This document shows positions 1 through 64,000 of a stretch of 64,000 nt of DNA, piece after piece; the first letter of the stretch is position 1, and the number at the start of each line of letters is the position of its first letter. Position numbers and translations under genes: made by a program. Below the pieces are notes generated by a model. The model had not been told where the DNA came from, searched no databases, and saw only the letters and a list, made by a program, of their open reading frames with translations. The stretch is from positions 25,677 through 89,676 of the forward strand of contig JBBAPZ010000016.1 in assembly GCA_040400605.1 (NCBI GenBank), given 5' to 3'. Source of the DNA: Candidatus Sericytochromatia bacterium (lineage in GTDB: Bacteria > Cyanobacteriota > Sericytochromatia > S15B-MN24 > JAQBPE01).

Positions 1-2
1 TG

Positions 3-2030
3 ATGAAGGATCAAGTCGATAGCCTGCGCGCGCGCGGCATCGCGGCTGCCTATATCAACAGTTCATTGTCCTTCGACGAGCAGTCCCAGCGCTTGGCGGC
101 ACTGCAAGACGGGACGTTGCGTCTCATTTATGTTGCCCCCGAGCGTTTCAGGCACGCTGCGTTCTTGAATGCGCTGAAAGGGGTTCGTGTCGGATTGTTT
201 GCGGTAGACGAGGCACATTGCCTGTCGCAATGGGGGCACGATTTTCGCCCAGATTACCTGCGTTTGGGAACGTATGTCGCTGCGTGTGGCAATCCGGTTG
301 TGTTAGCAACCACCGCCACCGCGACGCCTGAGGTGCGAGACGATATTGTCACCCAACTGGGGTTGGTAAACCCGGAGGTTGTCGTGTCGGGTTTTAGCCG
401 ACCCAATCTGAAGTGGGTGGTGCGGTATACACCCACTGAAGACACCAAAATGGCCAAGTTGCGTGAGGTATTGGAAAAAGTGCCCGGTTCGGCGGTCGTA
501 TACGCTGCGACACGAAAAAAAGTGATGACACTGAGTGCAGCATTGCGGCACCAGGGGATTGAGGCGGTGCCTTATCACGCCGGAATGGATGAACGCGAGC
601 GCGCGTTGTGTCAGGAACGGTTCATGAGCGGTTCGGCGCGCGTGGTTGTTGCCACCAATGCTTTTGGGATGGGCATTGACAAGGCGGATGTACGGTCGGT
701 GATCCACGTTGATTTGCCAGGCACCTTGGAGGCGTATTACCAGGAAGCGGGTCGTGCGGGCCGTGATGGTCAATTGGCTTTTTGTGTTTTGTTGTTTTCG
801 CCTGCCGATCGCTACTTGCAGGAATTTTTCATTGACGGCGGCTCGCCGTCTGGCCAGATCATCCGCGAAGTGTATGACGTGCTGAAGGGCTCAGCATCAT
901 CGCCCATCTTTATCAGCCACGATGATTTGGCAGCACGATTGCGACGTAAAACCCACCCAATGGCAGTTGGTTCCGCGCTGACGCTACTTGAGCGACACGG
1001 CTTGATCGAACGGCAGGCACGGGGAATGACACCGGCTTTTTTGCAGTTACGCGTGTGGGGAGCCAGCGCACCGCGTAGTGCGGTGCAGCAACGCGTCATT
1101 GAGCACTGCCGCACGATACCGCAGATCGCATCGGGTGTGGCGATCGATTTGAATCAGTGGTGTGAGACCTTGAACTTGTCTCGCGACACCTTGATACAGA
1201 CCTTACAGGCGTTGCATCAAAAAAACGTAATCAGTTATGTCAGCCCAGCCCGCGCGCGCGGTATCACGGTACTGCATCGGGTGACGGACCCCTTGGCGAC
1301 CATGGACACCACTTTTTTGGAATCCAAGCGCGCGCGAGAACTGGCGCGACTTGAACGCGTGGTGGCATTTGCATACGGTGGTCGGTGCCGTCAGACCATG
1401 ATTCTGGCTTATTTTGGTGAGGTGACCAAGCAACCCTGCGGACGCTGTGATCACTGCCAGAAACGGGTGGATACCGGTCTTGCGAAATTGCCTGCGCTCG
1501 GCGCGACGCAACGGAATGACACCCCCGCAGTTGACCACCAACCGCCGTTGATCCGCCTCCGCGCGGTGCTGGCACGTGACGCCGGTCTTGGCGATTCTGC
1601 GATAGTTTCGGATGAGGTGCTTGCAAATCTGATTAAAGCGGCGCCACGCACCCTGGATGAATTGCGACGCATACCCGGCATGAATGAGGAGACGTTGCGC
1701 CATTTTGGCGATCAGTTATTGGGTGGACTCGTGGCGACACAAGAACTGCTGATGGGAAACGAGCGGAACACAATGTCAGTGCCTCACCAAGAAACACAGC
1801 GTGTCGCCCGCCGGCGCGAGCGCGTCGCTCATTTTTTTCGACAAGGACACGATTTGACGCTCATCGCCAACCGCTTGATGACCGACCCGGCGATTATCGA
1901 ACAAGACCTCGCTTGGCTATCCCGCGATGGCGCGATCGCCCTGGTGCCAGGCAGGGATTCCAAGCCAACTGATTTTGTGCTGACCACGCGCTCGGCTTCG
2001 TCTGACGAAGCCGGGCGACAAGCGAGATGA
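3..2030 (+). CDS. recQ: RecQ-family ATP-dependent DNA helicase (5'-truncated by window edge) with RQC zinc region and HRDC-like domain
   Basis: Motifs YVAPER, VDEAHCLSQWGHDFRPDY, TATAT, VATNAFGMGIDK, YYQEAGRAGRDG; CR...YFGE...CGRCDHC; HRDC-like segment PRTLDELRRIPGM. Confidence 0.92.
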   Translation: MKDQVDSLRARGIAAAYINSSLSFDEQSQRLAALQDGTLRLIYVAPERFRHAAFLNALKGVRVGLFAVDEAHCLSQWGHDFRPDYLRLGTYVAACGNPVVLATTATATPEVRDDIVTQLGLVNPEVVVSGFSRPNLKWVVRYTPTEDTKMAKLREVLEKVPGSAVVYAATRKKVMTLSAALRHQGIEAVPYHAGMDERERALCQERFMSGSARVVVATNAFGMGIDKADVRSVIHVDLPGTLEAYYQEAGRAGRDGQLAFCVLLFSPADRYLQEFFIDGGSPSGQIIREVYDVLKGSASSPIFISHDDLAARLRRKTHPMAVGSALTLLERHGLIERQARGMTPAFLQLRVWGASAPRSAVQQRVIEHCRTIPQIASGVAIDLNQWCETLNLSRDTLIQTLQALHQKNVISYVSPARARGITVLHRVTDPLATMDTTFLESKRARELARLERVVAFAYGGRCRQTMILAYFGEVTKQPCGRCDHCQKRVDTGLAKLPALGATQRNDTPAVDHQPPLIRLRAVLARDAGLGDSAIVSDEVLANLIKAAPRTLDELRRIPGMNEETLRHFGDQLLGGLVATQELLMGNERNTMSVPHQETQRVARRRERVAHFFRQGHDLTLIANRLMTDPAIIEQDLAWLSRDGAIALVPGRDSKPTDFVLTTRSASSDEAGRQAR

Positions 2031-2218
2031 GCGGCTTTTGGTCGTTCGGACGGAAGGCCGCGTATTTTTGAGCGGATTAACACACGCCTCAGCCTTAGTT
2101 TGCCCGATGTTTTGGGTAGGATTTCCGATAAGTGATTGATGGTGTCGGCCATCATCGGGTTCGTGGCGTTTGGGGTTTCAAGCAATGGCAAGCGGATGTT
2201 TGGGCGAGGTTTTTTAAA

Positions 2219-3094
2219 ATGATGTCGATGGAGACCCCGGCGATCGCGTGGTTGGATGGCAACATTCTTGCGCTCGCCGATGCGAAGTGTCGGGTTGAGG
2301 ATCGTGGGTTTTTGTTTGGTGACGGTGTCTATGAGGTGGTGCGTGCCTATGACCGTCAGTTGTTTGCAGCCGATGCCCACTGGTTGCGTCTGCGGCATAG
2401 CGCGCAAGGCATTGATCTTGAGTTGCCGATGTCACTTGAAGAGATTGCAGGGATCGCGGAAAACCTGCTGATGCGCAGTGGGTTGCGTGATGCGGAGATT
2501 TACGTTCAAGTAACCCGCGGTGCTGCCCGGCGTAACCATTTGTTTCCAACGAACACCCCCCCGACGTTGCTGATCTGGGTTCAGGCGCCCCGCTTGCCGT
2601 CCGTCGATCTCAAGGCAACGGGCGCCAGTGTCGTGACCTTGCCGGATGAGCGGTGGGCCCGTTGTCACCTCAAGACCATCAGTTTATTGGCGAACTGTCT
2701 CGCCAAAGAGGAGGCACGCCGGCGGGGTTGTGATGAAGCGATCCTGGTGCGTGATGGGTGGGTGACAGAGGGAACGAGCTGCAATGTCCTGCTCATTCGG
2801 GGTGATTTGATCGTGACACCCCCAACGGATCAACGCATTCTTCCCGGCGTCACGCGTGCGTGTGTCTTGGATCAGGCACCAAATCTCGGCATGGCCGTCG
2901 TGCAACGGCCGATCGCAGTCGGCGAACTTTTCGACGCGGATGAAATCATCCTGACAAGCACAATCATGGAATTGATGCCCGTACGGGTCATCGATGGATC
3001 TTTGGTGGGCGCAGGCCGTCCCGGGCCTGCATACCGAACGTTGGCGACCGCTTACAGTGAGCTGACGCATCGACAACTGCCATCTCCAAGCTGA
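2219..3094 (+). CDS. dat: Class IV PLP-dependent aminotransferase, D-amino-acid aminotransferase-like
   Basis: EDRGFLFGDGVYEV, YVQVTRG, RWARCHLKTISLL, VTEGTSCN, ILPGVTR; start placed at ATG 2219 after GAGG. Confidence 0.85.
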   Translation: MMSMETPAIAWLDGNILALADAKCRVEDRGFLFGDGVYEVVRAYDRQLFAADAHWLRLRHSAQGIDLELPMSLEEIAGIAENLLMRSGLRDAEIYVQVTRGAARRNHLFPTNTPPTLLIWVQAPRLPSVDLKATGASVVTLPDERWARCHLKTISLLANCLAKEEARRRGCDEAILVRDGWVTEGTSCNVLLIRGDLIVTPPTDQRILPGVTRACVLDQAPNLGMAVVQRPIAVGELFDADEIILTSTIMELMPVRVIDGSLVGAGRPGPAYRTLATAYSELTHRQLPSPS

Positions 3095-3282
3095 ATCGGT
3101 ACCCACGTCGAGGTTAATGGCTTCGCGAACGGAAGCGCAAGGTCCCCAGAAGATGCATCAACGTGGCTGGCAAGCGTTCAATGATTGGCAGGTCAACAAG
3201 CCTGTTTGGTTTTCAGAAACATCATTTTGTTTATTTGAGGGACCGTGCTACGATGGGCCATCGACAACGGGGTGAGGGTCAA

Positions 3283-4515
3283 ATGAGTCGTTTTGAAGAG
3301 ACCAACTATTATTTTCGACGGGCCGCAGCCGTGATGGATTTGGGTGAACGGATTCAGGCACTTTTGCTGAATCCTTACCGTGAAATTATCGTCACCATTC
3401 CACTTGAGCTGGATAGCGGCGAAATCTCAACGTTTACTGGATACCGGATTCAACACAACAATTCGCGTGGTCCATTCAAAGGCGGCTTGCGCTATCATCC
3501 GCAGGTGGATCTGGAAGAATCCAAGTCCCTGGCGTCTTTGATGACGTGGAAGACGGCCGTCGTCGAAGTCCCTTTCGGTGGTGCAAAAGGCGGCATCACG
3601 GTGGATCCAGCGCGACTGAGTCCCCGGGAGAACGAGCGACTGACGCGCAAGTTCATCCAGCAACTGCACGAAAACATTGGGCCCATGAAAGACATTCCTG
3701 CACCCGATGTTAATACAAACGGTCAGGTGATGGCGCACATCATGAGCGAATACTCCAAGTACTATGGTCATTCACCGGGGGTCGTGACGGGCAAACCCCT
3801 GGCACTGCATGGCTCGGAAGGGCGTGAGGAGGCCACGGGGCGAGGTGTTGTTTATGTGACGGAAGAGGCGTTACGTCTACAAAATAAGGCCGTTTCGGAC
3901 AGTCGGTTTGTGGTGCAGGGATTCGGAAACGTGGGTTCGCACACGTGTCGCCTGCTTCACGAACGCGGCGGGCGCGTGATTGCGACCAGCGATGTTTTTG
4001 GGGCGATTCACAATCCGGCAGGACTGGACATCGCTGCGCTCTTGGCGTGGGTGGCTGCGAATGGCACGGTGAAGGGCTTTCCACACGCGAGCGCCATCGA
4101 TGCAGGCGAGTTGCTGACCTTGCCGTGCGATGTGTTGATTCCCGCTGCGTTGGGACATGTGTTGACGCGGGACAATGCGCAAGACGTTCGCGCGTCGATG
4201 ATTGTGGAGGCAGCAAATGCACCAATCACACCAGAAGCGGATGAGATTTTTGAAAAAGCCGGCGTCATAGTCATACCCGACATATTGGCCAACGCCGGCG
4301 GGGTTACCGTATCGTATTTTGAATGGACACAAAACATTCAACAGTTTACCTGGGGTGTCGATAAAGTGAATGAAGAGTTGCAGCGCATTATGTTGCGCGC
4401 GTTTCAGACTGTTTACAGGGTGGCTCTCGAGAAGAAGCTCAGCATGCGTACGGCAGCGTTTGTTGTGGGAATCGGCCGCGTGGGTAAAGCAACCGTCTTA
4501 CAGGGTATTTCATGA
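3283..4515 (+). CDS. gdhA: Glu/Leu/Phe/Val dehydrogenase (glutamate dehydrogenase)
   Basis: GPFKGGLRYHP, PFGGAKGG, DIPAPDVNT, GREEATGRG, QGFGNVG, PDILANAGGVTVSYFEW. Confidence 0.93.
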   Translation: MSRFEETNYYFRRAAAVMDLGERIQALLLNPYREIIVTIPLELDSGEISTFTGYRIQHNNSRGPFKGGLRYHPQVDLEESKSLASLMTWKTAVVEVPFGGAKGGITVDPARLSPRENERLTRKFIQQLHENIGPMKDIPAPDVNTNGQVMAHIMSEYSKYYGHSPGVVTGKPLALHGSEGREEATGRGVVYVTEEALRLQNKAVSDSRFVVQGFGNVGSHTCRLLHERGGRVIATSDVFGAIHNPAGLDIAALLAWVAANGTVKGFPHASAIDAGELLTLPCDVLIPAALGHVLTRDNAQDVRASMIVEAANAPITPEADEIFEKAGVIVIPDILANAGGVTVSYFEWTQNIQQFTWGVDKVNEELQRIMLRAFQTVYRVALEKKLSMRTAAFVVGIGRVGKATVLQGIS

Positions 4516-4585
4516 TTAAAGGTGTTCAATGCTTCCTCAGGCACACGACGCTGTGTGTCGCTTCGTTGTTGAAGGAGGGTTAAAA

Positions 4586-5125
4586 ATGGAGATGACCGTG
4601 GCACCTGCAGCATTTTATGAATTGTCGTTGTTTGGCGGCATGAGTCCGGAGGAAGTGGATGCAATTGGTCGCTTGGCGACATTGATGCGTGTTCCTGCTG
4701 GTTCTCCGTTGTTTCTGGAGGGTGAGCAGGCGGCTTTTCTGGATATCATTTGGAGTGGCCAAGTTGAAATTGGAAAGTTGGATCGTGACGGCAACCCGCA
4801 GCTCATTGCACACATCCATGCGCCAGGCGTCGTTGGTGAAATGAGTGTGTTGAGTCACGGCAGTCGGAGTTGTACAGGGATCGCGGTCACCGAACTCGAA
4901 GTTTACCGCATCGCGCGGGAAGACTTTACATCACTGTTGGAGGCCGGGCATCTGGCAGCATACAAGGTGGGTTTAAACCTGGGACGCGTGATGAGTGCTC
5001 GCCTGCGTGCGATCGATGAAAAAGTGGTCAGTTTATTAACGACAAGCAAAGAAGTGGAAGCGGTCGAAACGCCGAGCGAGTTTGCAGCATTTCGCACAAA
5101 GCTATTCTCGGAATGGGTGTTCTGA
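4586..5125 (+). CDS. Stand-alone cyclic nucleotide-binding domain protein
   Basis: LFLEGE...IIWSGQVEI...VVGEMSVL...RSCT cNMP-binding pattern; SD AAGGAGG before ATG 4586; no obvious HTH. Confidence 0.82.
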   Translation: MEMTVAPAAFYELSLFGGMSPEEVDAIGRLATLMRVPAGSPLFLEGEQAAFLDIIWSGQVEIGKLDRDGNPQLIAHIHAPGVVGEMSVLSHGSRSCTGIAVTELEVYRIAREDFTSLLEAGHLAAYKVGLNLGRVMSARLRAIDEKVVSLLTTSKEVEAVETPSEFAAFRTKLFSEWVF

Positions 5126-5153
5126 AATCGTTTCGCGTGAGTAGGTGACAGGG

Positions 5154-5483
5154 TCAACTTCGGCGGATGGCTTCTTCGGGGATCCGCAACTGCTCGACGA
5201 CGGAGCCATCTTCTGCCGCGTCGATGATTGCATCAACATCGTCACAGGTGACTTTGCCGTACCAGATCCCTTGGGGATAGATCACGACAACGGGGCCCCA
5301 CGCACAGGTGTCCACACACGTACAGCCATCGAACTCAAGGCGAAGACGCAGTCCCCTTTCCATCACTCGACGCTTGAATGCCTCCAGTACAGCCGCGCTG
5401 CCCCGCGCTAGACAGCTACCGCGAGGATTTTCCGGGGCACGCGAGTTCTGACAGACAAACAGGTGAACAGTTGGTTTAGGCAC
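5154..5483 (-). CDS. Thioredoxin-like [2Fe-2S] ferredoxin
   Basis: HLFVCQN...GSC...TCVDTCAWGPVVVIYPQGIWYG; GTG start at 5483 after AGAGGA. Confidence 0.88.
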   Translation of the reverse strand: MPKPTVHLFVCQNSRAPENPRGSCLARGSAAVLEAFKRRVMERGLRLRLEFDGCTCVDTCAWGPVVVIYPQGIWYGKVTCDDVDAIIDAAEDGSVVEQLRIPEEAIRRS

Positions 5484-5494
5484 AATGCAATCCT

Positions 5495-5752
5495 CTAGCC
5501 GTAGTGGGGCAATGCTTCCGTATCTTGCGTCAGGCATTGTCGCACGCGGTCAACGTGACTGGTGTAAAGGCGTTTTTCCGCTTGATCGAAGACCAGATGG
5601 ACCTGGTTTGCCAGTTCGACCGTGCCACGGTAAACGATTTGCTGTCCTGGTTCGAGTGTGAGTGTTTGAGCACTTGGTCCGAGTGACAGATTGAAAACGG
5701 TGGGTTCAAGCACCCGGTGGATCCGATCGACTTGAAAGTGAAATGCCCCCAA
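5495..5752 (-). CDS. Small hypothetical protein (85 aa)
   Basis: Strong SD AAAGGAGG before TTG; fills the gap between dapF and the ferredoxin on the same strand. Confidence 0.65.
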   Translation of the reverse strand: MGAFHFQVDRIHRVLEPTVFNLSLGPSAQTLTLEPGQQIVYRGTVELANQVHLVFDQAEKRLYTSHVDRVRQCLTQDTEALPHYG

Positions 5753-5785
5753 GGGAATCCTCCTTTGTTTGCGTATCTGCCCCTA

Positions 5786-6637
5786 TCAGTTTAGCAGTTG
5801 GAATCGACCTTTAAACACAAACCGGGCATTTCCGGTCAAATACACGTGGTGATTGTCCTGCCAGGTCACCAGCAAAGTGCCACCGGGCAGCGTGACAGTC
5901 ACCGTTCGTTTCAGGCACTCATTCAGTACGCCGGCAACGACGATGGCGCAGGCTCCCGTCCCGCACGCCATGGTTTCGCCGACGCCCCGTTCCCATACAC
6001 GGGCCCGAACCGCGTGTGGGCTCACACGTTGGACGAACTCGACATTGGCGCGATCCGGGAACATAGGGTGACAGGACAACAAGGGTCCCCATTGGTCAAC
6101 AGGGGTGCTGTCCAGAGCGTCGACCCAGACAACGGCGTGAGGATTGCCCATCGATAAAGCCGTGATCGCCCACGTCTGATCGCCAATCACCAGCGGATAT
6201 TCGGCAATCCGCGTATCAAGTGGTCCAATCGCCGGAATATCCTGACAGGCCAGTTTTGGTTGCCCCATATCCAAGGTGATGTCACCACCGTTGGTCAAAA
6301 CGGCGTGACGCAGGCCATCGCGGGTCATGATGGGCCCTTGCTCATTGGGTTGCCAGGGCCAACGTTGCTGATCCACCAGATAGCGCACCACACAGCGCAA
6401 GCCATTGCCACACATCCCGGCCTCACTGCCGTCTGCATTGATTACCGTCATGCGAAACAGGTCTTGCGTGTCCTGACTCACCAACAAGACCCCATCAGCC
6501 CCGATGCCGCCACGCCGATCACAGATTCGAGACGCCAGTGACGCCCAGTCAAGCCCTGAGACGTCCTCAGCATCAATTACAATAAAATCGTTGCGGGTGC
6601 CTTCGTATTTGTAAAAAAGCAATTCCCCATCATTCAT
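5786..6637 (-). CDS. dapF: Diaminopimelate epimerase
   Basis: FYKYEGTRNDF, GIGADG, NADGSEAGMCGNGLRC, MGNPHAV, ERGVGETMACGTG. Confidence 0.95.
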   Translation of the reverse strand: MNDGELLFYKYEGTRNDFIVIDAEDVSGLDWASLASRICDRRGGIGADGVLLVSQDTQDLFRMTVINADGSEAGMCGNGLRCVVRYLVDQQRWPWQPNEQGPIMTRDGLRHAVLTNGGDITLDMGQPKLACQDIPAIGPLDTRIAEYPLVIGDQTWAITALSMGNPHAVVWVDALDSTPVDQWGPLLSCHPMFPDRANVEFVQRVSPHAVRARVWERGVGETMACGTGACAIVVAGVLNECLKRTVTVTLPGGTLLVTWQDNHHVYLTGNARFVFKGRFQLLN

Positions 6638-6704
6638 CAATCCTACCCTCCAATAGGCCGTCATCTGATATGTCAAAATTAACTGGGGTGCATCAAATGA
6701 AACC

Positions 6705-7634
6705 CTACGAACCGATAACCCAACGTTGAATGAGTTGCCCAGCCTTTAACGCGATTGAGTCAATGGGTTCCGCTGGATCCCTTGACAGCCAGTGGACCCG
6801 GGAATCCGCTCGAAACCAGGTCAACTGACGCTTGGCATACTGCCTGGTGTGCTGCGCCATCAAGGCGATCGCCTCGTCGCGGGAACACTGACCCTGCAAA
6901 AATCGGGCGATTTCGGCGTAACCCAAGGTGGCTAAAAGCGGATGATCCCACCCCCAACGCTCGCCTATCCGTGCGACTTCGGCTTCGAAGCCGGCATCGA
7001 GCATGCGCTCCACCCGGGCATCGATCGCCTCAAACAAGCGTGGCCGAGACACACCCACCCCGATCATCAGCAAGCGATACGGACACGCTTCCGTGCGTTG
7101 CAGTTCGCTGATGGGCGTCTTTGTCAGATGATAAACCTCTAGCGCGCGAATCAAACGGACCCGGTCATTGGGATGCAAACGCGCCGCAGTGACAGGGTCA
7201 ACCTGACTCAATTGCTCATGCAGGTTTTCCAGCTTGGCCAACGATGCCCGCAACGCACTGTTTGGTTCTCCAACCGGGAGACTCAATCCATCCAACACCG
7301 CACGGACATAAAGCCCGGTGCCGCCGACCAAAAACGGCAGGTATCCCTGTGAACGTCGATGCGCAATGGCTTCCTTGGCGAGGCTTTGAAAGCGTTTGAC
7401 ACTAAAGGTTTCATCAGGGCTGACCACATCGATCAGATCGTGCGGCACCGCTTTTTGCTCACAAGGGGTGGGTTTCGCTGTCCCGATGTCAAAACCCTGA
7501 TACACTTGCCGCGAATCCGCGGAGATAATGGCACCACGTTGGTGCTCGGCCAAATGCAAGGCCAGTGCCGACTTTCCGCTGGCGGTCGGCCCCACAATCA
7601 CGACCAGGGGAATGCCGGTTGGATCACCCAACAC
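6705..7634 (-). CDS. miaA: tRNA dimethylallyltransferase (start codon uncertain)
   Basis: GPTASGKS, ISADSRQVY, DIGTAKP, VGGTGLY, TRQYAKRQLTWF. Confidence 0.95.
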   Translation of the reverse strand: MLGDPTGIPLVVIVGPTASGKSALALHLAEHQRGAIISADSRQVYQGFDIGTAKPTPCEQKAVPHDLIDVVSPDETFSVKRFQSLAKEAIAHRRSQGYLPFLVGGTGLYVRAVLDGLSLPVGEPNSALRASLAKLENLHEQLSQVDPVTAARLHPNDRVRLIRALEVYHLTKTPISELQRTEACPYRLLMIGVGVSRPRLFEAIDARVERMLDAGFEAEVARIGERWGWDHPLLATLGYAEIARFLQGQCSRDEAIALMAQHTRQYAKRQLTWFRADSRVHWLSRDPAEPIDSIALKAGQLIQRWVIGS

Positions 7635-7835
7635 CAGTTCGGATGGCGGACCAGGATATTCATCACGAAACGCAGCGCACACACATGCACAATAATGCCC
7701 GCGCCCAAGACCGGTCAAGTCATCATCGCATGAGGGGCCATGGTTGGGTCCGGGTTCAAGTAGGGGTGATCGCCGTTGGCGCCATGTCGTTCACTGCGGA
7801 AAGTGGGTAAGATAGTGCAGGAGGATGCCCAGGCA

Positions 7836-8966
7836 ATGCCAGAATTTCAAATGGGTGCAATGCACAAAGTGCAAAACATCGTGCAGTTGAAACGTTTAAT
7901 GTTGCCTGTGCCTACCTTGGCCGCCACTGACAGCGTGAGTCGGGCGTTGCACGTGATGGCCCGTTCGCAGGCATCCGTGTTGCCGGTTGTTACCGGCACA
8001 TCACTGGTTGGCGTGGTGGCTGAAGTGGATTTGTTGGTGTGGATGATTCGGCAACGGGGTTCGCTGGGGTTTCTCGACCCTGACAAGGCCCACGATGCGA
8101 TGGTGATACAGGTCATGACCTCATCAGTTGCAGTGGGCTACGCGGAAGAAACACTCGACACGGTTTTGCCCCTGTTTGAAGAACGTCGGCTCAAAGCGAT
8201 TCCTGTGCTGGACACGCTGGATCGTTATCAGGGCATGTTGACCCGTCAAAGCGTGCTCGATGCTGTGACGCATCAGGCAAAGCCACCGCACATCGCGGGC
8301 CTGGCAACCTTTTGGGGCATACGTTTAAGCAATGGTGTCACACACACCGGTGTGCCGGATCGTTTGTTGGTGGCACACGGTGCCTTCTTAGCGTGGATTT
8401 TGCTCTCGGCACATGCTCTGGCACACGTGGTGCTGCCGAAAGTTGGCCCGTGGTATCTGGCTTTTTTTCCGGCTGCTGTCTGTATCGTGGCGCTTCTAGG
8501 GGTGATGCGTTTCAGTTCGTGGTCAGGCTATCACGCGGCGGAACATCAAGTGATGACGGCCATTGAGCGCACGGAAACGCTGACACCTGAAACGGTACGG
8601 GTGATGCCACGCATTCACGCGGATTGTGAGGCACGGGTGAGCATTCTGGCCGGTTTATTGACACTGCTGTTGTCCTTTTCGAAACTTGACGCCCGCGTCG
8701 CGATTGCACTGCTCACGGTGGCCTGGTTGGGACAACACCGCATGGCCTTGTGGCTCCAACGCCATATCGCGACCCGTCCAGCCAGTTGGAAACAGATCGT
8801 CCATAGCGTTGCGGTCGCCACCCAGTTGTTGCGAGAGCCGATGCTGTGGCCCGATGTGCCGATCGGCTGGTGGCAGCGTCTGTGGCACCAAGGCGTGCTC
8901 AGCATGGCATCCGGCGGGGCAATCGCCTGGATTGTGTGGACGACTGTGGGACTTTCCCGACATTAA
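7836..8966 (+). CDS. CBS-pair protein fused to a DUF1385-like membrane domain
   Basis: Two CBS repeats (LPVV...LVGVVAEVDL; IPVLD...YQGMLTRQSV) followed by TM segments and YHAAEH...LTPETV...PRIHADC, resembling the DUF1385 YHGAEH...RxHPRC motif. Confidence 0.7.
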   Translation: MPEFQMGAMHKVQNIVQLKRLMLPVPTLAATDSVSRALHVMARSQASVLPVVTGTSLVGVVAEVDLLVWMIRQRGSLGFLDPDKAHDAMVIQVMTSSVAVGYAEETLDTVLPLFEERRLKAIPVLDTLDRYQGMLTRQSVLDAVTHQAKPPHIAGLATFWGIRLSNGVTHTGVPDRLLVAHGAFLAWILLSAHALAHVVLPKVGPWYLAFFPAAVCIVALLGVMRFSSWSGYHAAEHQVMTAIERTETLTPETVRVMPRIHADCEARVSILAGLLTLLLSFSKLDARVAIALLTVAWLGQHRMALWLQRHIATRPASWKQIVHSVAVATQLLREPMLWPDVPIGWWQRLWHQGVLSMASGGAIAWIVWTTVGLSRH

Positions 8967-9112
8967 CATAAAATTGTGCCGCGTCCGGCCGTGATATGGG
9001 TTATGATTGAATCCAACGTTTTTGTCGATTGGTGCTGCTCGTGCGCGCATGGTACCTGCTCCTGACGTTCTGGCACCTGCATCGCACCTTTTCGCTGGGG
9101 AGACCGCTGTTC

Positions 9113-10204
9113 GTGAGTGCAAGCCTGTCTGGAATTTTAATGACCTTCCTCGTGTTGGGTGTTTTGATCACCATTCACGAGCTTGGACACTTTCTGGCCG
9201 CCAAATCCATCAAGGTACCCGTGCGACAGTTTGCCATCGGGTTTGGGCCGCGCCTGTTAGGATTTCAGTGGGGCGAGACCGAATGCCGCCTCAATGTGTT
9301 ACCACTTGGCGGCTACTGTGCGTTCGCAGACGACATGGACGGGGAACAGCAAGTTCCCCCGGAACAATTGCTTCGCTCACGTCCGATTTGGCAACGCACC
9401 TGGGTCATTTCTGCAGGCGTGTTATTCAATTTTGTCTCGGCGTGGTTCCTCTTGTTTGGTAGCAATGTAGGCCTGGGTATTCCCACCAACAACCAGGTCG
9501 TCTCCATCCGGCGTGTCCTGCCTGATACACCTGCGCAACAGTCCGGCTTGCAGGCGGGCGATCGCCTGCTGCAACTGGCGGGTGAATCCATTCAAGATTT
9601 TGGCGCATTCAGGGAACGTTTGGCGCAATTTAAAAACAAGCCAGTCGTCATCACCATCGACCGCGCAGGACAAACCCGTGACCTCACAGCGACCCCCACT
9701 GACAAAGGGACACTCGGTTTTTCTCCGAGTATCCGTCCCGAACGGGTCCCCGCGACCGGCCTGGGCGCGATTTTTGCTGCGACGAATGAACAGCAGCACC
9801 GCTATACGACGATGCTCGCCAATGCCTTGTATCAACTCTTTACCCAGCCCTCTGGCATGATGGACAAAACGGGAGGCCCCGTTGCCATTGTCGCGATGGG
9901 CGATCAGGTTTATCAGGATGACCCCTGGTTACTGCTGGAGTTCGCGGTCATTTTGTCAATCGAGCTTGCCTTGATTAACCTGTTACCGCTCCCGGCGTTG
10001 GACGGCGGACATCTGGTCATGCTTGCGCTTGAGAAAGTGCGCGGCAAACCGCTCCCACGGGCGGTCGAAGAGCGCATTCTGGTTACGGGCTTTACACTCT
10101 TGCTTGGGCTTGGCGTGATGCTGATCATCAAAGACCTTTTCACCGTTCCAGAGATGTACCGCCAGTCTGCACCCCCTGTCTCACCATCAACCCCAAAACC
10201 TTAA
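9113..10204 (+). CDS. rseP: RIP (site-2) metalloprotease with PDZ domain
   Basis: IHELGHF, FAIGFGP, PLGGYC, PDZ segment PAQQSGLQAGD, NLLPLPALDGG. Confidence 0.93.
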   Translation: MSASLSGILMTFLVLGVLITIHELGHFLAAKSIKVPVRQFAIGFGPRLLGFQWGETECRLNVLPLGGYCAFADDMDGEQQVPPEQLLRSRPIWQRTWVISAGVLFNFVSAWFLLFGSNVGLGIPTNNQVVSIRRVLPDTPAQQSGLQAGDRLLQLAGESIQDFGAFRERLAQFKNKPVVITIDRAGQTRDLTATPTDKGTLGFSPSIRPERVPATGLGAIFAATNEQQHRYTTMLANALYQLFTQPSGMMDKTGGPVAIVAMGDQVYQDDPWLLLEFAVILSIELALINLLPLPALDGGHLVMLALEKVRGKPLPRAVEERILVTGFTLLLGLGVMLIIKDLFTVPEMYRQSAPPVSPSTPKP

Positions 10205-10250
10205 TCGGTTCAACAGGCGCCATTCGTCGAGAGACGACGACCGAGCATCA

Positions 10251-10297
10251 AAAAAAAGACCCATCGACTTTCACGCCTCAGTCGATGGGGTTGTTTG
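10251..10297. terminator. Probable bidirectional intrinsic terminator between convergent genes
   Basis: A7, then stem CCCATCGACT (10260-10269) / AGTCGATGGG (10280-10289), then GTTGTTT. Confidence 0.75.
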
Positions 10298-10379
10298 ATA
10301 GGGGGCCGTTGCGATGCACCTTAAGCGCGCGCGTGCGCAGACGACTGACGCAACGGGCCCACCCAGGTCACGCGCGCGT

Positions 10380-11651
10380 TTACCACGCCTTGAGCTGCGC
10401 TCCCACACCAATATACGGGAAAGGCATCGCCGGGGCATTCGCATTGAGGTTAAAAGGAAGGCTACGAACCCCGCCTTCGAGTTGCAGACCGACTTTCGTG
10501 CTGGGGTGCCACTCAAGCCCCACACCCAATTGAGCAAGCTGTGCCGTCGAACCCGTCATGCCTGCTGGCCACAACGTGCTGCCCTTAAAATTGCCAAACG
10601 CACCCCACCATTGGGCCGGGCGATGATACAAGACCAGACCATAGGAAACACCACCTAAAATTTGGCTGCCATCACCAACACCACGGGCGCCAACGAACGG
10701 CTGTAAATAACTGCTTGCACCGAGGGGCCAGGCGTAGCCGATATCAAGTCCAGCGGTGTGCAACGGCCGATCGTTCGCCGGCAAATTGAATTGCCCCTCT
10801 GCCACAAAAAAGACGTTGTCGCGATAAGCGACGCCACGAACGCCACCAAAAGGCAACTGATTCGAACCAAGACGCAGCCCACCTTCAACAAACAACGGCT
10901 TCTCTTCCCCGTAGCGCCACGCGCGGGCCTTGGCGGATTCCGTCTCGTTCGAAGCTTGCGTGCGACGCACGAGTTCCTGTACCAACGGGAAAGTCTGCGC
11001 CGCACTGGCAGCAAACTCAAAGCGCGTCAGCCTCTCGTTGCCTCGAAAACTGCCATCCGGAAAACCAACCATCACTTGGTAACGCTCGGCCACGTTTTTA
11101 ATCGCGTATTCGACCCGGGCCGATTCTGCCACATCAGTGAAGACAAAGGTGCGCGGCGAGACAAGGCTCGGATTGACCACACCTTTTTCTTCGCCCAAAC
11201 GCAAAAGTCGATCCACCACGCGCGCCATCTCATAACGGGTGATTTGCTTGTCACCCTCAAAGGTTTTAGACGTTAAACCGGGCACGCCCTCAAACAGACG
11301 ATACTGATTGGCCAACTTCATGACCACCGGGTGCAACGGGTCTCCAGCGCGCAAATCCGTGAATTCATAACCACCCAAACCCTCTGTCGCCCAAGACGTT
11401 TTAGTCTGCTTCTCGAGTAGCTCGATCAACTCCGCAAGGGCCACCGACAATTGAGCGCGCGTGAAAGGGTCCTCGCCGTGAAACAATCCATCCGCATACG
11501 GTTTCATAAAGTCCCGTTTGATGGCGACCGCCTCGACCGCCTGATACGCCCAATGCCCCACTGGAACATCCCGGAATGCATCAGCCGCCCACGCGGGGGA
11601 CGCCATTGAGAGAATCGCGCTCAGCGAGAAGGCAAGACTGCATTTCATCAT
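10380..11651 (-). CDS. S-layer homology (SLH) domain protein with probable C-terminal outer-membrane beta-barrel
   Basis: Signal peptide (SPAWA); three SLH-like units (FRDVPVGHWAY...TRAQ; FTDL...TRYEMA; FTDV...GFPDGSFRGNERLTRFE); alternating beta-strand C-terminus ending in W. Confidence 0.8.
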   Translation of the reverse strand: MMKCSLAFSLSAILSMASPAWAADAFRDVPVGHWAYQAVEAVAIKRDFMKPYADGLFHGEDPFTRAQLSVALAELIELLEKQTKTSWATEGLGGYEFTDLRAGDPLHPVVMKLANQYRLFEGVPGLTSKTFEGDKQITRYEMARVVDRLLRLGEEKGVVNPSLVSPRTFVFTDVAESARVEYAIKNVAERYQVMVGFPDGSFRGNERLTRFEFAASAAQTFPLVQELVRRTQASNETESAKARAWRYGEEKPLFVEGGLRLGSNQLPFGGVRGVAYRDNVFFVAEGQFNLPANDRPLHTAGLDIGYAWPLGASSYLQPFVGARGVGDGSQILGGVSYGLVLYHRPAQWWGAFGNFKGSTLWPAGMTGSTAQLAQLGVGLEWHPSTKVGLQLEGGVRSLPFNLNANAPAMPFPYIGVGAQLKAW

Positions 11652-11750
11652 ATTGAATCCTTGCTCCTTCGGTTTTTGTTGACGGCATCCAAGCCGTTCG
11701 GATACCCCCGTATATTTTAACCCATGCCATGGCATAATTGAGGGCTATAC

Positions 11751-13076
11751 ATGACCTGGGGGATGATGATGAACGAGACAACGCTCACTTCGCGCTCGGA
11801 ATTGTTGTGGCGTGACGCCACTCAGTTGATTCCTGGCGGCGTTAACAGTCCGGTGCGCGCTTTTCGCGCCGTGGGTGGCACACCTGTTTTTTTTGAGCGG
11901 GCCACGGGGCCCTACCTATTTGATGTGGATGGCAGGCGTTACGTGGATTACATCGGAGCCTGGGGGCCGATGATTTTAGGCCACGCCAATCCGGCCGTGC
12001 GAGAGGCCTTGCACCGCGCGGTGGACGGCGGGACGGTTTTCGGCGCGCCAACGTCGGCAGAGGTTGACTTGGCACGCTTGATCCACGAGATCATGCCGGG
12101 CCTGGAACAGGTTCGATTGGTCAATTCAGGAACGGAAGCCACCATGAGCGCGTTGCGTTTGGCTCGGGCCCATACGGGGCGTGATCGCATCATCAAATTC
12201 AGTGGGTGTTATCACGGGCACGCCGATCTCTTGCTGGTTCAGGCAGGTTCCGGCGTGGCAACCTTGGGATTGCCCGACAGCCCAGGTGTACCCGCCGGTG
12301 TCACCGCCAATACCTTGGGTGCAACGTTCAACAATCCGGACAGTGTTCGACAAATGTTCGACCAGTACGGCACAAGCATCGCAGCGGTAATTGTCGAACC
12401 GGTGGTCGGCAACTCAGGCACCATCGCGCCCGCTGACGGCTTTTTGCAGTTTTTGCGCGACATCACCCGCGCCCACGGCGCCTTACTTGTTTTCGACGAG
12501 GTCATGACCGGGTTTCGGGTTGCACTCGGGGGCGCACAGGCACGCTATGGCGTCACGCCTGATATCACGTGTCTCGGTAAAATCGTCGGGGGCGGTGTCC
12601 CGGTGGGTGCTTACGGTGGCGCAGCCACCATTATGCAACAGGTTGCACCAGCAGGCCCGATGTACCAAGCCGGTACCTTAAGTGGCAACTGCCTCGCAAC
12701 CGCAGCAGGTATCGCCACGTTGCAAGCACTCCGTCAACCCGGTTTTTATGAACATCTGGAAGCCCTCGGTGCACGATTAGAAGCCGGTTTACTCAAAGCC
12801 GCACGCGTGGCGGGCGTGACGGTGTGCATCAACCGCGTTGGTAGCATGTTGACGGTCTTTTTTACCGATGGCCCGGTGACGGATTGGCCAAGTGCCGATC
12901 GCTCAAACCGGACAGCGTTTGGACAGTTTTTTCATGGCATGCTGTCACGCGGCTTCTACTTGCCGCCCGCCCAGTTTGAAGCGTGGTTCATCTCGGCCTC
13001 CCATACAGCGGCCGACATCGATGCGACCTGTGAAGCGGCCGCCGACGCATTCGCCGAGTTAAAGCGGTCCACATGA
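11751..13076 (+). CDS. hemL: Glutamate-1-semialdehyde 2,1-aminomutase
   Basis: PGGVNSPVRAF, VNSGTEATMSA, GCYHGHAD, FDEVMTGFR, GKIVGGG, YQAGTLSGN. Confidence 0.96.
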   Translation: MTWGMMMNETTLTSRSELLWRDATQLIPGGVNSPVRAFRAVGGTPVFFERATGPYLFDVDGRRYVDYIGAWGPMILGHANPAVREALHRAVDGGTVFGAPTSAEVDLARLIHEIMPGLEQVRLVNSGTEATMSALRLARAHTGRDRIIKFSGCYHGHADLLLVQAGSGVATLGLPDSPGVPAGVTANTLGATFNNPDSVRQMFDQYGTSIAAVIVEPVVGNSGTIAPADGFLQFLRDITRAHGALLVFDEVMTGFRVALGGAQARYGVTPDITCLGKIVGGGVPVGAYGGAATIMQQVAPAGPMYQAGTLSGNCLATAAGIATLQALRQPGFYEHLEALGARLEAGLLKAARVAGVTVCINRVGSMLTVFFTDGPVTDWPSADRSNRTAFGQFFHGMLSRGFYLPPAQFEAWFISASHTAADIDATCEAAADAFAELKRST

Positions 13077-13753
13077 CCGCTTGGCGTCATCAAAGGTTTG
13101 GCTTCGCCTGGGCCAGCATCGCCCTGTTGGCCGGCTGCGGTAGCGTCACCGAGTCCACAACGCCTTTGCCGCAAGTCCGACCCGTGACGATTGGCTGGCT
13201 ATCGAGCGGGTTCGGTCCCCGACCCGTACATCCCGTCTACGGCTTTACCGCACACGGCCATCATGATGGCTATGATTTTGCTGTTCCGGTGGGCTCGCCC
13301 ATTCGTGCCAGCATGGCTGGCAAAGTCACCTTCACAGGCGTCAAAGCCGGTTACGGACGAACTGTCGTGCTCAATCATCCAGGCGGCTACCAAACACTCT
13401 ATGCTCACGCCTCACGCTTTGCGGCTCGAGTGGGCCAATCCGTCGCAGCAGGCACGATCATCGCCCAATCAGGCAATACGGGCGTTTCTACGGGTCCCCA
13501 CCTGCATTACGAACTGCGTCACCTCGGACGTCCCATCTCCCCCGGCCTGTTTGTCGCGCCACCCGATTGGGCCGTCAAAACGAAGCAGGTGGCATCACAT
13601 GAACCCCCACGTTCGTCGTCTGGGAAAGGTAAGCGCGCAGGTTCTGCTCCAAGGTTGCCTGGCCGGGAATCAAAGGCAATGGTCGCCGCAGTACCAGTGC
13701 GTCACCCTCGCGTGCAACGGGATAAAAATAATCCATCAAGGATGAATCTTTGA
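13073..13753 (+). CDS. M23 family metallopeptidase, predicted lipoprotein
   Basis: Lipobox LLAGC; HDGYD (HxxxD), YAH and STGPHLHYE; ATGA overlap with the hemL stop. Confidence 0.88.
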   Translation: MTAWRHQRFGFAWASIALLAGCGSVTESTTPLPQVRPVTIGWLSSGFGPRPVHPVYGFTAHGHHDGYDFAVPVGSPIRASMAGKVTFTGVKAGYGRTVVLNHPGGYQTLYAHASRFAARVGQSVAAGTIIAQSGNTGVSTGPHLHYELRHLGRPISPGLFVAPPDWAVKTKQVASHEPPRSSSGKGKRAGSAPRLPGRESKAMVAAVPVRHPRVQRDKNNPSRMNL

Positions 13754-14333
13754 ATTGGATCCGATTGGCGCCCAACAAACCGCGCACCCAAGCAGCCTCA
13801 CCCAAACTTCCCAGCAAGTTTTGCACCGCCAGTATCTCACTCAACGCCTGATGCCCGGTCCCGCCATTGGGCCATTCCATGTGCACCGGGTGCCACGCGG
13901 CGGCACGTAACCCCAATTCAACTTCGGGCTTGACGGTAATCGCCGTCTTCATTGCCCATCGGTTCAAGAGTCCCTCAAAAAATGGCAACGCATGACGAAA
14001 GGTGCTCTGCTCAAGCCGACCGCGCGCGGCCTGGTACTCCGCAAGCGAAGGACCGGCGCTTGCTAGACTGACCGCTGGTTTGAACGATAATGATATAACC
14101 GCGCCACTCAACGCAAAGAGGTCCTTGATTGTCCGTACCGGATTCACTAGCATCTGCCCGAGGTTCAGCAACCACATCGGACTACCGGAACCGCCACGAT
14201 TGGGACTGACAGGCAAACCACCCAGTACCGGTTGCACCGGTTGCGGCGCAGGCTGAACCACCGGACTCGTATAATACCCGCCTGCATTCAACGGCAAGAC
14301 ACCATACGCGCGCACACCGCCAACATGATTCAT
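13575..14333 (-). CDS. Hypothetical protein with Pro-rich N-terminus
   Basis: Long ORF; GGAGG before TTG/ATG 14333; AT-rich promoter-like region upstream; 3' end overlaps the M23 gene. Confidence 0.6.
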   Translation of the reverse strand: MNHVGGVRAYGVLPLNAGGYYTSPVVQPAPQPVQPVLGGLPVSPNRGGSGSPMWLLNLGQMLVNPVRTIKDLFALSGAVISLSFKPAVSLASAGPSLAEYQAARGRLEQSTFRHALPFFEGLLNRWAMKTAITVKPEVELGLRAAAWHPVHMEWPNGGTGHQALSEILAVQNLLGSLGEAAWVRGLLGANRIQFKDSSLMDYFYPVAREGDALVLRRPLPLIPGQATLEQNLRAYLSQTTNVGVHVMPPASF

Positions 14334-14384
14334 CAAGGCCAGACCTCCATCCATCTCCCCAACGAGTTTTTCGACGGACAGCCT

Positions 14385-14440
14385 GTTATACTGACCAATC
14401 TTAAACAATAATTTATTGAACTTTAAGTTTTCATTTACCT
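14385..14440 (-). promoter_or_regulatory. AT-rich putative regulator site (phased TAA repeats) plus -10-like TATAAC
   Basis: Minus strand aggTAAatgaaaactTAAagttcaaTAAattattgttTAAgattggtcagTATAAC; TAA spacing 12,10,12. Confidence 0.5.
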
Positions 14441-14554
14441 CTACACCTTATCGTGGCGCATCAAGCACAGTGGGTGACAAAGCATCCAACATTCCGCATA
14501 CAGTCTGTACTGGTTGCCGTTGGAATGCGGTTGGTGGCGCCTGGTTGCGTTCGT

Positions 14555-15298
14555 TTACCCGGCTGGCTGTCCCAAGTGACGGCGCAGGGATTGGGAAAAT
14601 TGCACGGCGCCTTTTTCAAGGTCCTGTTGGTGATGGGTATGTTCGTTGCGGCTGGTATGCCACGGGATGTAGCGAATGCGGGCATCCCGGTAGTACCGTG
14701 CCAGCTGCAGCCAGGGTTCGAAAAGCTCGTGGCCTTGATAGAGGGCGGTCACCAGACATTGTTGTGCGTGATGGAACAGTTCATGGCCGACGCTTGCGAG
14801 GCGATCGTTGTGCGTTCCTGGCGCCGCGGGATTGAGTTGGATCAGGTGTTGCTCGGGGCGGAAAAGAAATTGCGCCCGCAGTGGTGCGATGGCTTTTTGG
14901 AAGACGACGCGAGGTCTTGGCAAATCGATGGTGGCTTGGTTTTGCCAAGTGTCAATGAGGGTTTGCCAGTCACTCAGCACGGACGGTGCCGCCAGTTTAT
15001 CACCGGGTTCATCGATGCCCGAGACCCATTGGGTGATCCAGTACGACTCAAGATCCTGGGCTGCGATTCGTTCGCGCGGACGCAGCCACTGACGCTTGGT
15101 CGTCTGATCACGGTGCATCTGGATGATCCAGAAGGGTGCGTCAAGACTGTCATGTGGCGCTTGTGGCAGCCATTGATCACCCGCACCGGACTGGTGACCC
15201 GACTGCCGCAAATCCCCCGTGTCGGCACTGACAATCTGTTGGGTAACCGGATCGAACACGCGGCGCACGCCGACACCTTTCAAAGGTTCAATCGGCAC
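14555..15298 (-). CDS. Hypothetical zinc metallopeptidase-like protein (HExxH...E)
   Basis: VGHELFHHAQ plus downstream QDLEKGA; start overlaps the rsmE 3' end. Confidence 0.65.
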   Translation of the reverse strand: MPIEPLKGVGVRRVFDPVTQQIVSADTGDLRQSGHQSGAGDQWLPQAPHDSLDAPFWIIQMHRDQTTKRQWLRPRERIAAQDLESYWITQWVSGIDEPGDKLAAPSVLSDWQTLIDTWQNQATIDLPRPRVVFQKAIAPLRAQFLFRPEQHLIQLNPAAPGTHNDRLASVGHELFHHAQQCLVTALYQGHELFEPWLQLARYYRDARIRYIPWHTSRNEHTHHQQDLEKGAVQFSQSLRRHLGQPAG

Positions 15299-16046
15299 AT
15301 GTGGTCTCCTTGCTACTCGCAGCCATCAATTCAAAATGACCCACGCACAAGGCGAGCGCCGCGAGGCTGGCTGTTTCAGTCCGCAAAATCCGTGGACCCA
15401 GTGAGGTCAAGGTCGCCCCATATTCAACAAACCAGTCAACCTCGCTGCAACTGAAACCGCCTTCCGGCCCCACCCAGATATTCAGGTGACTTCCTGGCTG
15501 TTGACCCAAGGCAAGGGGGAACGATAATGCGTCACGCCGTTCAGCCAGAACGAGATTGGGCTCGATTCGTGGTAATGCGTGACTGGTCAGGTGCAATATT
15601 GGCGAAATGGTTGGGATGGTATCCCGCTCACACTGAATGGCTGCTTCTTCGGCGATCTTTTGCCAGCGCACGATTTTGGCGTCGCTGCGGGCGAGGTCCA
15701 CTTTAACGACTCCGTGCCGGCTGATACACGGCACGATGCGATGCACCCCCAGTTCCGTGGCTTTTTGTACCACCCAGTCCATTTTGTCACCTTTGGGAAT
15801 CGCCTGATAGAGTGTGACACGCTGGGGTATGGGCGTTGTCGTGACGGCTTCCAATCGTTCCAACTGGAGTTCCTGCGATCGCGCCCGCACCACCTTGGCA
15901 CGCCACGCGCCCCCCAGTCCGTCGAGAATCAACACGTCAGCGCCTTCTTCATAGCGCAGAACGTTGACAAGATGGTGTGCGCGATTCCCTGTGATACGGA
16001 TGATAGATTCGGCCAGTTCCGCCGAACAAAGAAACAATCGTCTCAC
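15288..16046 (-). CDS. rsmE: 16S rRNA m3U1498 methyltransferase
   Basis: HHLVNVLR, KGDKMDWVVQKATELGV, VGPEGGF, SLGPRILRTETA; GTG overlaps the GNAT stop (GTGA). Confidence 0.95.
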   Translation of the reverse strand: MRRLFLCSAELAESIIRITGNRAHHLVNVLRYEEGADVLILDGLGGAWRAKVVRARSQELQLERLEAVTTTPIPQRVTLYQAIPKGDKMDWVVQKATELGVHRIVPCISRHGVVKVDLARSDAKIVRWQKIAEEAAIQCERDTIPTISPILHLTSHALPRIEPNLVLAERRDALSFPLALGQQPGSHLNIWVGPEGGFSCSEVDWFVEYGATLTSLGPRILRTETASLAALALCVGHFELMAASSKETTCAD

Positions 16047-16543
16047 AATGCCTGCACTTCGGCCCTTTCGCAACGCAAGGGACCGAAGCGCAGTGCCATC
16101 GACCACGCGGCGCACTCAAAGCCCAAACGGCGATACAGTGCCAGTGCGGCAGCGTTTTGAGGGTCGACCTGCAACGTGACACCATCCAGCCCACGGGCGC
16201 GGATGCGTGAGACCGCGTCTTCCACCAACGCCTTGCCGATCCCATTGCCACGGTAAATCGGCTGCACGTAAAGATCACTGATCGTGGCAGCAGCCCACTT
16301 CTCCTCAAGCGGCGTCAGATGGGCCACAATCGAGACATAGCCTGCCAAATGACCTTCAACGGAACAAACTACGACTTGTTCATGGTCAAGCAAGCTGATC
16401 AGATGATTGGCGACGGCCGCTCGATTGACCCGATTACGGCGTATTCGGGATGCCAGATGTGGCGTCTGCGCTACCAGGTCCTGCCAAAACAGGACAAGTT
16501 GCTCAACATCACCGGCACGCGCCAAACGGATCTCCAGGTCCAA
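16043..16543 (-). CDS. GNAT family N-acetyltransferase
   Basis: IRLARAGD, ISDLYVQPIYRGNGIGKAL, NAAALALYRRLGF; start placed at TTG 16543 to avoid overlapping rpmE. Confidence 0.88.
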   Translation of the reverse strand: MDLEIRLARAGDVEQLVLFWQDLVAQTPHLASRIRRNRVNRAAVANHLISLLDHEQVVVCSVEGHLAGYVSIVAHLTPLEEKWAAATISDLYVQPIYRGNGIGKALVEDAVSRIRARGLDGVTLQVDPQNAAALALYRRLGFECAAWSMALRFGPLRCERAEVQAL

Positions 16544-16608
16544 GGCTGCCCCCAAAGTAAAGAGCACGAAGCAATGCAAAAGTGCCCCGTGCCCAAGACC
16601 AAACCAGG

Positions 16609-16896
16609 TTACTTCGCAGGCGTTCCTTCCGTCGCACGCGGAAGAGCCAGTTCGCGCTCGGCGTGACGCTTGGATGCCGCCGCCTTCATCGCATTGGCCG
16701 TCTCGAACTTCTTCATGAAGCGCTCCACGCGACCTTCGGTGTCCACAATCTTTTGCGTACCGGTAAAGAATGGATGACACGCCGAACAAATTTCAGTGCG
16801 AATATCAGAACCTTTTGTCGAACCGGTTTTGAAACTATTGCCACAGACGCAGCTGGCAGTCACTTCGGTGTAGTTAGGATGAATTCCGGATTTCAT
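16609..16896 (-). CDS. rpmE: 50S ribosomal protein L31, zinc-binding type
   Basis: [32 protein letters not shown]. Confidence 0.96.
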
Positions 16897-17207
16897 GATG
16901 GCACACTCCCTGAGCTCAAGCTGGCTGGTTACAAGCAGCCTACAATGTCAAAGCTCGCCGCGCGCCTGACAGTCAAGGAGGGCTCGAAGAACGAGTCAAA
17001 TTCCAGGCGAACGCACGAGACACCAGTGTAAAAGACGTGGTCAAGCTTCGTCAATACAGCCCGTTCTGGTCACGTGCACGGCCCTCTTGGTATACTGCTG
17101 GGATGGGTGTCGAACACAGGAGGCCTTGTGCCGACCGGTCTTGATCGTTCGCATTTAGAATCAGCGTGCGTCACGAAGCGCGGCGCGTTGTGAGGGAAGT
17201 CCAAGCC

Positions 17208-20012
17208 ATGTTGAAGCTGTTGTCCAAAATTCTGCCTGATGCCAACGTTCGGAAAGTCCGCAAGCTGGATCCGATCATTCGGCATATCAACAGTTTGGAA
17301 GAACAGACGATGGCGTTGAGCGACGCGGAACTCAGTGGCAAAACCGCCGAGTTCAAGCAACGCGTCGAACGGGCTTTGCGCGGCATTGGCGCGGCCGACC
17401 TGGCGGTTCATGAACGCCAGGTGCTTGATGAACTGTTGCCGGAGGCGTTTGCGGTGGTCCGTGAAGCAGGCCGTCGCGTTCTCAATATGCGGCATTTCGA
17501 TGTCCAGATGGTGGGCGGCATCACCTTGCATCGTGGACAGATCGCCGAGATGCGGACGGGTGAGGGCAAAACGTTGGTATCCACTTTGCCAGCGTACTTG
17601 AATGCGTTGACCGGAAAGGGCGTGCACATTGTCACGGTAAACGATTATCTGGCGAAACGTGACAGTGAGTGGATGGGACAGTTGCATCGATTTTTGGGAT
17701 TGGAAGTGGGTCTAGTCCAAAACCATTATCATCCCGGTCAGCGCAAGATATCGTATGGCGCGGATATCACCTATGGTACCAATAACGAGTTTGGCTTTGA
17801 TTACCTGCGTGACAACATGGCGACATCGGTTTATGAATGCGTTCAGCGCGGGTTGCATTATGCCATCATCGACGAGGTGGATTCGGTGTTGATTGATGAG
17901 GCGAGAACGCCACTGATCATCAGTGGGCAAATGGAGCAACGCACCGATTTGTATCTGAAGTTGCGTCAGGTGGCACCTGAACTGGAAAGAGAACGCGATT
18001 ACGCGGTTGAGGAAAAGACGCGCAACATTTTATTGACTGAGGATGGGATTGAGCGGGCAGAGCATTTGTTAAGGGTGGGTGACCTGTATGATCCCCGCAA
18101 TCCGGAACTGGCCCATCATCTGGTGCAGGCATTGCGCGCCAAGGAACTGTACCGTCGTGATGTGGAATATGTCGTGCGTTATAACCCGGAGAAGGGTTTT
18201 GACGAAGTGGTGATTGTCGATGAGTTCACGGGGCGTTTGATGGTGGGGCGGCGCTATTCCGACGGGCTGCATCAGGCAATTGAGGCGAAAGAGGGGGTCA
18301 AGGTTCAAGAAGAAAGCCAGACCTTGGCAACCATCACATTTCAAAATTATTTCAGGATGTACGGGAAGCTCGCGGGGATGACCGGTACAGCGGCCACCGA
18401 AGAAGCGGAGTTTGGCAAGATTTATAACCTGGAAGTGACAGTTATCCCCACCAACCGGCCGCGGATTCGCAAAGACGAGCCGGATTCGATTTACAAGTCT
18501 GTGTCAGCCAAGTTCAAGGCGGTCGCCGAGGAGGTGGATCGTGTGCATCGAACGGGGCGTCCGGTGCTTGTTGGTACGATTTCAATTGAAAAGTCTGAAT
18601 TGTTGTCGAAATTGCTGAACGAGCGAGGGGTGCCGCATCACGTGTTGAATGCGAAGTATCATGAGCAGGAGGCCAAGATCATTGCGCAGGCGGGCGCCAA
18701 GGGGGCTGTGACGATCGCAACCAACATGGCCGGTCGTGGTACGGATATTATTTTGGGTGGCAATCCTGAGTTTATGGCCAAAGACTTTCTGCTGCAGCGG
18801 GGCATTGAGCCTTATCCCTATGAAGATTTGACCCGGGCGCTGTTGCGCAAGGATGAGGCGTGGGCAGATCGTGTTCATCGCGAGACGTTCACGGAGCTTG
18901 ACGAGCAGTTGTATGGCGAGATCAAAACGGCCATCTTTGGCTTTGTCAAGCAATGCAAGGCAGCGCAAGAAGCGGTGATTCAGCTAGGTGGTTTGCACTG
19001 CGTCGGAACTGAGCGGCACGAATCGCGACGCATCGATAACCAGTTGAGAGGGCGGGCGGGGCGACAGGGTGATCCGGGCAGTTCCAAATTTTTTCTGTCG
19101 TTGGAAGACGACCTGATGCGTATGTTTGGGGGCGATCGCATCAAGGGCTTGATGGACCGAATGGATGCCGAAGAGGATCTTGACATTACCTCACCGTGGG
19201 TAAGCAAGTCCATTGAGGGTGCACAGCGCAAGGTCGAAATTTATCATTTCAATACCCGCAAACAAGTGTTGGAATACGATGATGTCATGAACAATCAGCG
19301 CAAAATCATGTACGCCGAACGCCGCCAGGTCTTGGAGGGCGAGGACTTGCGTCCTGTCGTGATGCGCATCGTTGATCGTTACGTGCGCGATACCGTGAAC
19401 GACCATGTGGTACCGGGTGTGCCCAGGGAAGAGTGGGATTTGCAGGGTTTGCACGGGATGCTCAGTCAAGCGATTCCCATTTTGCGAAATGTTTCTGTCA
19501 CGGAAATGGAAGGTTTGGGGTCCGAAGCGCTGCAGGCGTTTCTACAGGAACAGGCGCGTTTGGCGTTCGAAGTCAAAGAAGAAAGTGTGGATCCCGTTAT
19601 TTTCCGGCAACTGGAGCAACAAATCCTGTTGCAAATCATTGATGCGCGATGGATTGCGCATTTGCATGACATCGATTCGTTGCGCGAGAGCATCGGTCTA
19701 AGGGCTTACGGACAAAAAGATCCGCTATTGGAGTATAAGCGCGAGGCTTATGAAACCTTTCAAGCCCTTAAGCGGGCGATTCAAAATGAATTCGTGTTTC
19801 AGATTTTTCACGTTGAGGTGGTGTTTGAGGCGCCCAGTGCCCCGTTTGAGATGATGATGCCTGAGGGCGGCGAGCCTGATGCTGGGGCAATGGAGACGGC
19901 CCCAGAGGTGGCAGCCGAGAATTCTCAAGACAGTGTAACCGCATTTGGGCGTTTGCTGCTGTCGCTGCGTGAGCAGGACCAACCGAATCCGGAGGAGTCA
20001 AAATCCAATTGA
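17208..20012 (+). CDS. secA: Preprotein translocase ATPase SecA
   Basis: EMRTGEGKTL, TVNDYLA, FGFDYLRDN, DEVDSVLIDEARTPLIISG, ATNMAGRGTDI, RGRAGRQGDPGSS. Confidence 0.98.
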   Translation: MLKLLSKILPDANVRKVRKLDPIIRHINSLEEQTMALSDAELSGKTAEFKQRVERALRGIGAADLAVHERQVLDELLPEAFAVVREAGRRVLNMRHFDVQMVGGITLHRGQIAEMRTGEGKTLVSTLPAYLNALTGKGVHIVTVNDYLAKRDSEWMGQLHRFLGLEVGLVQNHYHPGQRKISYGADITYGTNNEFGFDYLRDNMATSVYECVQRGLHYAIIDEVDSVLIDEARTPLIISGQMEQRTDLYLKLRQVAPELERERDYAVEEKTRNILLTEDGIERAEHLLRVGDLYDPRNPELAHHLVQALRAKELYRRDVEYVVRYNPEKGFDEVVIVDEFTGRLMVGRRYSDGLHQAIEAKEGVKVQEESQTLATITFQNYFRMYGKLAGMTGTAATEEAEFGKIYNLEVTVIPTNRPRIRKDEPDSIYKSVSAKFKAVAEEVDRVHRTGRPVLVGTISIEKSELLSKLLNERGVPHHVLNAKYHEQEAKIIAQAGAKGAVTIATNMAGRGTDIILGGNPEFMAKDFLLQRGIEPYPYEDLTRALLRKDEAWADRVHRETFTELDEQLYGEIKTAIFGFVKQCKAAQEAVIQLGGLHCVGTERHESRRIDNQLRGRAGRQGDPGSSKFFLSLEDDLMRMFGGDRIKGLMDRMDAEEDLDITSPWVSKSIEGAQRKVEIYHFNTRKQVLEYDDVMNNQRKIMYAERRQVLEGEDLRPVVMRIVDRYVRDTVNDHVVPGVPREEWDLQGLHGMLSQAIPILRNVSVTEMEGLGSEALQAFLQEQARLAFEVKEESVDPVIFRQLEQQILLQIIDARWIAHLHDIDSLRESIGLRAYGQKDPLLEYKREAYETFQALKRAIQNEFVFQIFHVEVVFEAPSAPFEMMMPEGGEPDAGAMETAPEVAAENSQDSVTAFGRLLLSLREQDQPNPEESKSN

Positions 20013-20037
20013 TGACGGGGGTGCTGCTGGGGGGGTG

Positions 20038-20061
20038 AAGCGGCGTTTTCGCCGTTTTTTT
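20038..20061 (+). terminator. Short putative intrinsic terminator between secA and prfB
   Basis: CGGCG-TTTT-CGCCG followed by T7. Confidence 0.5.
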
Positions 20062-20074
20062 GGAGAGTGGTGTT

Positions 20075-21203
20075 ATGAACGATTGGAAGAACGAAGCCAA
20101 GGTGCTTGGCGATCGGGTAAGCGATGCCAGGAGGCAGCTTTGACGTTAGCCGTATGGCGCAACGCATTGAGACCTTAGAGCACCTGGCGGGTGAGCCTAC
20201 TTTTTGGGACTCACCGCAAAAGGCGCAGCAGCAGATGCAGGAATTGACGCAGTTAAAAGGGCAGTTGACGCAACTGTCCCAGTGGACGCGAGGCGTTGAG
20301 GATTTGGATGTACTGCTGGAGATGGCGGCCGAAACATCTGATGCTGATATTGATGCGGAGATCGATTCCATCGTCAGGCGCATGCGTCAAGAACTGGACG
20401 CGTTTGAATTGACGCGCTTGCTGTCAGGCCCCTATGACGACTGTGCCGCGATTCTATCCGTTTCTGCGGGGGCAGGTGGAACGGATGCTGCGGATTGGGC
20501 CTTGATGTTGTTTCGGATGTACTCGCGGTGGGCAGAACAGAATGGTTACAAGGCCGAGTTGACGGATATGTCCGAGAATGAGGAAGCGGGTATCAAGGGT
20601 GCGACGATGATTGTTTCAGGTCCGCACGCCTATGGACGTCTCATTGCCGAGAAAGGAACCCATCGCCTGGTGCGGATTTCGCCTTTCAATTCGGCAGGGA
20701 AGCGTCAGACGTCTTTTGCGGGGGTGGATGTCGTACCTGACTTGAAGCAAGACATCGACATCAGCATTGACCCCAAGGATCTGCGTATCGATACGTTTCG
20801 TTCTGGCGGCGCTGGTGGACAAAACGTTAACAAGGTCGAAACGGCCATACGCATTACGCACTTGCCGACCAACACGGTGGTCTCGTGTCAAAATGAGCGC
20901 TCGCAGTTGCAAAACCGTGAGACAGCGATGCGGATCCTGAAATCCCGTCTGTATGATCGCATGATGGCGGAACATGCCGCAAAGCTTGAAGATATCAAAG
21001 GCCCTCAAACGGATGCAGCTTGGGGCAATCAGATCAGATCCTATGTTTTCCATCCATATTCGATGGTGAAAGACCATCGGACGGGCGAGGAGACATCTCA
21101 GGTGCAGGCGGTCATGGATGGGGATATCAATGATTTCATCGGGGCTTATTTGCGCGCACGTGCGCAAGGTCGCTTGCGCGTCGGGGGTGCGGTGGATGAT
21201 TAG
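20075..21203 (+). CDS. prfB: Peptide chain release factor 2 with programmed +1 frameshift
   Basis: ATG 20075 opens 22 codons ending AGG AGG CAG CTT TGA C (20129-20144); the +1 frame continues with SPF and GGQ motifs. Confidence 0.97.
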
Positions 21204-21212
21204 GGATCTAAG

Positions 21213-22253
21213 GTGACGACGTTGAATATGGAACGATTGGACGACATTCTACAGCGCATGGCACGGGGGCGCGTCCTGGTTGTCGGTGATCTCATGGCTG
21301 ATGAGTATGTGACAGGGGAGGTGTCACGGATTTCGCGAGAGGCGCCGGTCTTGATTCTTCGTCACCGTGAAGCCCGCATTTTTCCTGGGGGTGCGGCCAA
21401 TGCAGCCGCGAACATCGCAAGTTTTGGTGCACGTGTCGAAATGGCCGGCGTTGTCGGTGCGGATCCCATGGCCACCCGTTTACAGGAGGTATTGCTGGCA
21501 CGTGGTGTCGGGCTTGCGCAAATCTGTGTAGACCCCAATCGGCCGACAACGACCAAGACGCGCATCTCGGCCAGTTCGCAGCAAACGGTGACACAGCAGA
21601 TCGTGCGAATCGATCAGGAAGTACAAACGCCATTGCCTGAGCCGATCGCAGCGGAATTGTTGACGCGTTTTGAAGCGCAACTGGGTGCGTTTGATGCTGT
21701 ATTGTTGTCCGATTACGGAAACGGCGTGCTCAATCACGAGGTCATTGGTCGACTGATGATGGCGGCAAGCGCCCGTGGCATTCCGGTAACGGTGGATTCC
21801 CAAGGTGACTTGGCCCGCTTTCAAGGGGCACGAATTTTGACGCCAAACCAACCGGAAGCCGAAGCGGTGGCAGGGTTTCCGATCGTTGATGCGGAATCTT
21901 TGCGACGAGCGGGTCAGGCACTCTTGACAATGGCTGATGCGGATGCCGTCTTGATCACCCGAGGGGGTTGCGGCATGGCATTGTTTGAGCGAGAGGGAAC
22001 CTTCTGTGAGATACCGGCATTTAACCGGTCAGATGTGTTTGATGTGACCGGTGCCGGGGACACGGTGGTCGGTACCTTGACGCTCGCGCTCGCAGTTGGC
22101 GCCACTACATCTGAAGCGATGTGGATGGCCAATTTGGCTGCAAGTATTGTTGTGCGTCGTTTCGGCACGTCGGTTACCAACCGTGACGAAATGCTGCAGG
22201 CGGCGGCTGGTCTCCCACCGATGGATGACCGGTTGGGCATCAGGGGGGCTTGA
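21213..22253 (+). CDS. rfaE1: D-glycero-beta-D-manno-heptose-7-phosphate kinase (HldE kinase half)
   Basis: VVGDLMADEYV, RISREAPV, PGGAANAAAN, LSDYGNG, TPNQPE, DVTGAGDT. Confidence 0.9.
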   Translation: MTTLNMERLDDILQRMARGRVLVVGDLMADEYVTGEVSRISREAPVLILRHREARIFPGGAANAAANIASFGARVEMAGVVGADPMATRLQEVLLARGVGLAQICVDPNRPTTTKTRISASSQQTVTQQIVRIDQEVQTPLPEPIAAELLTRFEAQLGAFDAVLLSDYGNGVLNHEVIGRLMMAASARGIPVTVDSQGDLARFQGARILTPNQPEAEAVAGFPIVDAESLRRAGQALLTMADADAVLITRGGCGMALFEREGTFCEIPAFNRSDVFDVTGAGDTVVGTLTLALAVGATTSEAMWMANLAASIVVRRFGTSVTNRDEMLQAAAGLPPMDDRLGIRGA

Positions 22254-22724
22254 ATGGTTTCTGCTGTTTGGGAGTGTGAGGCCTTGGCTGCGCATTTGGT
22301 TGCGCAAGGCGGTGTAACCGTTTTTACGAATGGTTGCTTTGATCTGTTACACGTTGGCCATTTGCGATATTTGCAGCAAGCCCGCCAGTTGGGCGATCGC
22401 TTGGTCGTGGGCGTCAATTCCGATGCTTCCGTGCGTGCGCTCAAAGGACCGACGCGTCCGATCGTGACGGCCGTTGAGCGCGCCGAAATGCTGGCGGGGT
22501 TACGTTGCGTTGATTACGTCGTGCTCTTTGATGATTTGACCGCGTCGTCAGTCATCACCGCGCTCAAGCCTGCGGTGTATGCCAAAGGTGGCGATTATGA
22601 CGTGGAAAACTTGCCCGAAGCGCCTGCGGTTCAGGCGTATGGCGGCGTGATTCAACTGGTGCCGTTCGTGCCAGGGCATTCAACATCGTCGATACTGGCC
22701 CGTGCCGTGGAAACAGCTTCGTAA
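22254..22724 (+). CDS. rfaE2: D-glycero-beta-D-manno-heptose 1-phosphate adenylyltransferase
   Basis: FTNGCFDLLHVGH, GVNSDASV, KGGDY, STSSI. Confidence 0.93.
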   Translation: MVSAVWECEALAAHLVAQGGVTVFTNGCFDLLHVGHLRYLQQARQLGDRLVVGVNSDASVRALKGPTRPIVTAVERAEMLAGLRCVDYVVLFDDLTASSVITALKPAVYAKGGDYDVENLPEAPAVQAYGGVIQLVPFVPGHSTSSILARAVETAS

Positions 22725-22744
22725 AATTGGAAAGGTGGAAAACA

Positions 22745-23281
22745 ATGGCCATTTTGGACGGACGTGGAAGGCTTTTGGGCGTGGTGAACGCGCTTGATGC
22801 GCTCATCACGTTGACAGTGGTCGCGATGCTGGTTGGCATCGTCGTGGTTAAAAGCGGACGGACAGCAGTGACGCGGGTAGTCAGTTCACAGGGTACGGCA
22901 GAAGTTGATCTGCTCATCCGTGCCAACATTCGTGATCTTGGCATGTTCAAGGCAGGGGACAAGGCATTTGTCACCGTGCGCAACCAACCGTATGACAAGG
23001 TGCTTATTCGTGCCGTGCAAGCCAAACGCGCCGAAATAGCGGTGCCGATCAATGATGGCAAGTCATTTCGCATCACCACTGATCCCACAATGCCCTATGC
23101 GTCTGAGGTGATCTTGACATTGCAGGATACCGGGATGGAAACGGAAGACGGCATCGTGTGGGGTGGTCAGAAACTGAAACTTGGCGTTCCCATTGATGTG
23201 GAGGGCTATAAATACCGACTGCGTGGCAGTGTTTTGGACGTTCGAATGGTGCCGCCGGCATCGACGTCAGGAAAAAATTGA
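22745..23281 (+). CDS. DUF4330-like membrane-anchored protein
   Basis: MAILDGRGRLLGVVNALD N-terminus, one TM helix, GGQKLKLG near the C-terminus; recognised from memory of the cyanobacterial family. Confidence 0.7.
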   Translation: MAILDGRGRLLGVVNALDALITLTVVAMLVGIVVVKSGRTAVTRVVSSQGTAEVDLLIRANIRDLGMFKAGDKAFVTVRNQPYDKVLIRAVQAKRAEIAVPINDGKSFRITTDPTMPYASEVILTLQDTGMETEDGIVWGGQKLKLGVPIDVEGYKYRLRGSVLDVRMVPPASTSGKN

Positions 23282-24733
23282 GTGTTGTTGATGTCAGATC
23301 CCGTTCTTGCACGACTTGGTGCAACATTGGCGCTTTGGGACACCAGGTGGGCGCGCATGTTTGATGACAGTATGATCGCACGCCTGGTGCGCGGGGCCGG
23401 GACCTTGTTGGCCATGCCCTTGATGCCTTTCGTGGCGGGATCTTGGTGGATCCGGCACCTGGATGCATTGGTGCTTTGGAGCGTTGGTCTATTGTTTTTT
23501 TTGTCGCCGCTGGTTGGAACGGGCATTAACGCTGCTTTGGTCGTCGTGGCATTTTTATTGTTGGGTTTGCGGTGGGTGGTTCAGCCAGCCTCGCGCCCTT
23601 ATTGGGCGGCGATCGACTTTGCCGTGCTCGGTTATGCGATGGTTCACGTGGTTGCGACCTGTTTTTCCGCCTTTTGGCTGGCCAGTACAAAAGGCTTGCT
23701 GAAGATGGTGATTTATTGGTGCGCCTATTTTTGCTTTCGCAACGTCATGACGATTCGTGGCGAGGCGTGGCGATGGGTGATCTTGGCCTTGATGGCGGCT
23801 GGAACGATACAGGCAGGGATTGGCGTCTATCAATGGGGCATCGGGGTTGAACCATTGGCCAACTGGGAAGATCCTGAAACACTGGACCCTCTGACGCGGG
23901 TATATGCCACCTTGATGAACCCGAACCTGTTGGCAGGTTATCTGCTTCCCATTTTGGCATTGCTGCTGGCTCACGTGTTGATCTGGCGAGGAGTCTGGCG
24001 GTGGTTGGCGTGTGCGGCTGCCTGCTTAAGTGTTGCGTGTATCTTTTTCACCTACAGTCGCGGCGCCTATCTTGCCGTTTTGGCGGAGGGTACTATTTTT
24101 GCGCTTGGCGCATTGGCACTCGTTTGGGCGAATGTCCGACGCAAGGGTACCGTGTTGCTTGCCGCGGGTGCGGCCAGCGTGACGCTTTTGGGGCTTGCGG
24201 GCTACAGAATTTTGTCTGACCCGAGTTTGTTTGCGCGAATCTCATCAATTTTCACGCTTCGCGGACACAGTTCCAATTCATTTCGCATGAACGTATGGAC
24301 CGGCGTGATTCATATGATCGGTGATAATTTCTGGATCGGGGTTGGAATAGGTAACACGGCTTTCAGAAAAATTTACTCACTTTACATGATCAGCGGCTTC
24401 GAAGCGTTGGGCGCCTACAATATTTTTCTTGAAGTGATGGCCGAAATGGGTATTGTTGGCTTGTTGATGTTCCTCGGACTGTTGGGTGTGACCTTTTTTC
24501 GGGTCAAAGTCCTGTTTCAGGTTGAGGAGTGGTCGCATCGTTGTTTGGCCTTGGCCATTCTGGCGGCACTGGTTGGTATGCTGGTAATGGGCATGGTCGA
24601 TACCGTGTATTATCGGCCGGCTATACAATTGCAGTTTTGGTTTTTGTTGGCCTTGGCTTGGGGTATAGGACCCAAAGAATCAACTTTGGCGGCCAAACAG
24701 GGGTCGATCTCGGATCGGACACCTCTGGCCTGA
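23282..24733 (+). CDS. ictB: IctB-family / O-antigen ligase-like integral membrane protein
   Basis: Many TM helices; TRVYATLMNPNLLAGYL, FTYSRGAY, SSNSFRMNVW, GIGNTAFRKIYSLY, DTVYYRP. Confidence 0.8.
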   Translation: MLLMSDPVLARLGATLALWDTRWARMFDDSMIARLVRGAGTLLAMPLMPFVAGSWWIRHLDALVLWSVGLLFFLSPLVGTGINAALVVVAFLLLGLRWVVQPASRPYWAAIDFAVLGYAMVHVVATCFSAFWLASTKGLLKMVIYWCAYFCFRNVMTIRGEAWRWVILALMAAGTIQAGIGVYQWGIGVEPLANWEDPETLDPLTRVYATLMNPNLLAGYLLPILALLLAHVLIWRGVWRWLACAAACLSVACIFFTYSRGAYLAVLAEGTIFALGALALVWANVRRKGTVLLAAGAASVTLLGLAGYRILSDPSLFARISSIFTLRGHSSNSFRMNVWTGVIHMIGDNFWIGVGIGNTAFRKIYSLYMISGFEALGAYNIFLEVMAEMGIVGLLMFLGLLGVTFFRVKVLFQVEEWSHRCLALAILAALVGMLVMGMVDTVYYRPAIQLQFWFLLALAWGIGPKESTLAAKQGSISDRTPLA

Positions 24734-24748
24734 AGGAACGTGTGATCG

Positions 24749-25822
24749 ATGATGGACCCGTTGCTCAATGCACAGATTGACACCATTTTGGTGGTGAATT
24801 TCGGTGGTATCGGGGATGAGATTTTATTTTTTCCGGTCATTCAGTCGTTGAAGGAGGCGTATCCAAAAGCTCGATTGACAGCGTTGGTCGAGCCCAGATG
24901 TGAAGGCATCATGCGTTTTAATCCCGCCATCGATCACGTTGAGGTGTTTGATGCAAAAAATCGGCCGTCGGTGATCGCTTTTGCGGCACTGGTGCTTCGT
25001 TTGCGGCGTCAGCGTTTCGATTTGACAATCACGGCGGGCTCAAGTCCTGTGATGGCGATTCTGGCCCGTTTGACCGGCGCGCGTTACCGTGTGGGTTACG
25101 CTACCCATCGTTTGACTGGTTTGCTGACTCACAAGGTCCCCTTGAACAAGCAACAGTATGCCGGCGCCATGTATCACGACTTGGTGGGTTTTTTGGGTAA
25201 AGCGCCGCGCCTGCCACAAATGTCGATTCCTGCGCGTGATCGCGAATGGGCCCAATCCTTTTTGCAGGCCCATGGCGTCGCGCCATCGGATCGCGTGGTG
25301 TTGTTTCACCCCGGGGTGAGCCAGTTATCGATTCGGAAGAACATTATCAAGGGGTGGGATCCGCTGCGTTGGGGTGCATTGGGGCGACGGTTGACCGATC
25401 AAGGTTTGCGGGTCGTTCTGGCCGGCGGACCGGATGATGCGGACGTGATGGCCCAATTGCGCGCAAGTGGCGGTTTCCCTTTTATTGATGCTTATGGTCA
25501 GACGCAGGGGTTGGGGCAACTGGCAGCGTTAATGAATGCCGTTCATTTGATTGTGGCGGTGGACTCGGCGCCGATGCATGTGGGTGTTGCTGTCGGTACG
25601 CCCGTTGTAGCGGTGTTTGGTCCAACGGATCCGCGCAAACTGTTGCCTGCGGGAACGGCGCACGTGGCAGTCTATGACGAAACCCTTGCGTGTCGGCCTT
25701 GTCTTTGGGATCATCGGAAAACATCGTGCGACGCCTTGAGCTGCCTTAAAAACATCGATGTTGAGCGCGTTGAACGCGCGGTTTTCAAGTTGCTTCCCGG
25801 CAAGGCGATTGAAGGAGCGTAG
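24749..25822 (+). CDS. Glycosyltransferase family 9 (heptosyltransferase-like)
   Basis: GGIGDEILFFP, FHPGVS, DSAPMHVGVAVGTPVVAVFGPTDP, CRPC. Confidence 0.9.
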   Translation: MMDPLLNAQIDTILVVNFGGIGDEILFFPVIQSLKEAYPKARLTALVEPRCEGIMRFNPAIDHVEVFDAKNRPSVIAFAALVLRLRRQRFDLTITAGSSPVMAILARLTGARYRVGYATHRLTGLLTHKVPLNKQQYAGAMYHDLVGFLGKAPRLPQMSIPARDREWAQSFLQAHGVAPSDRVVLFHPGVSQLSIRKNIIKGWDPLRWGALGRRLTDQGLRVVLAGGPDDADVMAQLRASGGFPFIDAYGQTQGLGQLAALMNAVHLIVAVDSAPMHVGVAVGTPVVAVFGPTDPRKLLPAGTAHVAVYDETLACRPCLWDHRKTSCDALSCLKNIDVERVERAVFKLLPGKAIEGA

Positions 25823-25824
25823 CA

Positions 25825-26310
25825 ATGGAGCAATGTCCTGTCGAGTTGAGCAGCACCGACGCCGACCGTCTTTACGGTAGCCACGGTTTGGATGTGTTGC
25901 GCTGTCAACAATTGACCCGAGAGCTCGAAGAACTGAGCGAAAAAATGATTCAGGAGGTGATGATCACCTTTGAGGAGGAAGGCGTTGAGTTGGACTTTTC
26001 GCTGGAGAGTTTAGAGGAACTCGACGCATTGATCACCCAACATTGGCCGGAACCGATTGAGGACGAGGATGCATTGAGTGCGATCGTCGCAAACTGGGGT
26101 GCCTACCTCACGCTGTTGATTCTCCAGAATGTCGGGGGGCAACTGCGTTTCCGGCGGGAGCTCGAACACGTCAGCATTCATTTTGAGCGACTGGACTGGG
26201 AAGTGCTTCCACTCCACCGCGTGCGGCTACGATTTTCCGGACATACCGACCATACATTAACTGATTATTACATTGGGATCGTTGAGCACTTAACAGCGGA
26301 AGCACACTAA
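25825..26310 (+). CDS. Hypothetical acidic protein
   Basis: SD AAGGAG; contiguous with the operon; LDFSLESLEELDALI...WGAYL pattern. Confidence 0.7.
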   Translation: MEQCPVELSSTDADRLYGSHGLDVLRCQQLTRELEELSEKMIQEVMITFEEEGVELDFSLESLEELDALITQHWPEPIEDEDALSAIVANWGAYLTLLILQNVGGQLRFRRELEHVSIHFERLDWEVLPLHRVRLRFSGHTDHTLTDYYIGIVEHLTAEAH

Positions 26311-26348
26311 ATTCGCCCGTCATTCGGTACGTTCAGCACCCGTCACCC

Positions 26349-27212
26349 TCACGCTGAACGTGTTTTACCGCCCGCGCGACGCTTGGAAACATTTGCGTAG
26401 ATCTGCGTGGTGGAGATGTCAGCGTGCCCCAGCAGTTCCTGGATCGAACGAATGTCGACCCCTTTTTCGAGCAAGTGAATGGCAAAAGAATGCCTGAGGG
26501 TGTGCGGCGTGATGTCTTGATCAACCCCGGCTGACTTGGCCGCGTCCTTGACCATTTTCCAGATACACTGCCGAGACAGACGCCGACCTGCATAGTTCAG
26601 AAAGAGCGCGCGCTCGTGTGGACGGCATTTCTGCGTGGGGCGGATCTGGTTGAGGTACACCTCAATCGCGTGAATGGCAGTCTCACTCAGCGGGATGATA
26701 CGCTCCTTACTGTCTTTCCCCACTATCCTGAGATGGCCTTCGTGCAAATTGACGTCTGAAAGGTTGACGCGAGTCAGTTCGGACACACGGAGTCCCCCGG
26801 AATAGAGCAATTCCAGAATGGCCCGTTCACGCGGCGCGGAACCTGCCCCGGACAACAATTGACAGATTTCATTCTGGGTCAGGACTTTCGGCAAGTAGCG
26901 CGCCGTCTTCGGACGTTCGAGAGTTTGAGCAGGGTTGTCAGATATCGCTTGAGTCTGCACCAGAAAATGATAAAAAGTCTTAAGAGCTGCCAACTTGCGC
27001 GCAGAACTGGCACTGGACAACCCCTTGAGCTTGAGGTCTTCCATGAAGTCGCTGAGGGTAGACTGTGACGTCTGGTCCCACTGTCTCAGACCACACGACG
27101 TGGCAAAGTTGAGGTACTGCGTCAGATCGTTTTGATAGGCTGAAATCGTGTTCTCAGCCAAACCGCGGTCAACTGAGAGGTGCTCGAGAAAATCGCGAAT
27201 TTTATGCTGCAT
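26349..27212 (-). CDS. xerD: Site-specific tyrosine recombinase, XerD-like
   Basis: RGLAENTISAY, LPKVL, ELLYSGGLRVSEL, GKDSKER, TPHTLRHSFA, QELLGHADISTTQIY. Confidence 0.9.
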   Translation of the reverse strand: MQHKIRDFLEHLSVDRGLAENTISAYQNDLTQYLNFATSCGLRQWDQTSQSTLSDFMEDLKLKGLSSASSARKLAALKTFYHFLVQTQAISDNPAQTLERPKTARYLPKVLTQNEICQLLSGAGSAPRERAILELLYSGGLRVSELTRVNLSDVNLHEGHLRIVGKDSKERIIPLSETAIHAIEVYLNQIRPTQKCRPHERALFLNYAGRRLSRQCIWKMVKDAAKSAGVDQDITPHTLRHSFAIHLLEKGVDIRSIQELLGHADISTTQIYANVSKRRAGGKTRSA

Positions 27213-27512
27213 CCTGGTTACTTTCACCTGCTCAAGATCAGTTGGCGGCGTTAATTGGGCCAAGGGGGACATCAATGAAACAATCCATTTCTCGACCGGA
27301 ATCGGGCATCGCAAGCGTCGTCGAAACGCGTTGGTTGATTGCATCCTAGCATTGCCACCATCACGTTGTACGTGTGTGATCGCACAGGAACGCCATGTCT
27401 GGCGACATCCCTGAAACCCGCCTGAAATCTAGCTTTCATGCTCTTGTGCCACACACACTTGTGATGCCACCCACGAATCAGTGCGTGATCTGTGATCCGT
27501 GTCGGATCACAT

Positions 27513-27548
27513 AAAAAAACCCTGGTCACCCGTACCGAGTGACCAGGG
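27513..27548 (-). terminator. Intrinsic terminator after the S8 peptidase gene
   Basis: Stem CCCTGGTCAC / GTGACCAGGG with A7 on the + strand (U-tract on the - strand). Confidence 0.8.
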
Positions 27549-27566
27549 CTCATTACACCAAACGTC

Positions 27567-28835
27567 TCAACGCCGCTGTTGGACACCAACCGCCGACAAC
27601 GCCTTTGCCACATTCACACGACCGTAGCCAAACCTTTGATCAAAACCCGTCTCGCCAAGATCATCCGCACTGGCTTCAATGCGAGCCTTCACTTCAGCCT
27701 GCCTTAACTGCGGAAAATGACTGCGAACAAGTCCAGCCAAACCCGCCACAAAAGGCGCAGCCATCGAGGTACCACTCATCGGCCCATAACCTTGGGTTGC
27801 ACGTCCAATCGGGTACGTTGGCAAAGTGGATAAAATGGCGACGCCAGGCGCCGCGACGGATACCGTCTTGCCGAAGTTCGAGAAGGAAGCCTTGGCATCT
27901 TTCGCATCGGTTGCAGCAACCTCAATCACGCCAGGATGCGTCGAGGGAAGGTGCGGCGCAGTTTTGGGGTCATTTAAAGCATTGTTGTTACCAGCGGAGG
28001 CCACCAACACCACATCTTTGTTCAATGCGTATTGAAGCGCGTCCTCGATCACCTGAGACCGCTTGTAAAGCCCCAAGCTCATCGAGATCACATCCGCTCC
28101 GTTATCCACCGCATAAACAATCCCCTCGGCAATGCTGGCATCATCACCGCGTCCCTTTGTATCCAAGACTTTCACCGCCATCAAACCGCAACCGGGCGCA
28201 ACACCCGCGACGCCCGTCTGATTGTTGGCAATGGCAGTCGCGATCCCGGCGCAGTGCGTGCCGTGCCCATGGTCGTCTGCAGGGTTGTTGTTGCGATCCA
28301 ACACGTTGTAACTGGTCGGTACGATCTTGCCTGCAAGATCCGGATGGCGCATATCCACACCTGAATCGACAATGGCCACAACCGTCTCGGCCTTGCCCCA
28401 CTCAATATCCCAGCCTTCAAACGCCCGTGTGACACCCAAGGCATACTGCTCACCAACCTTGGGATCATCCACGACCTTCTCGGCAACCACCAAATTGGTT
28501 GGCGCCGCATAAACGACTTCTCTGTCCCCCTGCAAACTTTTGAGCACCGCGTCAAGTTTACCGGGCGCACCCGCATCAATCACCAAGGTACGCAAAGGCC
28601 CAATTTTGGCCACCACCTTGGGCGAACCGGCATCCTGGCGCCTCAGGGCCTGCGGAACATTGACCCCCTTCAGCCGGATCACCGCGCGGCGGGTCGATGC
28701 ACCGGATGCCGAAAAAGCCTGGGCATCAAACGGCGACGCACCAAGAGCCGTACGAGCCACCGGCACACTCTGCGACAAGTGACCGCAACCACCAAGGACC
28801 ATCACCAATGTTAACACCGTCGATACGCGCTTCAT
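27567..28835 (-). CDS. Subtilisin/thermitase-like S8 serine peptidase, lipoprotein
   Basis: Lipobox VLGGC; VAIVDSG, HGHGTHCAG, ASAGN, SGTSMAAP. Confidence 0.93.
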   Translation of the reverse strand: MKRVSTVLTLVMVLGGCGHLSQSVPVARTALGASPFDAQAFSASGASTRRAVIRLKGVNVPQALRRQDAGSPKVVAKIGPLRTLVIDAGAPGKLDAVLKSLQGDREVVYAAPTNLVVAEKVVDDPKVGEQYALGVTRAFEGWDIEWGKAETVVAIVDSGVDMRHPDLAGKIVPTSYNVLDRNNNPADDHGHGTHCAGIATAIANNQTGVAGVAPGCGLMAVKVLDTKGRGDDASIAEGIVYAVDNGADVISMSLGLYKRSQVIEDALQYALNKDVVLVASAGNNNALNDPKTAPHLPSTHPGVIEVAATDAKDAKASFSNFGKTVSVAAPGVAILSTLPTYPIGRATQGYGPMSGTSMAAPFVAGLAGLVRSHFPQLRQAEVKARIEASADDLGETGFDQRFGYGRVNVAKALSAVGVQQRR

Positions 28836-28883
28836 GTCTCACCATCCTGCTTCAAAAACGTTCCTGCGACTTTGTTCACGACA

Positions 28884-28934
28884 GTATAGCACATTTAATT
28901 TTCATTTTATTTTTTTTTAAACTTTTCTTTACCA
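28884..28934 (-). promoter_or_regulatory. AT-rich putative regulator site (phased TAA) plus -10 TATACT upstream of the S8 peptidase
   Basis: Minus strand tggTAAagaaaagttTAAaaaaaaaTAAaatgaaaatTAAatgtgcTATACT; TAA spacing 12,10,12. Confidence 0.5.
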
Positions 28935-29002
28935 TTGTCTGAGCAGGTTTGCGAAAGGTTGAGCCGATAACGGCTGGGATAGTGTGATAAGGGAGATGAC
29001 TC

Positions 29003-29776
29003 GTGCGGATTCAGGGCGACAATGGCGGATTTGCAGCGATCGATCCATTCAGGTTTTGCTGCCATGCTGTGCTCGGCGTGCTGTTTGCCGCAGGCGGTCT
29101 GGGATGTTCGAAAGAGGTGCAATCCCCCGTGTGTCCCGAGCCGATCCAAAGCGGCAGGGATGTGGCGATTTTACCGATGGAGCCGCCGGGGATACCGGGT
29201 GGAGCGGCACAGGAAACGGTGTCCGTCTTGGCGCGTCAGTGGTCGCAGGTCCGCACGTTTAAGGGGCATTATGATTCGTGGGAAAAAGGGAGCGATGTGG
29301 AATCGTCCAAGGTTGATTTCTGGTTGAAACGGCCGGGGCAGTATCGCTACGAAGTATCCCAGTCTTCTGTGACCATCAAAAATGGGAGCAAGTCGGTGTT
29401 TGACACCCGAACCCGGAAGATCAGCTCGAAGCCGGGCGGCATGTTGAGTATCGTGACTTTGCAAGGAACCCTGGATGATGCGCGGAGCAAGTCAACGCGT
29501 GGTTACACTTTGGATCAAAGTGATTACGCCACGTTGATGGATTTGTTGACTGCTCCGCAAGCGCCGGTTTCGCTGATGCCGGGAAGGCCAAACGTACTGG
29601 TTTTGGCGCGTCCGTCAAAGTTCAGGGATATTGAGTCGATGCGTGCGACCGTCGACCCGGCAAGGGGTGTTTTGACGGGGGTGGAGCTGGTTGTTGGCAA
29701 TCAGGTCGTCTTGCGTAAAAGTTTCAGCGCTCACACGGTAAATCCAGCCATTGAAGCGAGCAAATTCAGTCTTTAG
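29003..29776 (+). CDS. LolA-like lipoprotein-sorting fold protein, predicted lipoprotein
   Basis: Lipobox GLGC; FWLKRPGQYRYEV; VNPAIEASKF C-terminus; SD AAGGGAG. Confidence 0.6.
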   Translation: MRIQGDNGGFAAIDPFRFCCHAVLGVLFAAGGLGCSKEVQSPVCPEPIQSGRDVAILPMEPPGIPGGAAQETVSVLARQWSQVRTFKGHYDSWEKGSDVESSKVDFWLKRPGQYRYEVSQSSVTIKNGSKSVFDTRTRKISSKPGGMLSIVTLQGTLDDARSKSTRGYTLDQSDYATLMDLLTAPQAPVSLMPGRPNVLVLARPSKFRDIESMRATVDPARGVLTGVELVVGNQVVLRKSFSAHTVNPAIEASKFSL

Positions 29777-29854
29777 TCAAGACCGTGCAAATAGTGCGTG
29801 ATCCCCTATACTGTTTGAATGAGTATGGGCGTGGGGACGTGAATCAGGGCAGCA

Positions 29855-30652
29855 ATGGTCAGTCAGTTTTTTGAGCGACGCGTCAGTGAGCTTGGCCTGC
29901 CTTATATGGCGTGGCCGCCCCTGGGTGTCAGACACGGTTTTTCAACCCGTCTGGGTGGGGTGAGTGGGGGCGTCTATGCGTCCTTGAATCTGAGCGATGC
30001 GGTGGGTGATAGCCAGTCCAACGTGGCAGTCAATCGGGAACGGTGGGTACATGCGTTGGACTTGTCGCGTGATTGTGTCACGGTGCGGCAGGTTCATGGC
30101 GATCGCGTCGTGGATGCACAGGAAGTTGCCGGTGGTCCCGCCTGCGAAGCGGATGCGTTGACGTCAAATCTTCCATCGCTGCCGATTGGTGTGATGACCG
30201 CTGATTGCGCGGCCATTTTGTTGCATGCGCCAGACGTTGGCGTTGTAGCAGCTGTTCACGCGGGTTGGCGTGGAACGGTCGCGGAAATTGTGATGCAGAG
30301 TATCCAGCGGATGTGTCACAAACACGGCGCAACGGCCTCCGCGATGCGTGCAGCGATTGGACCGGCAATCGGAGCGTGCTGTTTTGACATCGGACCTGAC
30401 GTGGCCACCCGGATCCGCTTGAAGGATTGGGGTGCCAAGGTTTTAACCGAGAGAAACGATCGATGCCACATGGACCTCGTGGAGGCCAATGTGCTGCAAA
30501 TGACCGCAATGGGGCTTACACGATCATCGATTGGTGTCGCGAATCAGTGCACCCGTTGCGCGTCTGATCATTTTTTTTCGTATCGTGGCAGTGGCGGGCT
30601 GACAGGACGGATGTTGGCAACGGTCACCAACGTGCCTGACGGTTCTTCCTGA
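29855..30652 (+). CDS. pgeF: YfiH/PgeF family protein
   Basis: HGFSTRLGGVS, QVHGD, ADAL, MTADC, HAGWRG, IGPAIGACC, FFSYR. Confidence 0.92.
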   Translation: MVSQFFERRVSELGLPYMAWPPLGVRHGFSTRLGGVSGGVYASLNLSDAVGDSQSNVAVNRERWVHALDLSRDCVTVRQVHGDRVVDAQEVAGGPACEADALTSNLPSLPIGVMTADCAAILLHAPDVGVVAAVHAGWRGTVAEIVMQSIQRMCHKHGATASAMRAAIGPAIGACCFDIGPDVATRIRLKDWGAKVLTERNDRCHMDLVEANVLQMTAMGLTRSSIGVANQCTRCASDHFFSYRGSGGLTGRMLATVTNVPDGSS

Positions 30653-31497
30653 TGCGCGTGCCAGTTTTGGGTTTTGTCGTTGGACTTGTTTCGATTTCGC
30701 TCATCTTGATGCTTGGCTTACGCGTCTTGTTCAGATGGTTCGCGCTGGATGCTTCAGCGTCATCCTTGCCGTGGTTCTCTTTGTTGGTGTCCGTTTTTTG
30801 TGTGTTGACGCCAGCCATCGTTGCCATCTACTGGCCGCCGCGTGTGGCATTGGGAAAGTTCCCCAGTCTCCGGATCGGGCGCGTGGGCCCCTCATTGGGT
30901 ATCTTGTTTTTGTCTGGCCCGATCTACATCTGCTTTGCGTCAATCGAGTTGACCATCGGAGGAAGGTTGCACGCCAACGCCTTGGCAACCGGTGATACGT
31001 GGCTGCCGCAGGCGAGTTGGGAAATGCTGGTCTTCGCCTGGTTCGCCTTGGGACTTTTGCCAGCAATCAGTGAAGAGATGCTTTATCGCGGTGTGGTGCA
31101 AGGTGTTTTGATTCGCGCTTTGGCGCCTTGGGTCGCGATCGTGGTGACCGGCGGACTCTTTGCGGTGGCGCACCTGGATGTGTCGGGTTTGTTACCGCGC
31201 TTGCTTCTCGGACTCTGGTTCGGTTATTTGTATCGGGAAACCGGCAAACTTGGCGTCGCCATTTTTGCGCATCTTCTCAACAATTCTTGGGCACTCGTTT
31301 TGGCCGCGCTTAGCGTGTCACTGGATACATTGCCCGGTCACGTCTGGTTTTTGGCTTGGTTGTTGGTGATATTGGGTATTGGCGTCTGGGTGTGGGATTG
31401 GTACAAGATGCGTCAGGCAGAAGAAAATTGGCCCGCGATGCTGCAACGCACTGATGAGCCGCGCTTCATTCCTCTGAAGCTGCCCGAATCCGACTGA
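30652..31497 (+). CDS. CPBP family (CAAX protease-like) intramembrane glutamic protease
   Basis: SEEMLYRG, LFAVAH, AHLLNN; multiple TM helices. Confidence 0.88.
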   Translation: MRVPVLGFVVGLVSISLILMLGLRVLFRWFALDASASSLPWFSLLVSVFCVLTPAIVAIYWPPRVALGKFPSLRIGRVGPSLGILFLSGPIYICFASIELTIGGRLHANALATGDTWLPQASWEMLVFAWFALGLLPAISEEMLYRGVVQGVLIRALAPWVAIVVTGGLFAVAHLDVSGLLPRLLLGLWFGYLYRETGKLGVAIFAHLLNNSWALVLAALSVSLDTLPGHVWFLAWLLVILGIGVWVWDWYKMRQAEENWPAMLQRTDEPRFIPLKLPESD

Positions 31498-31702
31498 CGT
31501 CCTGATTGGGAAACAATTCCGTGGTGGCATCGTTGGTTGCAGTTGTTGCCTCGAAAAACGCAGTGGCGCTTTGTCTGCATCCCGGCCATCGTCAATCGTT
31601 CTGGCGCAAACGCACGCATTCACGATGCGATGGGATTGACAAGGTGTTTGGAAGCGATTTAAAAAGCCAGTCTTGAGTGTCGAATCCCGCGAGCCAGGCG
31701 CC

Positions 31703-32509
31703 TCAGGAGGCGTTCACAAGTCGATTGCGGAAGCGATTCCATAACTGCCAGAGCACGAAACCGAATCCGACCAGCACCATGGGGACACTCAGCAACATGC
31801 CGGCCGTGATGTTGGGCATGATGAAAGACAGTTGGGCATCAGGCTCGCGAAAAAACTCGGCGATGATTCGAAACGTGCCATAAAAGCCGAAGAAGCTCCA
31901 GAACAACACGCCGGGTGGCAGATTCCTGGTACGCGTGAACCACAAAATCAAGAACAGGACGACGCCTTCGAGCGCAAACTCATAAAGTTGAGAGGGGTGT
32001 CGCGGTAAATTCAGGGGATCCGTTGGAAATTGCATCGCCCAACTGACGTCAGTGGCGCGGCCCCAAAGTTCGCCGTTGATAAAATTGCCCAGACGTCCGA
32101 GGCCAAGGCCGATCGGAATTGCTGGAATCACCGCATCCGCGATGCGGTAGAAGGGTATGCCGCGCGTGTAGCTGAACAACAGGCCGCCCCAAATGGTGCC
32201 GATCAAACCGCCATGAAATGACATGCCGCCATGCCACAGCGCGAATATCTCCAGAGGATGCATCAGAAACATCAATGGGTTGTAAAACAGTACATAGCCC
32301 AGTCGCCCACCCAACAACACGCCCATGAAAATGTAGAACGCGAAATCAGACAAGGTGTCGGCATCGAGCCGCAAATCGGTTTCTTTGGCGCGTTTTTTCA
32401 AGATCGCGAATCCCGCGACGAAACCCAGAATGTACATTAGTCCGTACCAGCGGACCTGCAACGGTCCGAGGCTGATCAACGTTGGACTGAATTGAGGATA
32501 AGGGATCAT
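31703..32509 (-). CDS. lgt: Prolipoprotein diacylglyceryl transferase
   Basis: VRWYGLMY, GGRLGYVLFY, GGMSFHGG, GRLGNFINGELWGR, HPSQLYE, EFFREPD. Confidence 0.96.
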   Translation of the reverse strand: MIPYPQFSPTLISLGPLQVRWYGLMYILGFVAGFAILKKRAKETDLRLDADTLSDFAFYIFMGVLLGGRLGYVLFYNPLMFLMHPLEIFALWHGGMSFHGGLIGTIWGGLLFSYTRGIPFYRIADAVIPAIPIGLGLGRLGNFINGELWGRATDVSWAMQFPTDPLNLPRHPSQLYEFALEGVVLFLILWFTRTRNLPPGVLFWSFFGFYGTFRIIAEFFREPDAQLSFIMPNITAGMLLSVPMVLVGFGFVLWQLWNRFRNRLVNAS

Positions 32510-32678
32510 GGCGTATCTCACCTTTCCAGGATCCGGACCCACCGCGCGTTTCCGGCAAGGCACCCGAGCCTGACCCCTTATCTTACCACGACTGATTATG
32601 ACCTTCGACACGTTTTGCCACCCAAGAGGCTGGTGCCTGGCGTGCCGTGATAAAATACCCGATGGGGAGGACGATGGT

Positions 32679-33236
32679 TTGACTGAGTTGCCGTTGCAGG
32701 TTTTGATCAGTCCGTTTGTGATTGCCTTGGTGGCGATCGCCTTGATGGGCTTCGCTGGTCGCGATCGCATCAACACGGAATCCCAGATGTCAGGTCGCAT
32801 CAAAGACTTGGCAGGTAGTGTCAAAATGCGGCTTCTGTGCTATCTGGGGGGTCACCCGGATGTCCCTGGTTTCTTTCTTGCCCCGGTTGTGGTGTTTGCC
32901 AAAGACGGATTGCTTTTGTTTGAGCGGCGTGGACGACGTGCGATCGCCACACTCCCTTGGGCCGCGCTTGAACAATGGCAAGTTGAAACCTTGCCTGCTT
33001 TTGAAGTCGCATCCAGCACGGTACGGGGCTTGGATCGTGCGGTGCTCGCTGAGTTGCCACCCGATTGCTTGATCGCTCGCTTTCGCTATCGAGACGACAA
33101 TGGGTGGTGGCAAAATGTCGCACTCGGCTTGCACGGGCCTGATGCGGCGAGTCAGATTGCAGCGATGGAAACCCACGTTCCGGTAACCGCCAAGGCGATT
33201 CATAAACCGACTCCGGGATCGGCTGAGGCGAGCTGA
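32679..33236 (+). CDS. Hypothetical protein with N-terminal TM anchor
   Basis: GGGGAGG before TTG 32679; one TM helix then YLGGHP. Confidence 0.6.
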   Translation: MTELPLQVLISPFVIALVAIALMGFAGRDRINTESQMSGRIKDLAGSVKMRLLCYLGGHPDVPGFFLAPVVVFAKDGLLLFERRGRRAIATLPWAALEQWQVETLPAFEVASSTVRGLDRAVLAELPPDCLIARFRYRDDNGWWQNVALGLHGPDAASQIAAMETHVPVTAKAIHKPTPGSAEAS

Positions 33237-33269
33237 ACACGTCACAGGGGCATCTGCTACAATGATTGC

Positions 33270-33728
33270 GTGCGCAGTCTGTATGCTTGTTTATTTCTGC
33301 CTGTTGTCTGCTTGACCTTCGGAATTGTTTCACCGGGCGCCGTGGCGGCTGACTATCTGGTCCGCTCAGAAACCCCCTCGAAACCGTTGCGGGAAGTGAA
33401 GGACGATAACCTGCCGCGTTTTTTTGGCCTTCCGCGTGAGAATCCGTGGGTCGCGGGAGGATTGTCCATAGCGGTGAATGGCCTCGGGCAGTTTTACAAT
33501 CAGGAACCGCAAAAAGGTTGGGCCATGGCCTCTGGTTGGCTATTGTTTCCGGTGGCGTGGGTTGGCGACGGGCTCACGCAGGGTGCCGCTCTGCGTGTTT
33601 TTGCCTACACGTTTAACATGGGTGTGAAAGTCTGGTCTGTTTGGGATGCGTTTACGGTTGCAGGACAAGGCACGGGTAAGCAGAAGCTGCCTGATGGCAA
33701 ACCGGAACGCGCGCCTGTTCGACCTTGA
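33270..33728 (+). CDS. Hypothetical membrane/secreted protein
   Basis: Signal-peptide-like N-terminus; NPWVAGGLS...GLGQFYN...KG...WSVWDA hydrophobic hairpin pattern. Confidence 0.65.
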   Translation: MRSLYACLFLPVVCLTFGIVSPGAVAADYLVRSETPSKPLREVKDDNLPRFFGLPRENPWVAGGLSIAVNGLGQFYNQEPQKGWAMASGWLLFPVAWVGDGLTQGAALRVFAYTFNMGVKVWSVWDAFTVAGQGTGKQKLPDGKPERAPVRP

Positions 33729-33741
33729 ATCTGAGGGTGTG

Positions 33742-36321
33742 ATGCTGGAATACTGTCGGTATAACATCGTGGCGCGTTGGGTGCGTGGCGCGTTGGCCGT
33801 TTTTTTGGCGCTCACTGGCTGGACATCATCGGTGGCTGCGGCAGATGCCGAAGCAGGCGCAGATTTCGTCTCGTTGTGGGGCTACACGGGACTGGTGATG
33901 ATGCCAAGCGCGCACGTGATGCGTCTGCGCGGGGCTGGCCTTGGCGCTCAGTTATTGTCCTATGACGCGCGTTACGCACCGACGGTTTACGGCACCTTCG
34001 GTGTTTTGGATCGGATTGAAGCATCTTTGGTGTACGGGGTCCCGGCACGGGATCTGACCGGATTGACAGGACACATCAAGTATCAACTGGTGCAACCCAC
34101 CCGTGAACGACCGATTGCCGTTGCGGTGGGACTCAGTTTGATTGGTGTTGCCAGTGGCGAACGTTATGTCGATGGCAACAACCTCTATCTGGTTGTGAGT
34201 CAGGATATTCAGGTGCCTTGGGGTGGGCGGCGTCTGACTGTCGGAACTGGTCACTTTGGCTTTAGCGGCAACCCGATGACCGACTCGCGCATGATGGGTG
34301 GAATGAGTGTTCCGATCGGGACGGATGCGTCGTTGGTGGGGGAGTATCTGGGTTCAGCAGGTGTTAAGAGCGGCGTTTTTAACTTGGGTTTGTCGTATCG
34401 TTTGTTTGAGGACTTCCGGTTGCGTGTGTTCACGATGGGGTTACCGGATCGTCCGTGGACTGAACGGGAATGGGGTTTGGGTTTGGGGTATCTGGGTCAG
34501 GTTGGTGGCGATCGCGACACGGATGTCGGGCGCACCGATGACCCGTCTCGTGAAGCTCCCGTCATCAAGGTGACGCCCGCACCACGTAAGCCCAATCCAC
34601 TCCCGTCGGAATTTATTGTGCCGTTGCCGCCGCGCATTCCTGATGCATCGGATGCCGGTGCGCCTTTGCCTGCAAATACTGAAGTACCATCACGTGTGTC
34701 AAGTCCGAGCGTCAAGCCGTTGATTACCGCAATGCCGAGCCCATTCTCCCAAACTGCGCCGATTACGTTCCCAACGCAGCCATCACCTACTCAGGCCCAA
34801 TCCCTTTTGGGCGACGCTTCAACGACACAACCGTTTCGCGGGAACCCGCAGGTATCAAAGCCGTTAATGACACAGTCACCTAACGAACCAACCCTGACAA
34901 CAATGCCGACGCACCGTGTCACGTCGAAACCATCTCGCCCTCTTGTCGCGATGACGCCCTTGCCGCGTGTGTCACCAAGCATGTCGCCGTCGGCTGCTTT
35001 CGTGACGCCTGTGCCACGTCAATCAATGGGTCCATCTCAGGCCTCCGCTTTCAAGACGCCTGTGCCGCGTATGTCGACGCGTCCGTCTCAGGCGGCAGCT
35101 TTGGTGACACCTGTGCCGCGTGTGTCAACGGGTCCATCACCGTCGTTGGCTTTCGGGACATCTGTGCCGCGCACGTCACCGGCTCCGTCTCAGGCGTTGG
35201 TGACAGAGACGCCTGTGCGTCGTGACATGCCACGTTCTTCGTCACCGGTTGGTGCGGCAACGGCTTCGTCGGGCGTTTTTCTGGAGTTGGATGGTTTGAT
35301 GGGAATGGTTGCGGGGACACTTTTGGATGAACGGGGACGGGCGCTACCAGGTTGGATGATCCGGGTGAAGGATGGGCCGTGGTCGGTTGTCACTGAGGAT
35401 GCCGGTCGGTTTCGAATGCGTTTGCCTTTGGGTCCGCATGAATTGATTGTGCAGGATAAAAAGGGTGACATTTACTTGCGTAAGATGGTGCGTTTGATTA
35501 GCCCACGCGGACTTGACCTTCAGCTCAGTGCCAATTTGGCGCGTGGGTCGATCAAGGGTATCGTCCGGGATCGCGAAACGCGTGCAGGCTTATCCGGCGC
35601 GACTGTCCGTATTTTGGGCAATGGTGAAAACAGGGCAGTTCAAACCGGCGCAACAGGGAGCTTTTCAGTGGCGGATGTACCTCGCGGAACGTTTCAACTG
35701 CAGGTAACGCGGCCGCAATATGATGCGCAACGCGTGACGGTACAGGTACAGGACCAACGGGAAGATCCCGTGGTCGTCGACCTCGCTTCGCAACCCGGTT
35801 TGCTGTCTGGACGGGTTGTCACAGCTGTCGGTGCACCGTTTGCCAGAGTCGAAGTGCTGGTGGATGGCGTCAAGCGCGCCGTGACGGACCAAGATGGGCA
35901 CTATACGTTTAAGGATGTGTCATCTGGCAAGCGTGAGCTTGTACTGGTACAGTCCGGAAGGCGTTTGTTGGCAAAGACTGTTGAGGTGAAGCCAGGCGCA
36001 AAGGTCGTTGAAAATTTCAGCGTGGCTGCTTGGGACGATTCCGGTCAAAAGCCGGGCGTGATTGCCGGCCTGATCGTTGATGGTGTGTCAAAACAGGTGC
36101 TGGGTGGGGTTAAATTGGTGGTTGAAGGCCAGGATTTGACGGTATTGACGTTAAGCGATGCCCAAGGAAAGTTCAATGTGACTGATTTGCCGCCCGGACG
36201 TTATGCAATTACCGCGAGTCGGCCACGTTACCAGAAAAAATCGGCGTCTGCCAGTGTCACCGCGCAAACCGGTGCGTGGGTAACCCTCGCCTTGCAGCCG
36301 TTGGCAGGACAAGTGCCGTGA
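33742..36321 (+). CDS. Large surface protein: N-terminal YjbH-like beta-barrel region, Pro/Ser/Thr linker and about four carboxypeptidase-regulatory-like beta-sandwich repeats
   Basis: GYTGLVMMPSA after the signal peptide; repeated GxxxGxVxD...G.F...DV(L)PxGxY modules. Confidence 0.75.
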   Translation: MLEYCRYNIVARWVRGALAVFLALTGWTSSVAAADAEAGADFVSLWGYTGLVMMPSAHVMRLRGAGLGAQLLSYDARYAPTVYGTFGVLDRIEASLVYGVPARDLTGLTGHIKYQLVQPTRERPIAVAVGLSLIGVASGERYVDGNNLYLVVSQDIQVPWGGRRLTVGTGHFGFSGNPMTDSRMMGGMSVPIGTDASLVGEYLGSAGVKSGVFNLGLSYRLFEDFRLRVFTMGLPDRPWTEREWGLGLGYLGQVGGDRDTDVGRTDDPSREAPVIKVTPAPRKPNPLPSEFIVPLPPRIPDASDAGAPLPANTEVPSRVSSPSVKPLITAMPSPFSQTAPITFPTQPSPTQAQSLLGDASTTQPFRGNPQVSKPLMTQSPNEPTLTTMPTHRVTSKPSRPLVAMTPLPRVSPSMSPSAAFVTPVPRQSMGPSQASAFKTPVPRMSTRPSQAAALVTPVPRVSTGPSPSLAFGTSVPRTSPAPSQALVTETPVRRDMPRSSSPVGAATASSGVFLELDGLMGMVAGTLLDERGRALPGWMIRVKDGPWSVVTEDAGRFRMRLPLGPHELIVQDKKGDIYLRKMVRLISPRGLDLQLSANLARGSIKGIVRDRETRAGLSGATVRILGNGENRAVQTGATGSFSVADVPRGTFQLQVTRPQYDAQRVTVQVQDQREDPVVVDLASQPGLLSGRVVTAVGAPFARVEVLVDGVKRAVTDQDGHYTFKDVSSGKRELVLVQSGRRLLAKTVEVKPGAKVVENFSVAAWDDSGQKPGVIAGLIVDGVSKQVLGGVKLVVEGQDLTVLTLSDAQGKFNVTDLPPGRYAITASRPRYQKKSASASVTAQTGAWVTLALQPLAGQVP
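34954..35223 (+). repeat. In-frame 51-bp (17-aa) degenerate tandem repeat, 5 copies plus a partial
   Basis: Units start at 34954, 35005, 35056, 35107, 35158, 35209; consensus TPVPRxSxxPSxxxAxx. Confidence 0.9.
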
Positions 36322-37271
36322 TGGCTCGAACGCAGATAACGACAGATTACCGGGTGATTGACCATCTCTGGGATCTTGAGTGGTGGCGCAAGAGCCTTTT
36401 AAAGCTTGCGTCTGGCGAATGGGACTGGCGTCACGATCTGCTGCCAGATGTGTTGACGTGGATGACCCAGACCGGGTTTACATTGTTGGCTGTGGCCTTT
36501 TTTGCGCATGTGGCCTGGCGTTTGTGTGATGGTTTGATTACGCGTTTGTTCGCGATGATCAATTACCGTTTGCTGCCGGATGATCGCATTCGGATGAACC
36601 AGCGAACCGTGACGTTGGCTGGAATTTTGCGCAGTTTGTGCAAGGTGCTGATCGTGTTTATCGCGTCGACGATCGTGTTGGCGCGATTGGGAGTAAACGT
36701 GGCACCCATTTTGGCGTCGGCCGGTGTTGTCGGTCTGGCGGTGGGCTTTGGCGCCCAAAGCCTGGTCAAAGATGTGATCAGCGGTTTTTTTGTGTTGCTG
36801 GAAGACCAGTACGGTGTCGGTGACGTGATTGAGGTTGGTGGGCATACAGGGGTGGTGGAACGGATGAATTTGCGGGTCACGCAGATCCGACACGCGAACG
36901 GTGCGTTGATTAGCGTTCCGAATGGTAGTGTGACAACCGTTACGAATCACACCAAGGATTGGACTCGTGCAATCGTCGATGTTGGCATCGGTTACGCGCA
37001 ATCACCGGAGGAAGTGCTGGCGGCTTTGCAGGAAATTGCCGCAACGGTTGTGAGAATTTTGCCGGAAAAAACCGTCCGCGACGTCGAAGTGTTCGGCATT
37101 GAAGGCTTTAAAGATTCAGAATTGACCTATCGTATTCAGCTGCGCGTGGCACCACACGCGCAAGCGAAGGCGTCGCGTGAGTTACGCCTGGCGTTATGGC
37201 GTGCGATGCGCGAAGAGCGTTTGCTACCGTCCTCGGCAGTGCGGCAGGCATTTCAGAGTGGAGGTTGGTAA
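36321..37271 (+). CDS. MscS-family mechanosensitive channel
   Basis: LASAGVVGLAVGFGAQSLVKDVISGFF, EDQYGVGD, VPNG. Confidence 0.9.
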   Translation: MARTQITTDYRVIDHLWDLEWWRKSLLKLASGEWDWRHDLLPDVLTWMTQTGFTLLAVAFFAHVAWRLCDGLITRLFAMINYRLLPDDRIRMNQRTVTLAGILRSLCKVLIVFIASTIVLARLGVNVAPILASAGVVGLAVGFGAQSLVKDVISGFFVLLEDQYGVGDVIEVGGHTGVVERMNLRVTQIRHANGALISVPNGSVTTVTNHTKDWTRAIVDVGIGYAQSPEEVLAALQEIAATVVRILPEKTVRDVEVFGIEGFKDSELTYRIQLRVAPHAQAKASRELRLALWRAMREERLLPSSAVRQAFQSGGW

Positions 37272-37948
37272 TGGACCTTTCAAGTGCCGACTTGACCACA
37301 TCACAGGTGGCACGCATTCTTGGCGTGTCACCATCATTGATTCGAACGTGGACCGTTTCGATGAATTGGGAGGTGCGTCGCAATGCGGAAGGGCACCGTG
37401 TGTTTGGTGAGGCGGATCTCGCGAAATTACGTGAATTGAAATCCTGGTTGGACGGTGGTCGTCATTTAAAGGAATTCCGGCAAGTCGCCTATGGTAGTGG
37501 TGAATATGACCCGCGGATCGAGTTGAAGGCCAATTTCCGGCGGGTCAAGGAGTTACTGTCGCAACACGAAGCCATCTTAACGAAACAGGCCAAATTGCTC
37601 GAAGATTTTGCCGAAGCGGGTCACACTTGGTTACGGCGCGTGGAGGCGGTAAGCGAAGAGCAACGCGCAACCACTGACGCCTCATCGTCAAGTGCTAGCG
37701 ATGAGGCGTTGCAATCGGCATTTATCGTGGAAGGTGTGCTGAAACAATTGTTATGTGAAACCTTAGCGCGTCAAGGCAAATTACGATATGCGGGATCCGA
37801 TACAGCCGGCGAGAAAGTTCGCAAGCGCTATGTGGCGCCGGATGGACGTCAACAGGTTGTCGAAGACTGGTGCCGGGAGCCGCGAACCAAAGCGTTGCTC
37901 GACGCCGTCGTCCAAGCGCTTGTCTCGCCTGCCCCCGTGCCACAGTAA
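37271..37948 (+). CDS. MerR-type HTH protein with coiled-coil C-terminus
   Basis: TTSQVARILGVSPSLIRTW...RNAEGHRVF; SD GGAGG; TAATG overlap with the mscS stop. Confidence 0.8.
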   Translation: MDLSSADLTTSQVARILGVSPSLIRTWTVSMNWEVRRNAEGHRVFGEADLAKLRELKSWLDGGRHLKEFRQVAYGSGEYDPRIELKANFRRVKELLSQHEAILTKQAKLLEDFAEAGHTWLRRVEAVSEEQRATTDASSSSASDEALQSAFIVEGVLKQLLCETLARQGKLRYAGSDTAGEKVRKRYVAPDGRQQVVEDWCREPRTKALLDAVVQALVSPAPVPQ

Positions 37949-37971
37949 ACCGTGTCGACGTCTTTCACCAG

Positions 37972-38484
37972 CTACAGACGAATAAGGTGAATTTCCCCGG
38001 ATACGGATCTGATCTGTGACTCAGATTCGTCCAGTGCGAATCCGATCCGACGCCCCTCGCCATAGTCAAACCATAGTAACCAGCCCGCTGGAATTTTGGT
38101 TTTGCCGCAGTCAACGAATTGCGTCGGCAGCGATGCGGGCATCAGATTGAAAGCGATGCCAACCGCATCAGTTGCTCCCGTCGCAGTGTTGGGAAGCGGC
38201 TTGTCAAACTCAAAGCACTCTTTGCGCACTTTTTGGTTGGTATCGAACTCAACGATGGTTCGGCCATTGAGTTGACGACCGGTTTTTTGCGCGACCCACG
38301 TGTCGCGGTAAACATAAGCGGTGTGACCATCGCTTGTCGTCATTTTCTGGATAGATTGCCCGCTGATGGCTTCGAATTCTTTTTGGGTCATGCCAACCTG
38401 GGCCTCGGTGTCTGGCACGGCGGTCAGCCACAAGCCAGCCGCGAGCCACGTGCACCACCAAGTTCTAACGCTCAAGCCGTTCAT
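37972..38484 (-). CDS. Hypothetical secreted protein
   Basis: SD GGGAGG; signal-peptide-like N-terminus ending TEA-Q. Confidence 0.7.
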   Translation of the reverse strand: MNGLSVRTWWCTWLAAGLWLTAVPDTEAQVGMTQKEFEAISGQSIQKMTTSDGHTAYVYRDTWVAQKTGRQLNGRTIVEFDTNQKVRKECFEFDKPLPNTATGATDAVGIAFNLMPASLPTQFVDCGKTKIPAGWLLWFDYGEGRRIGFALDESESQIRSVSGEIHLIRL

Positions 38485-38751
38485 GGCGCCTCCCGTCTCT
38501 TTCAGACAAAAGAAATCATAACGGCTCCCCTATTCCCACGCCTACAGTCAAACCAGGCTTAGACCACGCACAAGTGCCAGGTGTCGTGCGATCGAAGCGT
38601 AAAGCCAACGCGAAACCTTAGTCTTGCGCGACGCAGCAAGCGCTTGGAAACAAGCGTGACGCACCGTGTTTCAACAGTAAACAGCACGGACTGAAGATGG
38701 AAAGGTGTCTTGGCACGTCCGTCATGCTCGCTGATCTTTCATTACACGACG

Positions 38752-38782
38752 AACTTAAATTAACACAAAAGAAAACTTAACT
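38752..38782 (+). promoter_or_regulatory. AT-rich putative regulator site
   Basis: AACTTAA repeated at 38752 and 38774 (22 bp apart); GAAAACTTAA is identical to the minus-strand 10-mer at 14423-14432. Confidence 0.45.
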
Positions 38783-38892
38783 GATTGTTAGTGATCATTC
38801 GCAATTTCTGTAACCTATTTGTAACCGTCGCATCAGATAAGAATCGTGTGGTGGTTAATGGTGTTTTATCATCCGGGAAAGGAAACTTGGTA

Positions 38893-39906
38893 ATGCAAGT
38901 GACGAGTCAGTTGAGACCGGTGGAGAGACCGCCCCTCGCGCTTGGTGGAGCTTTGCTGCAGCCAGGTGATGCGTCGCCGACGGTTCGTGCGTTGCAACTG
39001 AACTTGTTGGCAAGGGGTTTTGATCCTGGACCGCTCGATGGCATCTATGGTTATCAGGTTGAACAGGCAGTGATGGCATTTCAGAGTGCCAACGGTCTGG
39101 CTGTAGATGGCATTGTTGGGCCAGACACGCTGGAACGTTTGAATGCCGTGGTGACGCCAGGAGCGATTGACACGCGTTCCACGTGGCAGGTATCCAACAA
39201 GATCTGGCGCAACTTTGGGCATCGGATGGTGCAGGGTAGCTACGTCAATATGTCTCCTGGCGGGCGTTTACTGTGGGCGGACACGCAAACGGCGGTGAGT
39301 CCACATCAGTGGGCGGCCTTCGCGTCGCATCAGCGAGAGGTGATTTTAGCGGCTGTGCCTGTCGGCATGCGCCAAACGATGTTGGCGAATTTGCAAAATG
39401 GGAATCCGCAGGCGGCGACTGGGCCTGTAACGTCTCCGAAGCCGACTTCACCAAAGACATTGCCGCCAACGGGTTCGCGTGCGGCGCAAGATATGGCTAA
39501 TTTGGAGCGTGTGGCGCGCTCAGCCTCCAATGGCAAGCGCCCGGATGGTTATTGTTATATGCACGTCTGGAACTTTATTTCCCGCAGTGGTTACGGCAAC
39601 ATGCCAGGTGAGGGGATCCCGGACTCACATGCTGCGGAAGCGCGGATGTTTGCAGAGTACGCTGACAGAAACCTGTCTCGTTTAGGTCTGCGCAAGTTAG
39701 CGATCGACAACCCTTACAAAGCGCCAGCCGGGGCGATTGTTGTTGTTCGGGCGGGGACTCCAGGGACTGCGCACCCAACCGCGGGCGATATCGCGGTGGC
39801 GAGTGGCGATGGGCGTTTCTGGAATGGTGGATCGATGGGCTATGGTGGCTCTGGTAATTTTTCGTCTGGTAATCGCCTTGTATTGGGTATTTACGTCCCT
39901 GAATGA
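38893..39906 (+). CDS. Peptidoglycan-binding domain protein with CHAP/NlpC-like C-terminal domain
   Basis: LQPGD...VRALQ...DGIYG...AVMAFQ...GLAVDGIVGPDT (PG_binding_1); C-terminal GYCY...PAGAIVV...GDIAV. Confidence 0.8.
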   Translation: MQVTSQLRPVERPPLALGGALLQPGDASPTVRALQLNLLARGFDPGPLDGIYGYQVEQAVMAFQSANGLAVDGIVGPDTLERLNAVVTPGAIDTRSTWQVSNKIWRNFGHRMVQGSYVNMSPGGRLLWADTQTAVSPHQWAAFASHQREVILAAVPVGMRQTMLANLQNGNPQAATGPVTSPKPTSPKTLPPTGSRAAQDMANLERVARSASNGKRPDGYCYMHVWNFISRSGYGNMPGEGIPDSHAAEARMFAEYADRNLSRLGLRKLAIDNPYKAPAGAIVVVRAGTPGTAHPTAGDIAVASGDGRFWNGGSMGYGGSGNFSSGNRLVLGIYVPE

Positions 39907-39931
39907 CCTGTTGAGTCGGGATTTGGTGCTG

Positions 39932-39963
39932 GCCCCCTGCGCTTTGCAGGGGGCTTTCATTGT
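39932..39963 (+). terminator. Intrinsic terminator
   Basis: GCCCCCTGC / GCAGGGGGC stem followed by TTTCATT. Confidence 0.7.
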
Positions 39964-40542
39964 TCAACGGAGTGGCTGATTGCTTGAGACGAGTGTTAAG
40001 GCCTGGCCATCCCAGTCTTTGAGGGTTGAGACGCTGAGTGGTTCGATATCGATAAGCGTACAGTTTTGCGTGGGTAAACCCAGTGCGTGGGCGATCAAAC
40101 ATCGGATGGGGCCTGCGTGGCAGACAAAGATGAGGTCTTGGTTTGTTGAGGCACGCCAGTGTTTGAGCGCACGCACACAGCGGGATCGCACATCACCAAG
40201 CGATTCGCCGCCTGGGGGGCGCATCAGGTGATAGGCATCCAGATAGGCTTGGGCGTTCGCATCACTTTTCAGTAATTCATTCCAGGTGAGTCCTTCCCAG
40301 TCACCGTAAGCCTGTTCGAGGAGACGGGGATCGTGTTGGGGGGCGATCGCCCCGAGATAGGCAGCGGTCTGTTTTGCCCGTTGTGCCGGTGAGATGATCC
40401 AGACCGCGTTGGATTGCCAAGGAAAATCTTGTTGCAAAGGTCGGTCCGGGATTATCGCCGGCAGGTCCATTTGTCCAACAATGAGACTCAACCCGGTGGT
40501 CTCAATCGGGGCATGTCGGATGAGATAAATCAAGCGAGGCAT
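39964..40542 (-). CDS. cobC: Histidine phosphatase, probable alpha-ribazole phosphatase
   Basis: LIRHA, SPAQRAKQTA, LLEQAYGDWEG, PGGES, VCHAGPIR; directly downstream of cobS. Confidence 0.8.
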   Translation of the reverse strand: MPRLIYLIRHAPIETTGLSLIVGQMDLPAIIPDRPLQQDFPWQSNAVWIISPAQRAKQTAAYLGAIAPQHDPRLLEQAYGDWEGLTWNELLKSDANAQAYLDAYHLMRPPGGESLGDVRSRCVRALKHWRASTNQDLIFVCHAGPIRCLIAHALGLPTQNCTLIDIEPLSVSTLKDWDGQALTLVSSNQPLR

Positions 40543-40545
40543 CGC

Positions 40546-41340
40546 CTACACCACGGCCACGAGCATCAACAAGGCACCCAATTCTCCAATTTGCTGCGTG
40601 CTGCCCAAGACGTCACCGGTGATACCACCCACATGCCGCGAGGCCAAATGCCAAACGGCGAGCGTGGCGGCTGCGCAGGCGCCCATGACTACCAAAGCCG
40701 ACAGAGGCGGCAAGCAAAGGAAAGCGATGGCGATGGTTAACACAGTTGCGACCATCGGCTCGGTAACGGTCAAATTTTGCGTGCCCGCACCCAAACCTTC
40801 CGTGCGCGCACGAGGTGCGCGATACAACAACCAGACCATTGGCCAACGGCTCACGGCGTGGATGGCACAAAGCGCCGCCACGATGACGCCTGAATCCAGT
40901 ATCGCGAGGCATTGGATTCGAATCAGCAAGGCTGAAAATAGCGCGAAGCTGCCGTAAGTGCCCAACCGTGAATCACGCATGATTTCAAGTTTGCGCTCGG
41001 GGGTCATGCCGCCTCCGAACGCATCAGCGACATCGCCTAGGGCATCTTCATGGAATGCGCCGGTGATAATGGCGCTTGCCACGGCTGTCAGTGTGGCCGC
41101 GAGCAAGGGGGGGAAAAATTGGCGTGTCAAAAGGTAAATCAAGCCCAGGCACGCGCCGACCAACAAACCCACGATGGGATAGTAACGACTGGCGCGGGCA
41201 ATATCCGTGGAACTGATGTGTCCTTGAACGATGATGGACACGCGCGTGAGAAAAATCAGGGCGACTTGGATCAAACGCCACTGTGTCCTCACACGTGCGG
41301 GTTTGGAAGGCTCAAGATCCTCCCGTTGAACGGCGGTCAT
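40546..41340 (-). CDS. cobS: Adenosylcobinamide-GDP ribazoletransferase (cobalamin synthase)
   Basis: FLTR, TGAFHEDALGDVADAFGG, IMRDSRLGTYG, GGITGDVLG. Confidence 0.95.
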   Translation of the reverse strand: MTAVQREDLEPSKPARVRTQWRLIQVALIFLTRVSIIVQGHISSTDIARASRYYPIVGLLVGACLGLIYLLTRQFFPPLLAATLTAVASAIITGAFHEDALGDVADAFGGGMTPERKLEIMRDSRLGTYGSFALFSALLIRIQCLAILDSGVIVAALCAIHAVSRWPMVWLLYRAPRARTEGLGAGTQNLTVTEPMVATVLTIAIAFLCLPPLSALVVMGACAAATLAVWHLASRHVGGITGDVLGSTQQIGELGALLMLVAVV

Positions 41341-43103
41341 TGGCGGCCTTTCAAGGAAAGGGGTTCCGACACATTGGCTTCCTCGTAAGTTGAGACTTCG
41401 CGCGCCAAGCGACAGGCATTCTGCACCAGCGGCAGGGCCAGTGCCGCCGCACTGCCCTCGCCGAGTCGCAAGCCAAGATCAAGCAACGGTTCCAACTCAA
41501 GCGCGCGCAAGACGCTGGCGTGTGCAGGTTCTGGGGAACAGCTTCCTGCAATCAGATGGTGTTTGACCAACGGGTTGATCCGCGCGGCGACGAGCGCAGC
41601 CACACCTGTGATAAAACCATCGAGCAAGACCGGGCAATTGGCTTCCGACGCTGCGAGAATGGCACCCACCATGCCCGCGATTTCGTAACCCCCAACGCAT
41701 TGCAACACGCGCTTGGGACAGGTTGTGGGGGACAAACAATGCAAGGCGATCGCGCCCTGGATCAACACCTTTTTCCGACTCAACGTGTCATCCCCAATAC
41801 CTGTGCCGCGCCCAACGAGTTCCTCGAGCGGTTGGGCTAACAAGGCGGCGCAGATGGCGGCTGCAGCCGTGCTGTTGCCGATGCCCATTTCACCCAAAAC
41901 CAGGACGTCGCAATCACGCAGTTGGGCAAATACTTGCCTGCCTGCAAGAAGCGCATCTTGGCATTCAACTGGCGTCATGGCCTCTTCTGCACTGAAATCG
42001 CGGGTCCCTGCACGGATTTTGGCACGAATCAGCGCGCGCGCCTCACCAAAGTGGTGGTCGACACCAAGGTCCGCGACGACCAAACCGGCCCCCGCCTGTC
42101 TGGCAAAGGCATTCACGACGCTACCGTCCGACAGGAACCGATACACCATCAACGTGGTGGCTGACGGTGCGTAGGCACTCAGCGCATGGTTCCTGGCAAT
42201 GCCATGGTCACCGGCAAAGACCGCAATCCAAGGCGCCTGGCAGGTGGGGCGCGCACGTTTCTGGATGCGGGCCAACTGTTTGGTCAGTGCCTCGATACGA
42301 CCCAAAGCGCCTTTTGGAACTGGCATGCGTTCGAACCGGCCAATCAGGGATTCATCCGGTGACAGTTCCGATACATCATCGCCTGGATACGGATCCGGCT
42401 GACGAACCGGGGATTGAACCTCGCTACCTCTGTATGGCGAACCTGGTGTCGTGTAGGGATTGGCCCAGCGATCGGTATAAACGAGCCCGGTGAGCGGCAG
42501 ACGCTCGCGCCAACCCACGCGTCCGAGCAGCGGGGCATCGGGTAATTCCACGGGAAAGCCCAAACATAGGTACGCAACGGGCACAACAGCTGGCGGTAGC
42601 CCAAAAATGTCTCGAATGGCGCTTTCTTCCATCAGGCTCATCCACCCCACCCCTAGCCCCTCGGCTCGCGCGGCAAGCCATAAATTCTGGATGGCGAGGC
42701 ACGTGCTGTACAAATCCGTGTCGCGAGTGGTGGCTCGTCCCAGCACGTGGGGGCCGCCCCGTTCGCGATCGCACGTGACCAGCAAACCCAACGGAGCATC
42801 CAGAATTCCTTGCAACTTCAGCGTTCGATACGCTCGCGCCCGTTCTTCATCATAAACATCCGCTGCTTGGGTGTTTACCGCCAAAAAGTGTTCATAGACC
42901 AAGCGCTTTTTATCAGGATGCCTCACCACGATAAAATTCCAAGGCTGCATGAATCCGACGGATGGGGCCTGATGTGCCGCTTCCAAAATTCGCCAGAGCA
43001 AATCCTCTGGCACGTCATCGGGCAAAAATGACCGCACATCCCGGCGGTCGCTGATCACCTGGTAAACAGCTTCACGTGACGCGTCATCAAACCGATAATC
43101 CAA
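41337..43103 (-). CDS. bluB-cobT: Fused 5,6-dimethylbenzimidazole synthase / nicotinate-nucleotide-DMB phosphoribosyltransferase
   Basis: BluB part: RRDVRSF, APSVGFMQPWNF, LKLQGI, QNLWLAARAEGLGVGW; CobT part: FAGDHG, GEMGIGNST, GRGTG, GGYEI, LDGFI, LRLGEGS. Confidence 0.92.
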   Translation of the reverse strand: MDYRFDDASREAVYQVISDRRDVRSFLPDDVPEDLLWRILEAAHQAPSVGFMQPWNFIVVRHPDKKRLVYEHFLAVNTQAADVYDEERARAYRTLKLQGILDAPLGLLVTCDRERGGPHVLGRATTRDTDLYSTCLAIQNLWLAARAEGLGVGWMSLMEESAIRDIFGLPPAVVPVAYLCLGFPVELPDAPLLGRVGWRERLPLTGLVYTDRWANPYTTPGSPYRGSEVQSPVRQPDPYPGDDVSELSPDESLIGRFERMPVPKGALGRIEALTKQLARIQKRARPTCQAPWIAVFAGDHGIARNHALSAYAPSATTLMVYRFLSDGSVVNAFARQAGAGLVVADLGVDHHFGEARALIRAKIRAGTRDFSAEEAMTPVECQDALLAGRQVFAQLRDCDVLVLGEMGIGNSTAAAAICAALLAQPLEELVGRGTGIGDDTLSRKKVLIQGAIALHCLSPTTCPKRVLQCVGGYEIAGMVGAILAASEANCPVLLDGFITGVAALVAARINPLVKHHLIAGSCSPEPAHASVLRALELEPLLDLGLRLGEGSAAALALPLVQNACRLAREVSTYEEANVSEPLSLKGRQ

Positions 43104-43245
43104 CGATGCTGCTCCTTTGATGGCGTCATCGCCACCCCTTCGTCAGTGTACCGCATGCCAACGCGAACGGTCACAAACCCGTTCGAACAAGCGCAGCGCA
43201 CGGGTGGCATGTCGTTATGTCACAGCATACAGTCAAGACAATGTT

Positions 43246-44004
43246 TTAGAAGGTTGGCAAGCGATCGCCAAAGCGATTGATCCAACGACGAACACTGTTA
43301 CCATCATCATAAACCGCCTGATAAGTTTTCTTGATGACTTTCAGGCCACCCACCGCAAGACCGCTGCCTAACACCGCTGCCGTGCTCGCCGCCGGATTGT
43401 GGCTGACCACGAGGCCGACCGCGAAACCCGTCGCTACCTTGCTGATGGGATTACCGGTCGCGATGCGGGCTGCTGCATCAAGGGGACGTGCCACAAGTCG
43501 ATCCGCCAACGCCACAGGTTGATGCACAGCCACGGCCATGCGGTGAAGATCACGGCCCAACGCCCGCCCAACGTCACCGTTGGCCGCCTCATTGAGCGAT
43601 TCGCGCATCTTGATGACCGCATCATTGTGCCGTCCAATCGCGCGTCTGTAAGGTCTGGCGATCGCTTCCTGCACAGGCTTCAGATGCCGCAGCGCCTCGG
43701 CGTGACGTTCCCAGCCACGCGTCACGACAGGATTGGGCGGACTTTTGATCGGCCATGCAGTCGCAGGCGGCAGCAGCCCATATGGTTTGAATACCGACTT
43801 CGCAGCCGATGCCGATTCGCTTCCATGAGCCACGGCCCCTGAAGCCGTCACCGCCGTTGAAGGCAAGTATACATCCGCTTTAAGCGTCTGCGACCGACCA
43901 CGTCCCGCTAAACGCTGCAAGGACTGGCCCATCTCTGAGAAAAATTGTCCGGGATTGACGACGCGCGGGTTAAACCAACGACCTGGCTGTATGTTGAGCT
44001 TCAT
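43246..44004 (-). CDS. Hypothetical protein with C-terminal hydrophobic hairpin
   Basis: 252-aa ORF with SD GGGAG; no family recognised. Confidence 0.65.
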   Translation of the reverse strand: MKLNIQPGRWFNPRVVNPGQFFSEMGQSLQRLAGRGRSQTLKADVYLPSTAVTASGAVAHGSESASAAKSVFKPYGLLPPATAWPIKSPPNPVVTRGWERHAEALRHLKPVQEAIARPYRRAIGRHNDAVIKMRESLNEAANGDVGRALGRDLHRMAVAVHQPVALADRLVARPLDAAARIATGNPISKVATGFAVGLVVSHNPAASTAAVLGSGLAVGGLKVIKKTYQAVYDDGNSVRRWINRFGDRLPTF

Positions 44005-44336
44005 GAACAGGCTCCCAACGATAAAACCTCACGGTAGCAGTTGTCCTGACACCGAGTTCCAAACGGGTTACAAAAGTGTCCATCTCTTGTTAATATGCGT
44101 TTAAAAATCGGTCATCAGTTGAGAGCGGCACGCACAAGCGCCTGCTGTTTCAAAAAAAACGACCGTTTGCCTGATTGCGCGCAGGCGTCACGTGATTCTT
44201 GTGGCGTCCGACACAGGTGGCGTCGCAACGACCCCCTGTTGTCATCTCATCGCGCTGCGTTCGCGTCACGCCGGCAGGAAGTGACGTATCTCAAGGATTA
44301 CAAAGGACACACAATCCAAAAACGTCTTCGCGTGTT

Positions 44337-44381
44337 TACTTTTAATTAAGTCTGTATTAAAATTAGACTAAGCAGTTTAAG
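44337..44381 (+). promoter_or_regulatory. AT-rich putative regulator site upstream of the GH15 operon
   Basis: TAA at 44347, 44358, 44369, 44378; also an inverted repeat AGTCT (44349-44353) / AGACT (44365-44369). Confidence 0.45.
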
Positions 44382-44413
44382 GCAATGATTGTTTTGTTGA
44401 GGAATCGGGGGCT

Positions 44414-46471
44414 GTGTTGCGCTACCGCTGTGCTTTGAATATGGTCTTAGCCGGGGTTGTTAGCGTGATGGGTGCGTGTGCACGCACCCCGACGGTGGTC
44501 ACGCCACAAGGTGTGGATGAGTACCGGGCCAAACTGGATAACTCCGGACCGGGATCCTTGATGTTCGGTCAATGTCCAAATTTTTCACAGGTTGGCAACG
44601 GCCGCTTTTTAGCCGCAATCTCCCGAGACTGGGGTCGTTTCGCACGGGCGGGTGCAATCATCTCCTGGAACTGGCCGCACTATTCCAAAAACCGTTTGCG
44701 GGTGTCGACGGTGGGAATCCGGGTGGGAAATCGTTTTCGTTGGTTGGACGAGTTGGACTTGGTGGGACAGGAAGTCGTGGCAGACACTGGGCGGGTGGTA
44801 TCGCGGTTTCGTGAGAAAGAGGGCCGATTCGAGGTTATCGTCGAAGATGTGGCGCACCAGGATTTGGATGTCCTATCACGACGGGTGCGGGTGCGCAACG
44901 TATCGTCCGCGGCGTTGATTGGCGTAGAGGTGGTGGCCTATGCCAATTACGCGATGACCCTGACAGGTCAGGGCGATCGCATCAATTGGCAATCCCAGGA
45001 TCAAGCGCTTGTGCATGCCAATGCGAGCGAAAACTGCGCGGCGGCTTTCGGCGCGGATCGCACGCCGGATCGCTTCCAATGCGGGGTCACGGGCCTCGCC
45101 ATCGGCGCATCTCGCAGCGCAGCCAACGACGCGGAATCTGGGTTCTTTCATCAAAACACAGGTGCCGGCGGATTGGCAGGGGCCAATGGCGCGCTGGGCG
45201 TCACGCTGAATCGCATTGAGCGTGGTGCAACCGATGCGCTGACGATTCACCACAGCATGGGGCGATCGCCTGACGATGCCTTGGCGCTGCTCAAACGGGC
45301 GCGGGAAACCACTTTCGACAATGCGGCACAAGCCGATGGCACCTTTTACCGAAACTGGTTGGCCAAAGCGCAAAATCTGGGCCGCGATGGACAGGAACGC
45401 GAAACCGCGCGGCGCGCCTTGATCGTTTTAAAGCAATTGCAGGCGGATACAGGCGGCATGCTGGCTTCCGCCTCAACCATCAGCCCCGCTTACAAGTACG
45501 TATGGTTACAGGACCTTGCGGCGGATGTCCGCGCATTGAGCGCCTGCGGATACTTCACCGAGGCGCGTCAGGCCTTGGACTTCGTTGCGCGCACTCAGAA
45601 ACTGGATGGTGACTGGTGGGTCACCTACCGTGGTGACGGCAGTCCATTCAAGCTTTGGGATCACGGCTCGGAATGGATGGGCGGCCACTGGTTATCGGCT
45701 GTGGCGGATTACGTGGCGACCAGTGGCGATCGCGCGGCAGGTCGCGCCTGGTGGCCAGCCATCAAGACCGCCTGTGACTTTATGACCCAACAGATTCAAC
45801 CCCACGGCCTGCTTGGCATCAACATGGACCTGTGGGAAACCTTCAAGGATCATAGCTGGACTTATACCAACGGCAGCTTCGTTGGCGGATTGGAAAGTGC
45901 CGCGGAAGTGGCGGAACAAATTGGTGAGGCAAACACCGCGCGACTGTGGCGCGAATCAGCCAAGCGACTGCGCGAAGCCATCTTGCGCGACACCGTGGTG
46001 GAAGACGGCGGCTGGTTCGGCAAAGGGCGCAAACCCAATGCGAGTCGGGCCAATCCGGTGATTGACGCATCGGTGCTGGGGCTCGCGTGGCCCTTCAAGG
46101 TGGTTGAAGCCGAACACCCCGTGATGCAACGAACAGTCTTGCGCATTCGCGAGAAGCTTTTGCAATCAGGTGGCGGTGTACGACGTTGGGAGACCGATCG
46201 TTGGTATGGCGGAGAAGGCTGGTGTGAGTTGACCGACTGGCTCGCGCTTGTTGCCCTGCAAGCGGGCGATCAAGCACTCGCCCAACGACTGCACACCGCC
46301 AATACCGGCAAAGCGGCAACCACGGGCTCCAAACAGCTCGGAGAAGTGTTTGACGAACGTACCGGACGTTTTCCAAGTGCCTTCCCCCTCGGTTGGGCGG
46401 AAGCGCAATACATCATGACCACCTTGGCCCTCCAAGGCAAACTCCGTCCGGACGGACGCTTCAATCCCTGA
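44414..46471 (+). CDS. Glycoside hydrolase family 15-like (glucoamylase/glucodextranase-like) lipoprotein
   Basis: Lipobox MGAC; GGMLAS, YKYVWLQD, DLWE, IDASVL, GVRRWETDRWYG, LGEVFD...PLGWA. Confidence 0.85.
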   Translation: MLRYRCALNMVLAGVVSVMGACARTPTVVTPQGVDEYRAKLDNSGPGSLMFGQCPNFSQVGNGRFLAAISRDWGRFARAGAIISWNWPHYSKNRLRVSTVGIRVGNRFRWLDELDLVGQEVVADTGRVVSRFREKEGRFEVIVEDVAHQDLDVLSRRVRVRNVSSAALIGVEVVAYANYAMTLTGQGDRINWQSQDQALVHANASENCAAAFGADRTPDRFQCGVTGLAIGASRSAANDAESGFFHQNTGAGGLAGANGALGVTLNRIERGATDALTIHHSMGRSPDDALALLKRARETTFDNAAQADGTFYRNWLAKAQNLGRDGQERETARRALIVLKQLQADTGGMLASASTISPAYKYVWLQDLAADVRALSACGYFTEARQALDFVARTQKLDGDWWVTYRGDGSPFKLWDHGSEWMGGHWLSAVADYVATSGDRAAGRAWWPAIKTACDFMTQQIQPHGLLGINMDLWETFKDHSWTYTNGSFVGGLESAAEVAEQIGEANTARLWRESAKRLREAILRDTVVEDGGWFGKGRKPNASRANPVIDASVLGLAWPFKVVEAEHPVMQRTVLRIREKLLQSGGGVRRWETDRWYGGEGWCELTDWLALVALQAGDQALAQRLHTANTGKAATTGSKQLGEVFDERTGRFPSAFPLGWAEAQYIMTTLALQGKLRPDGRFNP

Positions 46472-46533
46472 CCCCATCCCCCCCCCATTGCGCGGAAACC
46501 CCCGCAACAACCCGATTCGAGAAGGACAATCGC

Positions 46534-47844
46534 GTGCCAATGTCAACCAACTGTCTCCGAAACTGGCTAACCCTGGCCGTGGCCAGTGCGGCGCTTGGCT
46601 GTGGCAAGCCCCTTGGCGTCACAAGCACAGCAGGACAAGGCATGGCCATTGCGGGCGCGGCACCTTATCAAGCGGACAAGCGCGCGGTCATTGCGCTCAA
46701 TCACCCCGCCTTCCTGCATCTGGAGGGCGAATCACGCGGAACGCCTGAACTCATCGTCAGCTCGTTTGGCGTATTCGGCGGCGACGCCGTGCGCCGTATC
46801 CGCAACCTGCCGGGGATCCTGAAGGGCGAAAAACCGGTCGTTGACGTCATTACTGACAAAGTGACGTGGCCCAACGAAGCCAAGCGCGTCCCCTTGTCGC
46901 TCAGCGGCCCCGACACCTGGTTGATTGCGGGCGGCTTTCTCGTTCCAGGCAAGACCGGTGCGTTAACGATGGTCCAAGCAGGCGGTGAGCCGCGGACACT
47001 GACGCAGTCGGATCCGGTCAGCGAACGCAAGGGCGGCTGGTTCTATCACCGCACATACTGGCGCGACATGGATGGTGACGGTCACCTTGACATCTTGACC
47101 GCCCGCGGCAAAAAAGCGATGACCGGGGGCAGTTTCGGCGAACTGCTCTGGTTGAAACGCCCCGTTCAAGAAGGCGCGCCCTGGCAAGAAACCATCATCG
47201 GCAAAGGCCCGGACGTCCATTTCCGTCTGACAGACCTTGACCAGGATGGCAAGGAAGAAATCCTCGCAAGCGAATTTTTCACTAAACGTTTTTCAGTCTG
47301 GTGGCGCGAAGGTGGTACGTGGAAATCGCGTGTCATCGATAACAAGTGTGGATCCGCCTTCGACCTCGAAGTGGCCGATCTTAACGGCGACGGCCGACGT
47401 GACGTGGTGCTGACTAACCACGAAAACAACGCCAACGCGTCCGTCTTCGCCTACGAAATTCCTGCTGATTGGCGCACGGGCCTGTGGCCCCGCCACACAC
47501 TCGTGAGTGGAATTGAAACCCGTCAAGGCGGCATGGGGCCCGCATCCCCCGGGGCACCGGTTGTGGTGCCGGGTGCCACCCGGGATGGCAAAGCCCTCAT
47601 TTTGGTCGCGGGTGACGGCTCCCAACGGGTCCACCTGCTCAGCCCAAGCAGTTCCGTCAAGACGGAATGGCGCTACCAATTCACGGATCTCGACGATCTC
47701 AAATGTACGGTTGGACAATTGGCGGCGGCTGATCTCGATGGTGATGGGCTAATCGAAGTCCTCGCACCGGCTTACGACCAACACCAGATTCACGTCTACA
47801 CCCTGCGTCAGGCTGCCAGACGGCAACCCGCCAAACGCTCATAA
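46534..47844 (+). CDS. FG-GAP/VCBS repeat lipoprotein (beta-propeller-like)
   Basis: Lipobox ALGC; DMDGDGHLD, DLDQDGKEE, DLNGDGRRD, DLDGDGLIE. Confidence 0.85.
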   Translation: MPMSTNCLRNWLTLAVASAALGCGKPLGVTSTAGQGMAIAGAAPYQADKRAVIALNHPAFLHLEGESRGTPELIVSSFGVFGGDAVRRIRNLPGILKGEKPVVDVITDKVTWPNEAKRVPLSLSGPDTWLIAGGFLVPGKTGALTMVQAGGEPRTLTQSDPVSERKGGWFYHRTYWRDMDGDGHLDILTARGKKAMTGGSFGELLWLKRPVQEGAPWQETIIGKGPDVHFRLTDLDQDGKEEILASEFFTKRFSVWWREGGTWKSRVIDNKCGSAFDLEVADLNGDGRRDVVLTNHENNANASVFAYEIPADWRTGLWPRHTLVSGIETRQGGMGPASPGAPVVVPGATRDGKALILVAGDGSQRVHLLSPSSSVKTEWRYQFTDLDDLKCTVGQLAAADLDGDGLIEVLAPAYDQHQIHVYTLRQAARRQPAKRS

Positions 47845-47855
47845 AGAGGCCCCCA

Positions 47856-48545
47856 ATGTCTGCCTTCAAACTGAAATCAACCCTGGCGGTTGCCGCGATG
47901 CTCATCAGCACGGGTGCGTGCGGGGTACAAGCCAATTCGCCGCAACAACGCGCACTCACAACACCTTCAGTTCAGTCGAAACCCAACACCCAAACCGTGA
48001 ATCGGTTGGCAAGCTTGATGGTCGGCGTCTACACCAGCCGCGAACAGGCGCTCAAAGACCCGGAGAATTATCGCGACGTCAGTCTGCACATGGTGCGTGT
48101 ATGGCCTGAGCGGGCCGATGGACCGTGGCTGTACATTGAACAAGCCTTAAGCACGATCGTCGATCGCCCCTACCGCCAGCGGATGTACCGCTTGGTGGCG
48201 CGGCCGAATGGCACCATTGCCTCTGAAGTCTACACACTACCGGAACAGCAGCGTTTCGTGGGCGCGTGGAAAGATATCGGCCGTTTCGCCGCGTTGAAGC
48301 CAGACAGCCTCATTCCGCGTTCGGGATGTGCCGTGGTACTGAAACCCGAATCCAACGGTTGGGCGGGAAGTACGGTTGGGCGCGAGTGCCCCAGCGACCT
48401 TTACGGCGCCAACTTTGCAACCAGCGAAGTCCGCGTGACCGGGGAGCGATTGGAGAGTTGGGATCGTGGGTATGACCAAAACGGCGAGCAGGTGTGGGGC
48501 GCAACCGAAGGCCCCTACGTCTTCTTGCGCGAACCCCAACCCTAA
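47856..48545 (+). CDS. CpcT/CpeT chromophore-lyase family protein, predicted lipoprotein
   Basis: SREQA, WLYIEQA...PYRQRMY, SWDRGYDQNGEQVWG, GPYVF; lipobox TGAC. Confidence 0.85.
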   Translation: MSAFKLKSTLAVAAMLISTGACGVQANSPQQRALTTPSVQSKPNTQTVNRLASLMVGVYTSREQALKDPENYRDVSLHMVRVWPERADGPWLYIEQALSTIVDRPYRQRMYRLVARPNGTIASEVYTLPEQQRFVGAWKDIGRFAALKPDSLIPRSGCAVVLKPESNGWAGSTVGRECPSDLYGANFATSEVRVTGERLESWDRGYDQNGEQVWGATEGPYVFLREPQP

Positions 48546-48718
48546 ATCGCCAAGCAGGTCAAGAAGCGGCAGTCCGCCCGGGCTGACACCCGGGTCCAAT
48601 CTCGCGCTTCGACCGTGGCGCACGAAGGATGCCATCCCCTCGACATTGGCCCTTGAAAGCCGGTACGATGCCGCTCACGCGGCTTGGTAAACTTTGGTTT
48701 GGTGCCGCAAGTTCTTTC

Positions 48719-48756
48719 GCCCGCCTGACTGTCAGGCGGGCAGGCTTTATTTTTTG
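48719..48756 (+). terminator. Terminator-like hairpin just upstream of the GH31 gene
   Basis: GCCCGCCTGA / TCAGGCGGGC stem followed by AGGCTTTATTTTTT. Confidence 0.65.
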
Positions 48757-48783
48757 TGACGGGCTGATTTTGGATAGTTTGAC

Positions 48784-51216
48784 ATGACAGTGCCCCTACG
48801 CCTCATCGTAACCACGACAGCGGTCACCACTGGGACCTCGCTCTGGCTGAGCGCTGACCTCAACGCTGCTGAACCCAATTCCAAACGATCGTATCGACTG
48901 AGCGCAGCAGGCGGTCACGAATTGGTCTGCGAAGCAACAGGCACGTGGTATTTGCTGAACCCTGCCGGCAAACGCCTGTTCGGCGCAGCCCAGGTAGCGC
49001 CCGTCACTGCCAGCCAGACGCCGACTCAAAGTGTTGATTTTTTTGGCACCTACCGGTTCTTCAGGCCCACAGCCACTTGGACAGGACCGCAGGGTGTCCC
49101 GGAATGCACATCGCCGACGCCTGATGCGTGGGTGTTAAAATGGCCGGCAAACTCATCGGGCGATGCCTGGATTCTTCGTGCCCGTACCAGGGGTTCACAG
49201 GGCTTCACCCTTGAATGGGTTGCTCCGAAAAACACTGAAGCGTTGAAACTGCAATGGCGGGTTGATCCAAGCGATCGCCTGTATGGCTTCGGGTCGCGAA
49301 CCAATGCCTGCGACCAACGTGGCAACACCCTCGAAAACTGGGTTCAAGAAGGTGGCAATGGCAAGTCCAACCACCCGATTCTTGGCATCAGCAACTATCC
49401 TGAGGCCTCCCATGTACCCGTGCCATTCATGCTCAGCAGCGCTGGTTTTGGCCTGCGGGCCAATACCAACCACCGCAGCGTGTGGGATGTGTGCACGCAA
49501 AACCCTTACACACTCGGCCTGACGGTGGATGACCGCACGCTTGGTCTCAACATCTATCCCCAGTCAACGCCTGCTCAAATCCTGCGCGCACTGACCAACG
49601 ACACAGGCCGCCCCCAGATGCCGCCTTTGTGGGCGCTCGGGCCGACGGAGTTTGGTAAGGGCGGCGAAGAGGCCGTCCGCGAAAAAGCGGCCATGCTTCG
49701 ACGCGAACGCATACCCGCTTCCGCCATCTGGTACGAAGATTGGGTCGGACTGGAACATGGTCCTTTACCGGGTCTCACCCACTTGCCGTGGGGACGCTGG
49801 GTAGCCGACCCTACGCACTATCCCACAATCGCCAAAATGAACCGCGATCTCGAACAACAGGGTTTTAAATCCTTGGGTTACTTCAACCCTTTTGTGTCTT
49901 ACGCGGATCCCCACGCGCGCGAACTGCTGGAACAAGGCTTAACGCTGCGTGACGCAAAAGGGCAGCCACGCTGGTTTTTAGGCCCCTTCGGCTGGCTTGG
50001 TCACCTCGACCTCACGCATCCTGAAGCGCAAAAATGGGCACACGCGCGTCTCAAGGCATTCGAGGCACTGGGTTTTGATGGCGCAATGGTTGATTTTGGC
50101 GAATGGACGCCACGTGATGCGCGCTTTCACGACGGGTCAACCGGTGAAACCATGCATAACCGTTACCCGGATGAGTGGGCCAAACTTCATCACGACTTTT
50201 GGAAAAAGACACGCCCCAACGGCGATTTTGTTATGTACACGCGTGCAGGCTATCAGTATGCCGCCCGCCACACCACCTATATGTGGGCAGGGGATCAAAA
50301 CACCAACTGGGAAAAAGACGATGGGTTTCCAACCGCGCTCACAGCCATCCTGAGCGCAGGCCTCTCCGGCATTCCGATGATGACCCACGACATTGCCGGC
50401 TTCGCCACCCTCGGCAACCAAGGCGTTACAAAAGAACTTTACCTTCGCTGGCTCGCCTTTGGTGCATTCTCAACTTTCATGCGCACCCACTCCGGTCAAA
50501 AATATTCCCTGAACTGGCGCATCGACAGCGACGCAGAAACGCTCGCTTTACACCGTCATTACGCCACCGAGCATATGCGGCTCGTTCCGTATCGCCAAGC
50601 CAGCGTCAAACAAGCCTGCGATTCCGGGATGCCCGTGATGCGCCACTTGTATCTTTGTTTTCCAGACTTCAAACCTGGCGCTGGTATCGACGATGCTTAT
50701 ATGCTGGGAGATTCCTTGCTTGTCGCCCCCGTGTTGACACCCGGTACTGCCAAACGGGAGATTTGGTTACCACCGGGCCTATGGTACGACTACTGGCGCA
50801 ACTCAGCCATTCAAGGCGATCGTCGCGTCAGCGTCGACGCGCCGTTTGACAAGCTTCCAATCTTCGTCAAGGCAGGCAGCCTCATACCCCTGCTGCCAAC
50901 CGGCATTCAAAGCTTGGTACCACTCCATCAAAAAAACGCCAACAGGCCTTTTTACACGCCCGACACGCTCGACCTCACACTCTACGCAGGACGCCCTGGA
51001 AGCATAACCTTGGCCGACGGTACACGCCTGCGTCACTGGCCACCCGACGCCAACCAGGGTGTTTACCCAAACGTTTCGGCATTGGGTCGCCTGAACGCCT
51101 TGCCTGGTCGCGTCACCCGGCACGTGTGGCAACTTCGTGATGGCCAATGGACCATTGAAGTCGACAACCCGGGGCCAACGGCATTCAATCTGAACATCAC
51201 CGGGGTGCGAGATTGA
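48784..51216 (+). CDS. Glycoside hydrolase family 31 (YihQ-like alpha-glycosidase)
   Basis: PPLWA, WYEDW, GYFNP, MVDFGE (nucleophile Asp), HNRYP, WAGDQ (acid/base Asp), MRTH, YMLGDSLLVAPV. Confidence 0.9.
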   Translation: MTVPLRLIVTTTAVTTGTSLWLSADLNAAEPNSKRSYRLSAAGGHELVCEATGTWYLLNPAGKRLFGAAQVAPVTASQTPTQSVDFFGTYRFFRPTATWTGPQGVPECTSPTPDAWVLKWPANSSGDAWILRARTRGSQGFTLEWVAPKNTEALKLQWRVDPSDRLYGFGSRTNACDQRGNTLENWVQEGGNGKSNHPILGISNYPEASHVPVPFMLSSAGFGLRANTNHRSVWDVCTQNPYTLGLTVDDRTLGLNIYPQSTPAQILRALTNDTGRPQMPPLWALGPTEFGKGGEEAVREKAAMLRRERIPASAIWYEDWVGLEHGPLPGLTHLPWGRWVADPTHYPTIAKMNRDLEQQGFKSLGYFNPFVSYADPHARELLEQGLTLRDAKGQPRWFLGPFGWLGHLDLTHPEAQKWAHARLKAFEALGFDGAMVDFGEWTPRDARFHDGSTGETMHNRYPDEWAKLHHDFWKKTRPNGDFVMYTRAGYQYAARHTTYMWAGDQNTNWEKDDGFPTALTAILSAGLSGIPMMTHDIAGFATLGNQGVTKELYLRWLAFGAFSTFMRTHSGQKYSLNWRIDSDAETLALHRHYATEHMRLVPYRQASVKQACDSGMPVMRHLYLCFPDFKPGAGIDDAYMLGDSLLVAPVLTPGTAKREIWLPPGLWYDYWRNSAIQGDRRVSVDAPFDKLPIFVKAGSLIPLLPTGIQSLVPLHQKNANRPFYTPDTLDLTLYAGRPGSITLADGTRLRHWPPDANQGVYPNVSALGRLNALPGRVTRHVWQLRDGQWTIEVDNPGPTAFNLNITGVRD

Positions 51217-51280
51217 TAGGCTTCCGGGAATGCTTAACGCCCGCTGGTGATTGGGCTTGTACCACCCGTGAACCGTGATG

Positions 51281-51317
51281 AAGAAACGGGGCCTCCCACA
51301 GACCGGGAAGCCCCGTT
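51281..51317 (-). terminator. Terminator between convergent GH31 and etfA
   Basis: AACGGGGCcTCCC / GGGAaGCCCCGTT stem with AAGAA on its left. Confidence 0.65.
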
Positions 51318-51327
51318 CGCTCCTTGC

Positions 51328-52326
51328 TCAGACGCTTGCGCCGCGCGCCGCTTCGATTTCGCGAATGAGTTCCGGGATCACTTTGAAGAGATCGCCCACA
51401 AGCGCGAGATCAGCCGTCTTCATAATGGGTGCTTCGGGGTCTGTGTTGATGGCCACCACATAACCCGCATCCTTCATGCCAACCCAATGTTGCACGGCAC
51501 CCGAAATACCCGCCGCGACATACAGTTTGGGCTTGACCGTTACACCAGTCTGCCCGATTTGTTCATTGGTTGGTCGCCAACCCGCATCGGTGACCGCGCG
51601 CGAGGCGCCCACTGCTGCCCCAAGCGCACGACCCAGATCATCGATGATTGCAAATTTTTCTGCACTGCCAACGCCCCGTCCACCCGCCACAACCACTTCG
51701 GCATCTCCTAGGTTCAAACGACCGGATGCCACTTCGGCAGCGAAGACTTTGATCGCCGTCCGTGTGGTGATCGCATCAACCGCGACGGCCTCAACGGCGC
51801 ACGCACGCCCCGCATCCGCTGCGGCTTTCTCAAACGCACGCAACGAAACTGTTGCGATCAAACACCGCTCCGGTGTGCTTTGCAACGTGCTTAAAACATT
51901 CCCGCCGAAAATGGGTCTCACAACCTCCCACGCATGACCCAAATCCTTGATCTGGTTGATGTCCGCGGCCACACCTACACCCAAACGGGCAGCGACCAAA
52001 CCCGATAAGTCCCGCCCTTGACTGGTCGCAGCGCACAAGAACAACGTGGGTTCCACGCGGCCGATCACCTGCATCAACGCGATGGCATACGCTTGGGCGT
52101 CATAATCGGCCAAAGCGGGCGATTCTGCCACCCACACCGTGTCGGCGCCGTAAGCACCAAGCCCTCGTGCCTGTTCGGTCACATTCGCACCGAGAACCAC
52201 AACGTCCACCGTCGCTTGGCGACCATTCGCCAATTCACGCGCTTTGCCAAGCATCTCCAAGGTCACGCCTTGAATGGCGCCGTCTTGCAATTCGGCGAGC
52301 ACCAAAATTCGATTCTGCATTCCCAT
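51328..52326 (-). CDS. etfA: Electron transfer flavoprotein alpha subunit
   Basis: RPIFGG, VVAGGRG, VGASRA, QIGQTG, GISGAVQH, AINTDPEAPI. Confidence 0.95.
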   Translation of the reverse strand: MGMQNRILVLAELQDGAIQGVTLEMLGKARELANGRQATVDVVVLGANVTEQARGLGAYGADTVWVAESPALADYDAQAYAIALMQVIGRVEPTLFLCAATSQGRDLSGLVAARLGVGVAADINQIKDLGHAWEVVRPIFGGNVLSTLQSTPERCLIATVSLRAFEKAAADAGRACAVEAVAVDAITTRTAIKVFAAEVASGRLNLGDAEVVVAGGRGVGSAEKFAIIDDLGRALGAAVGASRAVTDAGWRPTNEQIGQTGVTVKPKLYVAAGISGAVQHWVGMKDAGYVVAINTDPEAPIMKTADLALVGDLFKVIPELIREIEAARGASV

Positions 52327-52347
52327 CGCTTCATCCCGCCCTTCCAC

Positions 52348-53130
52348 TTAAACGAATTGCCGACCACGCAAAGAGGCGATCGCCTCTTTGGCCACATCCA
52401 CCGCGTCGCCCTCAATCTTCCGCCCCGCGCCGCGCGCGCTGGGTGGCGCAACCGCCGTCTGCCGCACACTGTGCCCCAACGCGTCAGGGGTCACTGCCAG
52501 ATCAGCAAGCGACCACACTTCCAACGGCTTGTTCTTGGCCCCCATAATGCCTTTGAAAGTCGGCAGTCTTGGGTCCGCCTGAAACTTGCCAATCGTGACC
52601 ACCGCAGGCATCGGAACATCAACGCTCTGTTTGCCACCTTCAATATGACGCACGACGGCCACCGTATCGCCTGTCACCGCCATCTCGCTGGCATAAGACA
52701 CAACCGGCCAGTTCAGCAAGTGACCAACTTCCACCCCCAGGGGAAAGGCCTCACCCTGAATGCCTGGAATACCGTAGCTCAACAAGGACACCTCACCCAA
52801 TTTCTCAACGACGGCTTTCAATACCTGCGCCTGTGCCCAGCTGTCCGCGTCACCGAACGCCGCGTCTTCGACAATCACGGCGCGATCAGCTCCCATCGCG
52901 AGCGCTTTTTTGACCACCTCGCGCACTTTCGCTGCATCTGGACTCATCGAGACAACAATGAGTTCCGTGCCTGCGTTCTTATCCTTGATGCGCAAAGCCA
53001 TTTCCAACGCCAGTTCATCAAATGTATACACGACGCGAGGCACCTGAGCGACATCCAACACCGTCGCACCCTGAGCCATACGCACCTGTTCGTAATCAGG
53101 AACAACTTTTAGGGATATAACTACTCTCAT
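52348..53130 (-). CDS. etfB: Electron transfer flavoprotein beta subunit
   Basis: KVVPD, DELALEMALRIK, ALAMGADRA, PRLPTFKGIMGAK; SD AAGGAG. Confidence 0.92.
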   Translation of the reverse strand: MRVVISLKVVPDYEQVRMAQGATVLDVAQVPRVVYTFDELALEMALRIKDKNAGTELIVVSMSPDAAKVREVVKKALAMGADRAVIVEDAAFGDADSWAQAQVLKAVVEKLGEVSLLSYGIPGIQGEAFPLGVEVGHLLNWPVVSYASEMAVTGDTVAVVRHIEGGKQSVDVPMPAVVTIGKFQADPRLPTFKGIMGAKNKPLEVWSLADLAVTPDALGHSVRQTAVAPPSARGAGRKIEGDAVDVAKEAIASLRGRQFV

Positions 53131-53308
53131 CGCCTTGTAGCTCCTTTGCTTCACGGTAACGGGCCAATGGCCATCCCAACGCACCTGCGCCTGGCCTATA
53201 CGGCCTTATTCTGGCAGAACCGGCTGTGCGTGGCAACCTGAGCCGCCAGCGCACCCTTGGCGGGGTGCCTTTTTCAAAGTGCGATTTTAGCGGTAAAATA
53301 ACGTTGTC

Positions 53309-54001
53309 ATGATTCGGCTCCACCAGATTGTCAAAAGTTACTTGGCAGGCGACCAGGTCGTCCACGCGCTCAATGGCGTCTCGCTGCACGTGCGCGAGGG
53401 GGAATTCGTCGCTATCGTTGGCGCATCCGGCTCTGGCAAGTCAACCATGATGAATGTCATTGGTTGTTTGGATAGGCCAACCTCAGGCACCTATCACCTG
53501 GACGACAGCGTGGTCACCGAATTGTCCGATGCGGAACTTGCACGGGTGCGCAATCGGAAACTGGGGTTCGTGTTTCAGTCCTTCAACTTGCTGGCACGAA
53601 CCAGTGCCCTTGAAAACGTCGAATTGCCCATGATTTACGCAGGTATACCAGCTGCGCAGAGGCGGGTACGTGCCAAACTGGCACTGGAACGGGTCGGACT
53701 TGCATCGCGGGTCCATCATCATCCCAGTGCGTTGTCAGGCGGCCAGCAGCAGCGCGTGGCGATCGCCCGTGCGCTGGTCAATGAGCCGCGCTTGCTGCTC
53801 GCCGACGAGCCAACCGGCGCCTTGGACTCCCAAACCACCGAAGAAATCCTGGAACTCTTTGAACAACTGCACGCGCAAGGTGTGACGCTGGTGATCGTGA
53901 CGCACGAAGAGGCGGTGGCTGAGCGCGCGCGGCGGCGGGTCGTTTTCAAGGACGGTGCCATCATCCAGGACCGTATGCAATCGGCGGGCTCGCCGTGCTG
54001 A
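53309..54001 (+). CDS. ABC transporter ATP-binding protein (MacB/LolD-like)
   Basis: [48 protein letters not shown]. Confidence 0.95.
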
Positions 54002-55335
54002 TACGTTTGCTGGTTCTGGGCAGTTTGTTATGGCAGGCGATAAACCTTCCTGCGTGGGCACTTGAGACTTTATCCCTGCGGGAGGCTTGGGGCGCGGGTT
54101 TGGAGCACGATGTCAACTTCAGGAATGCACAGGCCGCCTTGTTGCGTGCGCGTATCGGGATTGACCAGGCCCGTGGGGAGCAGTTTCAATACGGTGGCGA
54201 TTTGAACGTCGGCAATCGTTATGGTGTGATGGGGTTGCTTGGTGCAGGGCCTATTACCGCGATGAACTCGCCCTTGGCCAACGCCACGGTAATGGCGCGT
54301 TGGCCGATCTTCACCGGTGGCAAAGTCGAACAAGGTATCGCTCAAGCCGAAACGCAGTCCTTGATCCAGGCAGCCCGTGTCGCGCAAACCCGCGAAAACG
54401 CGCTTTATAGTGTTGCAGAAGCGTACTGGGACCTCAAACGCGCGCAATTGCGGCTCGATACCCAAAAGCTGGCCTTGCTGGATGCGCGCAGTCAGCTGAA
54501 TTTGGTCGGTTCGCGCATGCGAACGGGTCGAGCGGAGGCGCATGATCTCAGTCAAGCCGAAATTGGGATCGCAAACGCTGAAGATGGTGTCATACAAGGC
54601 GAGGCTGAACTTAAAACGGCCTATCTCAAGCTGTCGCGCTTGCTTGGTCGCGAGGTGACTGATTTGCGTCTCGATGAGCCAACCGTCACTGAAAAAGAAG
54701 CTGAAACGGCGCTTGATACGTGTGTAGCGGTTGCCCTGCAGCACCGCCCTGAATTGCAGATCAGCCGTTTGCAGTTGACACAGTGCGGCTTGCAGGTTCA
54801 GTTGGCCAGGGCTGAGAAGACGCCGCAAGTTGATTTGATTTCGGCGTATCAGCACGGTAACAACCCGTTTATCGCGACTGTTTCGAACCGTGACTTGTTG
54901 AATGCCTTTACAGGCGTCTGGGACGCGCGTTTGAATATCAGTTTGCGTGCATTTGACCATGGCGTGATCGATCGTCAAATCCAGGTGCGTGAGAATGAAC
55001 TGGCGGCCGAGCAAACGGCTGCCAGCCTCACGGAAAATCAGGTTCGCATTGATGTCAAGCGGGCGTGGGAGAGTTTGGTTCAGGCACGTCGGCGCGTCGT
55101 GGTGACGCGTCATGGAGAGGTATTGGCCTTGCGCTATCACCAGCAGATCCAGGCGCGGTATCGTTTGGGCTTCGGTTTGGCGTATCTGGTGGATGAAGCG
55201 CGCAATCGCGTGGCAAGCGCGCGCAACCGCGCGATCGACGCGGCAATTGATGCCGAGTTGGCGCGTCTGGCACTGCTCGTTGCGCAGGGGCGGCTAGGGT
55301 TGACTTGGGCCAAACTGACGGAAGGCGCCTCATGA
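53995..55335 (+). CDS. TolC family outer-membrane efflux protein
   Basis: Signal peptide; [27 protein letters not shown]; helical OEP pattern. Confidence 0.85.
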
Positions 55336-56606
55336 AACGAAGCTGGCTAATCCTGACAATCGGGGTGTTCGTGGTGGGAGCGGGAGTCGCCGCGTGGCGC
55401 GCCTTGGGCGGGGTGAACGAGGGCGAGGCAGTTGCCCAGGATGCGATCGCACGCGTAGAGCGCGGCGACCTCAGCGTGCAAGTGCACGAAGTGGGGCAGA
55501 TTCAGCCGCTTAAAAAGGTAAACATCAAATCCAAAGTCGCGGGGCAGGTCGCTCAATTGCTGGTAACGGAGGGGCAGTTCGTCAAAAAGAATCAGGTCTT
55601 GTTGGCGCTAGACCCCACTGATTTCAAGCGACGCCTGGCCGAGGTGCTCGCGGATAGTGACAACGTGGCGGCCGAATTGACACGCCTCGAGGCCGGCAGC
55701 CTGCCCGAGGAATGTGAAGAAGCACAGGCCCAGTGGACGCAGGCCAAGGCACGTGCCATTCTGGCTCGCGCGGAAAAGGAACGTGCTGATCGCGCGTATC
55801 AGGAATCCAGCCTTGCGCTGGGAGAATACGAGGCCAGCAAAACACGCGCACTCGAAGCCGAGGCCCAGGTCCGTGTGGCACAAGCACGTTGGCATCGCCT
55901 CAAACGTGGCAGCCGTCGCGAAGACATTTTGGCTGCGCGCGCCCGACTGCGCAAAGCGGAGGTAGCGGTTGCAGCGGCGCGGGATCAATTGGCCTATACC
56001 GTGCTCCGCGCCCCCATTGATGGGACGGTGATTCATCGCGGCATTGAGGTTGGTGAAATGGTGACGCCAGGGGTTGCTGAAACCGGGGACCGGAAGCCTT
56101 TGCTGACCGTCGCGGACTTGCGCCAACTCGTTGTGGAGTCGGATATCAACCAGGTTCAAATTGGCAAGCTCACACTGGCACAAGCGGTCAGGGTTAGCGT
56201 GGACGCACTGCCTGATGATGTGTTTTCGGGTCATATCTCAAGCATTGCCCCGGCATCCGTACCGGGGCGTGAGGCCGATGTTCAGCTCTACAAGGTTAAA
56301 ACCCTGATCCAATCAGGGCCGGTCGCCCACCTCAAACCCGGTATGAGTGCCGATGTCGACATCCTCGTGGGTGAGCACCCCACCGTGCTGCGCGTCCCGA
56401 TTGAAGCCGTTACCCAAAGTGCGGGGCACAAGGGCGAGGTGACCCGCCTCGAAAAAATTCGGGGCGACCGCTACCGCAAGGCGCGCCAACCCGTCACACT
56501 CGGCGTCAGCACCGAACAGTTTATTGAGATCAGAGCAGGTGTGAATGAGGGTGATTCACTCTTGATCGATCCGGAGGCCGTCAAAGGGCGGATCAACAAA
56601 TTTTAG
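55332..56606 (+). CDS. Periplasmic adaptor (MacA/HlyD-like membrane fusion protein)
   Basis: N-terminal TM helix; IKSKVAGQV, LRAPIDGTV, LKPGMSA, VPIEAV. Confidence 0.9.
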   Translation: MKRSWLILTIGVFVVGAGVAAWRALGGVNEGEAVAQDAIARVERGDLSVQVHEVGQIQPLKKVNIKSKVAGQVAQLLVTEGQFVKKNQVLLALDPTDFKRRLAEVLADSDNVAAELTRLEAGSLPEECEEAQAQWTQAKARAILARAEKERADRAYQESSLALGEYEASKTRALEAEAQVRVAQARWHRLKRGSRREDILAARARLRKAEVAVAAARDQLAYTVLRAPIDGTVIHRGIEVGEMVTPGVAETGDRKPLLTVADLRQLVVESDINQVQIGKLTLAQAVRVSVDALPDDVFSGHISSIAPASVPGREADVQLYKVKTLIQSGPVAHLKPGMSADVDILVGEHPTVLRVPIEAVTQSAGHKGEVTRLEKIRGDRYRKARQPVTLGVSTEQFIEIRAGVNEGDSLLIDPEAVKGRINKF

Positions 56607-56632
56607 AACCTTGTCCGACTGGCGAGCCGCTA

Positions 56633-57847
56633 TCATTCGTACCGCAGACACGCGACGATGGGTTGTCTGGCCGCTACTGCGGCGGGCCACAAGCCAAATA
56701 CCAGGCAGGTCACAACTGCGCTTAAAACGGCGACTCCCACGTCAGTCCATGCGATCATGAAAGGCCAGGGCGCAAGGAAATGGGTCAGACCGATGCTGAT
56801 CAGCCAGGCGATCGCCAACGCGCCAAGCACCCCAATCGCGGCACCCAGCAAGCCGAGTCCTGCCGCCTCTAACAAAAACTGCACGCGAATGTCTTGCCTT
56901 TGTGCTCCCAAGGCCAGGCGAATCCCGATTTCCCGGGTCCGTTCACGCACCGTGACGAGCAAAATATTCATAATGTTGATGCCCCCAACACCCAAACAAA
57001 ACGTCGACACAGCCACATTCAGGATTCGCAACGCTTTCAGGAACTGCAAGTCACCGCCTGTCTCGGCGATTGCTTCCACGGCGAGGGTTTCCGGTTTGTG
57101 ATCCCGGCGCCACAACGTATCGCGCACCAGCCTCACGCTGCGCTTGACCGTTCGGGTGAGGTCAGAGCCCGACGCCCCCACCTTGATGACCGCCCCGTCC
57201 AACGCGTTCACACCGTATTGCGCCAAATATAACGGTTGCGGTACCAAGGCGCTCCGATTCCACGTTCGATTCCCTTCTTCCGCCATCGACGGTTTGGCGG
57301 CTAACACACCCACAATGCGGTACCGCTGTCCGGCTGACATTAACGACTGTCCCAAACAGGCATCGCCCCATTCCTGCGCAAGTTCGGCACCAATGACGGC
57401 AACATTTCGGCGCATTCGCTCATCGTCCGCGTTGATAAAACGTCCTTGAGCAAGCGATAACTGATACTGGCTCAAACTTTGCACGGTGGCGCCGACCAAA
57501 AAGCCATCACGTTCCTGCTGTGCGACACTCAACGTGGCACGGCGCTCCATGACTCCCCACACCGTAACAGGAGCCGGGATGCGGGATAACGCCTTGAGGT
57601 CCTGGGGCACGAACGGTCTGGGCCGAGCCACCAGGTCCCGGCGGGGCCGTTCGGAAACCTTGATGAGGTCACGCCCGGTAGCGTCTTCCACGGAAGCGTT
57701 GATCGAGGCAAGTGCGCCAAGCATCACGCTCGACAACAAAACAGGGGTGCCAACCCCCAAGGTGATGCCAAGCACCGTCAAAAGGGTTCTGATTTTGTGT
57801 GTGAGCAATGCGCGCACCACAAGTCGCGCCATTTCGAACAGATTCAC
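56633..57847 (-). CDS. ABC transporter permease (MacB/FtsX-like)
   Basis: RTLLTVLGITLGV, VGGINIMNILLVTVRERTREIGIRLALGA, QFLLEA. Confidence 0.92.
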   Translation of the reverse strand: MNLFEMARLVVRALLTHKIRTLLTVLGITLGVGTPVLLSSVMLGALASINASVEDATGRDLIKVSERPRRDLVARPRPFVPQDLKALSRIPAPVTVWGVMERRATLSVAQQERDGFLVGATVQSLSQYQLSLAQGRFINADDERMRRNVAVIGAELAQEWGDACLGQSLMSAGQRYRIVGVLAAKPSMAEEGNRTWNRSALVPQPLYLAQYGVNALDGAVIKVGASGSDLTRTVKRSVRLVRDTLWRRDHKPETLAVEAIAETGGDLQFLKALRILNVAVSTFCLGVGGINIMNILLVTVRERTREIGIRLALGAQRQDIRVQFLLEAAGLGLLGAAIGVLGALAIAWLISIGLTHFLAPWPFMIAWTDVGVAVLSAVVTCLVFGLWPAAVAARQPIVACLRYE

Positions 57848-59071
57848 CTATTCACGCCTCAAGCAAACGATGGGGTCGAGACGCGCGGCACGTACAGCTG
57901 GATACCAACCCGACACGATCCCAACCACCAGTGCGGCAACGAAAGCAAGCAATACCGAACCAGGTGATACGATCGCCACCCAGTTGCCGTTGATGGTTTG
58001 GATGAACCACGCCAAGGCCCATGCAACCACCAGCCCCAAGCCGACCCCAGCCAGGGCGCCCATGCCAGTCAGGCTCACCGCCTCAATCAAAAACTGCATC
58101 CTGATGGCGCTTTCGGATGCACCCAGTGCCTTGCGCAAACCAATTTCGCGCATACGCTCCTGGATGGTGACCAGCATCATGTTCATCACACCAATCCCAC
58201 CGATCAGCAGTGACACACTGGCAATCATCGCGACCAATGCCTGCATCACGGCAAACGCGAGGTAAAAGTTTTTAAGCAAGCCCGCAAATTCAAAGAACCT
58301 GAAATTGTCCACGCCAAGGTGGCGGTGCAAGAGCAAAGTACTTGCCACCCGCAAGGTCAGCGCCGTGTCTTCGGCACGGCGTGCCGTCAGGCTGATTGAC
58401 TCCACCCGACGCCCAACACCAGGCGCGGTAATCGGTATTACGGCCATCCGATCCCAAGGATAACCCAGATTCACCGAATCGCCGAACCGATCGCGCCCCA
58501 AAACGCCCACCACCCGATAGCGCTCGCCACGAAAACGCACATCCGTTCCAACCGGATCCTGCGCACCGTATAGCGCCGCGCTCAGTTTTGGGCCCAATAC
58601 CACCACACGCCGCCGCAGCGCGAGGTCCTGATCCGTCAGCCAGCGCCCCGAGGCGATCGCCATCTTGAAAGCGTCAAGATAGGCAGGTTCCGTCGCCACC
58701 ACCGTGGTAACGACCGGTGGGCGGTCGCCGTGGCTTACCGGAAAATGGTAATTGTTAATCTGGGCAACCACCGATTCAAGCCACGGCAACGCGCGCGCCA
58801 AAGCGTCGCGATCCGCCAAGGTCAGACCCCAATGCGTGTAAAGGCCCCGCTTATCACGCGCCACGCTCGGTTCGGCCGCAAAAACCATCATAAATCGCCG
58901 GCCGCCAATCGCCTCAATGCCACGGGTCAATGTCGCAAGACCGCTATCCGCCAGCGAAACAAACACAACGATGCTGGTCGCGCCCAAGGTAATGGCCATC
59001 ACCGTTAAAGCGGCACGCATGGGATGGGCGACAATCTGTCGCCAACTTAACAAGACAAAATTCAGCCACAC
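57848..59071 (-). CDS. ABC transporter permease (MacB/FtsX-like)
   Basis: RAALTVMAITLG, IGGIGVMNMMLVTIQERMREIGLRKALGA, YPAVRAARLDPI. Confidence 0.92.
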   Translation of the reverse strand: MWLNFVLLSWRQIVAHPMRAALTVMAITLGATSIVVFVSLADSGLATLTRGIEAIGGRRFMMVFAAEPSVARDKRGLYTHWGLTLADRDALARALPWLESVVAQINNYHFPVSHGDRPPVVTTVVATEPAYLDAFKMAIASGRWLTDQDLALRRRVVVLGPKLSAALYGAQDPVGTDVRFRGERYRVVGVLGRDRFGDSVNLGYPWDRMAVIPITAPGVGRRVESISLTARRAEDTALTLRVASTLLLHRHLGVDNFRFFEFAGLLKNFYLAFAVMQALVAMIASVSLLIGGIGVMNMMLVTIQERMREIGLRKALGASESAIRMQFLIEAVSLTGMGALAGVGLGLVVAWALAWFIQTINGNWVAIVSPGSVLLAFVAALVVGIVSGWYPAVRAARLDPIVCLRRE

Positions 59072-59230
59072 GCCTATGGCACCCCCTAAACTCCGCCAAA
59101 GTCTCTTTCATGCTATACCGAAATCCAGCGGGAAGCGAATGCCGCCATCACACAGACAACCATCGGAACGCTCTCAACATCCCGTTGCCAGTGGATTGGA
59201 TCACAGAAAACCCGTACAATACCGGTCATC

Positions 59231-60775
59231 ATGCGCTTCAAGAGGGCGCCGGGGTTGACATTGGATTATTCCAACCAGTTTTTTGCCACACCTGCGACGT
59301 GCGGGTCCAAGTCCTTGCGCGCCGCAGGCTGTATGGCGGTGCTGATGGGCCTTGGGTTGATGTTGTCGTGGCCGCAGCCGGCGTGGGCAGCCAGCACGGT
59401 ACTGGAACGCCCCACATTTGACCGAGACCGCACGGCGCTCGTTTTCGCCTACCGCGGGGCGTTGCCGCGCGTGACCACGGAAAGTTTCGACGGCGGCACG
59501 CGTTGGGTCGCGAATTTCAGCAATGCCGAGGCGCGCAGCGGCGTGGCCTACAAAATGGGTTTGTTTCACCCGTTGGTGACCAGGATCGACGTGCTTCCGG
59601 ATAACGGCGCCGATAAAATCCGCGTGGTGATCTTGCTCAGTCGCCCAGCGCAAATGGCCATTCAGCCAGATGCCCGCACCGGCACCTTGCGACTGGCGTT
59701 GCTTGCAGGCGAAGCCGACTCCTACGCGCGCGATGAAATGGACACGTTAAATCCTCAATCCGACCCGGCACCACAGTCCAAGCCCCCTTCCCGTGCGACA
59801 GGCACGGTTCCTCCACCGATGAGTGCTGCCCTACCACCTCAGATTCAGCAAAACCGGCCCGTACCGGGTTCACCGGCGTCCGGCCAGTATGTTTACCGCA
59901 AAATCATACCGGGCGCCGACCCCAAGGATGTGACCGAAGTTGAGATACGCTCCCCGCGCCGCAAGAACCTGGATATCCAGGATGATCCGAACCGCAAGGG
60001 CGTGAATGTTAACGTGAGCCCGCAAGACGCGTCACCCGATGGGGAATTTGGTTACCAGACGGGGGGTGCTCCAGGATTTGCCTTGCCCGGAGGCCCTGCG
60101 CGCCCGGATGTGAGTTACCGTCCGCTGAGTGCGCTGCAGGCTCATCTGGGCTACGCGACCACGATTGCTGAGCGCGCGCCCGCACTCGGCCTCGAATACA
60201 CGGGTGGTGGATCCGCGATGCTGGCCGCCAGCGCCCAGATGCCCCTCAATAACCAAATCAATGCGCTCATCGGCCTCGAAGGTTTCAATTACTCGGTGCG
60301 TTACGCGCAGTTGCCAGACGCGGTGCTGTCCCAACGCACGGAGATTTGGGGGCAGGCACGCCTCGAATACCTGGCGATTCGGAAACCTTGGGTGCTGGCA
60401 GTTGGTGCGGAATACTGGCTGCGCTACATTCGCGGCAATCACAATGCATTGGCCCCTGTTTTGCCCAGTCTTGCCTTTGCGAGCAACGCGTTCTGGCAGG
60501 GGCCGGCCTTGCAAATGCGTGTCTTTTACCCGTTTTGGAGCAACCTGGCGCTGACTGTTGACGGTGCGATCGCCCCCGGTCTCTTCGGTGGCGGCGACCC
60601 ATCCGTCCAGCTACTGGGCAATCTATGGGGCTACCGTGCAGGCGCCGGCATCAAATGGAGCACACGCCATGTCGCATTGCAACTGGGCTATCGCCATCAA
60701 GGACTCAGCACCTACGATACAGCATACTCTGCGAGTCGCGGAGGACCGGAGGTATCCGCATCATGGCGCTTTTAA
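59231..60775 (+). CDS. Secreted protein with AMIN-like domain, Pro-rich linker and probable C-terminal beta-barrel (start uncertain)
   Basis: Signal ending PAWA; RWVANFSNA...IRVVILL; C-terminal alternating strands ending SWRF. Confidence 0.65.
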   Translation: MRFKRAPGLTLDYSNQFFATPATCGSKSLRAAGCMAVLMGLGLMLSWPQPAWAASTVLERPTFDRDRTALVFAYRGALPRVTTESFDGGTRWVANFSNAEARSGVAYKMGLFHPLVTRIDVLPDNGADKIRVVILLSRPAQMAIQPDARTGTLRLALLAGEADSYARDEMDTLNPQSDPAPQSKPPSRATGTVPPPMSAALPPQIQQNRPVPGSPASGQYVYRKIIPGADPKDVTEVEIRSPRRKNLDIQDDPNRKGVNVNVSPQDASPDGEFGYQTGGAPGFALPGGPARPDVSYRPLSALQAHLGYATTIAERAPALGLEYTGGGSAMLAASAQMPLNNQINALIGLEGFNYSVRYAQLPDAVLSQRTEIWGQARLEYLAIRKPWVLAVGAEYWLRYIRGNHNALAPVLPSLAFASNAFWQGPALQMRVFYPFWSNLALTVDGAIAPGLFGGGDPSVQLLGNLWGYRAGAGIKWSTRHVALQLGYRHQGLSTYDTAYSASRGGPEVSASWRF

Positions 60776-61128
60776 ATCCCGCACACCTGAGCGCACTGGC
60801 ATTCGGTTTGCTCAGTGTCGCCTGCGTCGGCACCGTCACCAACCAGGCCGAGGTGTTCAAGCCTGTCTCAGGCATCATTCTGCTCGAAGTCAAACCACCC
60901 GAGACTGAACCCATCGTGCGCGTCCAGTTTCAGGCCAAAGGCCAGGTCATTGGCGAAGACAACGATTCAAAAGATGGCTTTGGCATCGAACTCGATACCA
61001 CCACCTTGCCCAACGGCGAACTGGTACAAATCGCGGCGGTCGGGGTGCGCAGCAATGGCTCGACGGTTGTGCTACGTGAAAACTTCATCCTGATTGACAA
61101 CAAACCGAGCCCCAGACCATCCAGCTAG
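60763..61128 (+). CDS. Small hypothetical lipoprotein (Ig-like)
   Basis: SD GGAGG; lipobox SVAC; VRVQF...IGED...LDTTTLPNG. Confidence 0.7.
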   Translation: MALLNPAHLSALAFGLLSVACVGTVTNQAEVFKPVSGIILLEVKPPETEPIVRVQFQAKGQVIGEDNDSKDGFGIELDTTTLPNGELVQIAAVGVRSNGSTVVLRENFILIDNKPSPRPSS

Positions 61129-61240
61129 TACCATCCTTTAGCAAGCCTGTTCATTTGTAGGCGTTCACGTCCCCCTGTGAAAACGCGGAATTGCATCACA
61201 TTCAGATGCCGAGCGTGCTGACTTGTGGTTCAGATGCGGC

Positions 61241-61474
61241 ATGAATCCCGATGTCAGTTTTCGCGTGGATCCCCAGCAATTAAACGCCACGAGAGCCAAG
61301 CTGGAGGAACTTGAATTGAGCCTTGGCGCCCTTAATGGCCTTGCAAGCCGTTGTTATGACGACACGTTAATAATGTTGACACGGCAATTGGGGGTGCTTG
61401 GTGACACGACGTGGCGTGCTGGTTTCAGGTCATCCGTGATGCTTTCACCCGATGACGATGAGATACCGTTTTAA
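61241..61474 (+). CDS. 77-aa hypothetical helical protein ending in DDDEIPF
   Basis: Open ORF followed directly by a terminator; weak SD; C-terminus resembles the SSB tail. Confidence 0.6.
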   Translation: MNPDVSFRVDPQQLNATRAKLEELELSLGALNGLASRCYDDTLIMLTRQLGVLGDTTWRAGFRSSVMLSPDDDEIPF

Positions 61475-61490
61475 TGTATAAGGCCACTTT

Positions 61491-61521
61491 CCGCATCCCG
61501 TGACAGGGGTGCGGTCTTTTT
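61491..61521 (+). terminator. Intrinsic terminator
   Basis: CCGCATCCC / GGGTGCGG stem followed by TCTTTTT. Confidence 0.7.
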
Positions 61522-61529
61522 AATGGATG

Positions 61530-61965
61530 CAGTCAAACAAGTCGTGTCGCGTCTCAAAGACGATGTTTGGTACTCACTGAATGTGGGTGGCGCCAGAGCA
61601 GGGCTCCCGAATGCCCGCAGCGTGCAAGGGCAAGCGGGATAAAGGCTGCGACCGGGCCCACCCCGGTAACTGCCATCGTGACAATGACGCAACACCTGCC
61701 GGTCAACGCTGAGCGTGGCACCTCAATCTCGGCAATGACATCTGCACACCCAATTTGCAACCACCAAAAAAACGCGGATTTACACCACCGCTAACAGAGG
61801 GATCCCCCGCGGGGGACAGCGACTCTGTCGACATCTCGTTTCTCCTCCCATCGCGTGAACTGATACAATGGCTATTCAGGCGCGATGGGGCGACTTATGC
61901 CGCGTCCACTAAGTCGGAAAATCTCTCACTAGATGGAGGTGACACCCGGCGCTCCCTGTCAACGT
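61530..61965 (-). mobile_element. Possible highly degenerate, internally deleted IS110-family relic with structured non-coding end
   Basis: GGAGGAG SD + ATG 61834; fragments FFGGCKLG, MAVTGVGPVAAF and SEYQTSS in different frames, in IS110 motif order. Confidence 0.35.
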
Positions 61966-61999
61966 TGCATAATTTGGCACTCGGCATTACGAATCCGCG

Positions 62000-62352
62000 A
62001 GGGCAATCCGGCCGCTAGTTTTAGGCCGGGTGAATTATCTGGGGTCTCGTTCACGCCGCGGCACTGAGGTGCTTGCCATCATCTCGACCCTGGTCGAATC
62101 CGCAAAACGATGTGGGGTTCCGCCGGAGGCTTATCTCTTGGCTGCTGCCGAACATGCACTCACCAAAGCAGGGAATGTGTTGTTACCGGATGAATTTAAG
62201 CGCGAAATCGAGAATCTACGGGCACCGCCCAATACTGGGTGAAAGGGTTGAAACTGATCCGTCCAAAAGACAATACCCCCTGCCAACGAATGGCTAGGGG
62301 GTGAAACTGCTTTGACTTAACTTGTCAACAGACGGGAACGGCGAGTACTTAC
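62000..62352 (+). mobile_element. IS66-family remnant: transposase C-terminus (to 62242) and right terminal inverted repeat
   Basis: RAIRPLVLGRVNYLGSRSRRG...TLVESAKRCGVPPEAYL; end GACGGGAACGGCGAGTACTTAC (IS66 ends read GTAA...TTAC). Confidence 0.85.
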
Positions 62353-62933
62353 CAGCGCTTGCGATTGTAGGTATCCCAAGTCTTTGGGCCATCGATTTTA
62401 TAGCCTTGCTCTATATGCTCAAACACAATCAGTGGATTCCATGCTCGAATATCGCCACCAAGACTGCCGACAAGTCCGTGCTTTAAACTAAACAGCGGGT
62501 CTTTTACGGCGTGCCATTTTTTTAGCATTTCAATCTTGACGGTTTTTCCCGGTGCGGCCAGAACCGAACGCATCGTTTCTCGGGGTGAAGCAAGAGCCTT
62601 CTGACTCGTTTTGAGGTCCCGCTTAACAAGTCGCAGGGCGGCCTCGAGGATGCGCGTGGCACCATCAGCAACCCAAACGGGTGCCTGAACAACCAAAGAT
62701 GGAACGGTAATCGGGGTAGTGACCACAGCCGCGGTCGCACCTGCCGTGCCGATCAGCGCCGCAGCCGCACCAATCTGTGCTGTCAGGATCACATCTTCTT
62801 GAATCTTGGCATCGAAAGGTACGTGCCTGAAATTACCTTCTACAGACCTGAATCTGAGGCCATCGGGAGTGCGTATCACAGGTGCGAACTTATTCGCAGG
62901 CAGCGCACGACGTGAAACAGAAGCAAAATTCAT
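62349..62933 (-). CDS. Hypothetical protein, possibly truncated by IS66
   Basis: SD GAGGA; Ala/Gly-rich hydrophobic segment; stop codon lies inside the IS66 terminus. Confidence 0.6.
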   Translation of the reverse strand: MNFASVSRRALPANKFAPVIRTPDGLRFRSVEGNFRHVPFDAKIQEDVILTAQIGAAAALIGTAGATAAVVTTPITVPSLVVQAPVWVADGATRILEAALRLVKRDLKTSQKALASPRETMRSVLAAPGKTVKIEMLKKWHAVKDPLFSLKHGLVGSLGGDIRAWNPLIVFEHIEQGYKIDGPKTWDTYNRKRW

Positions 62934-63020
62934 CAGAACACATCCTCATTGTTGGTATTGCGTTTCAAATCTGTTATCAAGCTGGTATCTGGTTTGTCAC
63001 CAAAAGAGAGGATTTCTTTC

Positions 63021-63060
63021 TTGTATATTGTTTAATTTCGTCTAAATGTTTGATTATAAG
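63021..63060 (-). promoter_or_regulatory. AT-rich putative regulator/promoter region
   Basis: Minus strand cttaTAAtcaaacattTAGacgaaatTAAacaatataCAA; shares TTAAACAATA with 14401-14410. Confidence 0.35.
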
Positions 63061-63386
63061 CACGGCGCATAACATGGAAAGGCAAGCATGATGGACACCT
63101 GCGTGCTGCAGCGTGTGACTCGTGTTCATGTTCAGGTGTCTGATGAGAGTGTTACTGTTCAGATTGCGAGCCGTTTCAACCACGGTGTTATTGCGCGTGC
63201 TCTGGTTAGGTTGTGAATTGCGGCGGCTATCGCGTTGCAGGCAGAGCGCGCGGGTTATGCATTCACGTGCTTCGTCGTGGTTGTGGGGTCTGCGCTTGGC
63301 TGACTGTGCGTGGCGCGTGATGCGAGCTGCGATCAAAGATGACCCGTCAGGCCTGGGCGGATAGCAACCAGGCAGTGGGGTAGTGC

Positions 63387-64000
63387 CGGAATGTGTCAAC
63401 AAGTTGAGACAATTTTGGTTGGAAAAGTTCCTATGTTTGCTACCTTTTTCAGGGCATTTTGGGGAGGGCCAACTCCTCCGCCTTCGCTTTTGAGGGCTCC
63501 GGCGGGTCGTTGGCGTCTACCCGCGCAGCTAAGGCCGGTGGGTTGATCCAGACTGCCTCAGGAAGTGCCGGTGGTTGAGACACACCCTTTACAAACCGTT
63601 CAGGGTGAGTCCCATAAGCGAAATTGAGGGCTGCCATGCAAACCTGTTGAATCTGCGTTGCTTTGCCATAATGAACCTGTTCGGGGGTAAAATACCCGAT
63701 CCCGCCGTGGTGGTGTTCACTGTTGTATCGGTTGAAAAATTGACGACAGAATGCGTTGGCATCCTCCATCGAGCCAAACGATCCCGGAAACGTCGGGGCA
63801 TATTTAACGGTTTTAAAATTAGATTCTAAAAATGGATTGTCATTGCTCGTGTATGGCCTGGAGTGACTTTTTACCACCCCCAGGTCAGCCAAGAGTTGTG
63901 ACAGTCATCGCCCTGCCGCGATCGGCGTGGATGCATAGTGAACCTGGTGTAATGCCTTGTTTTTCGCACGTCTCTGCGATCATGCGCTCAGCCAAGACGG
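63387..64000 (-). mobile_element. IS3-family element (partial) with frameshifted transposase pseudogene and right end
   Basis: IHADRG, LADLGV.KSHSRP..SNDNPFLESNFKTVKY, HPERFV, WINPP; +1 frame break at about 63902; end TGTCTCAACTTGTTGACACATTCCG (63411-63387). Confidence 0.85.

Follow-up and report, generated by a model that had tools for sequence, protein, structure and literature searches.

A 77-residue open reading frame (ORF) at positions 61241-61474 of the forward strand of the window, by which we mean the whole stretch of 64,000 nucleotides analyzed, is almost certainly the terminal gene of a four-gene element of the IS21 family, and its product ends in an acidic tail that resembles the C-terminal docking peptide of SSB (SSB-Ct). 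This tail protein is apparently an undescribed kind of accessory protein on a variant IS21 element. A decoy or adaptor for SSB partners, as proposed in a first-pass annotation of this DNA, is still the best functional idea that the sequences offer, and we tentatively read the tail protein as an adaptor through which the transposing element would engage the SSB-partner enzymes of its host. What makes the ORF interesting is the element family to which it points, and not the window copy itself, which is probably a dead remnant.

Coding status and tail of the 77-residue protein

The frame at 61241-61474 (+) contains zero internal stops and closes on translation with PDDDEIPF, exactly as first annotated; the strand opposite to it carries 3 stops. 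Comparison of the window copy with the intact copy on contig L011, described below, gave a dN/dS of 0.24 (8 synonymous changes over 52.8 sites and 7 replacements over 175.2 sites; Fisher p = 0.009), and hence, the frame coded for a protein and was under selection. The genome encodes two full-length SSBs, with the tails LDDEIPF (contig C11, L002) and DDGMPF (contig C12, L001). The last six residues of the 77-residue protein, DDEIPF, are those of the C11 SSB, so that a comparison suggested at first annotation came out in favor of the proposed likeness. A third, partial match to PF00436 was noted on contig C3. Among 13,693 ATG-started six-frame ORFs of 40-115 aa in the genome, a single one ended in two acidic residues plus [ILV]PF, and 38 passed a looser test for an acidic ending with Phe; the acidic-IPF tail of the 77-residue ORF exceeds chance.

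As judged from sequence, the ending DDDEIPF places acidic residues and a hydrophobic-Pro-Phe triplet at the extreme C-terminus, as an SSB-Ct mimic should. An AlphaFold2 model, built from a shallow alignment (7 sequences), consists of a single predicted helix (residues 11-66) followed by a low-confidence tail. The tail region had low pLDDT and no predicted secondary structure both in this model and in that of the main protein family described below, which is consistent with a flexible, exposed tail. No match to the OB fold (PF00436) was obtained and the model is all-helical, in agreement with the earlier view that the protein is too short and too helical for such a fold. Clamp motifs of the QL[S/D]LF or QLxLxF type are absent from the window protein, and searches of Pfam, NCBIfam, PDB sequences and the ESM Atlas returned no family name for the tail proteins.

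A database search for close homologues found a single other cluster, whose 6 members are 88-91% identical to the window protein. The tail is kept in all six (IPF in five, MPF in one), which answers favorably the question, raised at first annotation, of whether the terminal IPF is conserved. No match to the 77-residue protein was found in 60 related genomes, and a scan of viral contigs with a close homologue gave one match of 15 residues. Among P0002, P0006, P0007, the copy at 26141-26284 on contig C28 and the window copy (61241-61474), a segment of 7 residues flanked by two AGF repeats is variably present or absent; the underlying in-frame indel of 21 bp lies between short direct repeats and does not affect the frame of the tail.

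The N-terminus had also been likened to WXG100 proteins. Members of that family (PF06013) are about 100 aa long and carry a central W-x-G at the turn of a helical hairpin. The window protein had no Pfam match to it at E up to 1, its model is a single helix, and its nearest approach to the motif is a W-R-A-G at residue 58. As for a type VII secretion context, the ORF sits in an IS21 element, and a search for WXG100 genes in this 94.6% complete genome found none. The WXG100 idea was therefore dropped, since the protein falls into no Pfam or NCBIfam family and lacks W-x-G, and the genome has yielded no WXG100 gene.

The intact element and its remnant in the window

L011 is a metagenome contig whose flanks are about 99% identical to this genome, and it carries the intact element. 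The element is 3,503 bp long and contains, in this order, a Cys-rich ORF, istA, istB and the tail ORF, with overlapping genes: istA (5645-7246) overlaps istB (7243-8004), and the ATG of the tail ORF overlaps the istB stop. IstA, the DDE transposase, scored 254.8 bits against NF033546 (cut-off 160), and IstB, the AAA+ ATPase, scored 223.3 bits against NF038214 (cut-off 200) and also matched PF01695. The terminal inverted repeats (TG…CA) have 33-nt arms at 5051-5083 and 8521-8553 that are 79% complementary. No target-site duplication was seen around the L011 element, and the sequences on its two sides match separate contigs of the genome to which the window belongs, which indicates that the insertion site was rearranged or mis-joined.

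The Cys-rich protein encoded at L011:5265-5747 is found upstream of istA at most loci of the lineage (alignment A7). It is 130-160 aa long. Eight of its Cys are invariant (CxxC-x6-CxxC-DxG…C-xxx-C plus a distal CxxC), and it also contains a VTHxG motif and a helix rich in Arg. Pfam returned no family above noise for it, and its gene is often unannotated on plasmids. This putative zinc protein may act in the IS21 lineage as a DNA-binding regulator or as a target selector.

In the window, the right-end remnant of this element spans 564 bp (61233-61796, +) and is 92% identical to positions 2943-3503 of the L011 element. The gene that the first-pass annotation took to be free-standing at the edge of an IS-rich region is thus itself part of an IS21 element, in a truncated copy. 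The right terminal inverted repeat (61764-61796, +; 33 bp, ending CA) matches L011 8521-8553, the arm that pairs with L011 5051-5083. An 80-bp piece of a different dispersed repeat (61154-61233, +) abuts the break in place of the istB end; it has matches of 76-88% on contigs C3, C4, C7 and C35 and shorter ones on C5 and C6, and is presumably an IS66-type end. A weak match to the IS66 C-terminal Pfam domain, below cut-off, lies at window 62030-62242, and an rve_3 integrase fragment lies at window 63449-63892, near the contig end.

A terminator-like hairpin with a T-run lies 3' of the ORF (61491-61514, +) and is retained in the intact element. The claim that the ORF has its own terminator holds to this extent, whereas the hairpin alone is not above chance, because shuffled sequence gave 1.4 +/- 1.1 terminator-like sites and the region itself has 2. 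The non-coding right end that includes this hairpin (322 bp; L011:8231-8553, window 61475-61796) is 92% conserved. An Rfam scan of the intact element gave a sub-threshold snoRNA match only. In a metatranscriptome (one run, 0.04 word share), we found a 211-nt contig over the stop and terminator, which covers the first part of the 322-bp right end, and a 35-nt piece of istA; these constitute no evidence of expression.

The same element is represented in the assembly by six left ends and nine right-end matches, several of them at contig edges, and no istA or istB of the L011 type is assembled in this genome. Because only the right 564 bp are present, without istA, istB or a ribosome-binding site, the window copy is probably silent. 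It is very unlikely that this copy has been domesticated, such that the host keeps and expresses a stand-alone SSB-tail peptide. Domestication would fit a break that falls 8 nt 5' of the ATG and leaves frame, tail and terminator all intact, as well as a second remnant, on contig C28, that also retains the tail. However, the window copy has lost the G-rich ribosome-binding site seen in the intact element, and no sigma-70-like promoter was found for the ORF. The window copy also carries 6 replacements and one inserted codon that are private to it in comparison with six other copies, which fits decay after truncation. In addition, the absence of the protein from the 60 related genomes searched, and the commonness of right-end remnants of the same element in this genome, count against domestication.

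Tail proteins behind the ATPase genes of two transposon groups

To place the tail gene in its lineage, 80 GTDB loci were collected by IstB alone, and L011 was added. A complete ORF started near the istB stop at 61 loci; 50 of these ORFs were at most 90 aa long, and 43 of the 50 ended in Phe, duplicates included. In a strict slot test, an ORF of at most 115 aa with a terminal Phe and at least two Asp or Glu among the 7 preceding residues was required at loci with at least 350 nt of room. The test was passed by 34 of the 78 lineage loci with room (104 distinct IstB overall) and by none of the 30 more distant IS21 loci that had been collected with the family model (Fisher p about 1e-6, which is overstated since kin are not independent). 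The repeated presence of an acidic, Phe-ended tail at this position in elements of the IS21 lineage strengthens the originally proposed SSB-tail likeness. The remaining 44 of the 78 loci with room failed the test, the slot being empty in some and taken by other genes in others, and the tail gene is therefore dispensable. An alternative third gene, with the motif FGWLE.RLL and winged-helix-like by eye, follows istB mostly in elements of Planctomycetota and Chloroflexota (L025, L035, L060, L076, L079, L085, L140, L141 and L142). Yet another family occupies the slot in L036, L082 and L095, and an ORF that is CHC2-zinc-finger-like by eye does so in L069.

The commonest body family (alignment A4) comprises 44 distinct sequences; three duplicates and the different bodies of L011, L061 and L084 were omitted from the 50 small ORFs. 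Its model shows one helix and a disordered tail, and its main body has conserved aromatic positions. Twenty-seven of the 44 genes start at an ATGA overlap. Phe is the last residue in 39/44, PF ends 17/44 and [DE][ILV]PF ends 7/44; when the tails are right-justified, the consensus is F-D-D-D-I-P-F, to be compared with DDDIPF in SSB-Ct, so that individual members match it loosely. The tail is missing in L056, L058, L061, L091 and L118. Of 19 pairs examined, 5 were saturated, and dN/dS was below 0.3 in 11 of the 14 computable ones. These data establish the position of the tail-protein gene, its coupling, its coding constraint and the conservation of its tail. No clear tracking of tail and host SSB tail was seen in nine host pairs compared by eye. 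A search of 1.84 billion representatives at E up to 0.001 returned 1,667 clusters (50% identity) for this family, which has no Pfam, NCBIfam or PDB match. The family also matched 23 plasmid records, and in both of the 2 inspected, the gene adjoins the 3' side of istB and is labeled 'hypothetical protein'. A tandem-duplicated helical body with a single tail occurs in P0008, P0009, P0013 and P0152; to judge by these sequences, two bodies sharing one tail hint that the single-domain form is a dimer whose helices pair with each other.

A clamp-like motif precedes the tail in 14 of the 44 A4 sequences, against 2.1 +/- 1.3 in shuffles (maximum 7). A stricter pattern was found in 22 of the top 150 database matches, against 1.6 +/- 1.2 in shuffles. 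Both counts are to be read with the fact that the patterns were written after inspection of the sequences and that the profile used to rank the top 150 matches included the tail. The consensus clamp motif is given as Q-L-S-L-F/L in the accessible text of one study (PMC3971601) and as Q-L-x-L-F in that of another (PMC4549789). Insertion orientation relative to local GC skew showed no bias (8/17 sites, with skew over 12-20 kb being noisy and sites sharing genomes), which argues, at low power, against a fork-directed choice of target.

The A4 profile was also used in a reverse search of 702 genomes (401 Pseudomonadota-side and 301 Myxococcota-side). All 17 loci found (17/17) lie directly behind a transposon ATPase. 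Seven of them follow a lineage IstB, four of these being already in the IS21 set, and the other ten follow an ExeA-type AAA_22 ATPase. At 9 of the 10 ExeA-type loci, a Mu-like transposase or a remnant of one lies upstream, and 8 of the 10 tail proteins end in Phe. This second group, of about 3.5-3.7 kb, combines a Mu-like DDE transposase, an ExeA-type AAA_22 ATPase and the same tail protein; it was noted in L254 and L257 and also in L220, L221, L223 and L242-L248. The contigs of L254 and L257 look like whole elements beginning with TG, with matching inverted ends in L257 and, in L254, a different, Cys-rich first gene of its own. With ten reverse-search loci behind ExeA-type ATPases and two contigs resembling whole elements, the layout of the tail gene recurs with an unrelated ATPase.

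Acidic tails with a final Phe are used by replisome proteins of phages, and some of the tails found here end in GDF or ADF instead of IPF. Both points would suit a passenger gene with a host-benefit role unrelated to transposition, such as interference with phage replication proteins. We consider such a role highly improbable, because the gene keeps a fixed slot and translational coupling behind the ATPase in two transposon groups, and no stand-alone copy was present among the 17 reverse-search loci.

The body that carries the tail differs between elements. No significant homology was detected between the body of the window protein and the A4 family (hhalign 4.3%, z about 1, with 28 of 300 shuffles scoring equally; P = 0.08 for the best register), and profile tests against the L096/L097/L061 family were likewise not significant. 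Because these bodies are not detectably homologous and the window protein lacks the clamp motif, the evidence from the A4 family reaches the window protein only through position and tail. In genomes of the same order or the same family, L096 and L097 have a further body in the slot, with the tails EQLDLPF and DGDELPF, and L099 has yet another, with the tail PEEELPF. The L096/L097 body has 10 database matches, of which the 9 new ones end in ELPF (two), EVPF, QLDLPF, IDDLF, D/E-rich sequence without Phe (three) and RPS (one). The tail is carried in the slot behind istB by four or more bodies among which no relationship could be detected. In a tree of IstB, from which 18 of 122 loci were dropped for a duplicate or short IstB, 42 rows of the main family group as one clade (SH-aLRT 98); L011 is not part of it and joins L096 and L097 with weak support.

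Free exchange among at least four unrelated bodies, and likewise the service of one body to two unrelated ATPases, fits a function that resides in the tail and needs no specific partner in the element. On both grounds, a decoy, the main rival reading, is nearly as good as an adaptor: a free protein might compete with SSB for partner enzymes and never touch the transpososome, for example by shielding transposition intermediates from ExoI, RecQ or RecJ, or by slowing forks. We nevertheless regard a decoy as rather unlikely. Aromatic positions are conserved in the main body, which is under purifying selection, and tight coupling to a weakly expressed IS operon should, from general knowledge, yield few molecules relative to cellular SSB.

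The partner of the acidic tail could also lie within the element. IstB of this lineage has a very basic C-terminal stretch and the zinc protein an Arg-rich helix. The tail might serve as a DNA mimic or plug on such surfaces (the Lys/Arg-rich C-terminal helix of IstB or the basic helix of the zinc protein) and tune transposition, its likeness to SSB being incidental. The many tails that deviate from IPF would agree with this internal regulation, which we judge doubtful. Charge alone leaves unexplained the terminal Phe in 39/44 and the F-D-D-D-I-P-F consensus, as well as the recurrence of the tail on unrelated bodies and behind ExeA-type ATPases and the clamp-like motif; moreover, IstB tails are basic also where the small gene is absent.

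A proposed adaptor and its relation to known systems

The reading that we prefer, with the hesitation noted at the outset, is an element-encoded adaptor. In the intact element, the tail protein would be made together with IstB, and its short amphipathic helix, probably self-paired, would display the flexible acidic tail, whose free C-terminal Phe would copy the SSB docking peptide. The tail may then occupy the SSB-Ct pocket of host enzymes such as PriA, Pol III chi, DnaG, ExoI and similar proteins, and in some members, an adjoining motif of the Q-x-x-L-x-F type may bind the beta clamp. Host gap-repair or fork-restart machinery could thereby be brought to the strand-transfer product, a task for which Mu and other transposons rely on factors of the host. 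Such a model predicts binding by the tail protein, dimer formation, attachment to the transpososome and an effect on transposition. We favor the adaptor because the partners of SSB-Ct, whose sequence is DDDIPF, include DnaG, Pol III chi, PriA and ExoI (accessible text of PMC5872125), and because the strand-transfer product of phage Mu is resolved by PriA-dependent restart (accessible part of bioRxiv 10.64898/2026.05.30.728999). The related elements that support the adaptor are not independent samples. A complex prediction with IstA, IstB, the zinc protein and two copies of the tail protein of L021 scored 0.00, which speaks neither for nor against binding.

More broadly, the tail proteins may belong to an unnamed, widespread class of transposon micro-adaptors, an idea in which our confidence falls a little short of even. 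Its members would have 60-110 aa and a constant, SSB-like tail, some with a clamp-binding motif, and would be encoded behind the unrelated ATPases of the IS21 lineage and of Mu-like/ExeA-type elements. Their role would be to pass the product of strand transfer on to the replisome or repair enzymes of the host, with at least three exchanges of the body under a tail that persisted.

With the IS21 family (IstA and IstB; e.g., IS5376, in the accessible text of PMC11208146), the L011 element shares NCBIfam-passing IstA and IstB, overlapping istA and istB, and TG…CA repeats. It differs in being 3.5 kb long and in having two extra coupled genes, one before istA for the Cys-rich protein and one after istB for the tail protein. 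According to the accessible text of PMC10293859, no target selector has been reported for IS21. In the parts of the literature that were accessible, we came across no account of IS21 elements with a third or fourth gene, and none of an SSB-tail mimic carried by a transposon; the supplements of PMC10293859 on TnsC-neighbor genes might list such families.

Like SSB-Ct itself (PMC5872125, accessible text), the tail of the window protein is predicted to be flexible and has an acidic run followed by a free hydrophobic-Pro-Phe end. Unlike SSB, the tail protein has no OB fold or DNA-binding domain and is transposon-borne, and the tail is more degenerate across the family. The nearest published mimics are prophage DUF669 proteins with a DDDIPF tail (accessible text of PMC13687109), which are likewise mobile-element proteins proposed to mimic the SSB C-terminus. 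Whereas DUF669 proteins are phage proteins related to ssDNA and have a folded domain, the tail protein is a mini-helix in an insertion sequence. Natural peptides with an SSB tail or a clamp motif would be useful probes of a hub that is studied as an antibacterial target.

Known links between transposons and host replication run via the beta clamp, and a gene that copies the SSB tail, if true, would be a second route. TnsE of Tn7 binds the beta clamp. Clamp-binding transposases and accessory factors have also been described for IS66 (TnpB/TnpC), IS200 and IS1634 (PMC3971601 and PMC4549789, accessible text). The main tail family likewise appears, from its enrichment in QLxLF-like sequences, to be a transposon-borne carrier of a short motif aimed at a replication hub. 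In contrast to those transposases, the motif here sits on a separate protein of 58-80 aa beside an SSB-like tail, the window protein lacks it, and insertion shows no orientation bias.

According to the abstract of a 2026 preprint, the hand-over of DNA intermediates from transposons to host enzymes is 'poorly investigated'. Phage Mu, with MuA and MuB, likewise combines a transposase with an AAA+ ATPase and has its product handed to host replication and repair enzymes. In Mu, this hand-over is performed by host ClpX and IF2, and the accessible part of bioRxiv 10.64898/2026.05.30.728999 does not mention an element-encoded SSB-tail adaptor. Set beside these systems, the SSB-tail proteins of IS21 elements suggest an undescribed way for transposons to engage the replication and repair enzymes of their hosts.
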